A DNA stretch of 63,747 nucleotides, filler included, from Reticulomyxa filosa (lineage: Eukaryota; Protista; Foraminifera), in assembly GCA_000512085.1 (NCBI GenBank). It is 16 parts of 16 records of this genome, joined end to end, with 100 filler letters (N's around TTAATTAATTAA, not from the genome) between each part and the next. Parts side by side here need not be neighbours in the genome. Positions count along the whole stretch, not along the records: positions 15,792 to 23,535 come from ASPP01010554.1; 15 more parts are not named here. One strand, 5' to 3'. The position numbers and the translations under genes are program-made. Numbering within the stretch: the first letter of the stretch is position 1; each line of letters begins with the position of its first letter. Of this stretch, positions 1 to 63,747 are shown piece after piece. The notes beneath the pieces are model-generated. The model was not told the origin of the DNA. It saw only the letters and a list, made by a program, of their open reading frames with translations, and made no database searches.

Positions 1-276
1 TATTATTATTATTATTATTATTATTATTGTTATTATTTATCGAATTGGTTGACCATGTCGTCATTTGTTGCAATAGCTTTTGTGCTTGAACAAATGTGGA
101 TTGCATTTGTTCATGTTGTCGCTCTTGATTGCTTTGCATTTCTCGTTTTTCTGTCTGTTTTTCATTTGCAAAGTTTTTTTTTTTTTTTTGCCATTAACTT
201 TTGAACATACTCCATCAATATACGTGTAATGCATAAAATGCAAAAAAAAAAAAAAAAAAAAAATACCATAAGTTGT

Positions 277-2326
277 TCAACTTTTTGCACAATTTGTCCT
301 TTGAGCAAAGGAGTTCTTCAATTGGGCGACGGCATCTCGATGAGCAATGACATATTCCTGCAATCTCTCTCGATGAACCTCCCAGGAACGCTTTAGTTTG
401 TTATATTCGCTTTTCAGTTCATTGTGTTCCTTTTCCAACAAGCTCAAAGCGTTTCCTCCTCCTCCTCCTCCTCCGTTGGTCCCACCTGTGTAGTTGTTAT
501 TGCCAGAACGGGTGTTGAGTGTCAATAGGTCTTGTTGGACTTTGTCCATTTGTTCACAGCAAGTGCTTGTCAATGCAAATGACAAATGCAACATTTGTCG
601 GTGCATTTTGTCTATCAAAAAGTCGATCATTGAAGTGTTTAAAGAACTGGGATTGTTATTGCTATTGATATCATTGTCTTTGTCCGTGTTCGCAAAGATA
701 GCCGACCACGGTTCGCTTTTCAACTCTTGCAAAAATTTTTTCATATCATTGCATTCTGGCAAAATGACATTGACATTTCCAAAAGAAATACTTTTCAAAT
801 AACTCATAAAAAAAAAGCGAACACTGTGCAATAAACGAAACAACCGACATACGATATACACACGCAACGATGGAATGGCATCCATTTGCGCTTGTGTTTG
901 TCTTTGTGTCTGCGCTTGTTGTCTATAGAATTGCTTCATCAAATCATTGACCAGTTTTAATATGTCTTCGACGTACTGATAGCACAGCTGTTCTTTTTCG
1001 TTCATATCCTCGCGTTTCAAGGCCTTGCTTACTGCATTTATTGTTTCACGCGAACAGCGATTCATGCCATCCAGTCCGCTGCTTCTCCACACGTAATAAT
1101 TCAAGTGATGATGACTGATCTCTTGATGCCAATAGTCGCGCTGTTCGACATTGGTCAGACTAATGCGGATCTTGCTGATCAACATATCAATCTGTGTTAT
1201 GTTTGTTCATGTTCAATGCAAGTGGTCCTTTTATGTATTTTTCACGTTGTGTATACAATCACGTGGATATATGTATATATATATATACATATATGCCATA
1301 TAAATATATACATATATACATATATTTATATTTTTTTAATATTTGCATTTTAAAAAAAAAAAAAAAACAACAACCACTCAACTTCCAAAACAAATCTCTG
1401 ACCATCCACAGTCTTATAACTTTTTTGAATTTCGCTCATTTCACTCAAAAACAACGTATGGGAACACAAGGCTTTGGACGAAAGGCTGGTCTTTGCAGTC
1501 GGAGACGTTATCGATAGTGGACTTTGCAATTCGTGCAGAGTGAACTTGAGCGAGTCCTTTTCGATGCTCAACAGCGCAGGGATCCACAGCGAGTTCTTAT
1601 GTTTGGACAGCACCTTATCGCGCACAGTCTCTTTGTTCTCTGAATGCTCACTCAACGTATAAGTCAAAAGATATTCCCACGAATGGACATGCAACAATAC
1701 TTCTCCTTGAGAGCTTGTCATAGTTGTATCTGACATTGTCATCGCTCCTACTGTCCCCCCTCCTCCTCCTCCTCCTCCTCCTCCTCCATCTCTTCCTCCG
1801 GAAGAGGACTTTTTTCCACTGTCGGTTCTGCTTCGCTGGTGGACATTACTTGCAGTGTACGTACACTGCTGTCTTCGCTCGCATTTGTGTTCGTCTTCGA
1901 CACGTACAGGCCGCTGCTGTTTGTTTCATCATTGGAAAGTGTCGGTGCATCGAGTTGTGACTTTTCTTGATTGGAGGAAGAGGAAAATGATTTCTTTTCC
2001 GATCGATTTACACGAGGAGACTCACCTAGTGTTCGACGTGTTGTCGCTGTTGGTGTCGTCGTCGTGGGCGAGTCCATGTGTCTCTTCGGCTCTGTCGAGT
2101 TGTCCTGCGACTGACCCGAAAACGTGTCCAATGAACGCTTTGGCACAAGTGCTGGTGGTGCTCGATTTGGTGGCGGTGATTTCGCATACATTGTCTCGCG
2201 GGAACGAAGAGAGGACGAGAGTTTGGGCATATCCTCAGCAGCTCCTTGATCCCCATCTGAATCGTCGTGTTTTCGTCGAGGACCACGAAATTTTGATTGT
2301 CGACCCGCTGGAAGTGGTTTTGACAT
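277..2326 (-). CDS. Hypothetical protein: disordered Ser/Thr-rich N-terminus, helical middle, C-terminal coiled coil; spliced
   Basis: ORFs 2326-1748, 1742-1350 and 1185-277 are collinear. The first two join with a 1-nt fix at the G run near 1755-1760. A likely intron ~1382-1192 (GTTGAG...ACAG) gives ...RFVLE|IDMLISKIR. C-terminal heptads LEKEHNELKSEYNKLKRSW. Confidence 0.6.
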
Positions 2327-2987
2327 TTTCCTTTGATGTCTGATTTTTTAACCAACCATTAGTGGGAAAACCATAAAAAAAAAAAAATTGCCCTCTTTGT
2401 CTGCAAAGTCTTGTTTGTAAACTTCTCTCTTTTCTGGCATATATTAGCTGGCTGTTGTCAATCCTGAAAGGTCGTTTTACAAAATTATTCTTTTAGAAAC
2501 ACTTTACACAAAGTGCTTACGCATATCTCTTCGTATTGTAGCCGGATATGCATAGAAATATTGTAAATTTTCCTGTCCTGCTATGACTGATCTCTAGTCA
2601 CGACATTATGCTTGTAAGACAGTCTGACAACAATTTTCTAAAACATTATATCAAAAACAACTTTTATTGAAAACACAAAGAAGAATAATTTACGATGCGT
2701 TTTTGATGTTGGTTTTTAATTGCGTCCTCATTATTTGCAAAGCCCGAACAGTAGTAATTTTTGCAAAGCGTTTTTTTGGTTCACTATCGAGAATTTTTTT
2801 TAACTGAGGATTTATCATCCAAATCAAGCGGTCTCCCAAGAGACAAAAGAAAGTAAAAAAACGTGACCTGACATCATTTCCACTCGTTCAATAAAGGTTT
2901 TTAATGACCTTGAAAAAAAACACTAAAACAACAATACAAAAAACAAAAGAGAAGAAATAAAAAAAAACAAAAAAAAAACGAAAAGAA

Positions 2988-4030
2988 ATGAAGCGAATTG
3001 ATGGTTTGGGGTTAGCAATACTTATCGAATCGAATTTACTATTGATTTTTTTATTGTCGAAAGATACTCGTGTACGCTATGAAAAAGAGAAAATGCGTCG
3101 ATTACAAGGATCTGGGGATGAACATTATTTTCCAACAACAACATGGTATTTGTTGGTAACGACATTTTTAAGTGCACTGACGATGATAAATACAAGTATA
3201 GGATCCAAAAATGAGTTGATATTGTCAATAGTGTTTGCAGGATCGGAAATGATATTTTGGATAAGTGATTGGGAAAACACGGTACGACAGACAATGGTAT
3301 TCTTGCAAGTGCGTAATAACATGGTAAAAAAAAACCCATTTGGGCGTATAGTCATTGTGATATGCGGTTGTCTGCAAATCTTGCTATTTATTTTTTCTTT
3401 GTTGACACAAATCAGTTGCTCCAACAATGCATCGCAAAAATGTAATTTGGGAAAATTGCTCCACAACAGAGTTCCCGCCATCACCTGGCAATGGCATATT
3501 GTGTTTGTTCATGTGGTTGATTTTGTTGGATCGATTATTTTGGATATACAATACTTTTGGATCGTCGTCCCTTACTGCTTGTACAATGACACCAATGTTA
3601 TTTGCGGCCGATATGGATTCCTCGAGATATTTGTAAGTGTTTTTTTTTTTTATTTATTATTTCATTCGTCTTTCATATATAAAACTTTGTTTTAAAAAAA
3701 TACACACACACACACATACATACATAGGTTCGGCCGGTCTTTCAACTGGTCTATGCCATTTGTCGCTATGTCTCATTCATCATTATCATCGCCATTTCTT
3801 GTCATATTGCCATTGTGGAATCCAACGACAACTCTCACTTGTATGACGTGGTTATTCCAATACTCATGCAACTCATATGTTTGGGAAGATTTGTTACCTA
3901 CACTCACAATCGAATTGAACCCTCGGGGTGCGTTCGACAATATTGGGGCCAGTTCACTGAAATGTTTTATCAGCATGCTCGAAACAAATATCAAGAAAGA
4001 CACGACGGTGGATTTTGTCCTGAGTTTTAA
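2988..4030 (+). CDS. Multi-pass (~7 TM) membrane protein, ~315 aa, 2 exons
   Basis: Exon 2988-3632, phase-0 intron 3633-3727 (GTAAGT...ATAG), exon 3728-4030 reading VRPVFQLVYAICRYVSFIIIIAISC...GFCPEF*. About seven hydrophobic segments by eye. Confidence 0.7.
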
Positions 4031-4035
4031 TTCAA

Positions 4036-4074
<39 letters not shown>

Positions 4075-4174
4075 NNNNNNNNNNNNNNNNNNNNNNNNNN
4101 NNNNNNNNNNNNNNNNNNTTAATTAATTAANNNNNNNNNNNNNNNNNNNNNNNNNNNNNNNNNNNNNNNNNNNN
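4075..4174. other. Artificial contig spacer
   Basis: 44 N + TTAATTAATTAA (stops in all six frames) + 44 N. Confidence 0.98.
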
Positions 4175-4833
4175 TTTTTTTTCTGATAAAAACAGCATCA
4201 CCACTTGTATGTTATTACGCATTTCTTTGCGCAGACAAAACAATTAATACTTGATTTTCATTTAAATCTCAACTTCGCTTCCTAACCAATTTTTCAATAG
4301 TCTAAATCGTGTCCAATTTACTAAAATTTCATAAACATGCTTTCTATAATTGTATCCTGAGAAACAACAAATCAATTTAAAACGAATAAATTACATAAAT
4401 ATCTTTATCAGAAAAAAAAAGTGAATCTGGATAAATTTTTATTTTTTTATACATAAACGAATCAAAGAACATTGTTAGTATTAAAAATTAGTTAATGTTT
4501 AATAAAAATATCATTAACCAACAACCCTATGTTTCGCATAACAATAACTTAAACAATTCAAAAATGAATCGTTACAATTAAAAAAATTCAAATGGTTAAA
4601 TCGAAAAATCCAACGCAAATCGAGTTTTTCTAAATGTAAAATAGCATAGTATTTGAATAGTATGTTCTTTCGAGAAATATATCCAATTACAAAAACTTGT
4701 CAAATTTCAAAGAAGAGAAATTTTGTGAAAACACAAAGAAGCACTTATTACAAACACTTAAAAGAAGGGGAGAAGGGGACAGAAGAGGGGTGTTAGAAAT
4801 TTTTAATTGTGACGATCCCAGCTCTTTAAAAAA

Positions 4834-5868
4834 ATGTCAAAAGCAACAGATTCCAATTGTTCAGCTCTACGCTGTTCCCCTTACACCTCGCGTGATAATA
4901 TAGAATTGTTGAAACAAAAATGTAGTGAACAGTTTTTTATTGGGCAGAAATTAGTACTTCGACACGAGTGGCCAAGTAAAAGCCCTATTTGTACAGTCAA
5001 AGATTATTATCCTGATACGAATGAATTACATGTATGGTTTGATACTGGAAATGTGCAGATGATAAATATCAAACAGGACCGTTGGGAGCGTTATTTTGAC
5101 GATGATGAACATTTCTGGAGCTTGGTAGATGAATTACAATTAGGAAGACGAAAAAACTCTACCAAAAGCCCCATGATTACAAAGCAGTTGTTGTCGTGGC
5201 AGCCGTGTGATTTGGGAAAAGAGATAGGTGCACTTGTCCAAGTCCGTCTTGACAGTGATCCAGATACATATTATGTCGGGAGAGTTACGGATTATGATAA
5301 AACATCCCGCCGAACAAGAATTGCATACGGAATTCCGAGATTAGATGGTTCAGAATGGTGTTGGTAAGAATTTTTTTTTTTTTTGCACCGTAAACAAATA
5401 AAGATTTTGTATTTTAAATATTTTATAATTCTTTCAATAAGCGAAAAAAATAATAAAAATAAATACAAACTAAAGGGCAACTGATAAAAAATTAATGCAA
5501 TTGCCTCCTGAATCTTTAAAAAATATGGAAGATGATTTTAAAAATCGATTGTTGGGACTACCAGTGGGTCAACAACCAGCTCCACCTTTTGATCCATTTG
5601 TTTACCGGTTACCAAAAGAATTTGTAGATGATACAAAGACATCACATGAATTAAAATCAAGAACAAAAAAGGCAACACCAAGCACAAGATCAAAATTCAA
5701 GTCCAATTCCAAATCAAAATCAAATTCGAAATCAGGATCAAAAACAGAATCAAAGTTAGATTCAAAATCAGGATCAAAAGCAGAATCAAAATTAGAATCA
5801 AAAAATGGAGAAACACCAAATGATCCCCAACACCGATATCCTACTCGATTTCAACAAGTTAATGTATT

Positions 5869-5908
<40 letters not shown>

Positions 5909-5909
5909 T
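4834..5909 (+). CDS. Tandem Tudor-like domain protein, 3'-partial
   Basis: Two repeats of the pattern IGxxVxV...xVxDY...xxxVx(F/Y)xxG: IGQKLVLRHEW...CTVKDYYPDTNELHVWFDTG and IGALVQVRLDSDPDTYYVGRVTDYDKTSRRTRIAYG. Then an intron from ~5363 and an S/K-rich exon (ORF 5495 onward). The 5' end is uncertain because of an overlapping ORF at 4697. Confidence 0.55.
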
Positions 5910-6009
5910 NNNNNNNNNNNNNNNNNNNNNNNNNNNNNNNNNNNNNNNNNNNNTTAATTAATTAANNNNNNNNNNNNNNNNNNNNNNNNNNNNNNNNNNN
6001 NNNNNNNNN
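5910..6009. other. Artificial contig spacer
   Basis: 44 N + TTAATTAATTAA + 44 N. Confidence 0.98.
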
Positions 6010-6574
6010 CATTTGCATTTGCATTTACATTTGCATTTGTATTTGTATTGATTGTGATTTGCTCATATGACTTAAGAATCTTCAAACAATCCTCTTTTTG
6101 TGCTAATAAGACTTTGATCTGTTGCGTCATGTCGTCGTATCTTTGCTCGATCTCATTCAGTCGCTCTATCATTTGCATTTGCGTGTCTGTCATTTTCGGC
6201 AGTTTTTCCGAGGTCGTCTCTCTCAACTTCAATCGCGCTTTCAGATTCGCTTCGGCATTTTGCAATCTCCCTTCCAATTTGGTCTTTTCTTGTACCATTC
6301 GCTTCATCTCGTTACTCATTTCTTCTTGCTTCTTTCCACATTCGTGCGTTTTACATTCCAATTCTTCCCTCTTCTTCAATATGCTCTGTCTTCGTTCGTT
6401 CATCGTTTGGATGCGAAAGTTCAACTCCTCTCGCTCCGCTATTATCTGCTGGTGCCGCTTTTTCAAGTCTTCCACTTCTTTTCTTTCCTCTCCTTCTTGT
6501 TTCCAAGTCGAGTCTCCTACGTCGGAAGGGGTCGAAGTCACACCCTTCAACGAGCGAAGCCATTCTGCTGCCAT
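6010..6574 (-). CDS. Coiled-coil protein, 3'-partial
   Basis: ATG at 6574, continuous E/K/Q/L-rich heptad ORF running into the contig end. Confidence 0.65.
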
Positions 6575-6908
6575 TTTTTTTCCTTAATGTTTTTACTTTT
6601 GGATAGAATTATACTTTCCTAAGAATCGTTCACATTTTTTTTTTTTTTTTAGTTGCGAACCCCTTACTCCTGCTCTTTGAAAATCTTAAGCCATTGTCTT
6701 ATTTTTTTAAAGTCGCACTTTATTTAAACGCTTTCAACCCATAAAAAGTTAATCTTTTTTGTCATTCAAAAGTACTGCTTTTTAAAAAACAGCAGAGCAA
6801 CTTTGAGGGAAAAAAAAAACGTACCAACAAAAAAACCAAATTGCCATAGGAGCGAAAAAAAATAGTGTCACAATGTTTGTAAAAAAACAAGTAGATGTTG
6901 CATATTGT

Positions 6909-8293
6909 CTAGGAGCGATTAGTGTGTTTCCTATGTTTGGAGGAAGTGTTTGAACTATTGGTACGCGTTCGCGATTTATCTTTGTCCTTTGATTTGTGAT
7001 GTTTATGTTTGTGTTTGTGTTTATGTTTATGTTTGTGATCATGATGTTCATGTTTATGCTTGTGAGAGTGGCCATGGTGTGTACTTTTGCGCTTGCGCAC
7101 ATGCCCTTTGGAGTTACTATTGCTACTTCTGCCAGTGTCACTATCTGTGTTATTGTCTGTGTTACTGCCACTCTCACTTGCACTTTCACTCTCACTTGCA
7201 CTTGCACTTTCACTCTCACTTTCACTTTCACTCTCACTTTCACTGTCATGGGAATGTCGTTTTTTTTTGGGTTTAGATTTAGATTTATGATGCTTTTTAC
7301 TTTTGCTTTTTTCACTTTCATGAGAAATAGGTTTATCTTTTGGTTTGTTTTGCTTGTTCGTTGAATCTTTTTTTGTTTCTTCATCTTTGTTTTTCTCTTT
7401 ATTTATTTCTTTTTCCTTTTGTTTTTTTTTTTTTTCTCCTCTTCTTTTTTTTTCTCTTCTTTTTCTTTCTCTTGTTGTTCTTCGTCTTTATGTTTTTCGA
7501 AAGAGTTTTCAGTGACAATTTGGTGTGGAGGAGTCTTTTTGTTATTTGGATCTTGCCCCATCACGTTCAAGTTTTCTTTTGGTGAAGCGTCGATATTGAA
7601 GTGATCCATCATGTTCATCCCCATTACCTTTTCGTTCAAAGCGTTCAAGTCACTCTGTTGCAGCCCGTGTTTGGCTGTATTCCTGCAAATGTTCAAAGAG
7701 AAGTATTGTATCTTATAATATGCATATATATACATATATACGTATACATATACAGATACATATACATATATACATATATTCATATATGCTCCTCTCCAAA
7801 AAAAAACAACAACTTGAAATTCCCTAGGTCGCTGTTGAGCGATTTTTCCAGTGGACTGTGCTCCAAGATATCATCACCATCAGTCCACGAGCCATCATCG
7901 CTGCTAGACTCATTGTCTTGATCGGCGTGATGTACTTTTGGGAAGCGCTGCTTTTCTTTTTCTTTGTCGTACTCCGAGCTAGAACATCACAGACAAGATA
8001 AAAACAAGAAACAGAGAGATATAAAGATAGAAACAAAAGTAGATGCACGTAACTGCAGTTTTTCGGCAGCCTTTTCGACTTCGATGGCATATTTGGGCAG
8101 AGCGAGGAACTTGAAGATGTCATAGGCAAAGCGCTGGTCATTGCAATAGGTCACAGTGAACTTGTGATGTTTGAAACACCACGAGGTAAGGAAATCGCCG
8201 ACGTCAATCAGTCGTTTGTTTATTGCCGTCAATTGCACAAAGGCTGTGAGTCGCTTCTTCAGCTGATCCGACTCGCGTCTGCGTTTCTCATTC

Positions 8294-8324
<31 letters not shown>

Positions 8325-8947
8325 TATCATTGTTCTCGTTCTCGTCTTCCTCTGGCTCAGGGTTCGCGTCGTCGCAGAACTTGTAAATCCAATACGGCGC
8401 GAGGCGATTCAACGTGCACTCGCGCGTGGGCACTGTTTCTTGGTCTTTCGAACTCAGGATTTGATCCATCGCTTTCTTTGTAAATTGCGGCACCACGCTT
8501 GCGATTATTTGGTATTGCTGTTTCTTTTCTGGATTCGGCGTCGTGTTGAAGTACAGACAGTCCAATGCCTGGCTTCTCACCTGTCATTGCAACATATTTC
8601 GATTCATTCTTATACTTTCCATTTGGACTTTGCTCTTTTTATCGTGCAAAAAAAAAAAAAATATTACAAACTGTTGCGTCATATGATAGGTACACATATG
8701 CTTTGTCTTTGACCTCCAATCTCAACGTTACTATCGAGAATCCTGTGTGCAGCTTGATCAACCATTCCGGGTACTCCTTATTTTGTGTTGTCTTTGACAA
8801 CAGCCACATCGCCAATATTTCCGCGTCATGCTCTTGCAATCGCTCTGCATGTGTATTCGCGTCCGCCAAGGCCACAGGAAGACCTGAAGCATACTCCGCG
8901 AGGGACTTTAACAATCCCACAGATGACTTTACGCTGCTGCTGTACAT
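6909..8947 (-). CDS. Hypothetical multi-exon protein with a long K/E/S/H-rich low-complexity tail, probably nuclear
   Basis: ATG at 8947 (MYSSSVKS...). Exons approx. 8947-8690, 8610-8050, 7979-7815 (SEYDKEKEKQRFPKV...) and 7683-6909, ending in (ES)n, (HK)n and ...RKHTNRS*. The frame slips in the A-rich stretch near 7400-7435. Confidence 0.6.
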
Positions 8948-9683
8948 CTTTTTTTCTTTATCCCCTGGGAAAATCAGGGCCACAATAGAAAAACCCTTTT
9001 TTTGCTTACGTACAATCAATTTTGCAACTAACTAGTAAAAATAAAAGCACGTGGCCATTTGTGCAGTTTCAAAAAATGCATTCCAAACAATTATTCAACG
9101 TCAAATTTTTTAGAAAAAAACAACTTTCAAAATTGGCTTTGCCTTTTAAAAATCAATTTAGGATAGGAAGAAAAATTATTCATGTTACGGTTTAATCAAA
9201 GGTAGTCTGTGTTTGACAAAACAACTTTTTGAATAAAAAAGCCAAAAAATGACATGATTTGAAATACATTTTGGAAGTGTGGTTGTAAGTTCTTCGATTG
9301 ATCCTTCGTATTATGCCCTATGAAAAGAATATTTGTGAAAGAAAGTTAACAGATATTAAAAATAAATAATGAAAAATTTTCACTTGAACATATAATTACC
9401 ATAATCTTTGAAAATAAAATTGAAAAAGTAGATTACATAAGAAATGTTTGTGATCGAGAAAATATCCAATTGAGGTGAAAACAAAAGCAAGTTCATGACA
9501 GGTTTCTTGAAAATCTCTTGGGTATGAAAAATTCAATTTAAAATAAATTGTGTTTTTAAATTTGCTATCTTCTTATTGAAAGAAATCAAATGTTATGAAA
9601 TTTAACCTCGACGTAAAAAGTTCAAATATTTTTTCTGTTTGCGTCATCTACCACAATCTCAAGCGAAATAAGAAGTTGAAAGG

Positions 9684-10657
9684 ATGACCACACAGAAAAA
9701 TGAAAAACAAATTTCAACGCAACTGACATTGGTAAGTTTCTTTCAATCTTTCAAAAAGCTAGCTGTTTTTAAAATTTTGTTGTGGCTGAAACAGTTAGAA
9801 GAAGAAAATATTCAAATAATTATTCGACATTGGATTAGAATATTAAATATTAGATCATGATTTTGATATAATTGTTGTCAATTACGTTAAGCATATTTGT
9901 TCAAATATTTATTTTCTGTTTATAGTTATAATTATAATTACAATCACATAGACAACAATATTATTCATGTTTAACACATTTATTTCATCATCCAAATTAC
10001 TTAAAACATTTACTAATCATATTAAGGCTGTGTGGAGTATTGACTATTCAAAAGTATTTGATGACAGTCACTTACTTTGTTCTGGATCAAATGATAAAAC
10101 AGTTCGTGTATGGGATATAGATACCAATAAACAAATTCAATTATTTGATGAACATTCGGATCCTGTATATTGTGTAAAATTTTCACTATATCATTATCAT
10201 AGTCATCGTCGTAATGTCATTTGTTCTTCATCAGCTGATAGAACCATTCGTTTTTGGGATTTCAAACATAATCAACAATTACAAGTATTATATGAGCATA
10301 ACGGTCCAGTTTGTGGAATTGAATTTTCATCATTTAATGGTGGTAGATATTTGTGTTCTGGATCACACGATAAAACAATTCGTTTATGGGATGTTGAAAC
10401 GTACAAAACATTACATATTTTTAATGAATATGCTATTTCTTGTGTTGATATTTCACCATTACAAAGCAATAACAACAATGGTAATGATAATAAGAATGAT
10501 AGTATTGGTGTGATTGGTGGAAATGGATATACCATTTGTTCCGGATCATATGATAATACAATTTGTATATGGGATATTGAAACAACCAAACAATTGAATA
10601 TATTCAAAGGACGTGAAGATTGGATTGGTAGTGTAAAATATGGATCAAATGAATTAG
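9684..10657 (+). pseudogene. WD40-repeat family paralogue 1, probable pseudogene, 3'-truncated by contig end
   Basis: Same 3-exon layout as the other copies (MTTQKNEKQISTQLTL | LEEENIQIIIRHWIRILNI | WD exon). Exon 2 lacks ~11 nt encoding LGWI, giving TGA at 9858-9860. The GH of one WD repeat is deleted (IFNEYAISCVD). Confidence 0.75.
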
Positions 10658-10757
10658 NNNNNNNNNNNNNNNNNNNNNNNNNNNNNNNNNNNNNNNNNNN
10701 NTTAATTAATTAANNNNNNNNNNNNNNNNNNNNNNNNNNNNNNNNNNNNNNNNNNNN
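10658..10757. other. Artificial contig spacer
   Basis: 44 N + TTAATTAATTAA + 44 N. Confidence 0.98.
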
Positions 10758-11189
10758 AGGTAAGGGGAAAAAAAAAAAAAAAGTTTCAAGAAAATACATA
10801 CGATTTGGCTTATCCTCATTTTTGACAGTGGCGGAAGAGAGAGGGGCGGAGTTTTTTCTCGGACTAACGACGGCGTTGTCGGATTGAGACTTGGCACTGG
10901 ATTTCATAGTTGTGGATTGAAGACGAGAAGAGGAAGGAGACAAAGTTGGGTCAGGTGGAGTATTCGCAACAGATGCCAGTTTGTTAGGTCGACGATTGGA
11001 ATTGTCCGATGTCTCGTTGCTATTCTTGCTGTCATTTTTGTCGTCTGTATCTGACAATGCACTCTTACTCACGTCTAAACGAGCTATCGATGAACTCTTT
11101 GGTCGAGGAACAAATTTCGGGATATTTTTATCTTCTATCATTATTTGCGACAACAAATACATTCAAGAGTTTTCTCTGCTAATCAACTA

Positions 11190-11222
<33 letters not shown>

Positions 11223-11976
11223 TCGATGCATAGTAAATAACTCTTCTTCCTTTACAAAAACGCCATATGGATTTGGACATTTGAAATATCGAATCTGATT
11301 TATGCTGCCATCATTTTTCCCATTTTTTTCATCCAATTCGATTCCATACCATATTCCCTCATCAAAATTCACTGGCCCTATGAACCTCACTGTTCCTATT
11401 CCTTTTTCTGGTAATTCTACTCGATCTCCTATTCCAATACGTATTCCCTTGGAATCTTCGCATACATCATTAACACATACACATATGCATATTTAATTCA
11501 TTTTTTTTTTTTTTTTGAAGATTTTAATCTCCGTGTATGTAATATATTGACATATAAATACATACACATATATGCATTTATATTTATATTTATATATGTA
11601 TTTATGCATATAAAGTGATATTTTTTTTTTTCCAATGTTCCTTCGTTTATTTTTTTAAAAAAATGATGATCCACACAAACATATATTGTATTACACTTTG
11701 GATCATATGTCCATACATTCAATCGAAATTTATTACATTCATTTCTCAACTTGGAACAAGAGAAATAATTTTGGGTTTATTCACTAATATTCCATGATTT
11801 TTTTTGCACTCAAAATACTTATGATCATTTACGACGCCGTCGTTTTGTCCGCTATCATTGTCTAATTGAACACCGTACCAAACACCTTCTGCAAATAATA
11901 CTGGCCCAATAAATCTTACTACTCCTTGTCCATAATCAGATAGCTGCACCCGATCTCCTATTGTTATTCGTAGCAT
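10758..11976 (-). CDS. Tandem CAP-Gly domain protein (CLIP-170/p150glued-type microtubule tip binder), 3'-partial
   Basis: Exon 1: IGDRVQL...GVVRFIGPVLFAEGVWYGVQLDNDSGQNDGVVNDHKYFEC...HGILV. Exon 2 (~11454-11222, absent from the ORF track): IGDRVEL...GTVRFIGPVNFDEGIWYGIELDEKNGKNDGSINQIRYFKCPNPYGVFV. Then a Ser-rich exon. Confidence 0.9.
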
Positions 11977-12347
11977 TTTGATTTTTGCTTCTTTTTTCTC
12001 CCTTGTTTTTCTAGCTTTACAACTAAGAACAAGAAACACGTGTCGTTGTAAAACCTGGTAATACAATATATTTACAAGGAGATAATAAAATCTTTTTCAT
12101 AAAAAAAAACAAAAAAGTGGTAGTGCAAACACTTAGTTATTTGTGATTCTTGCAGAGTTGAACTTGATATAATCAAGAAAAATTTTGTTATTGCTTGAGC
12201 AATAACAAAAGTGGAAAAAAATCACTTACCAATTTCAAAGCTATTTCATATTTTGCAAAATATAAAATGATAACTTTGTACACAAGTTTCTAATTAACAA
12301 AACTGAGCATTTACTTATTATATTATTACAATGAGTTAATTTATTGT

Positions 12348-12716
12348 TTAAGTTGTGCAGTTGACCGCAAAGGTAGTAGGATTAAACGTCAAGTTAGTTT
12401 TTACATTGTATTGCCACGTTTGCACTCCTGTTTGCAAGTCAATGCCAACTAAATCCCAACGAACAAATGAATTTGCATAATCAAACCAAAAAGTAATGAA
12501 TGTATCACCATTGTCATCCAGTGACAAACGAGGTCTTTTGACACCATTGTAACGTTCCAATTGTGACAAAAAAAATGACCACTTTTGACATGTACCATAA
12601 TTTTCATCGTAGTCATTCCCTGCAAAAATGGCCCCAATGTCAGACAAAAATGTGGATTTGGGGGGAGCAAAAAATCCAGTTACTGGACCAGTTGAACATG
12701 ATCCTGCATCGCTTAG
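12348..12716 (-). CDS. Last exon of an unknown protein, beta-rich, possibly secreted or beta-propeller
   Basis: Open frame after an AG acceptor: ...WDLVGIDLQTGVQTWQYNVKTNLTFNPTTFAVNCTT*. Confidence 0.45.
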   Translation of the reverse strand, partial: LSDAGSCSTGPVTGFFAPPKSTFLSDIGAIFAGNDYDENYGTCQKWSFFLSQLERYNGVKRPRLSLDDNGDTFITFWFDYANSFVRWDLVGIDLQTGVQTWQYNVKTNLTFNPTTFAVNCTT

Positions 12717-12793
12717 GCTAAAATTAGTGTGTACATGTTCACATTTTATCCAAGTTTTTTTTTTCTTTTCCAAATGAACAATGACAAAAAAAA

Positions 12794-12893
12794 NNNNNNN
12801 NNNNNNNNNNNNNNNNNNNNNNNNNNNNNNNNNNNNNTTAATTAATTAANNNNNNNNNNNNNNNNNNNNNNNNNNNNNNNNNNNNNNNNNNNN
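12794..12893. other. Artificial contig spacer
   Basis: 44 N + TTAATTAATTAA + 44 N. Confidence 0.98.
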
Positions 12894-13238
12894 GTCGATT
12901 TTGATTTTGATTTCGATTTCGATCTCGATTTCGATCTCGATTTCGATCTTGATCTTGATCTTGATCTCGAGTTTGATTTTGCCAAATTATGTTTTAATAA
13001 TTGTTGATATTTGTCTTTTTGCTTTTCATTAAGTCTGTCTTCGTCTTTCCAATAAGAGTGTTGAATATTCCATCAGATGATATTCCCAATAGATTCCAAT
13101 CATTTCACCTCACAAGAAACATACACCAGTTCTAACTTTCAGTTTTTTTTGCTTTTTTCCCTTTTTTGATTTGCATATTTTCAAACATACAAACACAATA
13201 TTCAGCTTTATCTTACCTTTTTCTGATAAAGTTGACAT
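12894..13238 (-). CDS. N-terminus of an RS/KS-dipeptide-repeat protein, 3'-partial
   Basis: ATG at 13238 (MSTLSEK), intron 13216-13045 (GTAAGA...AAAG), then DEDRLNEKQKDKYQQLLKHNLAKSNSRSRSRSRSKSRSKSRSKSKSKSKS. Confidence 0.5.
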
Positions 13239-13670
13239 TTCATACGTCAAACAAGCACAAACACAACAAAAGATGCTGCACACTTTTTTAAAGTTCCACT
13301 TTTTTTTACGATTTCCCTTTTTTTTGACCCTTGCACGTACGAACTAAAAATCTAAATTTTCGTTCAAAATATAAATTATCAAATAGTTCTAGGTTATATT
13401 AAATATCATTGAATTACTTTTTATGTTAACAAATATTTGAAGACAGCATTATTTTTTGTGTTGACCAAAGTTCTTTAAAAAGTAGAATGTTTCATTTAAA
13501 AATCATTCTCTAATTATAAATTATTTAATTGGGAGTAAACATTATCCCAATTCATAAACAACATAACATAATATCGACATTTTTAAAAACACTTCACAAA
13601 CGTAACGTTGATAGGGGGGAAATTCAAAAAATTCAGATAAACTACAGCTGGTACTAAAAAAGAAGTTTTA

Positions 13671-15002
13671 ATGAAATCCTCAGTGGTAATTTCATTTTAA
13701 TCTTTTAAGAGCGTTAGTTTTTTTATTGTATTTGTTGTGATAAAATCAGTTAGAAGAAGAAAAAAAAGAAATTCAATTAATTATTCAACATTGGATCCGA
13801 ATATTAAACATTAAATTAGGATGGATTTATGAGTTTGACAGACTTGTTGTCAATTATGTTATGTTTTATTTTAAACATTTATTTGTTTATTTGCTTATTG
13901 TAATTATTTATTATAATTATTTAACACAGGCAAAGACAATTTACATGCTTAAACCTTTTGTTCATCATCCAAATTATTTAAGACATTCACTGGACATACT
14001 GGTCATGTATATAGTATTGATTATTCCACATTTACTGGTAATCAATTCCTTTGCTCTGGAGCAAGTGATGGTACAGTTCGTATATGGGATATTGATATCG
14101 ACAAACAAATCCAATCATTCAATGCATATTCAGGTTGTGTACTTTGTGTGAAATTTTCACCATATCATTACCATAACCATCGCCGACATGTTATTTGTTC
14201 TTCATCACATAATAAAATCATTCGTTTTTGGGATATCAAACATAATCAACAATTCAAATTATTCAATAAACACTCTAGCAGTGTTTACAGTCTTAAATTT
14301 TCACCATTTAATTATGGTAGATATTTATGTTCTGGTTCTGATGATAAAACTATTTGTTTATGGGATATTGAAACATCTAAAGCATTGCATGTTTTCAATG
14401 GACATACAAATTGTATTGATTGTGTGGATATTTCATCATTACAAAGTAATAACAATAACAAGAATGAAAATAATAGTATTGGTGTAATTGGTGGTAATGG
14501 ATATACAATTTGTTCTGGATCATTTGATAAAACCATTCGAACATGGGATATTGAAACAACCAAACAATTAACTATTTTCAAAGGACATGAACATACAGTA
14601 AAAAGTGTGAAATATGGATCAAATGAATTAGCAAATACAATATTATCTGGATCAAAAGATGATAGTGTTCGTTTGTGGGATATTCGATCTGGCCAACAAA
14701 TTCAAGTGTTCAATGGACATATATATCAAGTGAATACTGTTGAATATTCACCATTTGTGATAAAGAATAATAGTGAAGTTGTTGTTGGTTATTCGAATGT
14801 GGTATGTTCTGGATCCGACGATAATACAATTCGTTTTTGGGATATTCGATCAAATAAGAGTGAATTGTATGTGATCAAAGGAGATTATGATGATGATGGA
14901 ATAAATTGTCTTACATTTCTACAATTAAAAAAGAAAGAAAATACATATGATTTGAGCTTGTGCTATGGTTCAATCAAAGGCCCAATTTGTATTTGGAGAT
15001 AA
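13671..15002 (+). pseudogene. WD40-repeat family paralogue 2, full length; one frameshift (pseudogene or sequencing error)
   Basis: Exon 2 EEEKKEIQLIIQHWIRILNIKLGWIYEFDRLVVNY and ~7 WD repeats ending ...GSIKGPICIWR*. There is a 1-nt deficit at the AAA near 13951, and the family-typical start region looks altered. Confidence 0.7.
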
Positions 15003-15691
15003 TAACAAACAAAATTTAAAGATTGCTATGTTGTGCAAAGTGATAACTACTTTGGATGACAATTTAAAATACTTAATTTTTTTAAAAGAAATATATGTTA
15101 ACTCGTGGAAGAAAATTGTTTCAAAAGAGCCAAACTCACTTTTTTATTGACATAAAAATGAAAATATTTACAAATATGAATTAGACACTATCACACAAAT
15201 TAATACTGTCCTTTTTAATATGAATTTAAGAGATAATATTCATTATCTCCTTTGATCACATACAATTTATTTATTTGATAGAATATTACATTTGAATTAC
15301 CATAAACAAATATGAATACAACTAACAACTTTTTTATATCCACTAAAAATATTGAATGATTTATATATTTGAATAATCCCTATTTGTGGAAGTTATAAAA
15401 ATAGAGATTGTTATTGTTATCATATTTAAAAATGAATATAAGTTTACCTGTGAGCATAATTATAAACGAATCATTTGTTATTTATTAAATATGACAATTG
15501 ATAATTTTTTATTTTTTTATTATCTAAAGTGTGTTTATACAACAAAAGTTTTTCAATTAAAAAAAAGTAATGATTTTACAAAAAACTTTGAAAGAAAACA
15601 GTAATAATACTAATGCTTTCAATTGTATATACAAAAATTTATTTGTTTGCAGAATGTTAATAATTGGTTATCAAAATCACAGTGCATATTT

Positions 15692-15791
15692 NNNNNNNNN
15701 NNNNNNNNNNNNNNNNNNNNNNNNNNNNNNNNNNNTTAATTAATTAANNNNNNNNNNNNNNNNNNNNNNNNNNNNNNNNNNNNNNNNNNNN
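15692..15791. other. Artificial contig spacer
   Basis: 44 N + TTAATTAATTAA + 44 N. Confidence 0.98.
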
Positions 15792-17852
15792 GTGTGATAA
15801 AATAACAAAGATTCGTGTTGGTATCGTGACCGATTTGTGGAAAATCCTTCGCGTGTTTGGCGAAAGCAAGCGTGAGGAATACTTGGGCACTTTGTGGGAA
15901 TTGGCATCGGAAGTTGATGCAAATTGGAGGTTCAGATTATTATTGGCGGAGTTAAGTTGTTGTTTTTTTTTGTTTTTTTTTTTTAAGGAAGAAGAAGAAG
16001 ACAGATTTGAAATAAAATAAAAAAAAAAATAACAATGAGAACGCCGTTCTGTTCTATTCTATTCTGTTTAGACAATTGGATGAGATTTGGCCATTGTACA
16101 AACCTGAACAAGTACTGGAACATTTAATGCCGCTGGCTTTCCAATTGTGCGACGATCGAATGGCTGATGTCCGAGCTGCTGCTGCGGTGCCCATTGCAGA
16201 GCTCATTCACTACTTACAAACCAAAGGAACCCCACAACAGTTGGAACTCGTCATTTCGAAATGTGATGCCATTCACAGTGCAAGGACATATTCCAAGAGA
16301 CTACTGTACTTTTTTATTTTATTTTATTTTTTTTTTGTTTTGTCAATTGGCTTATTTTTGTATGCAGAGTTTCTTGGCGTGATAAAAGGCTTTGCTTGTA
16401 GTAACAATCCACAAAAAAAAACAAAAAACCAAAAAAAAAATGTGTATATTCATAGATATATCAAATTATGTCAAGCTTGTTTGACCAGAATTGACAAAAC
16501 CCTCTTCGACGAACGCTTTTTACCCAAGTTATTGTCCTATGTGGACGATCGCGTTTCTAATGTTCGCTTTGCTTTGGCAAGATTACTGTCAACCGAGTTG
16601 TTCAAGAAAGAGCAATACGTCTCTCGACTAGATATCCAAGAGTGTGTGTCGAAACTAAAAATGATAATGAAGACGTCGAAGTAAAGAGATTCTTTGCTAC
16701 TGAAAACGAAAGTCAATAGATACACATATATGTATATGTATATACGTATACATTTTTAAAAAAAAACAACTTTCTGGTATCCTAAAAAAAAAATAAAAAA
16801 AAAAAAAAAAAAATATTATAATAATAAGTTGAGTTGTTCCTGCAAGAAAAACAAGCTTCTGCAGCAGTGGAAGTAGAGGAAGAAGGTCGCACTCAAATGG
16901 AAGTAGAAAGTTCAGAATCAGGGGTGTACTCGTCCTCAGAAGAGGTGGAAGAAATGGCCCAAGACACCATGATGAAAACTGAAGTGGGAGATACAAGCGA
17001 TGCAAACTATAATAAGACCGACGAAGCAATGGGCCATGGGAATACAAACAACGAGAACAGTAACAATGGCAACGGCGAGGACTTGAATGTGAAAGAAACA
17101 AATGAGAAAGAAAAAAAACATAAAAAACGAAAACAAAAAAAAGTCAAAGATGAAAGTAAAGACAATACCGTAGACGCATCATTGCCACCTGAAACGGAAG
17201 CAACAGAAGCGACAGAAGCGACAGAAGCAATAGAAACAGTAGAAGCGGAAGCAGAAACACAAGAAGCAGAAACACAGACACAAACGCAAACAGGAACAGA
17301 GCAAGGAGTGAAAGAATATTTGACATCGGTGGACCTTCGACAGCCTTTGCAACTTCAAGCGACTCAGGAAGACGAAATTGAACGGCAAAAAAATATTGCG
17401 GCTTATTCCGAGAGTAAACAACGCGGTGACACGTTCGAAACCGGACTTATCCATCAATCCACTCCATACAAACTTCCTGAGCTGGATGATCTAGATGACC
17501 CGGATGACCAAGACGATGATCCGGATGATGATGGAAAATTCGACGACGATGGCAGCGACAAAAGTGATGATGCTGTCACGAATTCACAGGTAACATGTTG
17601 TCTTATTTTTTTTGATTTGGGTTTGGGCTGAGTGTGACAGTGGAGAAATCAAAAAAAAAAAAAACAACAACGTAAAAGGTCACACCCAATCAAAAAGCAA
17701 ATGACTCAGTCAATTCGCAAACCAATTCAGCCAATTGGAACATTAAAAATGTTTCCAATGACATTTTAGATGAAAATCCAGAAGAAGCCAAAGATCCATC
17801 TCCTGAGGATGATATCACCCAACCAGCACAAACAAATCTTCGAAGTGGCTGA
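15792..17852 (+). CDS. PPP4R1: Ser/Thr protein phosphatase 4 regulatory subunit 1-like (PP2A-A-type HEAT repeats), 5'-partial, with an acidic C-terminal tail
   Basis: NWRFRLLLAE|QLDEIWPLYKPEQVLEHLMPLAFQLCDDRMADVR and LLSYVDDRVSNVRFALARL match recalled PP4R1 motifs (NWRFRAELAEQL..., LCADKVSSVR, NDRVPNVRVLLAK). Adding one A at 16657-16661 restores KLKNDNEDVEVKRFFA. Stop at 17850-17852. Confidence 0.8.
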
Positions 17853-18933
17853 TTTTTTAAGTTGTTTTGAGTTATTTTTCTTGCTTTTTGTTTTATTCTG
17901 ACTTTTTTTTGTTTTTTTCCTTTAAACGAACAATCCAATCATAGCAAATCGTCCCACAAAAATCATTTGTGGAATATATTTTTCTTTGATTTTTTTGTTG
18001 GATACACAAAGAAAATACTTCACTTCTACGGAGTGTGAGTGTATGCAGCTTATGTTGTTTTTTTTTTTTTAAGCTCGCTTGTGTGTATTGTTTGTGGGTT
18101 TTTTATTTATTTGCTTTTCTTGTCATCTGTACTATGTTGTGATTCGTCACAATTTATTGAAAATTTTTAATTGTTTACTATTTTGATCTTGTTGTTAGTA
18201 TACCCATTGCTTGATTTTTTTTGTTTGTTTTTTAAACCAAGTTCTTTTCACAAATTAACTTAACGTTCGGTGATAAACATATAATAGGTGATGTCGTCGG
18301 GATCATTTTGGTAAAAATGTTGACATTACAAATGCAAGTCAACTAGTTATTTTCACGTGGAAATTTAAAAGAGTAGATGAAGAAATGCAAAAAAAAACCC
18401 AAGTTTTTATACACATTTGCAAGTGTACTACATCGACTTTCTTATTATTTTTTTTTTATTACCTGTTTGTTTGTCTTCGATAATCACATGATGGACATTT
18501 TGGTGTGGGTATGTCAGCCCCAAATTTTTTCTCCTTAATTCAAACTAGCTTTGTCTGATTGACACAAGTACCTCTTTCATTCCGTAGACGAGCATTTCTG
18601 TCATACGAAGTGGTGTTGAAAATAATATCAACCACAAAAAAAAAGGTAGACGAAGCAGCGTTAAAACTCGGGTAGATAAGTTTTTCAATGACTCACTTTC
18701 TTTATAACATCGAAATTAAATATGGTGTACAAAAATAAAAACGCAAAGTAAAAAATCACAACATAAAAAATGTGACAACCATAAGCAGCGCAAAAGAAAA
18801 AAAAATCAAGTGGGTATCATTTTTTTTGGAAATTCAGCTTTTTTCACTCGCTTTTTGGAGGGTTCCCATTTTTGATCCTATGTATATTTTTGCAGTAACA
18901 CCAAATATTTCAAAACTGTAGCCTAGTTTGTTT

Positions 18934-20229
18934 TCACAATTTACTTTGCCATCCTCTCTTGTGTGGACTTTTCTCCTTAACATCAGAGTCAGGTCTTTTT
19001 CTTTTTTTTGCAGCTTTCTTTCCAGGGGCATTTGAATGGCAAACTTTGTCCTGGACAAGACTTGTGTCATTTTCTTGATCGTCACTTTTCCAATTGTGGC
19101 AATGATTCGTTGAGTCCGAGTTCACATTTTCAGCATTTGCATTCGAAACAGGTAAAGTGGTGGTTTCGCTTTTTCCATTTTTCTTGTGTTTTTCTAAAGC
19201 TCGCAAGTGCTCTTTCATTACATATAAGCACTCCCACAAACCCATTGCCTTTTGTTGTTGTTGTTGTGCATTATATTATCTCATTCAGCAAATTACTTAC
19301 TCTATTCCTCTTTCCTTTGACAATTGGGGGGGAAAAAAAAAATAGTAAATGTTGTTATTGTTGTTGCTGTTCAAGTACTCTCATGCGTTGCACGTTGTTG
19401 GTCTTTTCCAAAACTTTGTTCATTTTGTCGCGAATGGTCACACATTCTTGTTCGCGGCCTTGACGGAGTCCAACAGTAACATAGAAACCCATTAACCGAA
19501 CAAGTTTGATATTTTTATTTATTTTTTAAAGAAGAAAGAAACAACTAACCATACACAGTTTGCACATCGATTTTATCAAGTTCTTCTTGACTAAGTTCAT
19601 ATTTTCTATTTTTTTTTTTTTTTTAAAAGGGGGCTTGATGATTCAAGGGAAAAAAAAACTCTTTTAAGTGTATTTTGCATATGTTTTCTTGTAAATAACG
19701 CTTTATTTTGATTTCGGCGTTCCATTTTTTGCTCGGCTGTTATATTATCTCCAGTGTTGATGATGCACCCATTCTTCCTTTGCACATGTTCAACTTGATC
19801 ATTTTTTTCTTTAATACATCGTGGATCAATGTGTAACTTGTAAAACTCTGTTCTCAATATGCATGATATATTTCGATGACTCATAATTTGTATTAATGCT
19901 GTTTTTTTTTTTTTTTTTTTTTAACCTGCCAAAGATTGTTGACCAAACAATCTTTGAGTTTGCAAGTTCAATTGTCCACAAGTCTTAGCTGGGAAATGCT
20001 TCATTATTTGCTTCCAATTACCGCAGCCATATTTCATCACTGCAAAACGTAGGACATTAGCCTCTTCTTGACTCCAACCTATATCAAAAGGTCCATCACT
20101 TGTTTGTATGATGTTGTTTTTGGGTGATTGGACAAAAAATGAAAATGAGCACTGCTTACCTGGAGACAAAGTGAAATTCCAAAGACTTTGCGAATCTGCT
20201 GCACTTTGCCACAACGCACGGCTTGCCAT
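18934..20229 (-). CDS. p1-like (Myb/homeobox-like HTH) subunit of the MTA1c/AMT1 DNA N6-adenine methyltransferase complex
   Basis: Exons 20229-20160, 20078-19926, 19847-19700, 19605-19550, 19458-19379 and ~19248-18934, all GT-AG with matching phases. Product: SQSLWNFTLSPGWSQEEANVLRFAVMKYGCGNWKQIMKHFPAKTCGQLNLQTQRLFGQQSLAEFYKLHIDPRCIKEKNDQVEHVQRKNGCIINTGDNITAEQKMERRNQNKAKYELSQEELDKIDV. This matches recalled ciliate p1 motifs (SLWNYTLSPGW, QTQRLLGQQS, RKNNCIINTGDN). Confidence 0.8.
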
Positions 20230-20929
20230 CCTTCAATTTCACACAATTATAATACTTCTAAAGGGAGAACCGTAAAAAAGCTTTGGAAACTACGCTGAGA
20301 CTACCAATCTGTTCGACCACAAGACAAATTAATTAAACATAAAATATGCGAAAGTTAATTTAAAATTTTGTGGCTTACTGCAGCATACAATACCTGAAAA
20401 TACTTATTCTTCGCAGTAAAAATGTTTTCATTAATATTTAAAATTTTTTGCTTGAGTAGGAATATTGTTTGAAAAAAATAGCTTCAATTTAATCAATCAA
20501 AAAATTTTGGATATTATCTCAAAGCTTTTTGAAAGCAACTACATGATTGATGGCTTTTGTTGCACTTTTATACAGCTAAGATGGAACCAATATAAACTTT
20601 GATAACAAGACTTCCAAAGTTATGTCACAAATTAATTGACTTACAAATATGTAAAATATTTAAACTCCAAATTTAAATGGATTGTTTGCAACAAAGGGCC
20701 AGAAAAGATTGTTTTAAAAATCCTTAGGGGATATGACGAGCAGGTCAAAAGCATTATATATTATATATACACTTCTTTGCTGTGTTGCCGTTTTTGCTGA
20801 GAGGGAAAAAAGAAGGAAACTGTTTGTATGATGATTCTTTCCTTGTGCCAACACTGACTATATGCAGACCAGCAGAGAAGGAGAGCAGCAACTTAGAGCC
20901 GTTGTTGGGTGAGAGCAACGTAATTGCTT

Positions 20930-21424
20930 ATGAGCATGTATTTGGAGAGCCTACAACAACAACAACAACAACAACAACAATCAATGCCAGCAAATGGCAA
21001 TGGAAAAGAAAAAGAAAAAGGAAGTGAGGACACAATAAAAGCAAAGGCAGATTTACACGAAGAGCTGAAAAGCAGAGAAAAAGGCGGTAAAGTCCCCAAC
21101 GAGCCAACAACGAAAAGAAGTGTGAAAAGATCCAAAATCCGAATAGACCCCTACACTGGCGACCGCTACGTCCGTACGATTCCGCTAATGGCAACTAACG
21201 GTCCCTCTGGAGCCTTTGACACCAATTCCTATTGTTACGAAAAAGAAGTGTATTCTTCCAATGTTAATAATACAATATTTAAAAAAAAAAATAAATTACA
21301 TAAAAAAAAAATTATAAGTATTATACGTACATAAAAATATATGTGTACATTATATTTATGTGCAATTACAATAGAATGGATGTATGATACTATTTTTTTT
21401 TTAAAACTAAAACAAAAAAAAACA

Positions 21425-21455
<31 letters not shown>

Positions 21456-22780
21456 AACACATCGAAGCGTAGAACATATTTGGGAAGAGCTATGGCTCGA
21501 CGGTAGTCCCATCGCAGTCATTGGCGTGCACAAAGAAGCCGATGACAATAGCGCCATTGGACGAGGAGAGCTTGACATTGAACCGAGGTGTGACGGTGGA
21601 GACGAGTTTGGTGTCAACGAGGGACGAATCAAAGTCGGAGAGAAAGCTGACGGCGATGACAATGAAAAGAGCAAGGTCGTGGTCGGACGACCAAATGATG
21701 GGATACTCGTGGCTGGGCAAGTCGATGGGGTGGACGGACTACGTGAAGCAAGCCGCGTCCAACGTATGGCATTACCAAGTCATCGCATTGGTATTATTAT
21801 CATTGATCATTACCGGCATCGCATACGCCATGTCCATGATCACGGAGACGTCGTGGTGGTTGACCAACCAAGTCTATCAGCACTCCACTTGGAACACATA
21901 TATCCGATTGTTTGGAGTCATCATCATTCGAACACTCTTCGTTTTGGTCTCCATTTTTTTGGCACTCCATTTTGCACCGCAATGCATTGGTAGTGGAATA
22001 CCCGAGTTGAAAGCCATTTTATCTGGAATTTGGATTCGAAGTTAACACACATATATTATATATATATATATATATATAATATATGTGTGTTAAGGTTAAC
22101 GTTAATTAAATTGGATATCTTTGGAATATAGGATACTTGTCCATTCGAGTGTTTTTAATCAAAGTACTCGCATTAACGCTAGGCCTGGCCAGTGGATTGC
22201 CGATTGGAATTGAAGGGCCTTTCATTCATGTCAGTGCGATTGTCGGACGACAACTGACCAAGTGTCGCGTATTCCAACATCTTGAGCGCAAGACGCTGTT
22301 GTCCGCAGCTTGCGCCTGCGCCGTGGCCATCATTTTGAGCGCCCCCATTGGCGGCGTGCTCTTTTCCATCGAGGTCACTGGACATTACTATCAGATCAAC
22401 AGCTACTGGAGCGCCTTTGTGTGCGCCGTCATTGCCAGCATTTTCACACAGCTCGTCAGCACCGTCTCTCCGACCGCCTTGCATTTGATCCACAACGAAT
22501 TCGCAAATCACACCTACGCCAACGTCGAGTTCATTGGCTTCGCTTTGCTTGGGCTCTTCTCTGGAATCATGGGCGGGCTCTATGTCAAATGGCATCGCTA
22601 TCTTGTCCTCTTCAAAAACAAATGCAGAGTTGCTCTCTTTTTTTTTTTTTTTTTCATTCATTGATAAGTTGCATAATGTTTGTCCATTCATGTGTGATTA
22701 CGTGTGGGCATGATATCCATGCACACGATATGTACACATAATATGTCACATTATACATATATGTACACATATGTGCATAT

Positions 22781-22815
<35 letters not shown>

Positions 22816-23535
22816 TTATGACAGAGTCAAGGCACACATACAATCCTTACAAACTCATATGTTATGGCCATCATTGCCACCGGATTGTACGTGTTCTGTG
22901 TGTACTTCATGGGAGACTTTGCATTTGAACCAACTCGACGAGCTGTCACAGATCTGCTGAATGTGGACGATTTGAAACGCTGCAACCAATCTGGAAATCC
23001 CCAAGACTGTGTCTTTCAAGACTGGTTAGGTTAACGAAGCTTGAAAACAATTGCCACTAACATATACATATATATACATATATATGTATGTACATGTGTA
23101 TATGTATATAGGTCAGATCATTGGGGCGTGTTGATCAATTTGTTGTTGTTCTCCTGCGTCAACTTTGTCTTTTCATTGCTGTTTCTGATTTTGGATTGGC
23201 CTTGTGGATGTTTCGCCTCGACGTTTGCCATCGGAGCTGCCACAGGCCGTTTTTGGGGTGAGCTTCTCAACAAGGTCGGGATCTCCTTCTTGTTTTGCTT
23301 CGGAAGAGAGAAAGGAGGAGGGGGAAGGAAAGAAAAACAAATAAATGAACACACCAAAGCAAAATGACACTAACAGATTGCCAAGCACTACACACAGCAC
23401 GTGGTGGTTGCAAGACTGTATGCAGTAGTTGGCGGTGCTTCCTTTGTTGGAGCCGTCACAGGCACTTTCAGTGTGGCCGTCATCGTTGTTGAAATGACAT
23501 CACAAGCCAAAATTGCTGGTTACTTTTTTTTTTTT
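20930..23535 (+). CDS. CLC-family chloride channel, multi-exon, 3'-partial (CBS domains not reached)
   Basis: GSGIPE at 21989-22006, GIEGPFIH at ~22206, APIGGVLFSIEVT at ~22341-22379, PCGCFASTFAIGAATGR, YAVVGGASFVGAVT...VVEMT. The start codon is uncertain. Confidence 0.92.
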
Positions 23536-23635
23536 NNNNNNNNNNNNNNNNNNNNNNNNNNNNNNNNNNNNNNNNNNNNTTAATTAATTAANNNNNNNNN
23601 NNNNNNNNNNNNNNNNNNNNNNNNNNNNNNNNNNN
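23536..23635. other. Artificial contig spacer
   Basis: 44 N + TTAATTAATTAA + 44 N. Confidence 0.98.
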
Positions 23636-23819
23636 TTGATGTATCAAGAGTTGTGCCTTTATATATTTATATTTATATATATACATATATGTACATTGGG
23701 ATGTTTTTTTTTTTAGGAGAAAAAAAAAACAACGACAAATAGCATATACATGCATAAAAGTATATGGCGTGACAAAAAATGCATGTTGGCTGAGCAGAAA
23801 ACAACGCCACTTGTACGTA

Positions 23820-24219
23820 TAATATAACTCGAAGACATTGTTCGATTTCTTTTCTTTTGTTTGACTGGAAGATTCTTGGAACATTCGCTGCAAACACCAA
23901 GTAGTAAGTGCACTCTCAATCCATTGCCACTGCCATTCGTTGCACCTCCGTGCTCATGGACCAACACGAGGCTGCATTCATTGTTGCACCCAATCAGAGA
24001 CTGTTGCGCCACAATTCGACCACAAAGTCCTGCCATTCACGTTTTTTGTTTCCTTTGCTGTTGTTTTGCAATGTCGAAAAATAGATTGCTTTCATTGCTT
24101 TTTCTTGTTTTTGTGTGTATGTGTATGCTGTTGAGTTTTTGTCTTGTTTCCACAAAACTTCGCGCTTGTGCTTCTGCAGGGTCAGTTATGTTCATATCTT
24201 CGTACATTCGACACTTCAT
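23820..24219 (-). CDS. Hypothetical protein N-terminus with a possible GC-AG intron
   Basis: ORFs 24219-24037 and 24036-23713 share a frame. A 99-nt GCATAC...GCAG segment (24128-24030) with intron-like composition would remove the intervening TGA. Confidence 0.35.
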
Positions 24220-24942
24220 GATTCAGTGCTTTCTTAAAATATTTTTGTTAAACAAAGTCTAAAATAAAGAAATTTATTATACACCAAATCGATAATTGTC
24301 AACACCAGAATTCACCTAAACAATTTCATTTATAACAGAAAGAAAGGAAACACTAACTACGAAATAATTTACACACGCATTGTAAAAAGTTCATTAGTGC
24401 TCATATTAAAAAGAATGTAAGGAAAAAAAAAGATCATTTGCTCAGCCTTTTCTAGTTATCATTTTTGTAGGAGTTGCCTGCACCAACATGTCAATTATTT
24501 ACGAAAACGGTCATTAAATATGCGATAGTGCACCAGGACTTAAACTCGTAGATGTAGCAAATGAATGTGCTACTCTTGTCCAATGGCCAACATAGCAAGG
24601 GTGATACAACATTAACATCCCCACTGGAATATTTTCCAAATCATTTAGTGCAACTCTTTGCAATCGTTTTTCATTGTCAAAATTCACTAGCCAAAATAAA
24701 ATATAAGCAATATGAATGTTATCTTCTTTTTATTGACTGTAGATTTGGTGTTACTTTCTGCACCGTATTGTGTTTCGGCTTTCTTTGTTTCATTTCCAAA
24801 TCCGTCCTTTTGGTAAGGAGAAATAACACGAGACTAGTTTTCATTAGAAAGATCTTGTTCAAATGTTTAGAATTTTAGATCTTTCATTAAAAAGAAATCT
24901 TTTTTTAGTCTAGAACTTTTTTTTTCCTGTTTGACAAAAAAA

Positions 24943-25042
24943 NNNNNNNNNNNNNNNNNNNNNNNNNNNNNNNNNNNNNNNNNNNNTTAATTAATTAANN
25001 NNNNNNNNNNNNNNNNNNNNNNNNNNNNNNNNNNNNNNNNNN
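24943..25042. other. Artificial contig spacer
   Basis: 44 N + TTAATTAATTAA + 44 N. Confidence 0.98.
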
Positions 25043-25249
25043 ATACATATATATACAACATGAATTATGAACCATTAACATTATTTATCGACCCTTCTTC
25101 AATTCTTCCCTCTTCCCTCTTCCCCTTCCCCCCTTTTTTTTTTTTTTTTGGGTTTTTTTTTTTTTTTTTTGGAAAAAAAAGTATACGTATACGTATGCAG
25201 TTAAAAAAATCCCATTTGATGGATATATATAGTATGTATACACAATACC

Positions 25250-26125
25250 GGTGGAAGAGTAGATGACAGTCGGAGTGGTAGGAAGACGTGTGGGCTTGGG
25301 CGTAGTGGGCGCCTTGGATGGACCACGAGTGGGTGCAGTAGGGGGTCGTGTGGGTATGGTGGGGTAATTGGTCGGAGGCTTGACAGGATGCTTAGTAGGC
25401 GAATGCGTGGGACTTGGAGAGTTGCAACCACTTTGGCCATTGTGACAAATGGACAACTGTCCCACATTGACGTTGTATGTCGTGCTCCCTTGCGTCTTCC
25501 ATTGCACTTGCGTCGCTAATGTAAAGTTTTGTCCCAACCCCATCGCCGCCGTCTTCTTCATTGACTTGCTTATCGCCAACCAATTGTTTGAGTCGCATGG
25601 CGTCGTTGATATCACCGCTTCATACTGTTGGCTTCCGTACACTTCAAACAGGTAATATGTTGCCGATGATGATGTATCCTTGAATTCAAACATCCATGTA
25701 CCTATTTTAAAAAAAAAATTCAATTACATATGTATATATATGTATATATGTATATATGTATATACATATATGTATTTATATGTAGTTGCTTATTTTGCCT
25801 ACTCACCATTCCAGTAACATGCTGATGAACTTGTACAGTTGAGGTCCCCACAATTATCGTTTCTATATATTCCCAACGATTTCTTTTTCACGTAAAATCC
25901 ATTCAAATATTGTCCATTCGTGCTGCTAAAGGTCACTTTGTAATCTGTTTTTTTCCCCACAAACTGCTGCTTTATATGTGTTTTGTTTTTTTTTTTTGCT
26001 GTTTTTTCAAACACAGAACAAGTGTGTTGGCTCAGGTTGGGGTTTCGACTAAATGTTGCTGCTGCAATACCCAACCATGTTGCCAGCAGCAGTAACGTTG
26101 ACCAGACACTTTTTTGCAATGTCAT
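25250..26125 (-). CDS. Secreted or cell-surface protein: signal peptide, Cys-containing beta-rich domain, Pro/Thr-rich mucin-like stalk; 3'-partial
   Basis: Signal-like MTLQKSVWSTLLLLATWLGIAAA; spliced exons; PTHSPTKHPVKPPTNYPTIPTRPPTAPTRGPSKAPTTPKPT. Confidence 0.7.
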
Positions 26126-26841
26126 TTGCTTTATTCACTCTTTCCCTTCTGTGTGTCGTGAATATAATTTGTCTGTTTAGTGTCTATATAATTCGAGGGG
26201 AAAAAAATTTGAACCCTTTTTTTGGACTTTTCAGAAAACGAAACCATGTACTTGATGTTTTATAATTCAATGCTAATATATTAACAATATAAAAAAATTA
26301 TTCAAAAAGATTTTACGTTATGAAATTGAATTACACTATCACCTAAACACGCTGCAATTATTGGACACCTGGAAAATATTTTAAATCGTTTACATAGTCA
26401 TATTTTACTTTCAATTTTCTAATTTTTGCCTAGTTCAACATAATATTGTGTTGTCATATCATGTAAAAAATTGCACATTCAACAATCAAATCAATTCTTC
26501 TTTTCCGACTATGTCACAAATAACACTTTTTTTAAATTGGTTTTTTAAATGTAATTTGCTTTTCAATCAGTAAAAATATAAAAAAAGATATTAGTTTTAT
26601 TAAATCGCATTTTGCTATTTTTATGGGTAATGACAATTGAAAATGAGCGCTTTTTTTTTTTGGTAGTTTGCACCATAACCTATGAAAGCATATAGACAAT
26701 GAAGAGGTATTGCGACTTAATCTTTTTCTAGAAAAAAAAGACATGATTACTTAAACGAAGTTTAAATTTTTTGCATTTGACAACAGCAAAAAAACCAACA
26801 AAAACAAAAAGAAATGGAGAAAAAAAAGAAGGAATTGTACA

Positions 26842-27670
26842 CTACTGCTGATCAAACTTTTCAGAAACAACGACACCATCACTTAGAACCACATCAACAT
26901 TTTCTTTGTCTTTATCGGACCCAGTGGCAGAAGACTTTTTGCTGTGATCATTATCATCAGTGATAGAATCTCTTTGATCATTTGAAATGGTGTTGGAAAC
27001 AACATGATGCAAAGATGGAGCTTTATCATTGAAATCCACATCAAGTCCAGGAGTGGGGAAATGTTTTTCTTCGTCCATTTTTTCTTCTCTCTTTTCATCA
27101 TCTTCCTCATCTTCCTCATCCTCCTTTTTCTGTTCTATATCCTTATTATGATTATGATTATTATTCTCATGAATGAGCTTGGATGGAGGCAGAGGATCCT
27201 GATGACTGTGTTTATCATCGTCAGTAAGAGTTTTCTTAGCACTTTTTTTAACCTCGCTTTGCCAGTGCCCGACTCGGTAAGATTTCGAATAGTCGCCTGC
27301 TCTTGAACAGTGGTGATGATTTTGAGTTTCTGCAGCTGCCGAGGTTTGTACCAGAAAATGTACAAGGACGTCGCGATTCCCAGCAAACACAAAAGTGCGA
27401 CAAAGGTGGACACCAAAGGGATGAGCAAATACGCCGGCAAGTCTTTTAGCTTGGAGCAATTTTCAATGCAAATTTCATCGCTAAAGTAGTACACCACACT
27501 CACTGACACTTGTCCATTGTACAAATCCTCAATCTCATCTTGCAAATGATGAGTGAACACACTCGTCCCATTTCCTTTTCCATTGTCCGTGACAATGGCA
27601 TAAATATCTCGATACAATGAAAAGTTATACGTCCAGATACGTACCTCCAACTCCACTGACTCTATCATTT
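26842..27670 (-). CDS. C-terminal part of a single-pass membrane protein with an acidic cytoplasmic tail, 5'-partial
   Basis: TM segment LLIPLVSTFVALLCLLGIATSLYIFWY followed by KPRQ. The frame shifts at the A run ~27243-27251 into the D/E-rich tail ending SEKFDQQ*. Confidence 0.6.
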
Positions 27671-27750
27671 TGGAACATTTTCAAAAAAAAAAAGAGTGTA
27701 TTATGTGTATGCAAAAAAAAAAAAAGAGAGTAAAAAAAAAAAACTAAAAA

Positions 27751-27850
27751 NNNNNNNNNNNNNNNNNNNNNNNNNNNNNNNNNNNNNNNNNNNNTTAATT
27801 AATTAANNNNNNNNNNNNNNNNNNNNNNNNNNNNNNNNNNNNNNNNNNNN
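27751..27850. other. Artificial contig spacer
   Basis: 44 N + TTAATTAATTAA + 44 N. Confidence 0.98.
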
Positions 27851-28151
27851 GGGGGGGGAGGACAGAGACCAAATCAGTGAGTTGTTAGGATTTGGAACTG
27901 AGTCAAACCAGTATTTGGAATATCGACCACATAAATCTCAGCCCTCCTCGGAAGGACAAGGAGAGCATGAAATGAAAACCCCGCAGGATCACTTGAGTTC
28001 ACCGGGGCATCATCAAACCGGGAAAACGAAGGCTAGTGGCTCTGCTCCTTCCAATACCAATCGCTCCACAGGACGCAGCCACGTCAACACTCAGGACACA
28101 AGGGACGACCATCGCCCTAAAAATGATAATAGTCAGCGCAAGACGCAATGA
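27851..28151 (+). CDS. Disordered C-terminal exon of an unknown gene, 5'-partial
   Basis: GC-richer open frame ending ...NSQRKTQ* followed by AT-rich 3' sequence. Confidence 0.4.
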
Positions 28152-28615
28152 CAGTATCTTTCGAAATTCTATTGTTCTTATCTAGAAACCGTTACATTTT
28201 TTAAGTTTTTTTTTTTTTTTTTTGTTAAAACTTCGAGTGTTGGATGAAGCTTAAAAAAAAAAAATACGCTCTTTCTCTGAACTTTCATTCAAAGGCAATA
28301 GATTCTATCATATTCCCAATTGTCAACAAAACTTTTGTGTATGTCTCTCAAGGGAGACTGCATATTATAACAACAAAATCACAGTATCAATTATGAAAGG
28401 AGTGGCCACAGACAAAGGTTAGTGGGCTAATGTATGTCTGGAAAAAAAAAAAAAAATGACATATTGTTTTTTTAAGTTTTTGAAACATTAATTGGTGCTT
28501 TGAATGGAAATGTTCTTCAACAGCAACAACAACAAAGAAAGTAAATAATAAGAGTCAAAATTTTTTGTGGCAATGACAGGAGACATTTGAATGAATTTAA
28601 AAAGAAAGAGTGATA

Positions 28616-29437
28616 TTAAGAAATGCGAACATGAATTAATGCATTCACAACCAGAACGCCCAGATGCTTGCCCGAAAAGGTTTGTTCTCGAATGTCAGTA
28701 ACACTGAAGTCTACTGGTGGTATGTGGAGCCACTCGATAGTGTCCAACTTGACACAGTGCACAAGTTTTTGAAACCATTCATCAGACACAGTGCTAGTGA
28801 TACTATTGACATTTTTGCATTCAATTTCAAAATACATATAGTCAGTAGGCTTGTTGAACACATAAAGTAATCCGGCATGGATGTGCACTCCACTAACGTG
28901 GGTATAAGAATGTCCTTTAACGTGCAACGTTTTAAAAGGTTTTTTCTCCAATTTGAATGGAGCAATAAATACATCTGTCATTGAATAATCACATTCAATG
29001 ATACGATTATTATCAAACAGAATATGGCATGTCGACGTTTTCATATCGTCAGAACTTTCCTGGAACCTGCTGTGACAAACAATTGCCAGGCACTGATTCG
29101 GTATTATTTTTTTTTTCTTCTTTTTGTCAGCTTGGAGGGTGGCATTACTTTTATTCTTGCTTGAATGTTGAATGCTTTGTTTCAGCAACCCGTGAGTATA
29201 AGTTGTCGCTTTTTGATGCGCTTCGGTGCTTGTTTTGTGATGTGGCTTCGAATAGATTGACGACAGCCAATGTGTTTCGTGTCTTTGATGCTGTCTTTGG
29301 ATGTCTAACAAAATGTGCAGTTTTTGATCACAACGTGAAACTCCCAGTAGCATTATGCATTCGTCCAATGTTTTTAACTGCTGGGAAGCGTTGAGTGACT
29401 TGCCTATCCATACCCTTCCAACAATCATGCAATTCAT
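28616..29437 (-). CDS. Hypothetical protein (273-aa ORF, may include an in-frame intron)
   Basis: ATG-initiated ORF with a globular-looking C-terminal half; no motif recognised. Confidence 0.5.
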   Translation of the reverse strand: MNCMIVGRVWIGKSLNASQQLKTLDECIMLLGVSRCDQKLHILLDIQRQHQRHETHWLSSIYSKPHHKTSTEAHQKATTYTHGLLKQSIQHSSKNKSNATLQADKKKKKKIIPNQCLAIVCHSRFQESSDDMKTSTCHILFDNNRIIECDYSMTDVFIAPFKLEKKPFKTLHVKGHSYTHVSGVHIHAGLLYVFNKPTDYMYFEIECKNVNSITSTVSDEWFQKLVHCVKLDTIEWLHIPPVDFSVTDIREQTFSGKHLGVLVVNALIHVRIS

Positions 29438-29976
29438 TTGTTTATTTGCTTGTTGCCAATAGTTATTAGAGATTTTTCATTTACTCAACTTTGTTGTGCC
29501 CACCATCATTAACGATAATTATTTTTTTAAAAGTTCATTTAAGGACCTTAGCGTGTGAAGACACAGCTTCTGGTTTTGTGTCATTTATCAGAAATTAAAA
29601 TACATATATTTTTTGCTTACAAAATATGAACGCACAAATCATTGTAAGAAGCTCCACAATGTCTTCAGTAGCCAATTCTTTACATTGCTGCATTTAACAG
29701 TAAAATATCGGTTAATTTACTGACCTTACTACACAAAAAAAAAATACTTGAAATTTCAAAAAAAATAAAAAATACACCAGCTTTTTACGTTAATCCAGTG
29801 TCTAACACGTAATGAAGTATCATAACATTGGCTGTGCTGGAAATATACACACTCAATTTACTGCAAAACCAAGCGTTGCACCCAGCAACATTTCTTGCTC
29901 AGCCTCCAAAAGTAGATATGCGAAAGAAGCCAAGATAGGTGGATTTCCAGGCTTTGTGGATAATAATCTGAGCATC

Positions 29977-31493
29977 ATGTCGAGTCAAAATCAAGAAGAT
30001 CCTGCTGTTTTTCATTCTGATACAATCACTCAAGAAATTCGAATTAATGAATCCATGCCACTGCCACCTTCAAGATATATCACAATACATCGGTGTGCTC
30101 CTTGCACTGGAAACAAAGGCAGACAAGCGCCTGTTGATCTTCAGGTAATATTTTTTGTCCATGTGTATTATAATTTTTTTTTATGTACCAAATGTTTTCG
30201 AAACAGGGAGAAGCGGAATTTTTGCAAAAAAAAAAAAAAAAAAAAACGAATTTTTTATTTGAAAACAAAAAGAATAAATTTTGGAGTGTGTACATAAAAT
30301 GTATATTGGTAAGACAAACGCCAATAAATCGACAAAAGCAAAGTGTCATAATGCGACGCATACTCATCAAACAGTGGCGAATGTACCGCAAAGTGGCAAT
30401 TGGAATATCAAAGGGGGGAATGCAGCGATCGGATATCCATCATCGTATCAGGGACATGTACTGTGTGAGACGAGTACTGCGAGTCAAGGGATAAATACGT
30501 CGTTCAGAACGAAGCAGCGAGAAGTGCGAAGGGGCAGTGACGTATCCCACGACGAAAACAAAAAGCGGAATAATGAGATCGATTTGAGTCATAAAAAAGA
30601 AGAGTATGAAAGTGATCATCACATGAGGAATACCTACAACATCCATGACTTTGGGATCGAACATGGTGGTCAAGGACCATATTGCAATGTTTCTCGAGTG
30701 ATGACAACATCTGGCCCTAGAGGACATTGGAGCTCAAACTCAAACTCAAACTCAAACTCAAACTCAAACTCAAATAAAAAAAATAAAATTGCCAGTCATG
30801 TGCCGACAATAGCAATAAGAGGAGGTACCACGAATGTGGCATGTGGACAACAACAAGATATGCCAATAAAATGGGGGATGGACCCTGGTGATATGCCTAC
30901 AACAACATCGCAAGGATTGGGCCTCGTAATTCGAACGTCCATGCATGGAAGCGAACATATATCGTCGCTGTCGCCCTCTGCGATTGTGAATGCAAAGTCA
31001 TTCTCGCGAAGTGATACATTGAATGGAAGTGGTAGTAATAGTAATAGTAATAGTAGTAGCAGCAATGAGTCAACTCAAGAAAGAGTGTCACTGTCGTTTG
31101 CCGCCAATGCGCAAGAGTACTCGAAGCGATCCCTAGTCTCTTCTTCTTCGCCTTCATATATGACGACGACGACGACGACTCAAATGAACACTGTCCCTAA
31201 TGCATTATCGACACAATCCAACAACTACCTGCAAATGAGCAGCTCAGTGCACCCCGTGGCCACCACAACAACGACCACCACACTTATTCACACGTTACCA
31301 CGCAGAACGTCCAACGACAACATTGCGTCCATCTCTCCAATCATCACCACCAGCACTACTGACCCCACTTATCCCACACGTTACCTTACTGGACATTGTC
31401 GAAACGTTTCCAACGTCGTTGCAGACACGTCTACATTTGCGCAAAATCCCATTACGGCCACAACTACTACTAATATCATCCACACTAATAATA

Positions 31494-31570
<77 letters not shown>

Positions 31571-33885
31571 CACCATCATCATCAAGTAAAACACATCACA
31601 TGGAATACCCCAATTGCAAGTGAACAAATTCCATCTTCTCAATTTCACTCCACTTGTGCGATACGAACAAATCATCATGACCACGCCGGTGGGGCCTTTG
31701 CAAATACACCTGCAACTGCAGCTGCTTTCTACAACTACAATACGGCGGACAAAATCGCTTTTGATTCCACAAACAAAGTGATACTTTCTCCTTTGCCCGC
31801 TCAAACCGCCGACTTCCAAGTTTGCAAAGCCCCTGAAAATTCCCCTTCTCAAAACAATTATGCTGTCGCTTTTCCTTTGCGTCCTATCTCTGCCGTCCAT
31901 GAAATACAAGCCGTCAGCGACGAATATCACATCATAGCCAAGAACAATGACAACCACAATGGCAATGATAGCACCAACCATGGTAACAGCAACAGCAATA
32001 GCAATAGCAATAGCAATAGCAATGTACTAACCCATGCCACTTTGGCATTGCATGACCAACTAATGAACTTAATGAAGAGCACTACCGCCGACCGAACTTC
32101 ACGCTATTGGAAAACGTTTTATTCACTTTCAAAGCCAAAAACAGCTGCTGTGAATAATTGTCAGGAAACTCTGCCACGTGACGTTCGTAGAAAGCCCTCC
32201 TCAATAAATCGAGCCAAAGATAAGAAAAAAGTTATCAAATATCCCAATCGCAGTCGCAAGCAGAATCACAGTCATAATCATAACCACGATCAAAATCACA
32301 ATCAAAATCAAAATCACGATCGCAATCGCAATCGCAATCGCAATCGCAATTGCAAAGACACCATTTCGGAATCTGCTCCTTCGAGCACAGAAGACGCAAT
32401 GATCGTGGAGGAGCCCACGCACATACCCAGCGCACAACACAAAAGAAAATTACAAGGACATAATAACAACAGCAAGGATGAAAAAAAAGATACCAAATCT
32501 TCCAAAAAAAAACAAACCAAACACGCTTCCAAGTTTGCTTCGTCCAAAAACCACAAACCGATATGCAATACCGATGACAGCAACAAAAATGTAATTCGTC
32601 ATCAAGATTCCACTGACGACTCAATACCAACAAAATTGCCAACAGCAATAAAGAAAAAAAAACACAATTCCAACTCAACCACACGAAAACCACATGAATC
32701 ACATTCAAATCCTTCGTCTCCTGTGCAAGACTTTCCGCAACTGAGCTTACTTGACTGCAGTGATAACACGAACGAGGGATTACACATCTGCGATACGTAT
32801 ACGTCAGAGCTTAGAAACGATGCACGTTGCAAAGAAGTGGCCCCCGTTGGCAAATCCAAACGCTCTTCCAATCCAATGCAAGATGACACAAACGTCCAGT
32901 TAACAAATGAACATAGCAATAACAATAATGAAAATAAGAATGATGACAGTAATGATCATGGGCATGAAGAAAAACATGATGACGAATTTTTTCTTGAGCA
33001 CACTATGTTTGTGGACAACACACAGCAAAGTTCTAAACAATCTCATTCACGATCTTCACGCATAAGTTTCACATCCGGTTTCAGCAACCAATCAAAAATG
33101 AACAGTCGTTTGCTGGAGAAGACCAGCTCAACCATCTCAAAAAAAGACACCGACGTTGACACAGACATCACTCGACCAACCGATCAAAGAAGTTGGACAA
33201 CGTCCTCACAAAAGCAAGCACTTCCGTCTTTGGTGCCATCGTTTTCCAAAAAACACACTTTTTATAAGTATGCTAGCCAAAGTCAGCCCCCTTATCATTT
33301 GCGATTCGTGCCGACCAAATTGTATCACAAGAGTACTCGAACCATTGCTGTACGTTTGCAATTTTGTTGTTGTTGTCGTTGTTGTTGTCGCTGTTGTTGG
33401 TTCTTCTTTCATTCTATCTTTTCCATTGTCTTTCTCTCCCCCCCCCCCCCTTCTTTTTGCCAATAATAGCTTTTACATGCCGCAGTGTCAACGAATTTGC
33501 TCTTCAAGCAGTTCAATAGCAAAATGATCGAAAATGTAGTGAGCTTGATGTATCGCATTGACATTGGCGCAAATCAACAAATTATGTGCAAAGGAAAAGT
33601 CAACCAAGCCTTTTTTGTGGTGGAAAAGGGACTTTTGCGACGCCTTCCCGAAATTGATGAAAATTCATTCGATACCGGCTTGGATCCTGAAGCACACAAT
33701 TCTGAGTATTACCAGCACCAAGACTCGTTTGGTGTCAAGGTTTTGCTATATGGATCGGACCCAACATGCACTGTCGAAACCTTGCAAAATTCCAGACTGT
33801 GGGCACTTGAATTCGATGTGTACATGCAGATTAAAAAGCCACGATCCGAAAAGTTGCGAATGTTGCAATTGATTGAACCTTTCAG
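29977..33885 (+). CDS. Large low-complexity protein with a degenerate cyclic-nucleotide-binding (PKG/PKA-R-like) domain, 3'-partial
   Basis: Exon 1 ends ~30145 and exon 2 is ~1000 aa rich in N/T/S/H. Intron 33350-33469 joins KSTRTIA|LLHAAVSTNLLFKQFNSKMIENVVSLM...IMCKGKVNQAFFVVEKG...SFGVKVLLYGSDPTCTVETLQNSRLWALEFDVY. Confidence 0.75.
31487..31570 (+). repeat. (AAT)n microsatellite encoding poly-Asn
   Basis: About 27 near-perfect AAT units inside the large exon. Confidence 0.95.
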
Positions 33886-33967
33886 TTACATTTTTTTTTT
33901 TTTTTTTTTTTACGATACGTATAATTTATTTTTCTTTTCTCTTTGTCATCGAAAACGAACAAACAAT

Positions 33968-34001
<34 letters not shown>

Positions 34002-34101
34002 NNNNNNNNNNNNNNNNNNNNNNNNNNNNNNNNNNNNNNNNNNNNTTAATTAATTAANNNNNNNNNNNNNNNNNNNNNNNNNNNNNNNNNNNNNNNNNNN
34101 N
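34002..34101. other. Artificial contig spacer
   Basis: 44 N + TTAATTAATTAA + 44 N. Confidence 0.98.
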
Positions 34102-34960
<859 letters not shown>

Positions 34961-34999
34961 TATATGTAGATTCGTTACAATGCAAGCAAAAATCGCGAG

Positions 35000-37034
35000 T
35001 GGGACTGCATGCATAATGGGGGTACACTTGCATCGATATTAACACATGTAAATTCTAGCATTTAGTATTTTTCAGTTAGCAAAAGCAAGCTCAAGAACAT
35101 GTAATGATAAAACGTAATCGATACTAGCTCAAAACCTGGATATTCAAATTAAATATATTATATATATATGTATTTTTAAAATACAAGTCGTTTAATATCT
35201 TGAAATTTCACTGTAATTCGATTGTATGTTATCTTTGCAAATAGATGCTGATTTTCAACTTTGAAAAGAGCAATTGCAAAACAATTTAATATTTATCAAG
35301 AACTGAAAAACTTATATACAATTGATAAAATTAACACAATAATTATATTAGTATATGATATTTGCATATTATGTTGAATTGTAGATATAAATTTACAAAT
35401 GATAAAACTAAAATAAAGACAGTTGTAATTGATTAGAAAAAGTTTATACAGTGTACATTATGGCATTAGATATTGAAATTATAAATTTTATTTCGTACGA
35501 TAATATAACTGAAACAATATTTGGAATTTCAAATACAACATTATTAAGTAACTATGTAAATATAATAAATTTATATTTAGAATTATAATTTAAATCGTGA
35601 TCAATGTCTACAAGAACAAATTCTAATGCAAATTACAAAATTTTGACATCAAATTAAGTAATCATTTGAGGAATATATAATGAATACATTATATGAATAG
35701 GCATGAAATTGTAAATACTTGTAGGATAATGATTGGTCATTAAAGATAAATATCAATTTCAGTTTATTAAATTACAATTTACTATAAAATGAATAACAAC
35801 GAATTTGATTTGATATTGATGCAATTTGTCAATTATTAAAATACATTCAATTAAATCAAAAGGACAAAGATAAGAATTTAAAATTATATAATATTGTAAA
35901 TTTTATGTGAATGAAATTTAAAACAAATTAAATTAAGATAATTAAATTTTAATGTTACTGAATTTAAATAGATTCAAGAAGAATAGAATATATATTATAC
36001 AAATGAATAGAATAAATGTAACGACATAAAGGTAACAAATGATAATTACGCAATTGAAGCAAAACTATTTTAGATATAACTATTTAATATAACTTTAACT
36101 TTAATCAATGTGCAAACATATATGATAAATTTATAATAGATTCAAAACAATCTTTTTGAATGATTTTGTTTCAATCAGAATGCGTAAATATAGTTTGTGA
36201 TATTTATGTGTTAAATTTCATTTATTTCATTTGTCCAATATGTCAACAAATTATTTAGTCAATCTTTGGAAGTAAAATTATAAGTTTATGAATCAACGTC
36301 AGAAGAGATATTGAACATTATAAATGGAAAGACAATTGTGATACTTGCAGATGGAAGTTAAAAACCAGACACATGACTTGGAGGAGCAGGATTGGTCATT
36401 TAAGATAAGCTAAATCTTTCTGATTGTAAATTTGTTGAATGCGATTTATAACAAATGAAACTATGTACATTTCTCAAGATTTGGAAGTATTGTAATTTGA
36501 ATTGATAATTTTACTTGGTGTGTATATTGATCAGGTTGCAAATCTGGAACACCAACTTCAAATGCATGAATATTCCAATGGAGCATCTGTTATATTGAAT
36601 AGTTTATAACTACATTGATATTATTTGAATTTTTTACAATATGTTCTTGTGTATTTCTGCAGCTCCGTTCCAAGACTTCTGATAATTGTTATGTATAATA
36701 AATTATACACAGACAAACGGATGAATCACATTGTGAGAACACTGAACGTCAAATAACCAAGCTTCATTGATGATTTGCACAAATAACACCAAATATTTTA
36801 CACTATAGTTTTTTCGATGTCATTCACATTCAATTTCATCTTTGGGATTTTTTATCTGGAGCCAATAACATTTTCCATTTTGATGATCATAATGATACAT
36901 TATCCAAACTTAGCAAAAAGTTATTTTTTGGAGGGAATTGAAGTTTGTGCCGGCAGTATACTGGACATCTTTCAGATTTAAAGGTTATTTTTGATATTTG
37001 GTATCATCAATATTCGGACATTGTAAAATTATTG
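35000..37034. mobile_element. Heavily decayed non-LTR retrotransposon (LINE-like) fragments: RNase H on +, RT on -
   Basis: + strand 36302-36405: EEILNIINGKTIVILADGS*KPDT*LGGAGLVI (RNase H DGS...GGAG motif). - strand ~36900-36540: SLDNVSL*SSKWKMLLAPDK, VKYLVLF, SWNGAAEIHKNIL*KIQ, PLEYSC (LINE RT C-terminal and thumb motifs). Confidence 0.6.
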
Positions 37035-37134
37035 NNNNNNNNNNNNNNNNNNNNNNNNNNNNNNNNNNNNNNNNNNNNTTAATTAATTAANNNNNNNNNN
37101 NNNNNNNNNNNNNNNNNNNNNNNNNNNNNNNNNN
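37035..37134. other. Artificial contig spacer
   Basis: 44 N + TTAATTAATTAA + 44 N. Confidence 0.98.
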
Positions 37135-38222
37135 AGCGCAAGGCTCAGAAGAAGATAGATGGGCGAAGGAAGTGACCCAACAAAGATGGAGTGCGAGCAG
37201 CACGTGTGGCCGCTGCTATCGATGTGGAGAAGCAAATTCATCAAAATGAAATTGGTTTTTCCAATGCTCAAAATGTGACCATGCCGACCTGCGTTTGCGA
37301 TTATCATTGACATATTGTAGTTTCAATGTTCAATCCAAAGAGAATATATCAAATCTCGAACTCAATATCGTCACTCGTGGTGCGGGAAATCATAGATACT
37401 TTGCTCATCTTCGATGTTACGTAGCAAACAGAATAGTGAAATGTGAAGTAGGACCCTGTGAGCAAAGAGATAAACCAAGGAATGAAATTAATATCAAGAC
37501 TTTGCAAACATTTGCAAGACATTGAAAAGTATAAAAAGTGCTTGGTCAACAAAGAAACATTGCGTAGAAATCAAATCGGGCGAAAAGACCAGTTCAAATA
37601 ATAGTTGCACCATTTGGAAACAGTACCTCCTTCAACTCGCAAAATTTGACTCGTGAAAAACAACACAAGGAAGATAATCGACCAGTGAACGGAAGAGATA
37701 ACGAAATGTCTTTGGATGAATCAAAAAAGCGATAGTGAAAAAGCGGAAGAAGCGAGCGAATGAAGATTAGGATGAAAATGAAGACGAAGACAACAAAGCT
37801 GGACATATGGACCCGCAAAAAAGATGGTGAATTTGGTGATATGGCTATCAGCGATCGAGTTCGAATATTGGGAAAAAAAACATGTGTCATGCGCTATCAA
37901 AACAAAATCCAATTCGAGCGTGAAGACTACGTGAATTTATCTCGAGGAAAAGCAGGAGTGGCAAAGTACATTGGAGAAATCGATTTGATGATTGAAATCG
38001 TTCAAACCCGACGATCGCATCTAGTTTTAGTCAATGGATGGGCGACAAGTGTAAATACATTGGTTATTTCCTTTTGCCAAGGGTGAAGTTATGGGCATTA
38101 AATTAGGTTTGTTTTTTTAGAAACACTTTTTTTTAAATATGTGATGCTATGTTGTACTTTTTTTTATAGATGTATAAAATCCTGGTGCTCATGACGGTAT
38201 GTACAACAAACCGCTACTTTCA
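37135..38222 (+). pseudogene. Degenerate multi-CAP-Gly protein pseudogene
   Basis: Fragments ISDRVRIL..., YVNLSRGKAGVAKYIGEID, GEVMGIKL|...PGAHDG...RYF, interrupted by stops and frameshifts. Confidence 0.55.
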
Positions 38223-38322
38223 NNNNNNNNNNNNNNNNNNNNNNNNNNNNNNNNNNNNNNNNNNNNTTAATTAATTAANNNNNNNNNNNNNNNNNNNNNN
38301 NNNNNNNNNNNNNNNNNNNNNN
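38223..38322. other. Artificial contig spacer
   Basis: 44 N + TTAATTAATTAA + 44 N. Confidence 0.98.
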
Positions 38323-39329
38323 CCGCCTGCCCAGATGTACTGAATGTGGTTATGTACTGTCTCTTCACGTCTGCGAGTGGATATTTGCATATTTACAGAC
38401 ACACTACCTTCACATAGAGCGCGTCAATCAAAGAATGAATAAGTGTTTGAAAAAGTCTTGCAGTGATAACCCGAGCAATTGAAAAGAGTTTGTTCGCCAT
38501 CAACGAGGTCCACACAAGCCTTTGATACTGTGCCACCCCGACAATTGTCCGCAAAGAATCCGTCGAACTGCTATGTACAGACTTCAACGAACAAGTGAAA
38601 CTCGTTTGTTATAGAAATGATTCTAATTATTTGTGTCGAAACTGGTCATGTGTGTGTGCGCACATTCGCAACTTTGAATTTTTAATCGTGCATGTGCTGC
38701 TGATTGGAAGAATGGTGAATTCGCGAGTGACAAAGGCATTGCAACCAGTCCTCTCTCTCTCTTTTGACAAATAATCATTTTCTGACTCAGTTTGGCAAAG
38801 ATTATCGGCTCTCATTCGGCAAACGCAAGGCGCGCGACTCTTGCACTGATGATCTCCGAGATCGACTATGAACTACGGATGGCATGTTGGATGCGATATC
38901 ATTGAATCGTCAATCCAAATATTATCAAATGGACGCGTGGTGATGGATGCAGAGATTTCTAGAACGGCCATTATCCAACGTCAATGTATCCCCTTTCATT
39001 GTCATAAAGGCTGCAAGAGTGGATGAATGTCGCCTTTAGAAATATCTATCATAAAATAGGCATTGGAATAGTTAAAAAAAAATGTACCAGTTCAATTGCG
39101 GACAATCTTTTTTTTTCTTTGTAAGCTTGCTTTTGTAGTCTGGCAGCACCAAGATTCAGAAAGAGAGATGTTAGAATATAGCTCAAAATAAAAACGATAT
39201 CGATATCACCTTATCGCAACAGGAGCAGCGACTGTATTGATCGAGAAAATGGAAGAAATTGAAGACAAAGAAGAAGATGTGGACGTCATAATAAATAATC
39301 ACATTATTGCGGTCGAGTAAGCCACTTTC

Positions 39330-39429
39330 NNNNNNNNNNNNNNNNNNNNNNNNNNNNNNNNNNNNNNNNNNNNTTAATTAATTAANNNNNNNNNNNNNNN
39401 NNNNNNNNNNNNNNNNNNNNNNNNNNNNN
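39330..39429. other. Artificial contig spacer
   Basis: 44 N + TTAATTAATTAA + 44 N. Confidence 0.98.
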
Positions 39430-40429
39430 TCTTGCTCTTTACTCTCTTGCGATAAGTATCGTAAGAAAGAATTGCCCAATATCACTGCCACTGCCATCAA
39501 TTGATCCAATGGGTTTTTATTTGCTTTCGACAATGTTTCAATGATATCTGAGAGCTTAATATCGTTTTTGCAAAGAGACAACAATAGCACAAATTGGACA
39601 ATGACATTGTCAAAATGATAAAAAACTGATTCGATCATTGGAATGTGAATACGATTATTTTTTTCACTCACCAGCCAAACCATGCAAAATACAATGCCTT
39701 TAATACAAGCACAGAGTTGATTATCACCTTTCAATTTAATATACATGTGATATTTTCCTCGAATTACATCTTTTGCATAATATTCACAACTTTGAGGGTT
39801 GCATTTATTCAACAATGTAAAAGGCTCATTACGCGTTTGCAAAATATCTTTCAGTCGATTTGCACTTTTCTCCCCGTCTTCATTTGAACTTATTACTATT
39901 TTGTCTTGTTGCGCACGTATCATGTTGCCAGAAGGAAGGAGTAACTCCATCGTGTTCGAAATTTTGTCAAAACACCAGACATGGAAATTCCAACTGAATG
40001 GAAACTGTGTCTCGTATCTCATTGTTGGACAATAAGAAGTGCATGTTTTTCCAATATACCACTTGCTCCAAATAATGGAACAATCTTTGTCATTGCACTT
40101 GAAAGGAATATTTGTTTCATTTGTTGCATTGATTCAGTTTTATCGTTTATTGCTTGCAAAAATATCTTTTTTTTTGTTTTTTGAACACAAACTTCCTAAT
40201 TTTAAAAATAATAGTAATAATAATAAAAACAACCTTAAAGTAGCAATTATCATAAAATGATAAAAGCACTCGTGTCCATCCCACAGTAACTACATAATCG
40301 ACGACATTTTGATATTCTTTAACGAGATTGTAGCAATGCATGGCATTGAGATTTTGTTGAAAACTGTCATTTACTTCATAAAACACGTCGTCTGTCGAAA
40401 TAGTTTCTTGTATTGTCCATTGCAGTCGT
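39430..40429 (-). CDS. Internal fragment of a large helical protein, possibly RNF213 (mysterin)-like
   Basis: Exon ...YQNVVDYVVTVGWTRVLLSFYDNCYFK|, intron ~40236-40167, then ...ETQFPFSWNFHVWC. The FPFSW motif recalls RNF213-family proteins. One frameshift near 40070-40090. Confidence 0.4.
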
Positions 40430-40529
40430 NNNNNNNNNNNNNNNNNNNNNNNNNNNNNNNNNNNNNNNNNNNNTTAATTAATTAANNNNNNNNNNNNNNN
40501 NNNNNNNNNNNNNNNNNNNNNNNNNNNNN
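40430..40529. other. Artificial contig spacer
   Basis: 44 N + TTAATTAATTAA + 44 N. Confidence 0.98.
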
Positions 40530-40564
<35 letters not shown>

Positions 40565-40589
40565 AAATATATTTGGAAAAAAAGAAAAA

Positions 40590-42000
40590 TCTTTAACGTT
40601 TTCTTTCGGTGATGCAACATTGACAGAAACGCCTTTTGTCGATTTAGCATTGACATTGGGGACTGGCTCAGTGCTTTTGCCATTGGCTTTGATTGTCAAT
40701 TGTCCCTTGCCCTGATTTGCAGCATTCGCTAATTCACCGACTTTGCTGCTTGTGATTGTGCCTGGTGCACTCTTTACCTCATCATCTATTGCTGTTATTG
40801 CAGTGCACATAAAAGATTTCAAACAACTCATGTTCAACTTAAGTCCAAACCAAAGGCCCCTTTCTGATTTTGGCCTTCGTCTTCTACGTACACTTTTCTT
40901 TTTCTTTTTTTTTCCGATATATTAAATACACAATTGTTGAGACAAGAGCTCAACCACAATTAAAGGTACGTACCAGAATTTTCATGAATTTGCTCCAACT
41001 GTTCCATATTAGCCACACAAACACATATGTATGTTTATATATGTACATATATTTACTATATTTTTTTTAAAAAAAAAAAGGGGAGGGGTAATCTTTTTTT
41101 TAAAAAAAAAAAAAAGCAAACTGGTGGTTGGGGTGAAAAAGTAGATGGTTTGGGAGGTGGGGCACGCGTATCTGGCTCTGGTTGTGATATTGAGACAGAG
41201 TGTTCTGTACTTGACTGAGATATTTCCAATGGGGTTTGAGTTTCCTTTTTCGCCATATCGTGATATAAGTCTCTTTGCTCCGGACTTGTGTCACATATAC
41301 ATATATGTATATTATGTATATTATATATATATAATATATATATAATATATATAATATACATATATGTATATGCATACATGTGTATATACATATACTCATA
41401 TATGCATATACATAAAAGAAAAAGAATGGTTATCACATTCCTTACAAACTCTTTGTTGATGATTTCATTCGTTTCAAAGAGCACATATAAACAAACAAAC
41501 AAACAAACAAAAAACACACGAAACGAAGCAGCGTTGGCCCTTTCTTGACATTTGCGGAAAGCATCCACAATTTTTTCCATTACTGCATCTCGTAGTTCTG
41601 TTCAAATAACAAAAGTGACAAAAGAGAGAGAGAGAGAGAAGTCAAATTGTGTACAAAGAGTTTTTTTTTAATTTTATTTTATCTAAAAAAAAAAACATAT
41701 GTTAGGAGACACACATATACATACATACCGTCATTAGCAAAGGTCAACACTCGCTTTGTTTTTTCAAAGGACAAACCAACAGAAAATTCAGCGTCCGTAG
41801 GTTTTCCAGTTTTTTCAATTTGAAAATCTTTATTATACAACGAGTACCCACCTTTGTATTTGCCACGTGTCGACACCAATACCAACAGATCGTTGAATAG
41901 ATACAACGTAATCCCTTTTTTCTTGTGAAGAATTTTGCGTCTCACTTGGCAAGGCTTCGACACTGTTTCATTTTTTTTCAATTGTATGTTTTGCCATTGT
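40590..42000 (-). CDS. PH-domain-containing fragment (RhoGEF DH-PH-type PH) with a Pro/Ser-rich tail, multi-exon, partial
   Basis: ITLYLFNDLLVLVS...KRVLTFAND|ELRDAVMEKIVDAFRKCQ; later exons contain RAPPPKPSTFSP. Confidence 0.65.
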
Positions 42001-42086
42001 AAAACTATTATTATTATTTTTTTTTTTTTTTTTGGTCTACCAGTGGAGCACCCCTTTTTTTTTTTTTCCCTCTTCTATGTGTGTAT

Positions 42087-42186
42087 NNNNNNNNNNNNNN
42101 NNNNNNNNNNNNNNNNNNNNNNNNNNNNNNTTAATTAATTAANNNNNNNNNNNNNNNNNNNNNNNNNNNNNNNNNNNNNNNNNNNN
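42087..42186. other. Artificial contig spacer
   Basis: 44 N + TTAATTAATTAA + 44 N. Confidence 0.98.
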
Positions 42187-43181
42187 TTATTATTATTATT
42201 ATTATTTGTATCAATGATCTCTTCATGATCACTGGCCAAGAAATTCTCAACAGAGGCAAGGTCCTGTTGGGGAGTAATTTGTTTTCTACGCTTGTTGGAA
42301 GGAAGGGCGTGATGTCCGTCTTTGTCTTTGTCTTCGTCCTCTCTCTTCCTCTTTCGCTTGTTTGTGGCGGATAAGAATTCCTGGTGTTTCACTTTGCTCT
42401 GCTCGACGCCGTACACGTCAAACAACTCCTCATCGCCACTGCTCATGCTATTTTCCTTCTCCTCCTCCTCCTCCTCCCTTCCGCTGCTTTCCACACTGTC
42501 AAAGTCGGAGTCATTCAACATTGAAGTATGAGGTATATTCGCCAGTGCATTTGTGGTCATTTCAGCTGATTCACCTTCATTTGCATTTGCATGTGCATGT
42601 GCATGTGCATGTGCATGTGCATTTGCATCTGTGTGTTCATCCTTGTCCTTATTGTCGTCTTTGTGAACTCTGTTGTCCACCAAAATCACCACATTTTTAT
42701 CTTTGGTGCTATCTACCGCATGGGTGGCCGTCAAGTTACACTTTTTTTTTTTTTGCGCGTAGCTGTGGACAACACGGTGATGGCACTTTTCAATTTGTAA
42801 TCATTGTCTGCGTTGCCAATGTACTTGTTCAATTGACTTCGGTCGCTTTCCAACACCTTTTCCTTCTTCTTCTTGTTATTATTATTCTGATCCGCTGTCG
42901 TGTCCTTCATCTCATCCATCAATGGCACGTCGTCCCCAATTCGATCATTCGTCTTTTGTTCCTGTTTCTCGGAAGTGCGCTTTTCCGTCTCATCCGCTTT
43001 CAATGCCAGCAAGTCCGTCGGCGTCGCCACCTTTGTCATTAGCTCTTCGTCTGCGACGAATAGACCTGCTTTCCGTGTTGCAAACAGACGTCTCAATCTC
43101 TCTTTCTTTGATTCTTTCTATATTTGTTTATTCGTTTATTTGTCTGTTTTTGTTGTTTTTTTTTTTTTTTTCATAATTGGC

Positions 43182-43231
<50 letters not shown>

Positions 43232-43685
43232 TAATAATAATAATAATGTTTGCATTCTTAACATGACTTGTTGCATGAAGTAAACTCATCTCTTCATTGG
43301 ACAACTGGTGTTGTTGCAAATCTGCCAGATATTTGCACGTCTCCACATTTTGCTGCTTTTTCATTTCCAATTTTTTCAATTTCTTTTGTTGGGATTTTGA
43401 CAACTTTTTCTCTTCTTTCTCTTTCACTTTCGCTTCAGTTTGCGCTTTTCTCTGCTTTTTTTCTTCTTTCTATCAGTTTTGTTTTACAGTTTTCAAAGGA
43501 GGAGTCCATCCTTTTCCTGGAATGCGAATGAAACCTTGAAAATAATAATAATAAAACACCTGAAGTACAGGGTCAATTATCTTCATATTACTATCTGGTA
43601 TTCGACCAGTTTCTCTAATCAACTTTTTTTCAGCTTGGACTTGATTCCATACTTCCAAGCGATTTTTCTTCTTCTCCTTTCCCAT
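42187..43685 (-). CDS. DHX37: DHX37/Dhr1(Ecm16)-like DEAH RNA helicase, N-terminal region only, 3'-partial
   Basis: MGKEKKKNR...DSNMKIIDP; KKLSKSQQKKLKKLEMKKQQ...LADLQQHQLSNEEMSLLHATS...ERLRRLFATRKAG, then an acidic linker. This matches the recalled DHX37 N-terminal layout; the helicase core is not in the window. Confidence 0.6.
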
Positions 43686-45489
43686 CGATGAAATATTCAA
43701 ATATTATGAATAGTTTTAGTTGGTGCATGCCCTTGCAAACGCTTTTCGCCGGTGCTAACTGTCATAATTTAATATGAGTGCCTTATTTCTTAAAATTTCA
43801 TTTTTCATTGCAAAAAAATATATAAATAATGATCTCTGTGGAAATGGCTGCAACGACTCGTTGATTATGTTTAAAAAGTTGTATCGTGGAATACAAGTCA
43901 TCATATTGACACAAAAGCTTTCAATGAATGACCATTTTGTTTAATTTTTTATTTTGTGAACATTTTTTGTTTTTGATATTTTTTTTTGTGCAATTGCCAC
44001 TGTTAAACGCGTTCAATTGAGTTCAATTTTACTTAAATATTCTTTAAAAAACGCTCATCTTTAATATTTCTGTTAATTTTTGATATTTTGGAACCCGCAA
44101 CTGAATTCCTAAGCGTTTTGCTGGAAAAAACTTTTTTAAAAAAATTTTGTTGCAAAAAAAAATCCTTTCATTTCTTCTTATGCAAAGCTTTAAAGCTGTT
44201 TATAAACTCAACATAATATTAACAAACATTCGATTATTAAAACGTTCTGTTTTTTAGAAAACTTTCTGGTTAACTTTTGAGCAGCTGAAGTTAAGAAAGC
44301 AAACGTGCAAATGAAAATATGAATTCGAACAAAGAAGAAATTTCGCAGCATCAATGAATCAAAGATTATCGTTTCATCAAGTGACAGAAATTTTCTTTTG
44401 AATTGTTTACTAAAATTTTTGAATATTTTAGAAGTCAGTTTAGACAAATATTACAATACTACTCAAGCCATGTTTGTGCTCCATGAATAAATTCCTCAAA
44501 CTTCTTGATTGAAGATTTTCGGCTGTGCCGTAGTATCGGCAAAAAATAAATAAAAGAATAATATAAAACTCGAACATTAATATTGTAATAAATCGTAGTT
44601 TAAGTTATGCATGATTGGCGACTACTGCGACCCAGTACATCAGCAATTGGACCACCTAGTAAAGAACAATGCAATGAACAGAACGAACAAATGCCAATGC
44701 GATAAAGGATGGATGTTTGGAAAGTTAGTTTAAATCCACTTGGAAAATCACAAATCCATGCCCTTTTCCCTTTTCATTCGTCCATCTATTATCCCAACAG
44801 AAATACAATGTGATGTATTGCTATTTTTCTAGTTTGTGATCTTTCCATATTGCTGATATCTCGAGTTTTGCTTGTTCAAGCGAGTCAACGCTACCGCGAA
44901 ACATATCACTAACTCAGTTAGATTTGCCATACAGACCGTATCTCGCAAATTATTCTTTTTACTTTCTTCTGAAGTAGATATCGGAATTATTGTAATACTC
45001 GTCATTATTTTTTTGTTAAAGCGGTTACTGCGTTACAAAGCTCAGAAACCTCTTTGGATAAAAATAGAGAAAAAGACCCGTTTGATGTGTAAGAGACCAC
45101 AAAATCGTAATCATCAAAAAAAAGGAATAAAAATGAAAGTGCTTTGGTTTAAGATGTAAAACAAAACAAAACAAAAACCAACACATACCACAAATCCCAA
45201 AAAAACTCCTACAAGTGACATAGTTAGCCACTGAAAAAATCTTTCTCAAAACGAAAAATGTTTCATGCACAAAACAAAAAAAAGGCAGACGTGAAACGAT
45301 TATGTATTTTTTTTTTGTTTTGTGAATGCTGCCTGTAATATCGGTGACATGAAAGTGTCACTCATTCAAATTACCCTCTTTGTTCTGTTACTCGTAATGA
45401 TATAAAAAACACAAAATTGATAACTTTACTTCGTTCATCCTGCTTGTGCATGAAAAAAAATAAGATCAAGATAACGAAGTGATATTCAC

Positions 45490-46268
45490 TCAGGTAAATT
45501 CATCTCCATCGCTTTCCAGTGCAAACTGGTCTTCTAATTCCTTCTCTGCTTTTGTTTCCTTTTCAAAGTTTGTATTATCGTTGCAATGAGATACTTGCAC
45601 CTCTACGTCTGACGTCTTTGTATTGTATTGGAGTGCACAGTTCACATTCGTACCTGCAGTCGTAGGTTTCAAAAATGAGATTGGTTTATCAATGAATTGA
45701 AAGCAGCCATACAAATCCAATATTGCATTTTCTGTTGATCCGTCTTTTTTGGTTTCTGGTTGTTTTCTTCGTTGTTGTCGTGTATGATTAAATTGTATTT
45801 TCAGCTAAAAAAAAGGTGTACATAATTAAAAAAAAAAGTTTTATCTGAGAGTATATACATCCTTCCAAAAGGTTACCTGTTATGTTCGTACGTTTTTTGC
45901 TTGCCCGTATGCAAAGAGTTGCCATCAATCCAAGATTTGGACATAAACTTTATCTCATTTCTCGGTTTTATAGTGCTCGCTGTTTGTGCGGTTTCCGTCG
46001 GCTCAAGCTCCAGGTGGGGGACTTGGTGAGGCTCCTCTGACACTGGTTTAATCGTTGGGGTTGGGGGAATGTAGTGTCTGTACCATATCACCGGTATCGA
46101 CTACACAAAATAAACAACCACATCAAATTTGAATCTTTCTCTTTTTTTTCTCTCTGCCTCTATGATCCTTCCGTACTTTTTGAGTAAGCAAGTTTCTGGA
46201 GGATAACTTACTTGAGACACTGATCTGTCCTCTTTTTCGGCATTTTGTATTTTTATTGTCTGAGGCAT
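45490..46268 (-). CDS. Hypothetical 3-exon protein
   Basis: ATG at 46268 (MPQTIKIQNAEKEDRSVSQ|GTAAGT), middle exon ~46100-45878, last exon ending ESDGDEFT* at 45490. Confidence 0.5.
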
Positions 46269-46750
46269 TCTACTCTACTAAAAACGGAAGGAAAAGGGTG
46301 GAATTAAAAATTTAACAAAAATGGAACAACGAGGATAAAAGGTTTTCAAAGTTTAATCCTAGAACTCTGTTTTTAGTTATGGACGGTTTAATAACAGATC
46401 GTTGTAGTTATAGCGACGAAAGAGACTTAAGACAGAGCCATTTAGAAGATTGATGTTGGTCAATAGTTAAAATCCAACATAACAATGAGAGAAAAATATT
46501 TTTTGTTGATTGTGATGTTGCGGCCCTATCTGCGAAATGAAAAGGATATCACTTCATACAAAAAGAACTTGACATGAAAGAGAATTGATTAGGTCCAAAA
46601 AAAAAGGATAAAATGTGTACACTGTCTCAAACGCGAATGCTTATATTGTCTGAAATCAATTGACAAATATTAACAACACCGACAAAAAACCCGTAGCTAT
46701 TGTGAAAACGCATAAAAATGGGTTTTTTTTTTTGTTTTCAATTTGTATTA

Positions 46751-49700
46751 TCAGTCTTCATCCCAGTTAACATTTTGTGCCACAAAATCTGTGTCGATCG
46801 CATAACAATTCGATATTGCATACAACAATTTCTTTTTCATGATTTCTTTGCTTGAATACTTTGGTAGCTCCAAAGTGAAAAAGCAAGTATCTGTAAACAC
46901 ACCACAAAGCAAGGGTTTACTTGGAAAGTGCAATATGTTTTTTTTGCGATAGGAAGACAGATAGAAGAGAGTAGAGATTTGACATAACGGCTGACGGGTA
47001 AAACACTATCATCATTTCTTTGCGAAGTTAAAATTCCAAATGGATCATGGAAATCTTCAGAGCGAGTAGGCAGACGACTTTGTCCCCAAACGAAGCGCAA
47101 AAAGTTGCTTCGTTGTTGATGCGTGAACTCTTCCAAGACTTGCCAAAAGAATTGGACGTGCGAATCTCCTGGTTTGACTCCGTGTTTGTACACAGTATTG
47201 GCCTTGAGCAATTCCAAATCGATTTCACGTTTGCCGCAAACCATTAATTCGAGTTCTTGCCATGTGAACAATGGAAGTAATGCAATTGGTACAATTGTGG
47301 CCAATCCTCGTCGAATGGCCTCAACTTGTGTGTTGAATTCATTTAAGCGGTAGTGTTCCAGCAATTGCACATATTCTTTGCGATTGTCCCATCTGTTTTT
47401 TTTAATTTAAAAAAGCTAAAAATAGAGAGAGAGAGAGAGAGAGAAAGATCTAAGGTTTAAAAAAAAATAATAATAAGATGATATGCACGTACGTGACTTG
47501 GATCTTGTCGCCATTGGATTTGAGTAAGACCTGTCTACCATCGGAGGACGTGGTAGTGAAGTGATAAGGGAAATACTCGCTGAACGTCTCTGGCGTGATT
47601 CCTTCCTTTTCAATGTTGGATAGCTTGTTCAAAATGTCGAAGCACAAACTGTCAATTTCCTTCAAATCCTCCCGTCCAACCTGTTTCCCCACCAACGGCT
47701 TCCAGACGACGCAGGGCAAGTCGAGATTCAAGTAGTGTCTCCCTCGAATCGCAGAGCCCATCAGTTTTCCAACAAAACTGTACATGGACAAATGTAGCGA
47801 CGAGTTGCACGACGGGTTGGGTATCCATTTTTCTTGGTTATCTCCGTAGCCCCTCGAATTGGGACATTTGATGAACAGCATCAAATAGTCGGATTGTAAG
47901 TCAGCGGAGATGGCACTCAGCGAATCGCGGAACAAGCCTCCGGCGTCGGTGCCTCCTTCGCCTTCGTACGTGACTGCCCACGGACGATGATTGGCGCTGC
48001 ATCGCAAGTACACGGGCTTGACAAAGTTGAGAGTGCGATAGGCCTGTCCGAAAATGGACTTTTTGGCGGCCTCGGTGGCGTTGAGTGCATTGGTGGAGAT
48101 CCTTTCGCGTGCTCGTAATGCTCTTGGACGATTGAGAACGAGTCCCGTGCGTTGACCCGAAGATGTTTGTTGCAACACATTTTGCCAAGGCAAGCGCTTC
48201 AAATCGCTGAAGATCAACGACCGCACGCTGCACAATCTCGCGGCCAACGACCAGTTGAGTCCCACCTGCGTAAAGTCGACCAGCGGGAATATCGACTTCA
48301 TTTTGTGGTTCAAAATTTGCAACATCAGATATCGGCGTTTCAAAATCGGAGTTTCGATTTCACTTAATGCGTCGTGTCTCTCCAACAAACTCTTTGTCGG
48401 ATATAACGCGTGGGCGACAATGTCCAACTGTGATATCTGTCGCAACGAATTGCGTGCCTCTCTTTCACTTCCATTGTCTACGGGATTGCCATTCGCATCG
48501 ACGGCATTGGCATCTGTGATTACTCTCCACACGTCTCGTAAATCATTCACGCCCGTCTCTTGGTAGCACGTTTCGAACATCGTCATCACCTCGTTGTCTA
48601 AATTGGCACCTGCGCCCGTACCCCAAAAAGTGGAGTCAAACTCGGGCACTTTGCGAACCGTGGCCGATCTCAAGTACTGCAATGACAACTTGGGCTCGGC
48701 GAGGGAGTCGTCTCTTGCAAGTTGCACAATCTTTGGAGTGCTCATCAACTCCGTCGATACGTGTGCCTGAGATACGTACCCATTGATAGTCTTGTCGGAC
48801 AGACATAACAGATAATAGCGACAATCTAATATCGACCCATTCACACCGTACGACTTTGCCATTGGCTGCGTAAATATATTTCCACTCCTGGACGACATTT
48901 GCCCAAGTATATTGGGTCGTGGTTGTGCTTCAATGCACCATTGGTTCGCTGCTTTTGCACCAATTTCCCACCCAAAAATAGCTTCACTCCGATGGCGTTG
49001 CCCGTGACTGCGACATGATACCACGTGTTCGTCTTCAATTCCTCCGCCTCGTGCGTCAATGTGATGCGATTGTTAGCCTTTGTTATCACATGCACTTGGA
49101 GCGTGTTCTTTTGTTATTACCAAAGCAAATCCAAGGCAGCAGGGAGTTGCTATTGCGATCGCCTTTCGGAAATGGTGCGACTGCTCTCCATGTTGTCTGC
49201 TCCTTTCTCCAAATATAACCAAAACAGTACCGAAAATTCGTTGATTTCGCTAACTCCACCGGTGGGACACGGCACGCCTGGCACGGTCTCGTCGTTTTCG
49301 CTTAAGCGCACGGGTTTGGAACCGGACACGACTGGGTAATACGATTCGGATACTTGGATGGTCTTTGCAACTTCGCCCAAAAATAGTGGCGGTAATTGAT
49401 AGCCTTCACCTCTTGACCCTTTTTGAGGTCGAGTCGTTTCGACAGGGACCACTTCTTTACTTTCTTTGTTGTTGTTGTTGTTGTTGTTGTTGTTGGATTC
49501 TTTCGCGCCATGTTGGGCTGCGTTTTCATGATCTATCATTGCTTGATGCACTGCCAATGTCAAGGATGACATTTCCACTACGCGATCGAATGTGGACTGC
49601 TCTGCGCAAATGTACACTGGTGTCTCTGATTTGATCACAATCTTTCTACTCTTCAATATGTCGGGACGAATTCCGTCGATTGCAGGGTCGTAAATATTGC

Positions 49701-49816
49701 GGCGGATCTCGTATTCGATATGCAACTCCTTTTCGGTGATCGGACGAAGAACATCCGGATCATTGTCAAACAGAGTTGGAAAGATACTTGTCCATTGAGA
49801 GCGCGGGGGCACTGTG

Positions 49817-49847
<31 letters not shown>

Positions 49848-52800
49848 TTTTGAAGTGAATTTGTATTATGGATCGATTCAATAAACTACTTTGATCATTT
49901 GTTTCAACTTTTACAAATTGACATTACCACACAAAATATGCAACGTATACATACAACACTAACATATCAAACGGGTTTCACCATAGCATTTCACATGTTC
50001 CTGCAGTTTGCTGGTGATATCTTTGACCTTGCTTTCGGACATGATTCCCCACTTTGCTGACACAATGTGAATCTTCCACACATACAAGTCTCTGTGTTCA
50101 AACATTAGTTGCACCACGCTCTTGAGATCTTTTTCTTTGGTATCTACTTTGGAGACAGACAAGGTCGGCGTTTGCACTCGGAACAGTTCGGTAATGGCCA
50201 TCAGCTCGACAATCGTGTTCAAAAACTGCGATTGCACCGCACGATCTCTGCGAATGATCTTGTCCACGACCTCGTCCATATTCTCTCCCAATTCTCCTAA
50301 TTTCTTCAAGTCCATGGGAGGGCGTCGATGAGCTGGCAGTTTATACGTACAGAGCAAGAGTTTAATCAGTTGCTCAATGCCACGCGTCTTGGCATTGGAT
50401 TTCAAATGGATCACAAAGCTATTTTCACGAAAATATTGAAAAGTGTTACTATCAGTGCAAAAAATATATATATATATGTATATATATATTGTTGTTGTTG
50501 TTGTTGTTGTTCTTTTTAACTGCAACAATGCGTCTGCCAGAGGGATGACATATCTTTGTTGTTCCAATACATGCTGATGCTCAACAAGCAGTTCGAACAA
50601 CCAACATCCCAATTCGAAATTGAAGGCGTCCAAAGCTTGGAAATCGTCAATGTGTTTTTCAATGGGTTTGACATAGAAGCGGAATCCCCAGTACTGGTTA
50701 TCAAAGCTCGATGTAAACTTATACCAAAAGCGGTTGGACGGCACAATAAACGTGGGAAAGCGATCTACGCCGGATCCTCGACAACGCAGATACTGATCCT
50801 CAAAGTTTTGATCTGCGTAGAATGTCAATCCGGTTTTGAAGTCGTTGGCCAGATTGCACTGCGGGTCGAACGTCACCATCAGACGAGAGGCGCCGGGTAC
50901 GTATACTACGCGACGCTCGTCCACATCACTTTTGTAAGGCTTGTGTTCCGACTCAAACATTAGCACCTCGTTCGGGTCGTTGACTGCTTGAACGTAATGC
51001 AGCACGCATTCTTCCACCAATCCTTGTGTCAGTGTCTTGCATGGCTGCGCTGACAATATCAGGTCTTTGCGAGTGGGCTTGGTCAGTCTCCATTTTTTGT
51101 GGAACACGTCGGGAGATAGTCTCGTTTCCAAGCTGGTGAATAGCGTGGACGCAAGCGATTGTTCCTTTAGCCCTTCTTCGCGTAACAGATCGAACACCTT
51201 ACCAAAGTCTTTAATCAAACTGTTTTTGCGTTTCACAAGCAACTTTGACTTTGACGTGCCTGCGGACAACGCCTCCGCGGCCGCCAAGTCCAACAAACGG
51301 ATCACAGTGTCCACTCCTCCAAACAGTTCCATGTTGAAGGGCATCGCCTCTGGCCAATGACGCAATAGCCACAGCACGCTTCGACGGACTTTGCGGATCG
51401 ACAAGGCGTGCTCGATTTCCAAGTAATGCGAGCCGATGCCAAAGATGGGGATTTCTTTCTTGATGTCGGTGGGTTGGAGTCCTTCGTCTTGTATTTGGTC
51501 TATGATTTCTTGCGTGCGAACATTTAAATCTTCCACCGGGTCTTGGTAGCGTTCGATTGGCAGATGCAGCGCTCGGACAGGGAAAGCGCCACGGAAAAAT
51601 ACACCCAAGTCGCGGTCATAAAATTCCATGTTGACACGTTCTATAAGTAATGTGAATATATCATACATAAATATATATATATATAAATATATAAATATAT
51701 ATACATAAACATATATTTATGTATATATGTATATAAATCATTAAACAAATTCAATTCGATCTCAACTGTTATTTACATCGACAGAATGAACGATTCCAGT
51801 TTTGCCTTGTAATCTTTTCCACTCCTTTTGCCACGAGTCATGACAGATACGATGGGCGTCACTCCAAATGGACAAGAGTTGGCCTGATCGCACTTTTTGT
51901 AAATGGATTGGTGGCAATTGTTGTCTCAAACGACTGCCAATGCCAATTTGTCTGCGATTGTTTTCCTCTTCCTCGTTTGCACCAGCATTTGCTCCAGCAG
52001 CAGCAGCAGCTCCTCCAGCGGCATTGGCTGCTGCTCGGCGAAGTGGATTATCCGCGGCGGCAGCAGCGGCTTGTTCTTGATTGCGGAAATGTGAGTTGGC
52101 AGATATCTCTTCCATGGTCAAGCCAACAGGTAACTGAGCGTCCACCTCATCGTCTAGTAGATTATCTCCTGCAGCAGCTCCGCGTCCTCCAGCTCTTCCC
52201 GAGTTGTCACCTCCGCCACCTGCCACATCGTCCAAGTTGTTGGCAATAAAGGCCATCAGTCCAAACTGCTCCTCTTCGTCCACGTGTTTGTTATCGTCTT
52301 TGTTTTCATCCCGATTTTGCGAGGGGTCGGTGCTTCGCGAGAGGTTTTGGACGATTCGATCTAGTTCTTGCGACGCGTTGGTGAGCAAGTAATCGGCCGC
52401 CATTGCCAAGTCGTCGTGATACTGCTCGAGCGTGACAACGGCAAACTCCAATGGGAACGCTCCACCCATCATTCGGACCAGCTCTTCTGCCATTGTGCGA
52501 CGCTGGATCTCGGCTTCGGTGTATTGGATCTGATTTTCCTCTTTCAGTCGTCGCAACTTGGAAGGGTCTAAAAGCTTTTCAAAGTCATATTTCATTGGCT
52601 CTTGGCCCAAGTTAATCAACACTTGAGCACTGTCACTTTGAAGCCATACCATTGGATAAAACTGTCCATTCACGTCGTCAAAGGCGTTTCTCGAATCGAT
52701 GACTCGGCCGTTTTTAGTAAAGAAAATGGCTCTTTTTTCGGGGTCCCAACATACGCCCACGCAGTCGCCTTCTTCAAATCCTTCCGATATCTTGGCTGAT

Positions 52801-55234
52801 ATTCGCTGTCGAGAAATAGTGCTGTACGCATATCCCGTGGCGCCAAAGCCGTAACTGCTTTGGTCTCCGCAGTCGCCTTGGAAGTTCATGCCTCCACGCC
52901 ACAGGCCCACGGCCACTCGCCAGTGCTTTTCGTCATTGGCCGTGTCTTCGGCAGATATTTCGCTTATGTCGTCCGACACATTGCCTAGCTTCAATATCTT
53001 CACTTCAAAGTAATACTTGGGAATAGATAATGGGATCAAGTTATTGGCTCGACAATATCCGATCGAGTGTTGTCCCTTTTTGAACATGATTCGGAACTCG
53101 TGAGTCCTCGAAAATGTGATTCCGCTGGCTGACTCGGTGTCCAAATGGCTCGGCAAATGCACCTGCAACATTCGGAAAGGGGAGTACTTTAGCAACTGTT
53201 TCTGGGTCAATTGCGCCGCCGACTTGGGTATTCTTTCGTTCCATTTCAATGGCTTATCGTGCAATATTTCGGACAATCGGTCCTCTTGTTCTTCCAGATA
53301 CTCCACACTGCGATACTGATCCAAATCCATTGGTCGGGTGGCAATCGACAACAAATGGGGCAGCACGCGAGTCAAATCTCCTTGCTTTTCTTCCAACAGC
53401 ATTTTCGTGGCCTCAGGCTGCTGCAGTAAAGTGCACAGCGACTTCAATCCCAACGAGCGCAGCTGGTAAAACAGTAATTCGTCCAGAGATGGTTCCGGGA
53501 CCATTTGTGGGATCTCGATCGTCTTCTCTTCTTTTTTTGGCTCTTGGACTGATGGACGCGATATGCTTGGTTGCGATATGATTGGTTGCGATAAGTGCAT
53601 GTCAAATGAAAAGTCGTTCTCAAATGTCTGACTTTGCGACGGAGGGTTGGGATTTGGAGACGAGCAGACGTCGCAGATCGGTGAATGAATCGGGTTCTCA
53701 AGAGTACACGCGGAGCAGATCCACGTGGTTGGCAATAGCTCTGTTTCTAGGATTGGACTACTTGGAGCTTTCTTTCCACTGTCTTGTTTTGGTTTATCCT
53801 CTTCCTCTGTTGTGTTCGTCTTTGTATTTGTATCTGTTATTGGGGTACGTTTCATTTCTTCATTGTTCGAATCGACATTGGCATTGGCGTGATTGTCTTT
53901 TCGTGGATCACGTGTGTCGATATGCACTGGCTGGGTGAAGATGAGGAAATGTGACAACAACTCTTTTGTAACTTGGACACAACCCAAAGGACTGATTTCA
54001 CTCTTCGGTGACACTTTTTTGATTTCAATTGTCACGGGCTTTGTCACGTTATCGAACAACACCGAACACAATCCGGATGATCGACTAACCGACAGACAAA
54101 ATCCCTTTTCGATCATGTGATCATCTTCCTCTTCGCTAATTTTGAGCTCGACTCGACATCCCGGTCTCAATCTCTCCGTGTGTCCGCCCAACACGGCCAG
54201 ACATCCGATTAAGCGCATCACTTGCAAATAGTGTTGGGTGGCACTCTTGCTTTCCGTCAATGTCATCTGTTCTTCTTGGCGTTTGTGAACGACACAGCCC
54301 TTTTGTAAGTCGATAATGCCGGCCGCCTTTTCGAGTGTTTCATAAATGCATCCAATCATCAAATGCTTCCACTCCGACGCCTGAGTCAAAGTGCGAAGCA
54401 ACATGGCATAATCCAAGCCCAAATCTCTTTTCACTTCTGCCGACAATCGTAAGGTGTGATCCAACGCCGACCATTCGTGTTTCAAGTGGCTGTTCAGCGT
54501 GTTGTCGTCTTGGACCAACAGCAAGGCGCCCGTCGTCTCGAACAAGTAATAGATAAAGTCTAAAGGATTTTCCGGCGTGGTCGTCGTATTCTCGTCAAAC
54601 ATAGACAGCTCTTTCTCTTTTGTCAAAAATTGCAACGCCGACAAGCTTTTCTTGATTTGAGGCTCTTTCGCGACATTGGACTGTGATTGCTGCAATGGCT
54701 GCTGGTTTTGCAGCATTTTCAATATGCCAATATTCATCAATTCCGTCGGTGACATCAATTGCAAGATATCTCGAAGCACAATTAGCGTCACTCGTTTAAT
54801 GCGTGGCGATCCATGAATAAGCAACTGGGTCAATGTGTGTATCAAGTCTTTGGACTTCAAAAAGCTTTGCAAGGAGCCGCTGGAGGAGTACGTCAACGTG
54901 CGAATGCCGACCAAGTTCGTAAAGCATATGTCCTCAGCTTGCAAGAAACTTCGATCGAAATCGGTGATCGTGAAGCGAATATCGGCCTGGATGTCCCAAG
55001 CGGAGGCTTCGCTATCGTCTGATTGCGAGTGCGCATAGCTTTGCGCCTTTTCACGGAATGATGACAGTAGGTTAATGTGGTCCCTGGCCTCCTCATGGAA
55101 ATGTTGAAGAACGTGGATTTGCAAGCTTTCCAAATTCAAGTCATCTGGAGTCGGGGGAAGAGTTCCCTTCACGCCCTATTTGAAAATTCGGATATGTGAG
55201 CAAATTGTGGGTGTGGAAAACTCCATCGAAATTC

Positions 55235-55265
<31 letters not shown>

Positions 55266-56805
55266 TATATATGTATATTATATTCATACACACAAAACCT
55301 GAGGCTGGAATCCGACCAAAACGATGGACAGCAACGTATACAAGTGTTGGACTAATTGCAAATTCAATTCTCTTTGATGCAGCGGCAAAGAGCTCCAGTC
55401 AATGCCGATAGTGGAAAGCAAGGCGGTTTTGTTCGCGTCTTGTGTTGACGGCGAGGCGGTGTTAGACTGTTGTTGCGCGCTTGCGTAGGACGACATGGTG
55501 GTACTCGATTCAATCGCCCAGGACTTGTGCATGGTCTGGATGTACTTGGCCAGCATTTCATGAAGGAAATCCATGACTTTGCAGTTTGCAACAAATGTTT
55601 CTTCACTTTGGGTAAGAACAACCGCCCAGCTATTTAGCGCTTGTTGTTTTATCAACAATGGCGAATCTGCAGTCTGTTCGTCATATTTCATTATTTGCAA
55701 ACATACTTCATTTTCCAAGCAAACAAACAAAAAAATGTTCAATGTAATATCGATATATTTGCTCAACTTTAATCAAATGTGTGAAATAGTTGTATAATGC
55801 CTCCCAATTCTTTCGTACTGACTTCTCAATGATATCGCCACATGACTCAATATGACTCAAAAAGTGCTCCGTCTTTGGCCCTCGTTTGTCTCCAAATTCA
55901 CGCAATGGACAGTGCCATTCGTTCATCACGGTGATTCTCGCAGACAAACTGCGAAGACATTTTTGGCGTTTGCCGCTAATTTTGTTCTTGTCACTCTTCC
56001 ATTCATCGCTTTCTCGACTGTCGATCAATTCCAGTAGCTTTTGAACGCTTCACTGCGCAAAGACCCTCGTTTTTGGTGGGACTCGATCAATCGAAGGTAA
56101 CTTTGCAGAGGAGTGCTGGACTGAATAAAAGTCACCAGCAAATCGGGCAACGATGTCTGCTGTCCCAACTGTCCTTTTTTTTGTTTTTTGTAAAACAACA
56201 CTGTGTTCAAGGTTTGCCACGTGGAAAAGGCAGCTTTCCACGACTCCAGCTCCGACTTTGTATCGGAAGCGTGTCTTTCAAGCGACTGCAATCTCGAAAT
56301 TTGAACGGCCAATGAAAAGTCGGGCAGCTCTTCATCCGACGTGAGTCCTTCCATGTACATGCGGCAGTATGGTCGCACCGACAATAGAAACTTGGCCTTT
56401 TCTATTATCTCCTTACATAATCCTTCGTACGTGGCCTTTTCTTCCAGCATCTGATCATATGTGTATATATGTGTGTGTGTGTGTGTGATGGTCAATGTGT
56501 CAATTAACTTTTTGTTTGAATAGCCGCCCCCCCCCTCCCCCCACTTCTTCCCCTTTATGCTTTAGAGATTGCAACACACAATACGAAACTTTAATTTGAT
56601 TCAAGTCCAATTCTTCACCTTTTTCAGAGGCTTGTGTGATTACTCTTTCATGCTCTTGTTGCAATGTCTGCTTTTCATTTATAATCCATTGACGTAATCG
56701 TTTTCCGAGTTTGAACACAAATAACAGTTTTTGATTCCATTGGCTCTGCATATGGCTTGGAGTCTATTCGTTGAAGGAGAGGAGAGAGGGGAGAGAGAGA
56801 GAGAG
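46751..56805 (-). CDS. Giant HECT E3 ubiquitin ligase (HERC1/HERC2/HECTD4-like), multi-exon, 5'-partial
   Basis: LAVLGGHTERLRPGCRV motif; RanBP2-type ZnF WICSACTLENPIHSPICDVC; SPRY (YYFEVKI...EGDCVGVCWD...IFFTKNG...NLGQEP); UBA-like; CUB-like (ESEHKPY...VPGASRLMVTFD...YWGFRF); LamG-like (WYHVAVT...PIYLG); HECT (YEGEGGTDAGGLFRD...FLRFVWGQSRLP...VS|HTCFFTLELPKYSS...AIDTD). One frameshift near 48880-48900. Confidence 0.93.
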
Positions 56806-56905
56806 NNNNNNNNNNNNNNNNNNNNNNNNNNNNNNNNNNNNNNNNNNNNTTAATTAATTAANNNNNNNNNNNNNNNNNNNNNNNNNNNNNNNNNNNNNNN
56901 NNNNN
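56806..56905. other. Artificial contig spacer
   Basis: 44 N + TTAATTAATTAA + 44 N. Confidence 0.98.
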
Positions 56906-58144
56906 ATCACATACAATTGATTCTTATTTGATCGAATATCCCAAAATCGGATTGTATTATCCATTGACCCAGAGCATATCACATTTGAATTACCACCAAC
57001 CTCAACATTATTTATTACAAAAGGTGAGTATTCAACAGACCATACTTGATTTGTATGTCCATTGAACACTTGGATTTGCTGACCAGATCGAATATCCCAC
57101 AAACGAACGCTTTCATCGTCTGATCCAGACAATATTGCATTTGCACCACAAATAGTTCCGAATTTATTTGATCCATATTTTACACTCCTAATCCAATTTT
57201 TATGTCCTTTAAAAACAACTAATTGTTTAGTTGTTTCAATATCCCATGTGCAGATTGTTTTATCCCATGATCCAGAACAAATAGTATATCCATTACCACC
57301 AATTACACCAATATTGTTGCTTTCATCGAGCATATTGTTATTACTTTGCGATGGTGAAATATCAACACACCAAACACTGCGTGTATGTCCATTGAAAACA
57401 TGTAATGATTTGGATGTCTCAACATCCCATAAATGAATCGTTTTATCATCTGATCCAGAGCAAAAATATCTGCCACCATTAAATGATGAAAATTTAATGC
57501 CACCAACCCAGCCAACGTGTCCATGAAATATTTGCAATTGTCGACCGTCTTTGATATCCCAAAAACGAATAGTTTTATCAACTGATGAAGAACAAACGAC
57601 ATTTCGACGATGATTATGGTAGTGATATGACGAAAATTTCGCGCAATACACATGAGATAAATGTCCACTGAATGATTGAATTTGTTTATTTGTCTTTGTA
57701 TTCCATATACGAACTGTTTTATCCCATGACCCAGAACAAAGTAATTGACTATCATTGAATGTTGAATAATCAACTGTACATGCAAACGCCGTGTGCCCAG
57801 TGAAAGTTTTGGTTAATTTAGATGATGAACGAAATGTGTCAAGCATGATGAAGGCTGTTGTCTGTTAAATGATTAACAATAAATAGATTTTTATTTTGAT
57901 TGTAATTTAATGAAAAGAAAAACAAAAATACATAACAAAATTGATGATAAGTTTATCAAAATCATAAATCCATCCTAATTTAATCTTTACTATTCGAATC
58001 CAATGTTGGATAATTATTTGGATCACTTCTTCTTCTGACTGTTTTAGTTGAAACACATACTAAATATAATTTTCCGAAATTCGAAATGAAGCTTACCAAC
58101 GCTCCTTGTGTCGAAGTTTGCTTTTCGTTGCTAAGAGAGGTCAT
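56906..58144 (-). CDS. WD40-repeat family paralogue 3, apparently intact, 3'-truncated by contig end
   Basis: MTSLSNEKQTSTQGAL | SEEEVIQIIIQHWIRIVKIKLGWIYDFDKLIINF | TTAFIMLDTFRSSSKLTKTFTGHT... with six GH...WD repeats in an open frame. Confidence 0.85.
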
Positions 58145-58539
58145 TATTTTAATTTATTTTTATCTTTTGAGATGATGTAATCTGAAAAAACGTATGAACT
58201 TTTTTCTCTAGATGAAAATTAAGTCACACAATGCTTTTTTTCGATGAAAAGTCAAAAGCTCAAAAAAATGTGAAATGAAGCATAATTATTACGCATAAAT
58301 AGTGCATCACTTTCATGTTGTGAATCACACTGACTAAATTAAAGGGAATAAAAAAAGATCTGTTCATCGTGAGTTTATTTTTCACAAAAAGTTTACATAT
58401 TGAATAAATCAGCTTATCCACCTGCTTCCAAAAGTTACAATCATTCAAATGTTTTTCAAGTTTTTTGATAATCCTTGCATTGATCTTAAAACAAATCCAA
58501 ATAATTTTTCATTTTCATCATTGAACGAAAACTTTAATT

Positions 58540-58765
58540 AATGAAAAACAACCTTCATTGAAGCTCTCATTGGTAAGTTTCAGTTCAATTTTTCAGAAAG
58601 AATACTTGTGTAAAATTTTCGTATCATTATCAAAATGCTGTTTATTTTTTATCAAACGATACTATTTGTTTTTGGGTTTTCAAAAATAATCAACAATTAC
58701 AATCATTCAATGGGCATGGATCATTAAATAGAACAATTCGTTTATGGGACGTTGAACATCTGAAT
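58540..58765 (+). pseudogene. Small WD40-family relic
   Basis: Exon-1-like end (...CATTG|GTAAGT) and GSLNRTIRLWDVE at ~58718-58756. Confidence 0.45.
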
Positions 58766-58849
58766 AATTACAATCTTTTTTAAAAGTTAAAAACCATTTA
58801 CTAACACACTCATGGCTAATTTTAAATTTTTTGGCCACTTTACGATAGC

Positions 58850-59566
58850 TTGAGCCATTTCGTACCATTTCATTGCTTTTTTAAAATTGAATAATTATAA
58901 TTCATCTTTAAAATTAATGCATTTATTTGTACTTTTTTTGACCCAAGATCTTTGATTATATCTTTCAGTGATTTAACATTATTAATTACCAGGTTGAAAT
59001 GAAATAACATATTGTTAATTAAATGCTGGCTTAATTTTTTCATAATACATTTATGATTACATCCAAATGCATTAAACCAGCATCGTATTTTTTAAATCAC
59101 AACCATTATCTAAATAATGTTTAATGTCCTTTATTTTTCCTTGAAAATCACATAAAATAATATTTTTATCTTTTTGTATTTTATGTGTTTTCAAATCTTC
59201 TTTAAACTGCCTTGGACATTTAATTTTTAATTCATTAATTTGCATTTCACCTAATTTTATTGCTATATATACATTCATCATGTGGCTGAATAGGGCAATT
59301 ATTATTATTTTTACTGAGGAATTCTTTCAAACAATTCTATCCAACAACCAATAATTCGTTCATATCTTTGTACAAATAATCTCAACTGGATTATTTGCAA
59401 CTTGTTTGCAAATCAAAAAAATAAAAGATTGTATTTATCCTTGTATTTAATTGTAATAAACAATTCTATCAAAACATTGTTCAATGAGTGAACCTTGATT
59501 TAATTCAGATTCAATATTTAAATCAAATCAAGATTATTTTAAGTACTTTTTTTTTTCCAATTGCAT
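58850..59566 (-). pseudogene. RING/TRAF-type zinc-finger pseudogene
   Basis: QCFDR..., LICKQVANNPVEIIC, CLKEFLSKNNNNCPIQPHDEC, ELKIKCPRQF, CDFQGKIKDIKHYLDNGC, FGCNH, with frameshifts and stops. Confidence 0.7.
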
Positions 59567-62429
59567 TTAAAAAAACAAACATGAAGATTTCAAAGGTCAC
59601 CTTAGACTATCTATTGAAAAAAATTAAAAATAAACAAAGTATTGAAGTTCCAAATATTGAACAAAAATTCGAATTGGAATCTGTCAAGACAACTTTCTTG
59701 AGTTGAACGATAATGTCAAGACAAAAAACAATGATGTTTTGACTGTATTTAAGTTTAATGAATGTAAAAGAAATATAGTTCTGTCAAAGCTTTAAAATCT
59801 CATACCAATTATGAATATGTGTGTAGGTATTGCAGCAAAGTTATTTTTTTTTCTTTAAAAAATTTTTCATCAGCAGATCAAACTATGATATATACGTGTT
59901 TACTCATAATATAAAGAAAAAATTTGAATGTGGCCAATGTAACAACAATTCAAAACCAATATTAGGTAATTTTGTTTATTGTAATTGTTGATTAAAATTT
60001 TTAACTTCAACATACACTTTTTCTTTGATTTGAATATTGTATTTAGAATGATTTAGAAGTTAAAATGAAATTTCTATTTTATGATAAATTGATTTTCAAT
60101 CTGTATTTCGTTATGAATGTTACTTTGATTATTGTCATGTTGATTCAACTCAACCAAATCATGTGGAATTTCTAGTGCGATATTTGGTGCATTTGCTAAT
60201 CGAAGACTTTCACAGAACAACTATTCAAAAACAACTTATTATTTTATTAAAAAAACAAAAAATATATTAACGTTAATAAATGGCCCAAAATCAAATTCAA
60301 AAGCAAAATCCGACTGAATCACAACAGTGTTGAATTGATCTGGTTAAAAAAGAAAATCTGACTCAAACTTAAAATTTGAGCTTATTGTTGTATCATTTTC
60401 ATTACTTATTAAATTTCTTTCAATTTTGATTAACAAATGAATATATTTCATTTAAGATTTTTTTTTATGATCATTTTTTATACTGTTTTATCAAATCTTT
60501 TATTCAAATCTTTTTTTTTCTGTTGCACTTTCTATCAAGTAATTACTCTAATTTTTTTATAGTAATTTTATTTTATTCGAAAATTTTGTTCAATTGTACT
60601 TTTTCATTCGGTTGTAATAACTACTTGTAGTCATAACAATTGTATATAAGAATCATTGTGAGAAAATAAAATTCGGGATTCGTTATTCTATTATTTGTAG
60701 ATCCTTAAAATCAATTTTTTATATATGTATATAATTAAATTTTTTCTTCATTGTTTGCAGAAAACCAAATTTGAACATTCAAGAATATATGATTTTTGAA
60801 ACACTTAAAATTTAATTATAATCATTATAGAAAAGTGAAATTGAGTATACATAAAGTTTAAGTAAAAATGATATGTGTTGAGATCATTTGCAAATTGTTA
60901 AATTTGTGATAATTGAATATGTAGTAGTATCATGATTAAAAGCATTTGCCACAATTAATGCACTTTGCTTTTTCTTTAGATAAATAATTGAATATTTGCA
61001 TTACTTGTTTGATATTAAGTTCTTTTTTTCTTAAGCTTTATGAATCTTTAATTTAGCTTTTTATATAATCATGCAAATTATGTAGAAAAATGATTTAACG
61101 TATTCTACAAATTATACACTAGCAATATAACTATTTTTATAAACAGTACTAAAAGAAAAAACTATATGCATATATATTATCTGAATCATAAGTTTTTTAC
61201 TGCAATGAAATCTATTAACAGAAAAGCGTTTTTAAGGACCTGTATACAACTTGTTATGACGACTATTAAAATTGTCAAATTATTTATGGACAAATACTTT
61301 GGCTGAAGCAAGGTCATGATAATGAATATATAGAAGAAATTAATGAAGGTGTGTTTAAATATACATGTATAATATTTGTACATATAATAATTGCCTGATT
61401 GTTGTCTTATTATAGTGGAAAATTGTGTATCTTTATTAGACTGCAAAGATGAATTGCTGTCCAGTAATTATCAAGATTTGGATGACTGTATGTAATATAT
61501 AACAATATTTATATATTTATATTTTGTTTGTTTATTTATTTGAGTTATAGTACAAAAAGTCATTGACAACTTAGGAAGACAATTGTCTAATAACCTTTTT
61601 GAAGCAAATAATTCAATTTTTCCAAAATGGATAGCAAAAATATATGTTTCGTCTTTTTGTCATTGTATTAGCCTTTATATTAAAAAGTTTGATTAAATAT
61701 AAAATAAACAACATGATTTGACTGAAGATTGCCCAAAACAGGAAAGCATTAGAAATTATTTTCAATCGAAGACAAAAATCGTGAATACGCACAACAATGA
61801 TGACGATTGTTGTGAGTATGTTTGCTCCGAAAACCACAACATTAACATCTTGAACAACGTGAAAGTTTTCAACTACGTAAAATCAGGAATTAATTATTTT
61901 TGATTTAGCGGAAAAGCGCTTACAATGTAAGACAAATAGAACCAACAAGATCGACGGAGTTAAACTGAAAGAAATAAAGCACAAAAGCGATATGAGCCAC
62001 ATTTGTATATCTGAGGAATTTATTGATTTGTAGTACACTAGACTCAGGTCCGTAAATGCTGCAAAATGAGAGCGCTTGAAAAATATGAAGAACTTAAAAG
62101 AGATTATACGAACATCTGGATAATCGCAATAAGCATTAGACCTTGTGACCAGGCTGCGTTTTCTAGGTATGAGATCGTTCAATGCAAAGAAGGAGCTAAT
62201 TGACAATGAGTTATCACTAGAACATTTAAACCAGTAAGAAGAGAAAAAGAAGTGACATCAGCGACAGCGGGGATACCTTTGCAAGCACTGCAAGTAAAAA
62301 ATGTCGAACACAGTACATACAAAATATGGCATTTCAAGAATATCATGGATATCTATCGTAGCCAATGCAGTATTCGGGGCACTTCTGACAAGCAATAAAA
62401 CTGAAGACTAGCCAGAAAAGTAAATTCGC

Positions 62430-63170
62430 AATAATGTGATAGTTTTGGAAATATTTCATTTTGTTTGTTAATGCTGATGTATACAATTCAATGCTTTATT
62501 CCGGATCACGGGATATGTCATTTTGTATATTGGATACATTTGAAAGAAAATTACAAATTAAATATAATACATGTTATGATTCTATTAGTGGCTTAAAATA
62601 TTCAAAATATCATTATTTGCACAAAAAAGAAGATGCTTCCATAATATCTTATGGCAATTATATTAGTATTTATGATATTAAAAGTAAAAAGATATCATAG
62701 TCATGTAAATTATCTAGATATGGTGTACATGATATAGCAATATCATCATTAATGATAGTCAATATCTAGGTGTTGCTACTTTTGATAAAATATCAAATTA
62801 GTAAACTTAGCCAAAAAAATTAGTCAATTTGATGGATATATGGGAAGTGTATGGTCAATAGACTTATCTTCATCGAAAATAAAAAAGAAAGTTCAATTTC
62901 GATCTGGAAAACAAATTTGTGTTTTCAAAGGACATCAACATTTTGTAACTGCTGTTGAATATATTCCATATATAATAATGTGATTAATGGTTATTTAATA
63001 TATTCAGGGTCAGCAGATGAATATATTCTTTTGGGATATTAGAATGAATAAAATACTTAATGAAATAAAGGCAAATGGTGGAATACGTTTTATGAAATTA
63101 TTGGAATCAAATAAAGGATTTCAAATTTGTTGTGGTTTCGATGATGGAAAAATAATAATTTTTGGATAAT
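62430..63170 (+). pseudogene. Decayed WD40-repeat pseudogene (more divergent subfamily)
   Basis: LYSGSRDMSFCILD; FDGYMGSVWSIDL; RSGKQICVFKGHQHFVTAVE; YSGSADE..WDIR; CCGFDDGKIIIFG*, with frameshifts and stops. Confidence 0.7.
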
Positions 63171-63747
63171 TATATTCAATTTATGATTTTCTTTTAAGCT
63201 GGTAGTTAGTAAGATTATATATTATTGTACTTATTGTTTATTTTTTTATTAGAAAAACTTTTGCAACTATTTGGTGATATTAACATTTGTGAAAGAAATT
63301 ATTTAATAGATTATTGTCTAAAAAAAAGATAAAAACAACCTTTGATTTTTTTTTGAAAAAAAATTATATAATTTTGGAACGAGATTTTTTTTTCGCATTC
63401 ATTTTTCTCTCAAGTCAATTTGGATATTTGCAGATAATCCCGTTCCTTTTTTCTAATTAGATGATTGTACTACATCTTCTGATAGATATTATTATGATAT
63501 TTGATATACATTCCATTGTCAATTCTCACAGATTTTTTGAGGATATTGAAATGTGAAATACTTAGTTTGTATTCTCACCAGGGTCTGCCATTTTCAATAT
63601 TGCATTTTTTTTCAATATTGATTGATTTGAAAGAGAAATATCTTTTTTTCACAGAATTAACATTATGTTAAGAAAATGTACTACAGTATATTGCAAAAAA
63701 AACCGCTATACCTAAATGGCACTATATAAAGAGAATCGATTTTCTCC

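Follow-up and report, generated by a model that had tools for sequence, protein, structure and literature searches.

A gene of six exons and five introns occupies the minus strand at positions 18934-20229 of the window, which is the whole 63,747-nt stretch of DNA analysed here. The piece that carries it is a 7,744-nt contig of Reticulomyxa filosa. The gene resembles that for p1, a subunit of the complex that writes symmetric N6-methyladenine (6mA) at ApT. Translation would begin at an ATG at 20229, which has an in-frame TGA two codons upstream, and end at a TGA at 18936-18934. A splice-site check showed that all five introns are GT-AG. With the short form of exon 5 the coding sequence is 786 nt (261 codons), and an alternative donor for intron 5 would give 273 aa. 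The ORF listing represents the locus by fragments only (19921-20229, 19606-19884, 19355-19492 and 18934-19245), because five short, AT-rich introns interrupt the reading frame. The original prediction, made from the sequence alone, placed a p1-like gene at 18934-20229 and held that five short introns hid it from the ORFs; the start, the stop and the five GT-AG introns were all found, and the spliced peptide that it reported is the encoded product of exons 1-4.

The exons were placed by sequence landmarks, after which the splice sites were checked. The closest relative, P0002 (271 aa), is encoded on the 1,052-nt JGI contig L001 in one uninterrupted ORF. A second contig, X1, comes from a public sequencing run whose type is not on record; it is 473 nt long and 90-95% similar, and it covers exons 1-4 on the minus strand. 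In the list below, residue numbers are those of Tetrahymena p1 and profile positions are those of the family HMM.

20160..20229, minus strand: exon 1, N-tail with the S-x-S-L-W-N-F-T-L-S-P motif; aligns with p1 residues 12-24; profile positions 1-24; covered by the spliced X1 contig
20079..20159, minus strand: intron 1, 81 nt, GT-AG, in frame and stop-free; a joint in X1 from 20076 to 20158 skips 81 nt
19926..20078, minus strand: exon 2, Myb/homeobox-like domain with the recognition helix and the GQQS loop; aligns with p1 residues 24-76; profile positions 26-77
19848..19925, minus strand: intron 2, 78 nt, GT-AG, with an A-run inside; placed by tblastn gaps, the L001 DNA alignment and X1
19700..19847, minus strand: exon 3, p1-specific extension past the Myb domain, including the RKNGCIINTGDN loop; p1 residues 79-125; profile positions 79-127
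19606..19699, minus strand: intron 3, 94 nt, GT-AG; the public model enters it and terminates; skipped in X1
19550..19605, minus strand: exon 4, encoding KYELSQEELDKI..., the counterpart of the KYGLS helix; found by tblastn with P0002; profile positions 129-145; X1 covers 19549-19596
19459..19549, minus strand: intron 4, 91 nt, GT-AG; the X1 match ends at 19549
19415..19458, minus strand: exon 5 (revised, short form), reaching 19379 if the downstream donor is used; placed by the L001 alignment and by P0002, which reads ...IRDKMNKVMGLWE... gap-free; profile positions ~153-174
19249..19414, minus strand: intron 5, 166 nt, GT-AG (130 nt with the alternative donor 19379/19378); placed by homology
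18934..19248, minus strand: exon 6, putative helix MGLWECLYVMKEHLRALEKH, a tail of low complexity containing a basic KKRKR patch, and the terminal TGA; P0002 finds it by tblastn (E = 2e-10); 13 bits on the profile, positions 167-272

When four relatives were aligned to the piece by tblastn, the gaps fell exactly at introns 1 and 2. Intron 1 is a 27-codon gap in all homologues aligned to the piece, and P0002 also finds exons 4, 5 and 6. At the DNA level, L001 aligns in blocks at 20229-20159, 20049-19928, 19848-19702, 19453-19413 and 19246-19187, the last two of which adjoin in L001. The X1 contig skips introns 1-3 exactly, intron 1 as a joint and introns 2 and 3 in register, and it ends at the exon 4 donor, in keeping with intron 4. 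Past that donor, X1 has a 22-nt loose end similar to the first bases of exon 5 (4 mismatches). Because three introns are missing exactly and the match breaks off at the fourth donor, X1 is a processed transcript from a close relative or another strain. In intron 4 the AG dinucleotides are the acceptor itself and a TTAG four bases in, with no other AG. A joint in record 1 of X1, from 18981 to 18874 (106 nt skipped, non-canonical ends, 21-nt side), was set aside as divergence or chance. The junctions had been put forward for checking by RNA-seq: introns 1-3 are borne out in the spliced contig of a relative, and a search of sequencing runs for RNA from R. filosa itself gave one run (5% of words), the one that contains the spliced contig X1, and none on record as RNA. 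Intron 5 was placed by homology.

The contiguity of the final two blocks in L001 therefore places the intron 5 donor at AAA/GT (19415/19414), and the junction made from this donor is one base different from L001. A donor at AGA/GT (19379/19378), 36 nt downstream and giving 273 aa, was replaced by AAA/GT after alignment to L001 and P0002 as DNA and as protein. From these alignments the donor is most probably at 19415/19414, and the longer 273-aa form is less probable.

With the exon 1-2 ORF as query, an exhaustive HMMER search returned P0001, a public protein of 198 aa that is 100% identical over residues 1-101. An exact look-up identifies P0001 as ETO22676.1 (RFI_14517, annotated as a hypothetical protein) from Reticulomyxa filosa, so that the foraminiferan source suggested in the original prediction is correct. 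It is entered in UniProt as X6N9E0 with the name "Myb-like domain-containing protein"; a 'Myb-like' automated label had been anticipated. The public model keeps intron 1 because this intron is in frame and stop-free, adding 27 spurious residues. It then uses an acceptor only ~25 nt into intron 2, adding 17 more spurious residues, and finally runs into intron 3 and terminates, so that exons 4-6 are absent.

A broken public gene model, in a species for which no RNA run was found, could point to a pseudogene or an assembly artefact, with the locus being an unexpressed copy, decayed or chimeric. However, the public model is broken because of the in-frame intron and mis-splicing. The six exons are open, the five introns are GT-AG, the start and stop are as in homologues, and the differences from two relatives fall mainly at synonymous sites. 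Comparison of R. filosa with L001 over exons 1-5 gave pN of ~0.10-0.13 and pS of ~0.74, with pN/pS of 0.13-0.17; exon 6 gave pN/pS of 0.47, a far weaker constraint. We give pN/pS in place of dS for this comparison because the synonymous sites are saturated. For X1, 12 of the 16 listed differences are at third codon positions (P = 8e-4). The gene is intact and under purifying selection, and we regard a pseudogene or artefact as highly improbable.

Searches for the identity of the product were run exon by exon, and P0002 served as a stand-in for the fold test. Against solved structures, the top matches of the exon 1-2 ORF were the Tetrahymena p1 chains 7f4l_E, 7yi8_C and 8xyl_C of MTA1c (E = 4e-12 to 6e-12), with c-Myb (1.6e-6) and a p2 chain (0.15) below them. 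Exon 3 alone, which lies outside the Myb domain, had the same three p1 chains as its only significant solved-structure matches (residues 79-125, E = 1e-5). The exon-to-p1 alignments are collinear (residues 12-24, 24-76 and 79-125), and all six exon peptides fall in order on the family HMM, with weak scores for exons 4-6 (8, about 2 or -2, and 13 bits, respectively). A profile of 25 relatives matched p1 at E = 2.9e-70, and the best non-p1 chain, a generic Myb, at 1.9e-4. In the AlphaFold model of P0002, pLDDT exceeds 90 across roughly residues 30-140; the fold matches of this model were 9u9e_C (p1 in DNA-bound MTA1c; E = 3.5e-12, 173 columns) and 9o6k_C (AMTP1; 4e-10), and the matches to p1 chains span 158-173 columns.

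Pfam sees only Myb_DNA-binding, on exon 2 (E = 1.9e-7), and a Pfam search of the remaining ORF pieces of the locus found no domain beyond the exon 2 Myb. Together with the public name, this would suit an ordinary Myb/SANT transcription factor with a single repeat, resembling p1 in the Myb fold alone and having no link to DNA methylation. Against this, exon 3 lies beyond the Myb domain and matches p1 only, the N-tail motif that precedes the Myb domain is also p1-like, and the fold match extends across the 158-173 p1 columns given above. The profile gap between p1 and any generic Myb/TRF chain or p2 exceeds 60 orders of magnitude. The Myb repeat (PF00249, generic Myb/SANT) is not the sole conserved element of the protein, and p1-specific segments flank it on both sides. 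Among the 150 best database matches, most have all three motifs at equal spacing, the exceptions being multi-repeat Myb proteins. An ordinary Myb factor thus has very little probability. The p2/AMTP2 subunit of MTA1c also has a homeobox-like core and gave weak profile (2e-3) and fold (~1e-2) matches. Unlike the R. filosa gene, p2 has no N-tail motif, RKN..INTGDN loop or KYGLS helix. The window gene is clearly p1 and not p2.

The motifs from which p1 was first proposed (SLWNYTLSPGW, QTQRLLGQQS, RKNNCIINTGDN and YGLS) are all present in Tetrahymena p1 chains, in matching order and spacing. The exon-wise structure searches, the profile (3e-70), the fold of the relative and the tree described below all agree with the identity given by the original prediction; p1 ranks first, and generic SANT/Myb proteins lacking the motifs, which would have been the best matches had it been wrong, lie far behind. 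The identity of the gene as a p1/AMTP1 orthologue is therefore supported by exon searches, profile, fold and tree. The locus is very likely the R. filosa orthologue of this protein, the non-catalytic DNA-binding subunit of the AMT1/MTA1 - AMT6/7/MTA9 - p1 - p2 6mA complex. On this assignment the public record is corrected, with RFI_14517 being a p1 of ~261 aa and not a 198-aa "hypothetical/Myb-like" protein.

A maximum-likelihood tree was built from the N-terminal 200 residues, with the public protein P0001 in place of the window protein. R. filosa groups with P0002 at 99/97, and both lie inside a 100/100 clade with two Bolivina argentea sequences. This pattern is that of an orthologue, suggesting vertical inheritance. 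The clade includes Bolivina argentea EP01084_P033812 and P145963 and the environmental relatives P0002, P0004 and P0017, which have in common with R. filosa a deletion in the loop before the recognition helix. In this loop R. filosa has KH-FP-x-K, two residues shorter than the ES-GCLPGK of Tetrahymena and than the loop of other lineages, and the shortening is common to all six foraminiferal-clade members in alignment A1 (6/6). MTA1c has been studied genetically in the Mucor lusitanicus group. Over their N-terminal 145 residues, homologues from early-diverging fungi, such as Mucor lusitanicus OAD01843.1, are members of the p1 family and have the motifs in common. Unlike R. filosa, they have the longer GCLP-type loop, and the fungal sequences form a separate, fully supported clade of their own (100/99).

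The order of elements in R. filosa p1 is that of Tetrahymena thermophila p1/AMTP1 (7f4l, 7yi8, 8xyl, 9u9e and 9o6k). Both begin with the N-tail S-x-S-LWN-x-TLSPGW, and the homeobox/Myb-like domain comes next, carrying Q...QTQR..GQQS; the RKN-x-CIINTGDN loop and the KY-x-LS helix follow, then a C-terminal segment, putatively helical in R. filosa, and a low-complexity tail. Across exon 1 and into exon 2 the sequence reads DSQSLWNFTLSPGW, which aligns with p1 residues 12-25, and the N-tail column is invariant in the 25 relatives. Exon 2 reads GQLNLQTQRLFGQQS, matching the Q-x-x-x-Q-T-Q-R-x-x-G-Q-Q-S element of p1, and the RKNGCIINTGDN of exon 3 matches the R-K-N-x-C-I-I-N-T-G-D-N loop. In Tetrahymena p1, S13 and S15 contact MTA1 and deletion of the N-tail abolishes activity; K101 and N107 of the loop touch the DNA backbone, D110 and N111 touch MTA9, and the C-terminal helices ('HTH') dock on p2 and the MTA1 N-helix (PMC12485025).

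Using the contacts as defined by the Tetrahymena structures (PMC12485025), we read the corresponding residues of R. filosa from the exon alignments. They are as follows:

S13, S15 (MTA1 contact): both kept in R. filosa
K44, W45, K46 (DNA contact): W45 and K46 kept; K44 changed to N
Q61, Y63, M64, R68 (DNA contact): Q61 and R68 kept; the base-contacting Y63/M64 changed to N/L
Q73, S74 (DNA contact): both kept
K101, N103, N107 (DNA contact): K101 and N107 kept; N103 changed to G
D110, N111 (MTA9 contact): both kept
K114, R117, K118 (DNA contact): K114 changed to A, R117 to K and K118 to M

In the alignment of the 25 relatives, N-L is the family majority and consensus at the positions of Y63 and M64, and therefore the ciliate state would be the derived one at positions 63/64.

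By analogy with the Tetrahymena structures, we infer that the p1 N-tail (S-x-S-LWN-x-TLSPGW) would run along the methyltransferase domain of AMT1 and that the third helix of the homeobox-like domain would enter the major groove of the DNA. The RKNGCIINTGDN loop is predicted by the same analogy to touch both the DNA backbone and AMT6/7, while the C-terminal helices would be docked on p2 and the AMT1 N-helix. R. filosa p1 may thereby clamp duplex DNA onto the AMT1-AMT6/7 catalytic dimer. As a further step, R. filosa would methylate ApT downstream of the transcription start sites (TSSs) of active genes.

The partner genes and the distribution of 6mA are addressed in part by Romero Charria et al. 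(Nat Genet 2025, PMC12695648). That study scanned 231 eukaryotic proteomes, and its supplement scores Reticulomyxa_filosa (NCBI proteome) with AMT1=1 and AMT6/7=1, and with 0 for the other MT-A70 families. The authors ran BLASTP for p1 and p2 on the same proteomes, R. filosa among them, and report that the two subunits occur exclusively alongside AMT1. That BLASTP very probably caught the 198-aa public protein, because this protein contains the entire conserved N-terminal region of R. filosa p1. In the same study, TSS-proximal ApT 6mA was present in every profiled AMT1-encoding species, and the 18 species profiled by nanopore include 0 rhizarians. A full-text literature search did not find a 6mA measurement for foraminifera or for any rhizarian, and Reticulomyxa appeared in its results only within a 2015 survey of methylase phyletic patterns. 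The novelty claimed in the original prediction thus stands for 6mA measurement in rhizarians and was overstated for the subunits, as p1 and p2 had already been searched for in a set containing R. filosa.

Some of the basic DNA-contact residues listed above are unlike those of Tetrahymena, and co-occurrence has exceptions, with Trichomonas described in PMC12695648 as having AMT1 without AMT6/7, p1 or p2. Along with the literature result for rhizarians, these points would allow R. filosa p1 to be a true descendant that is a relic or has been repurposed, in a lineage where AMT1-dependent 6mA was lost or became independent of p1, with p1 serving another role in chromatin or transcription. However, the MTA1 contacts (S13, S15) and MTA9 contacts (D110, N111) are kept, purifying selection on the N-terminal region is strong, and R. 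filosa is scored positive for both AMT1 and AMT6/7 in a study that reports p1 solely in AMT1 genomes (PMC12695648). We consider a relic or repurposed p1 improbable. It is plausible that R. filosa has kept a 6mA writer, which would agree with the published scores for the two catalytic partners. We hypothesize that Foraminifera, and hence Rhizaria, keep a complete, working AMT1-AMT6/7-p1-p2 writer and symmetric ApT 6mA downstream of the TSSs of active genes, and we judge this to be likely. If true, this would be the first such case of 6mA in Rhizaria, and would occur in an organism whose multinucleate genome is unusually large and repeat-rich.

Finding p1 in R. filosa was to be expected, as its catalytic partners had already been listed for the species. 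It follows from published distributions, and the pathway in this organism was previously noted only as a table entry. The p1 locus reveals neither a new mechanism nor an unexpected distribution. What it does show is retention of p1, under constraint, in two or more foraminiferal lineages (Reticulomyxa and Bolivina) as well as in environmental relatives, and a foraminiferal p1 lends weight to the published view of the AMT1 pathway as dating from the last eukaryotic common ancestor. Rhizaria are a gap in the experimental map of 6mA, and Reticulomyxa is a reasonable species for filling it.

The C-terminal third of R. filosa p1 is poorly conserved, with exons 5 and 6 lacking a PDB match and exon 6 having the pN/pS of 0.47. 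When searched against the PDB, exon 6 alone gave no match, and exon 5 alone matched haemagglutinin HA2 only (E >= 0.1), which we dismissed as chance. At 261 aa (273 with the other donor), R. filosa p1 is shorter than the solved Tetrahymena constructs of 309-364 residues, and the acidic C-terminal region of Tetrahymena p1 is much reduced. The P0002 model has two long helices, at 151-178 and 182-197. The Bolivina and environmental relatives are 63-87% identical to R. filosa over exons 1-2, whereas their C-terminal tails are unrelated in sequence. P0002 (271 aa) is close in length to R. filosa p1, and one Bolivina protein (603 aa) has a long additional C-terminal region.

The public model of the p1 gene, which encodes the DNA-binding subunit of the MTA1c 6mA methyltransferase complex, is mis-spliced relative to the gene as read from positions 19606-20229 on the minus strand. 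In this 198-aa model (RFI_14517, ETO22676.1), intron 1 is kept, the acceptor of intron 2 is placed about 25 nt inside, and intron 3 is read into. Similar errors may affect other short-intron genes of the R. filosa assembly.

In L001, the intron-free JGI contig encoding the closest relative of R. filosa p1, the ORF stops at 906, and sequence just past the stop is similar to the R. filosa tail containing KRPDSD (blastn, L001 905-925 against window 19008-18989). Because this KRPDSD-like sequence is found directly after the stop, the nucleotide alignment suggests either a frameshift at an A-run in the contig or a genuine C-terminal difference; the region concerned is L001:880-1052. One of the two p1-like proteins of Bolivina argentea, P0008 (EP01084_P145963, 603 aa), carries about 400 additional residues at its C-terminus with no relation to other p1 proteins; either a fusion or a chimera made during transcript assembly might account for this. 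A 151-nt contig from X1, a public sequencing run with contigs similar to the p1 locus, matches over 18981-19108 and then jumps to 18874, omitting 106 nt that include the p1 stop codon. The jump has non-canonical ends and just 21 nt on its far side, and is probably divergence or chance.

Three further features lie on the same piece as p1:

15792-16684, plus strand, ORF pieces of a HEAT-repeat protein (weak Pfam HEAT match)
16834-17631, plus strand, acidic ORF of 265 aa (ORF listing)
21521-23535, plus strand, multi-exon CLC chloride-channel gene (Pfam Voltage_CLC matches and a GSGIPE motif)

The HEAT match is weak (E=2e-4) and under the curated cut-off; the gene is truncated by the piece start and split by an AT-rich intron-like stretch. 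In the CLC gene, Voltage_CLC matches fall on ORF pieces 22137-22664 (E=1.7e-30) and 23041-23367 (E=6e-7), and the GSGIPE motif lies in ORF piece 21521-22045. This gene is incomplete, continuing past the piece end. Microsatellites of (AT)n and (TA)n type occur within its introns, at 22051-22084 and 22752-22812. A Pfam search of the acidic ORF gave no match; inside it, tandem repeats of 9, 15 and 21 nt (17193-17283) are translated as T-E-A / E-A-E-T-Q repeats.
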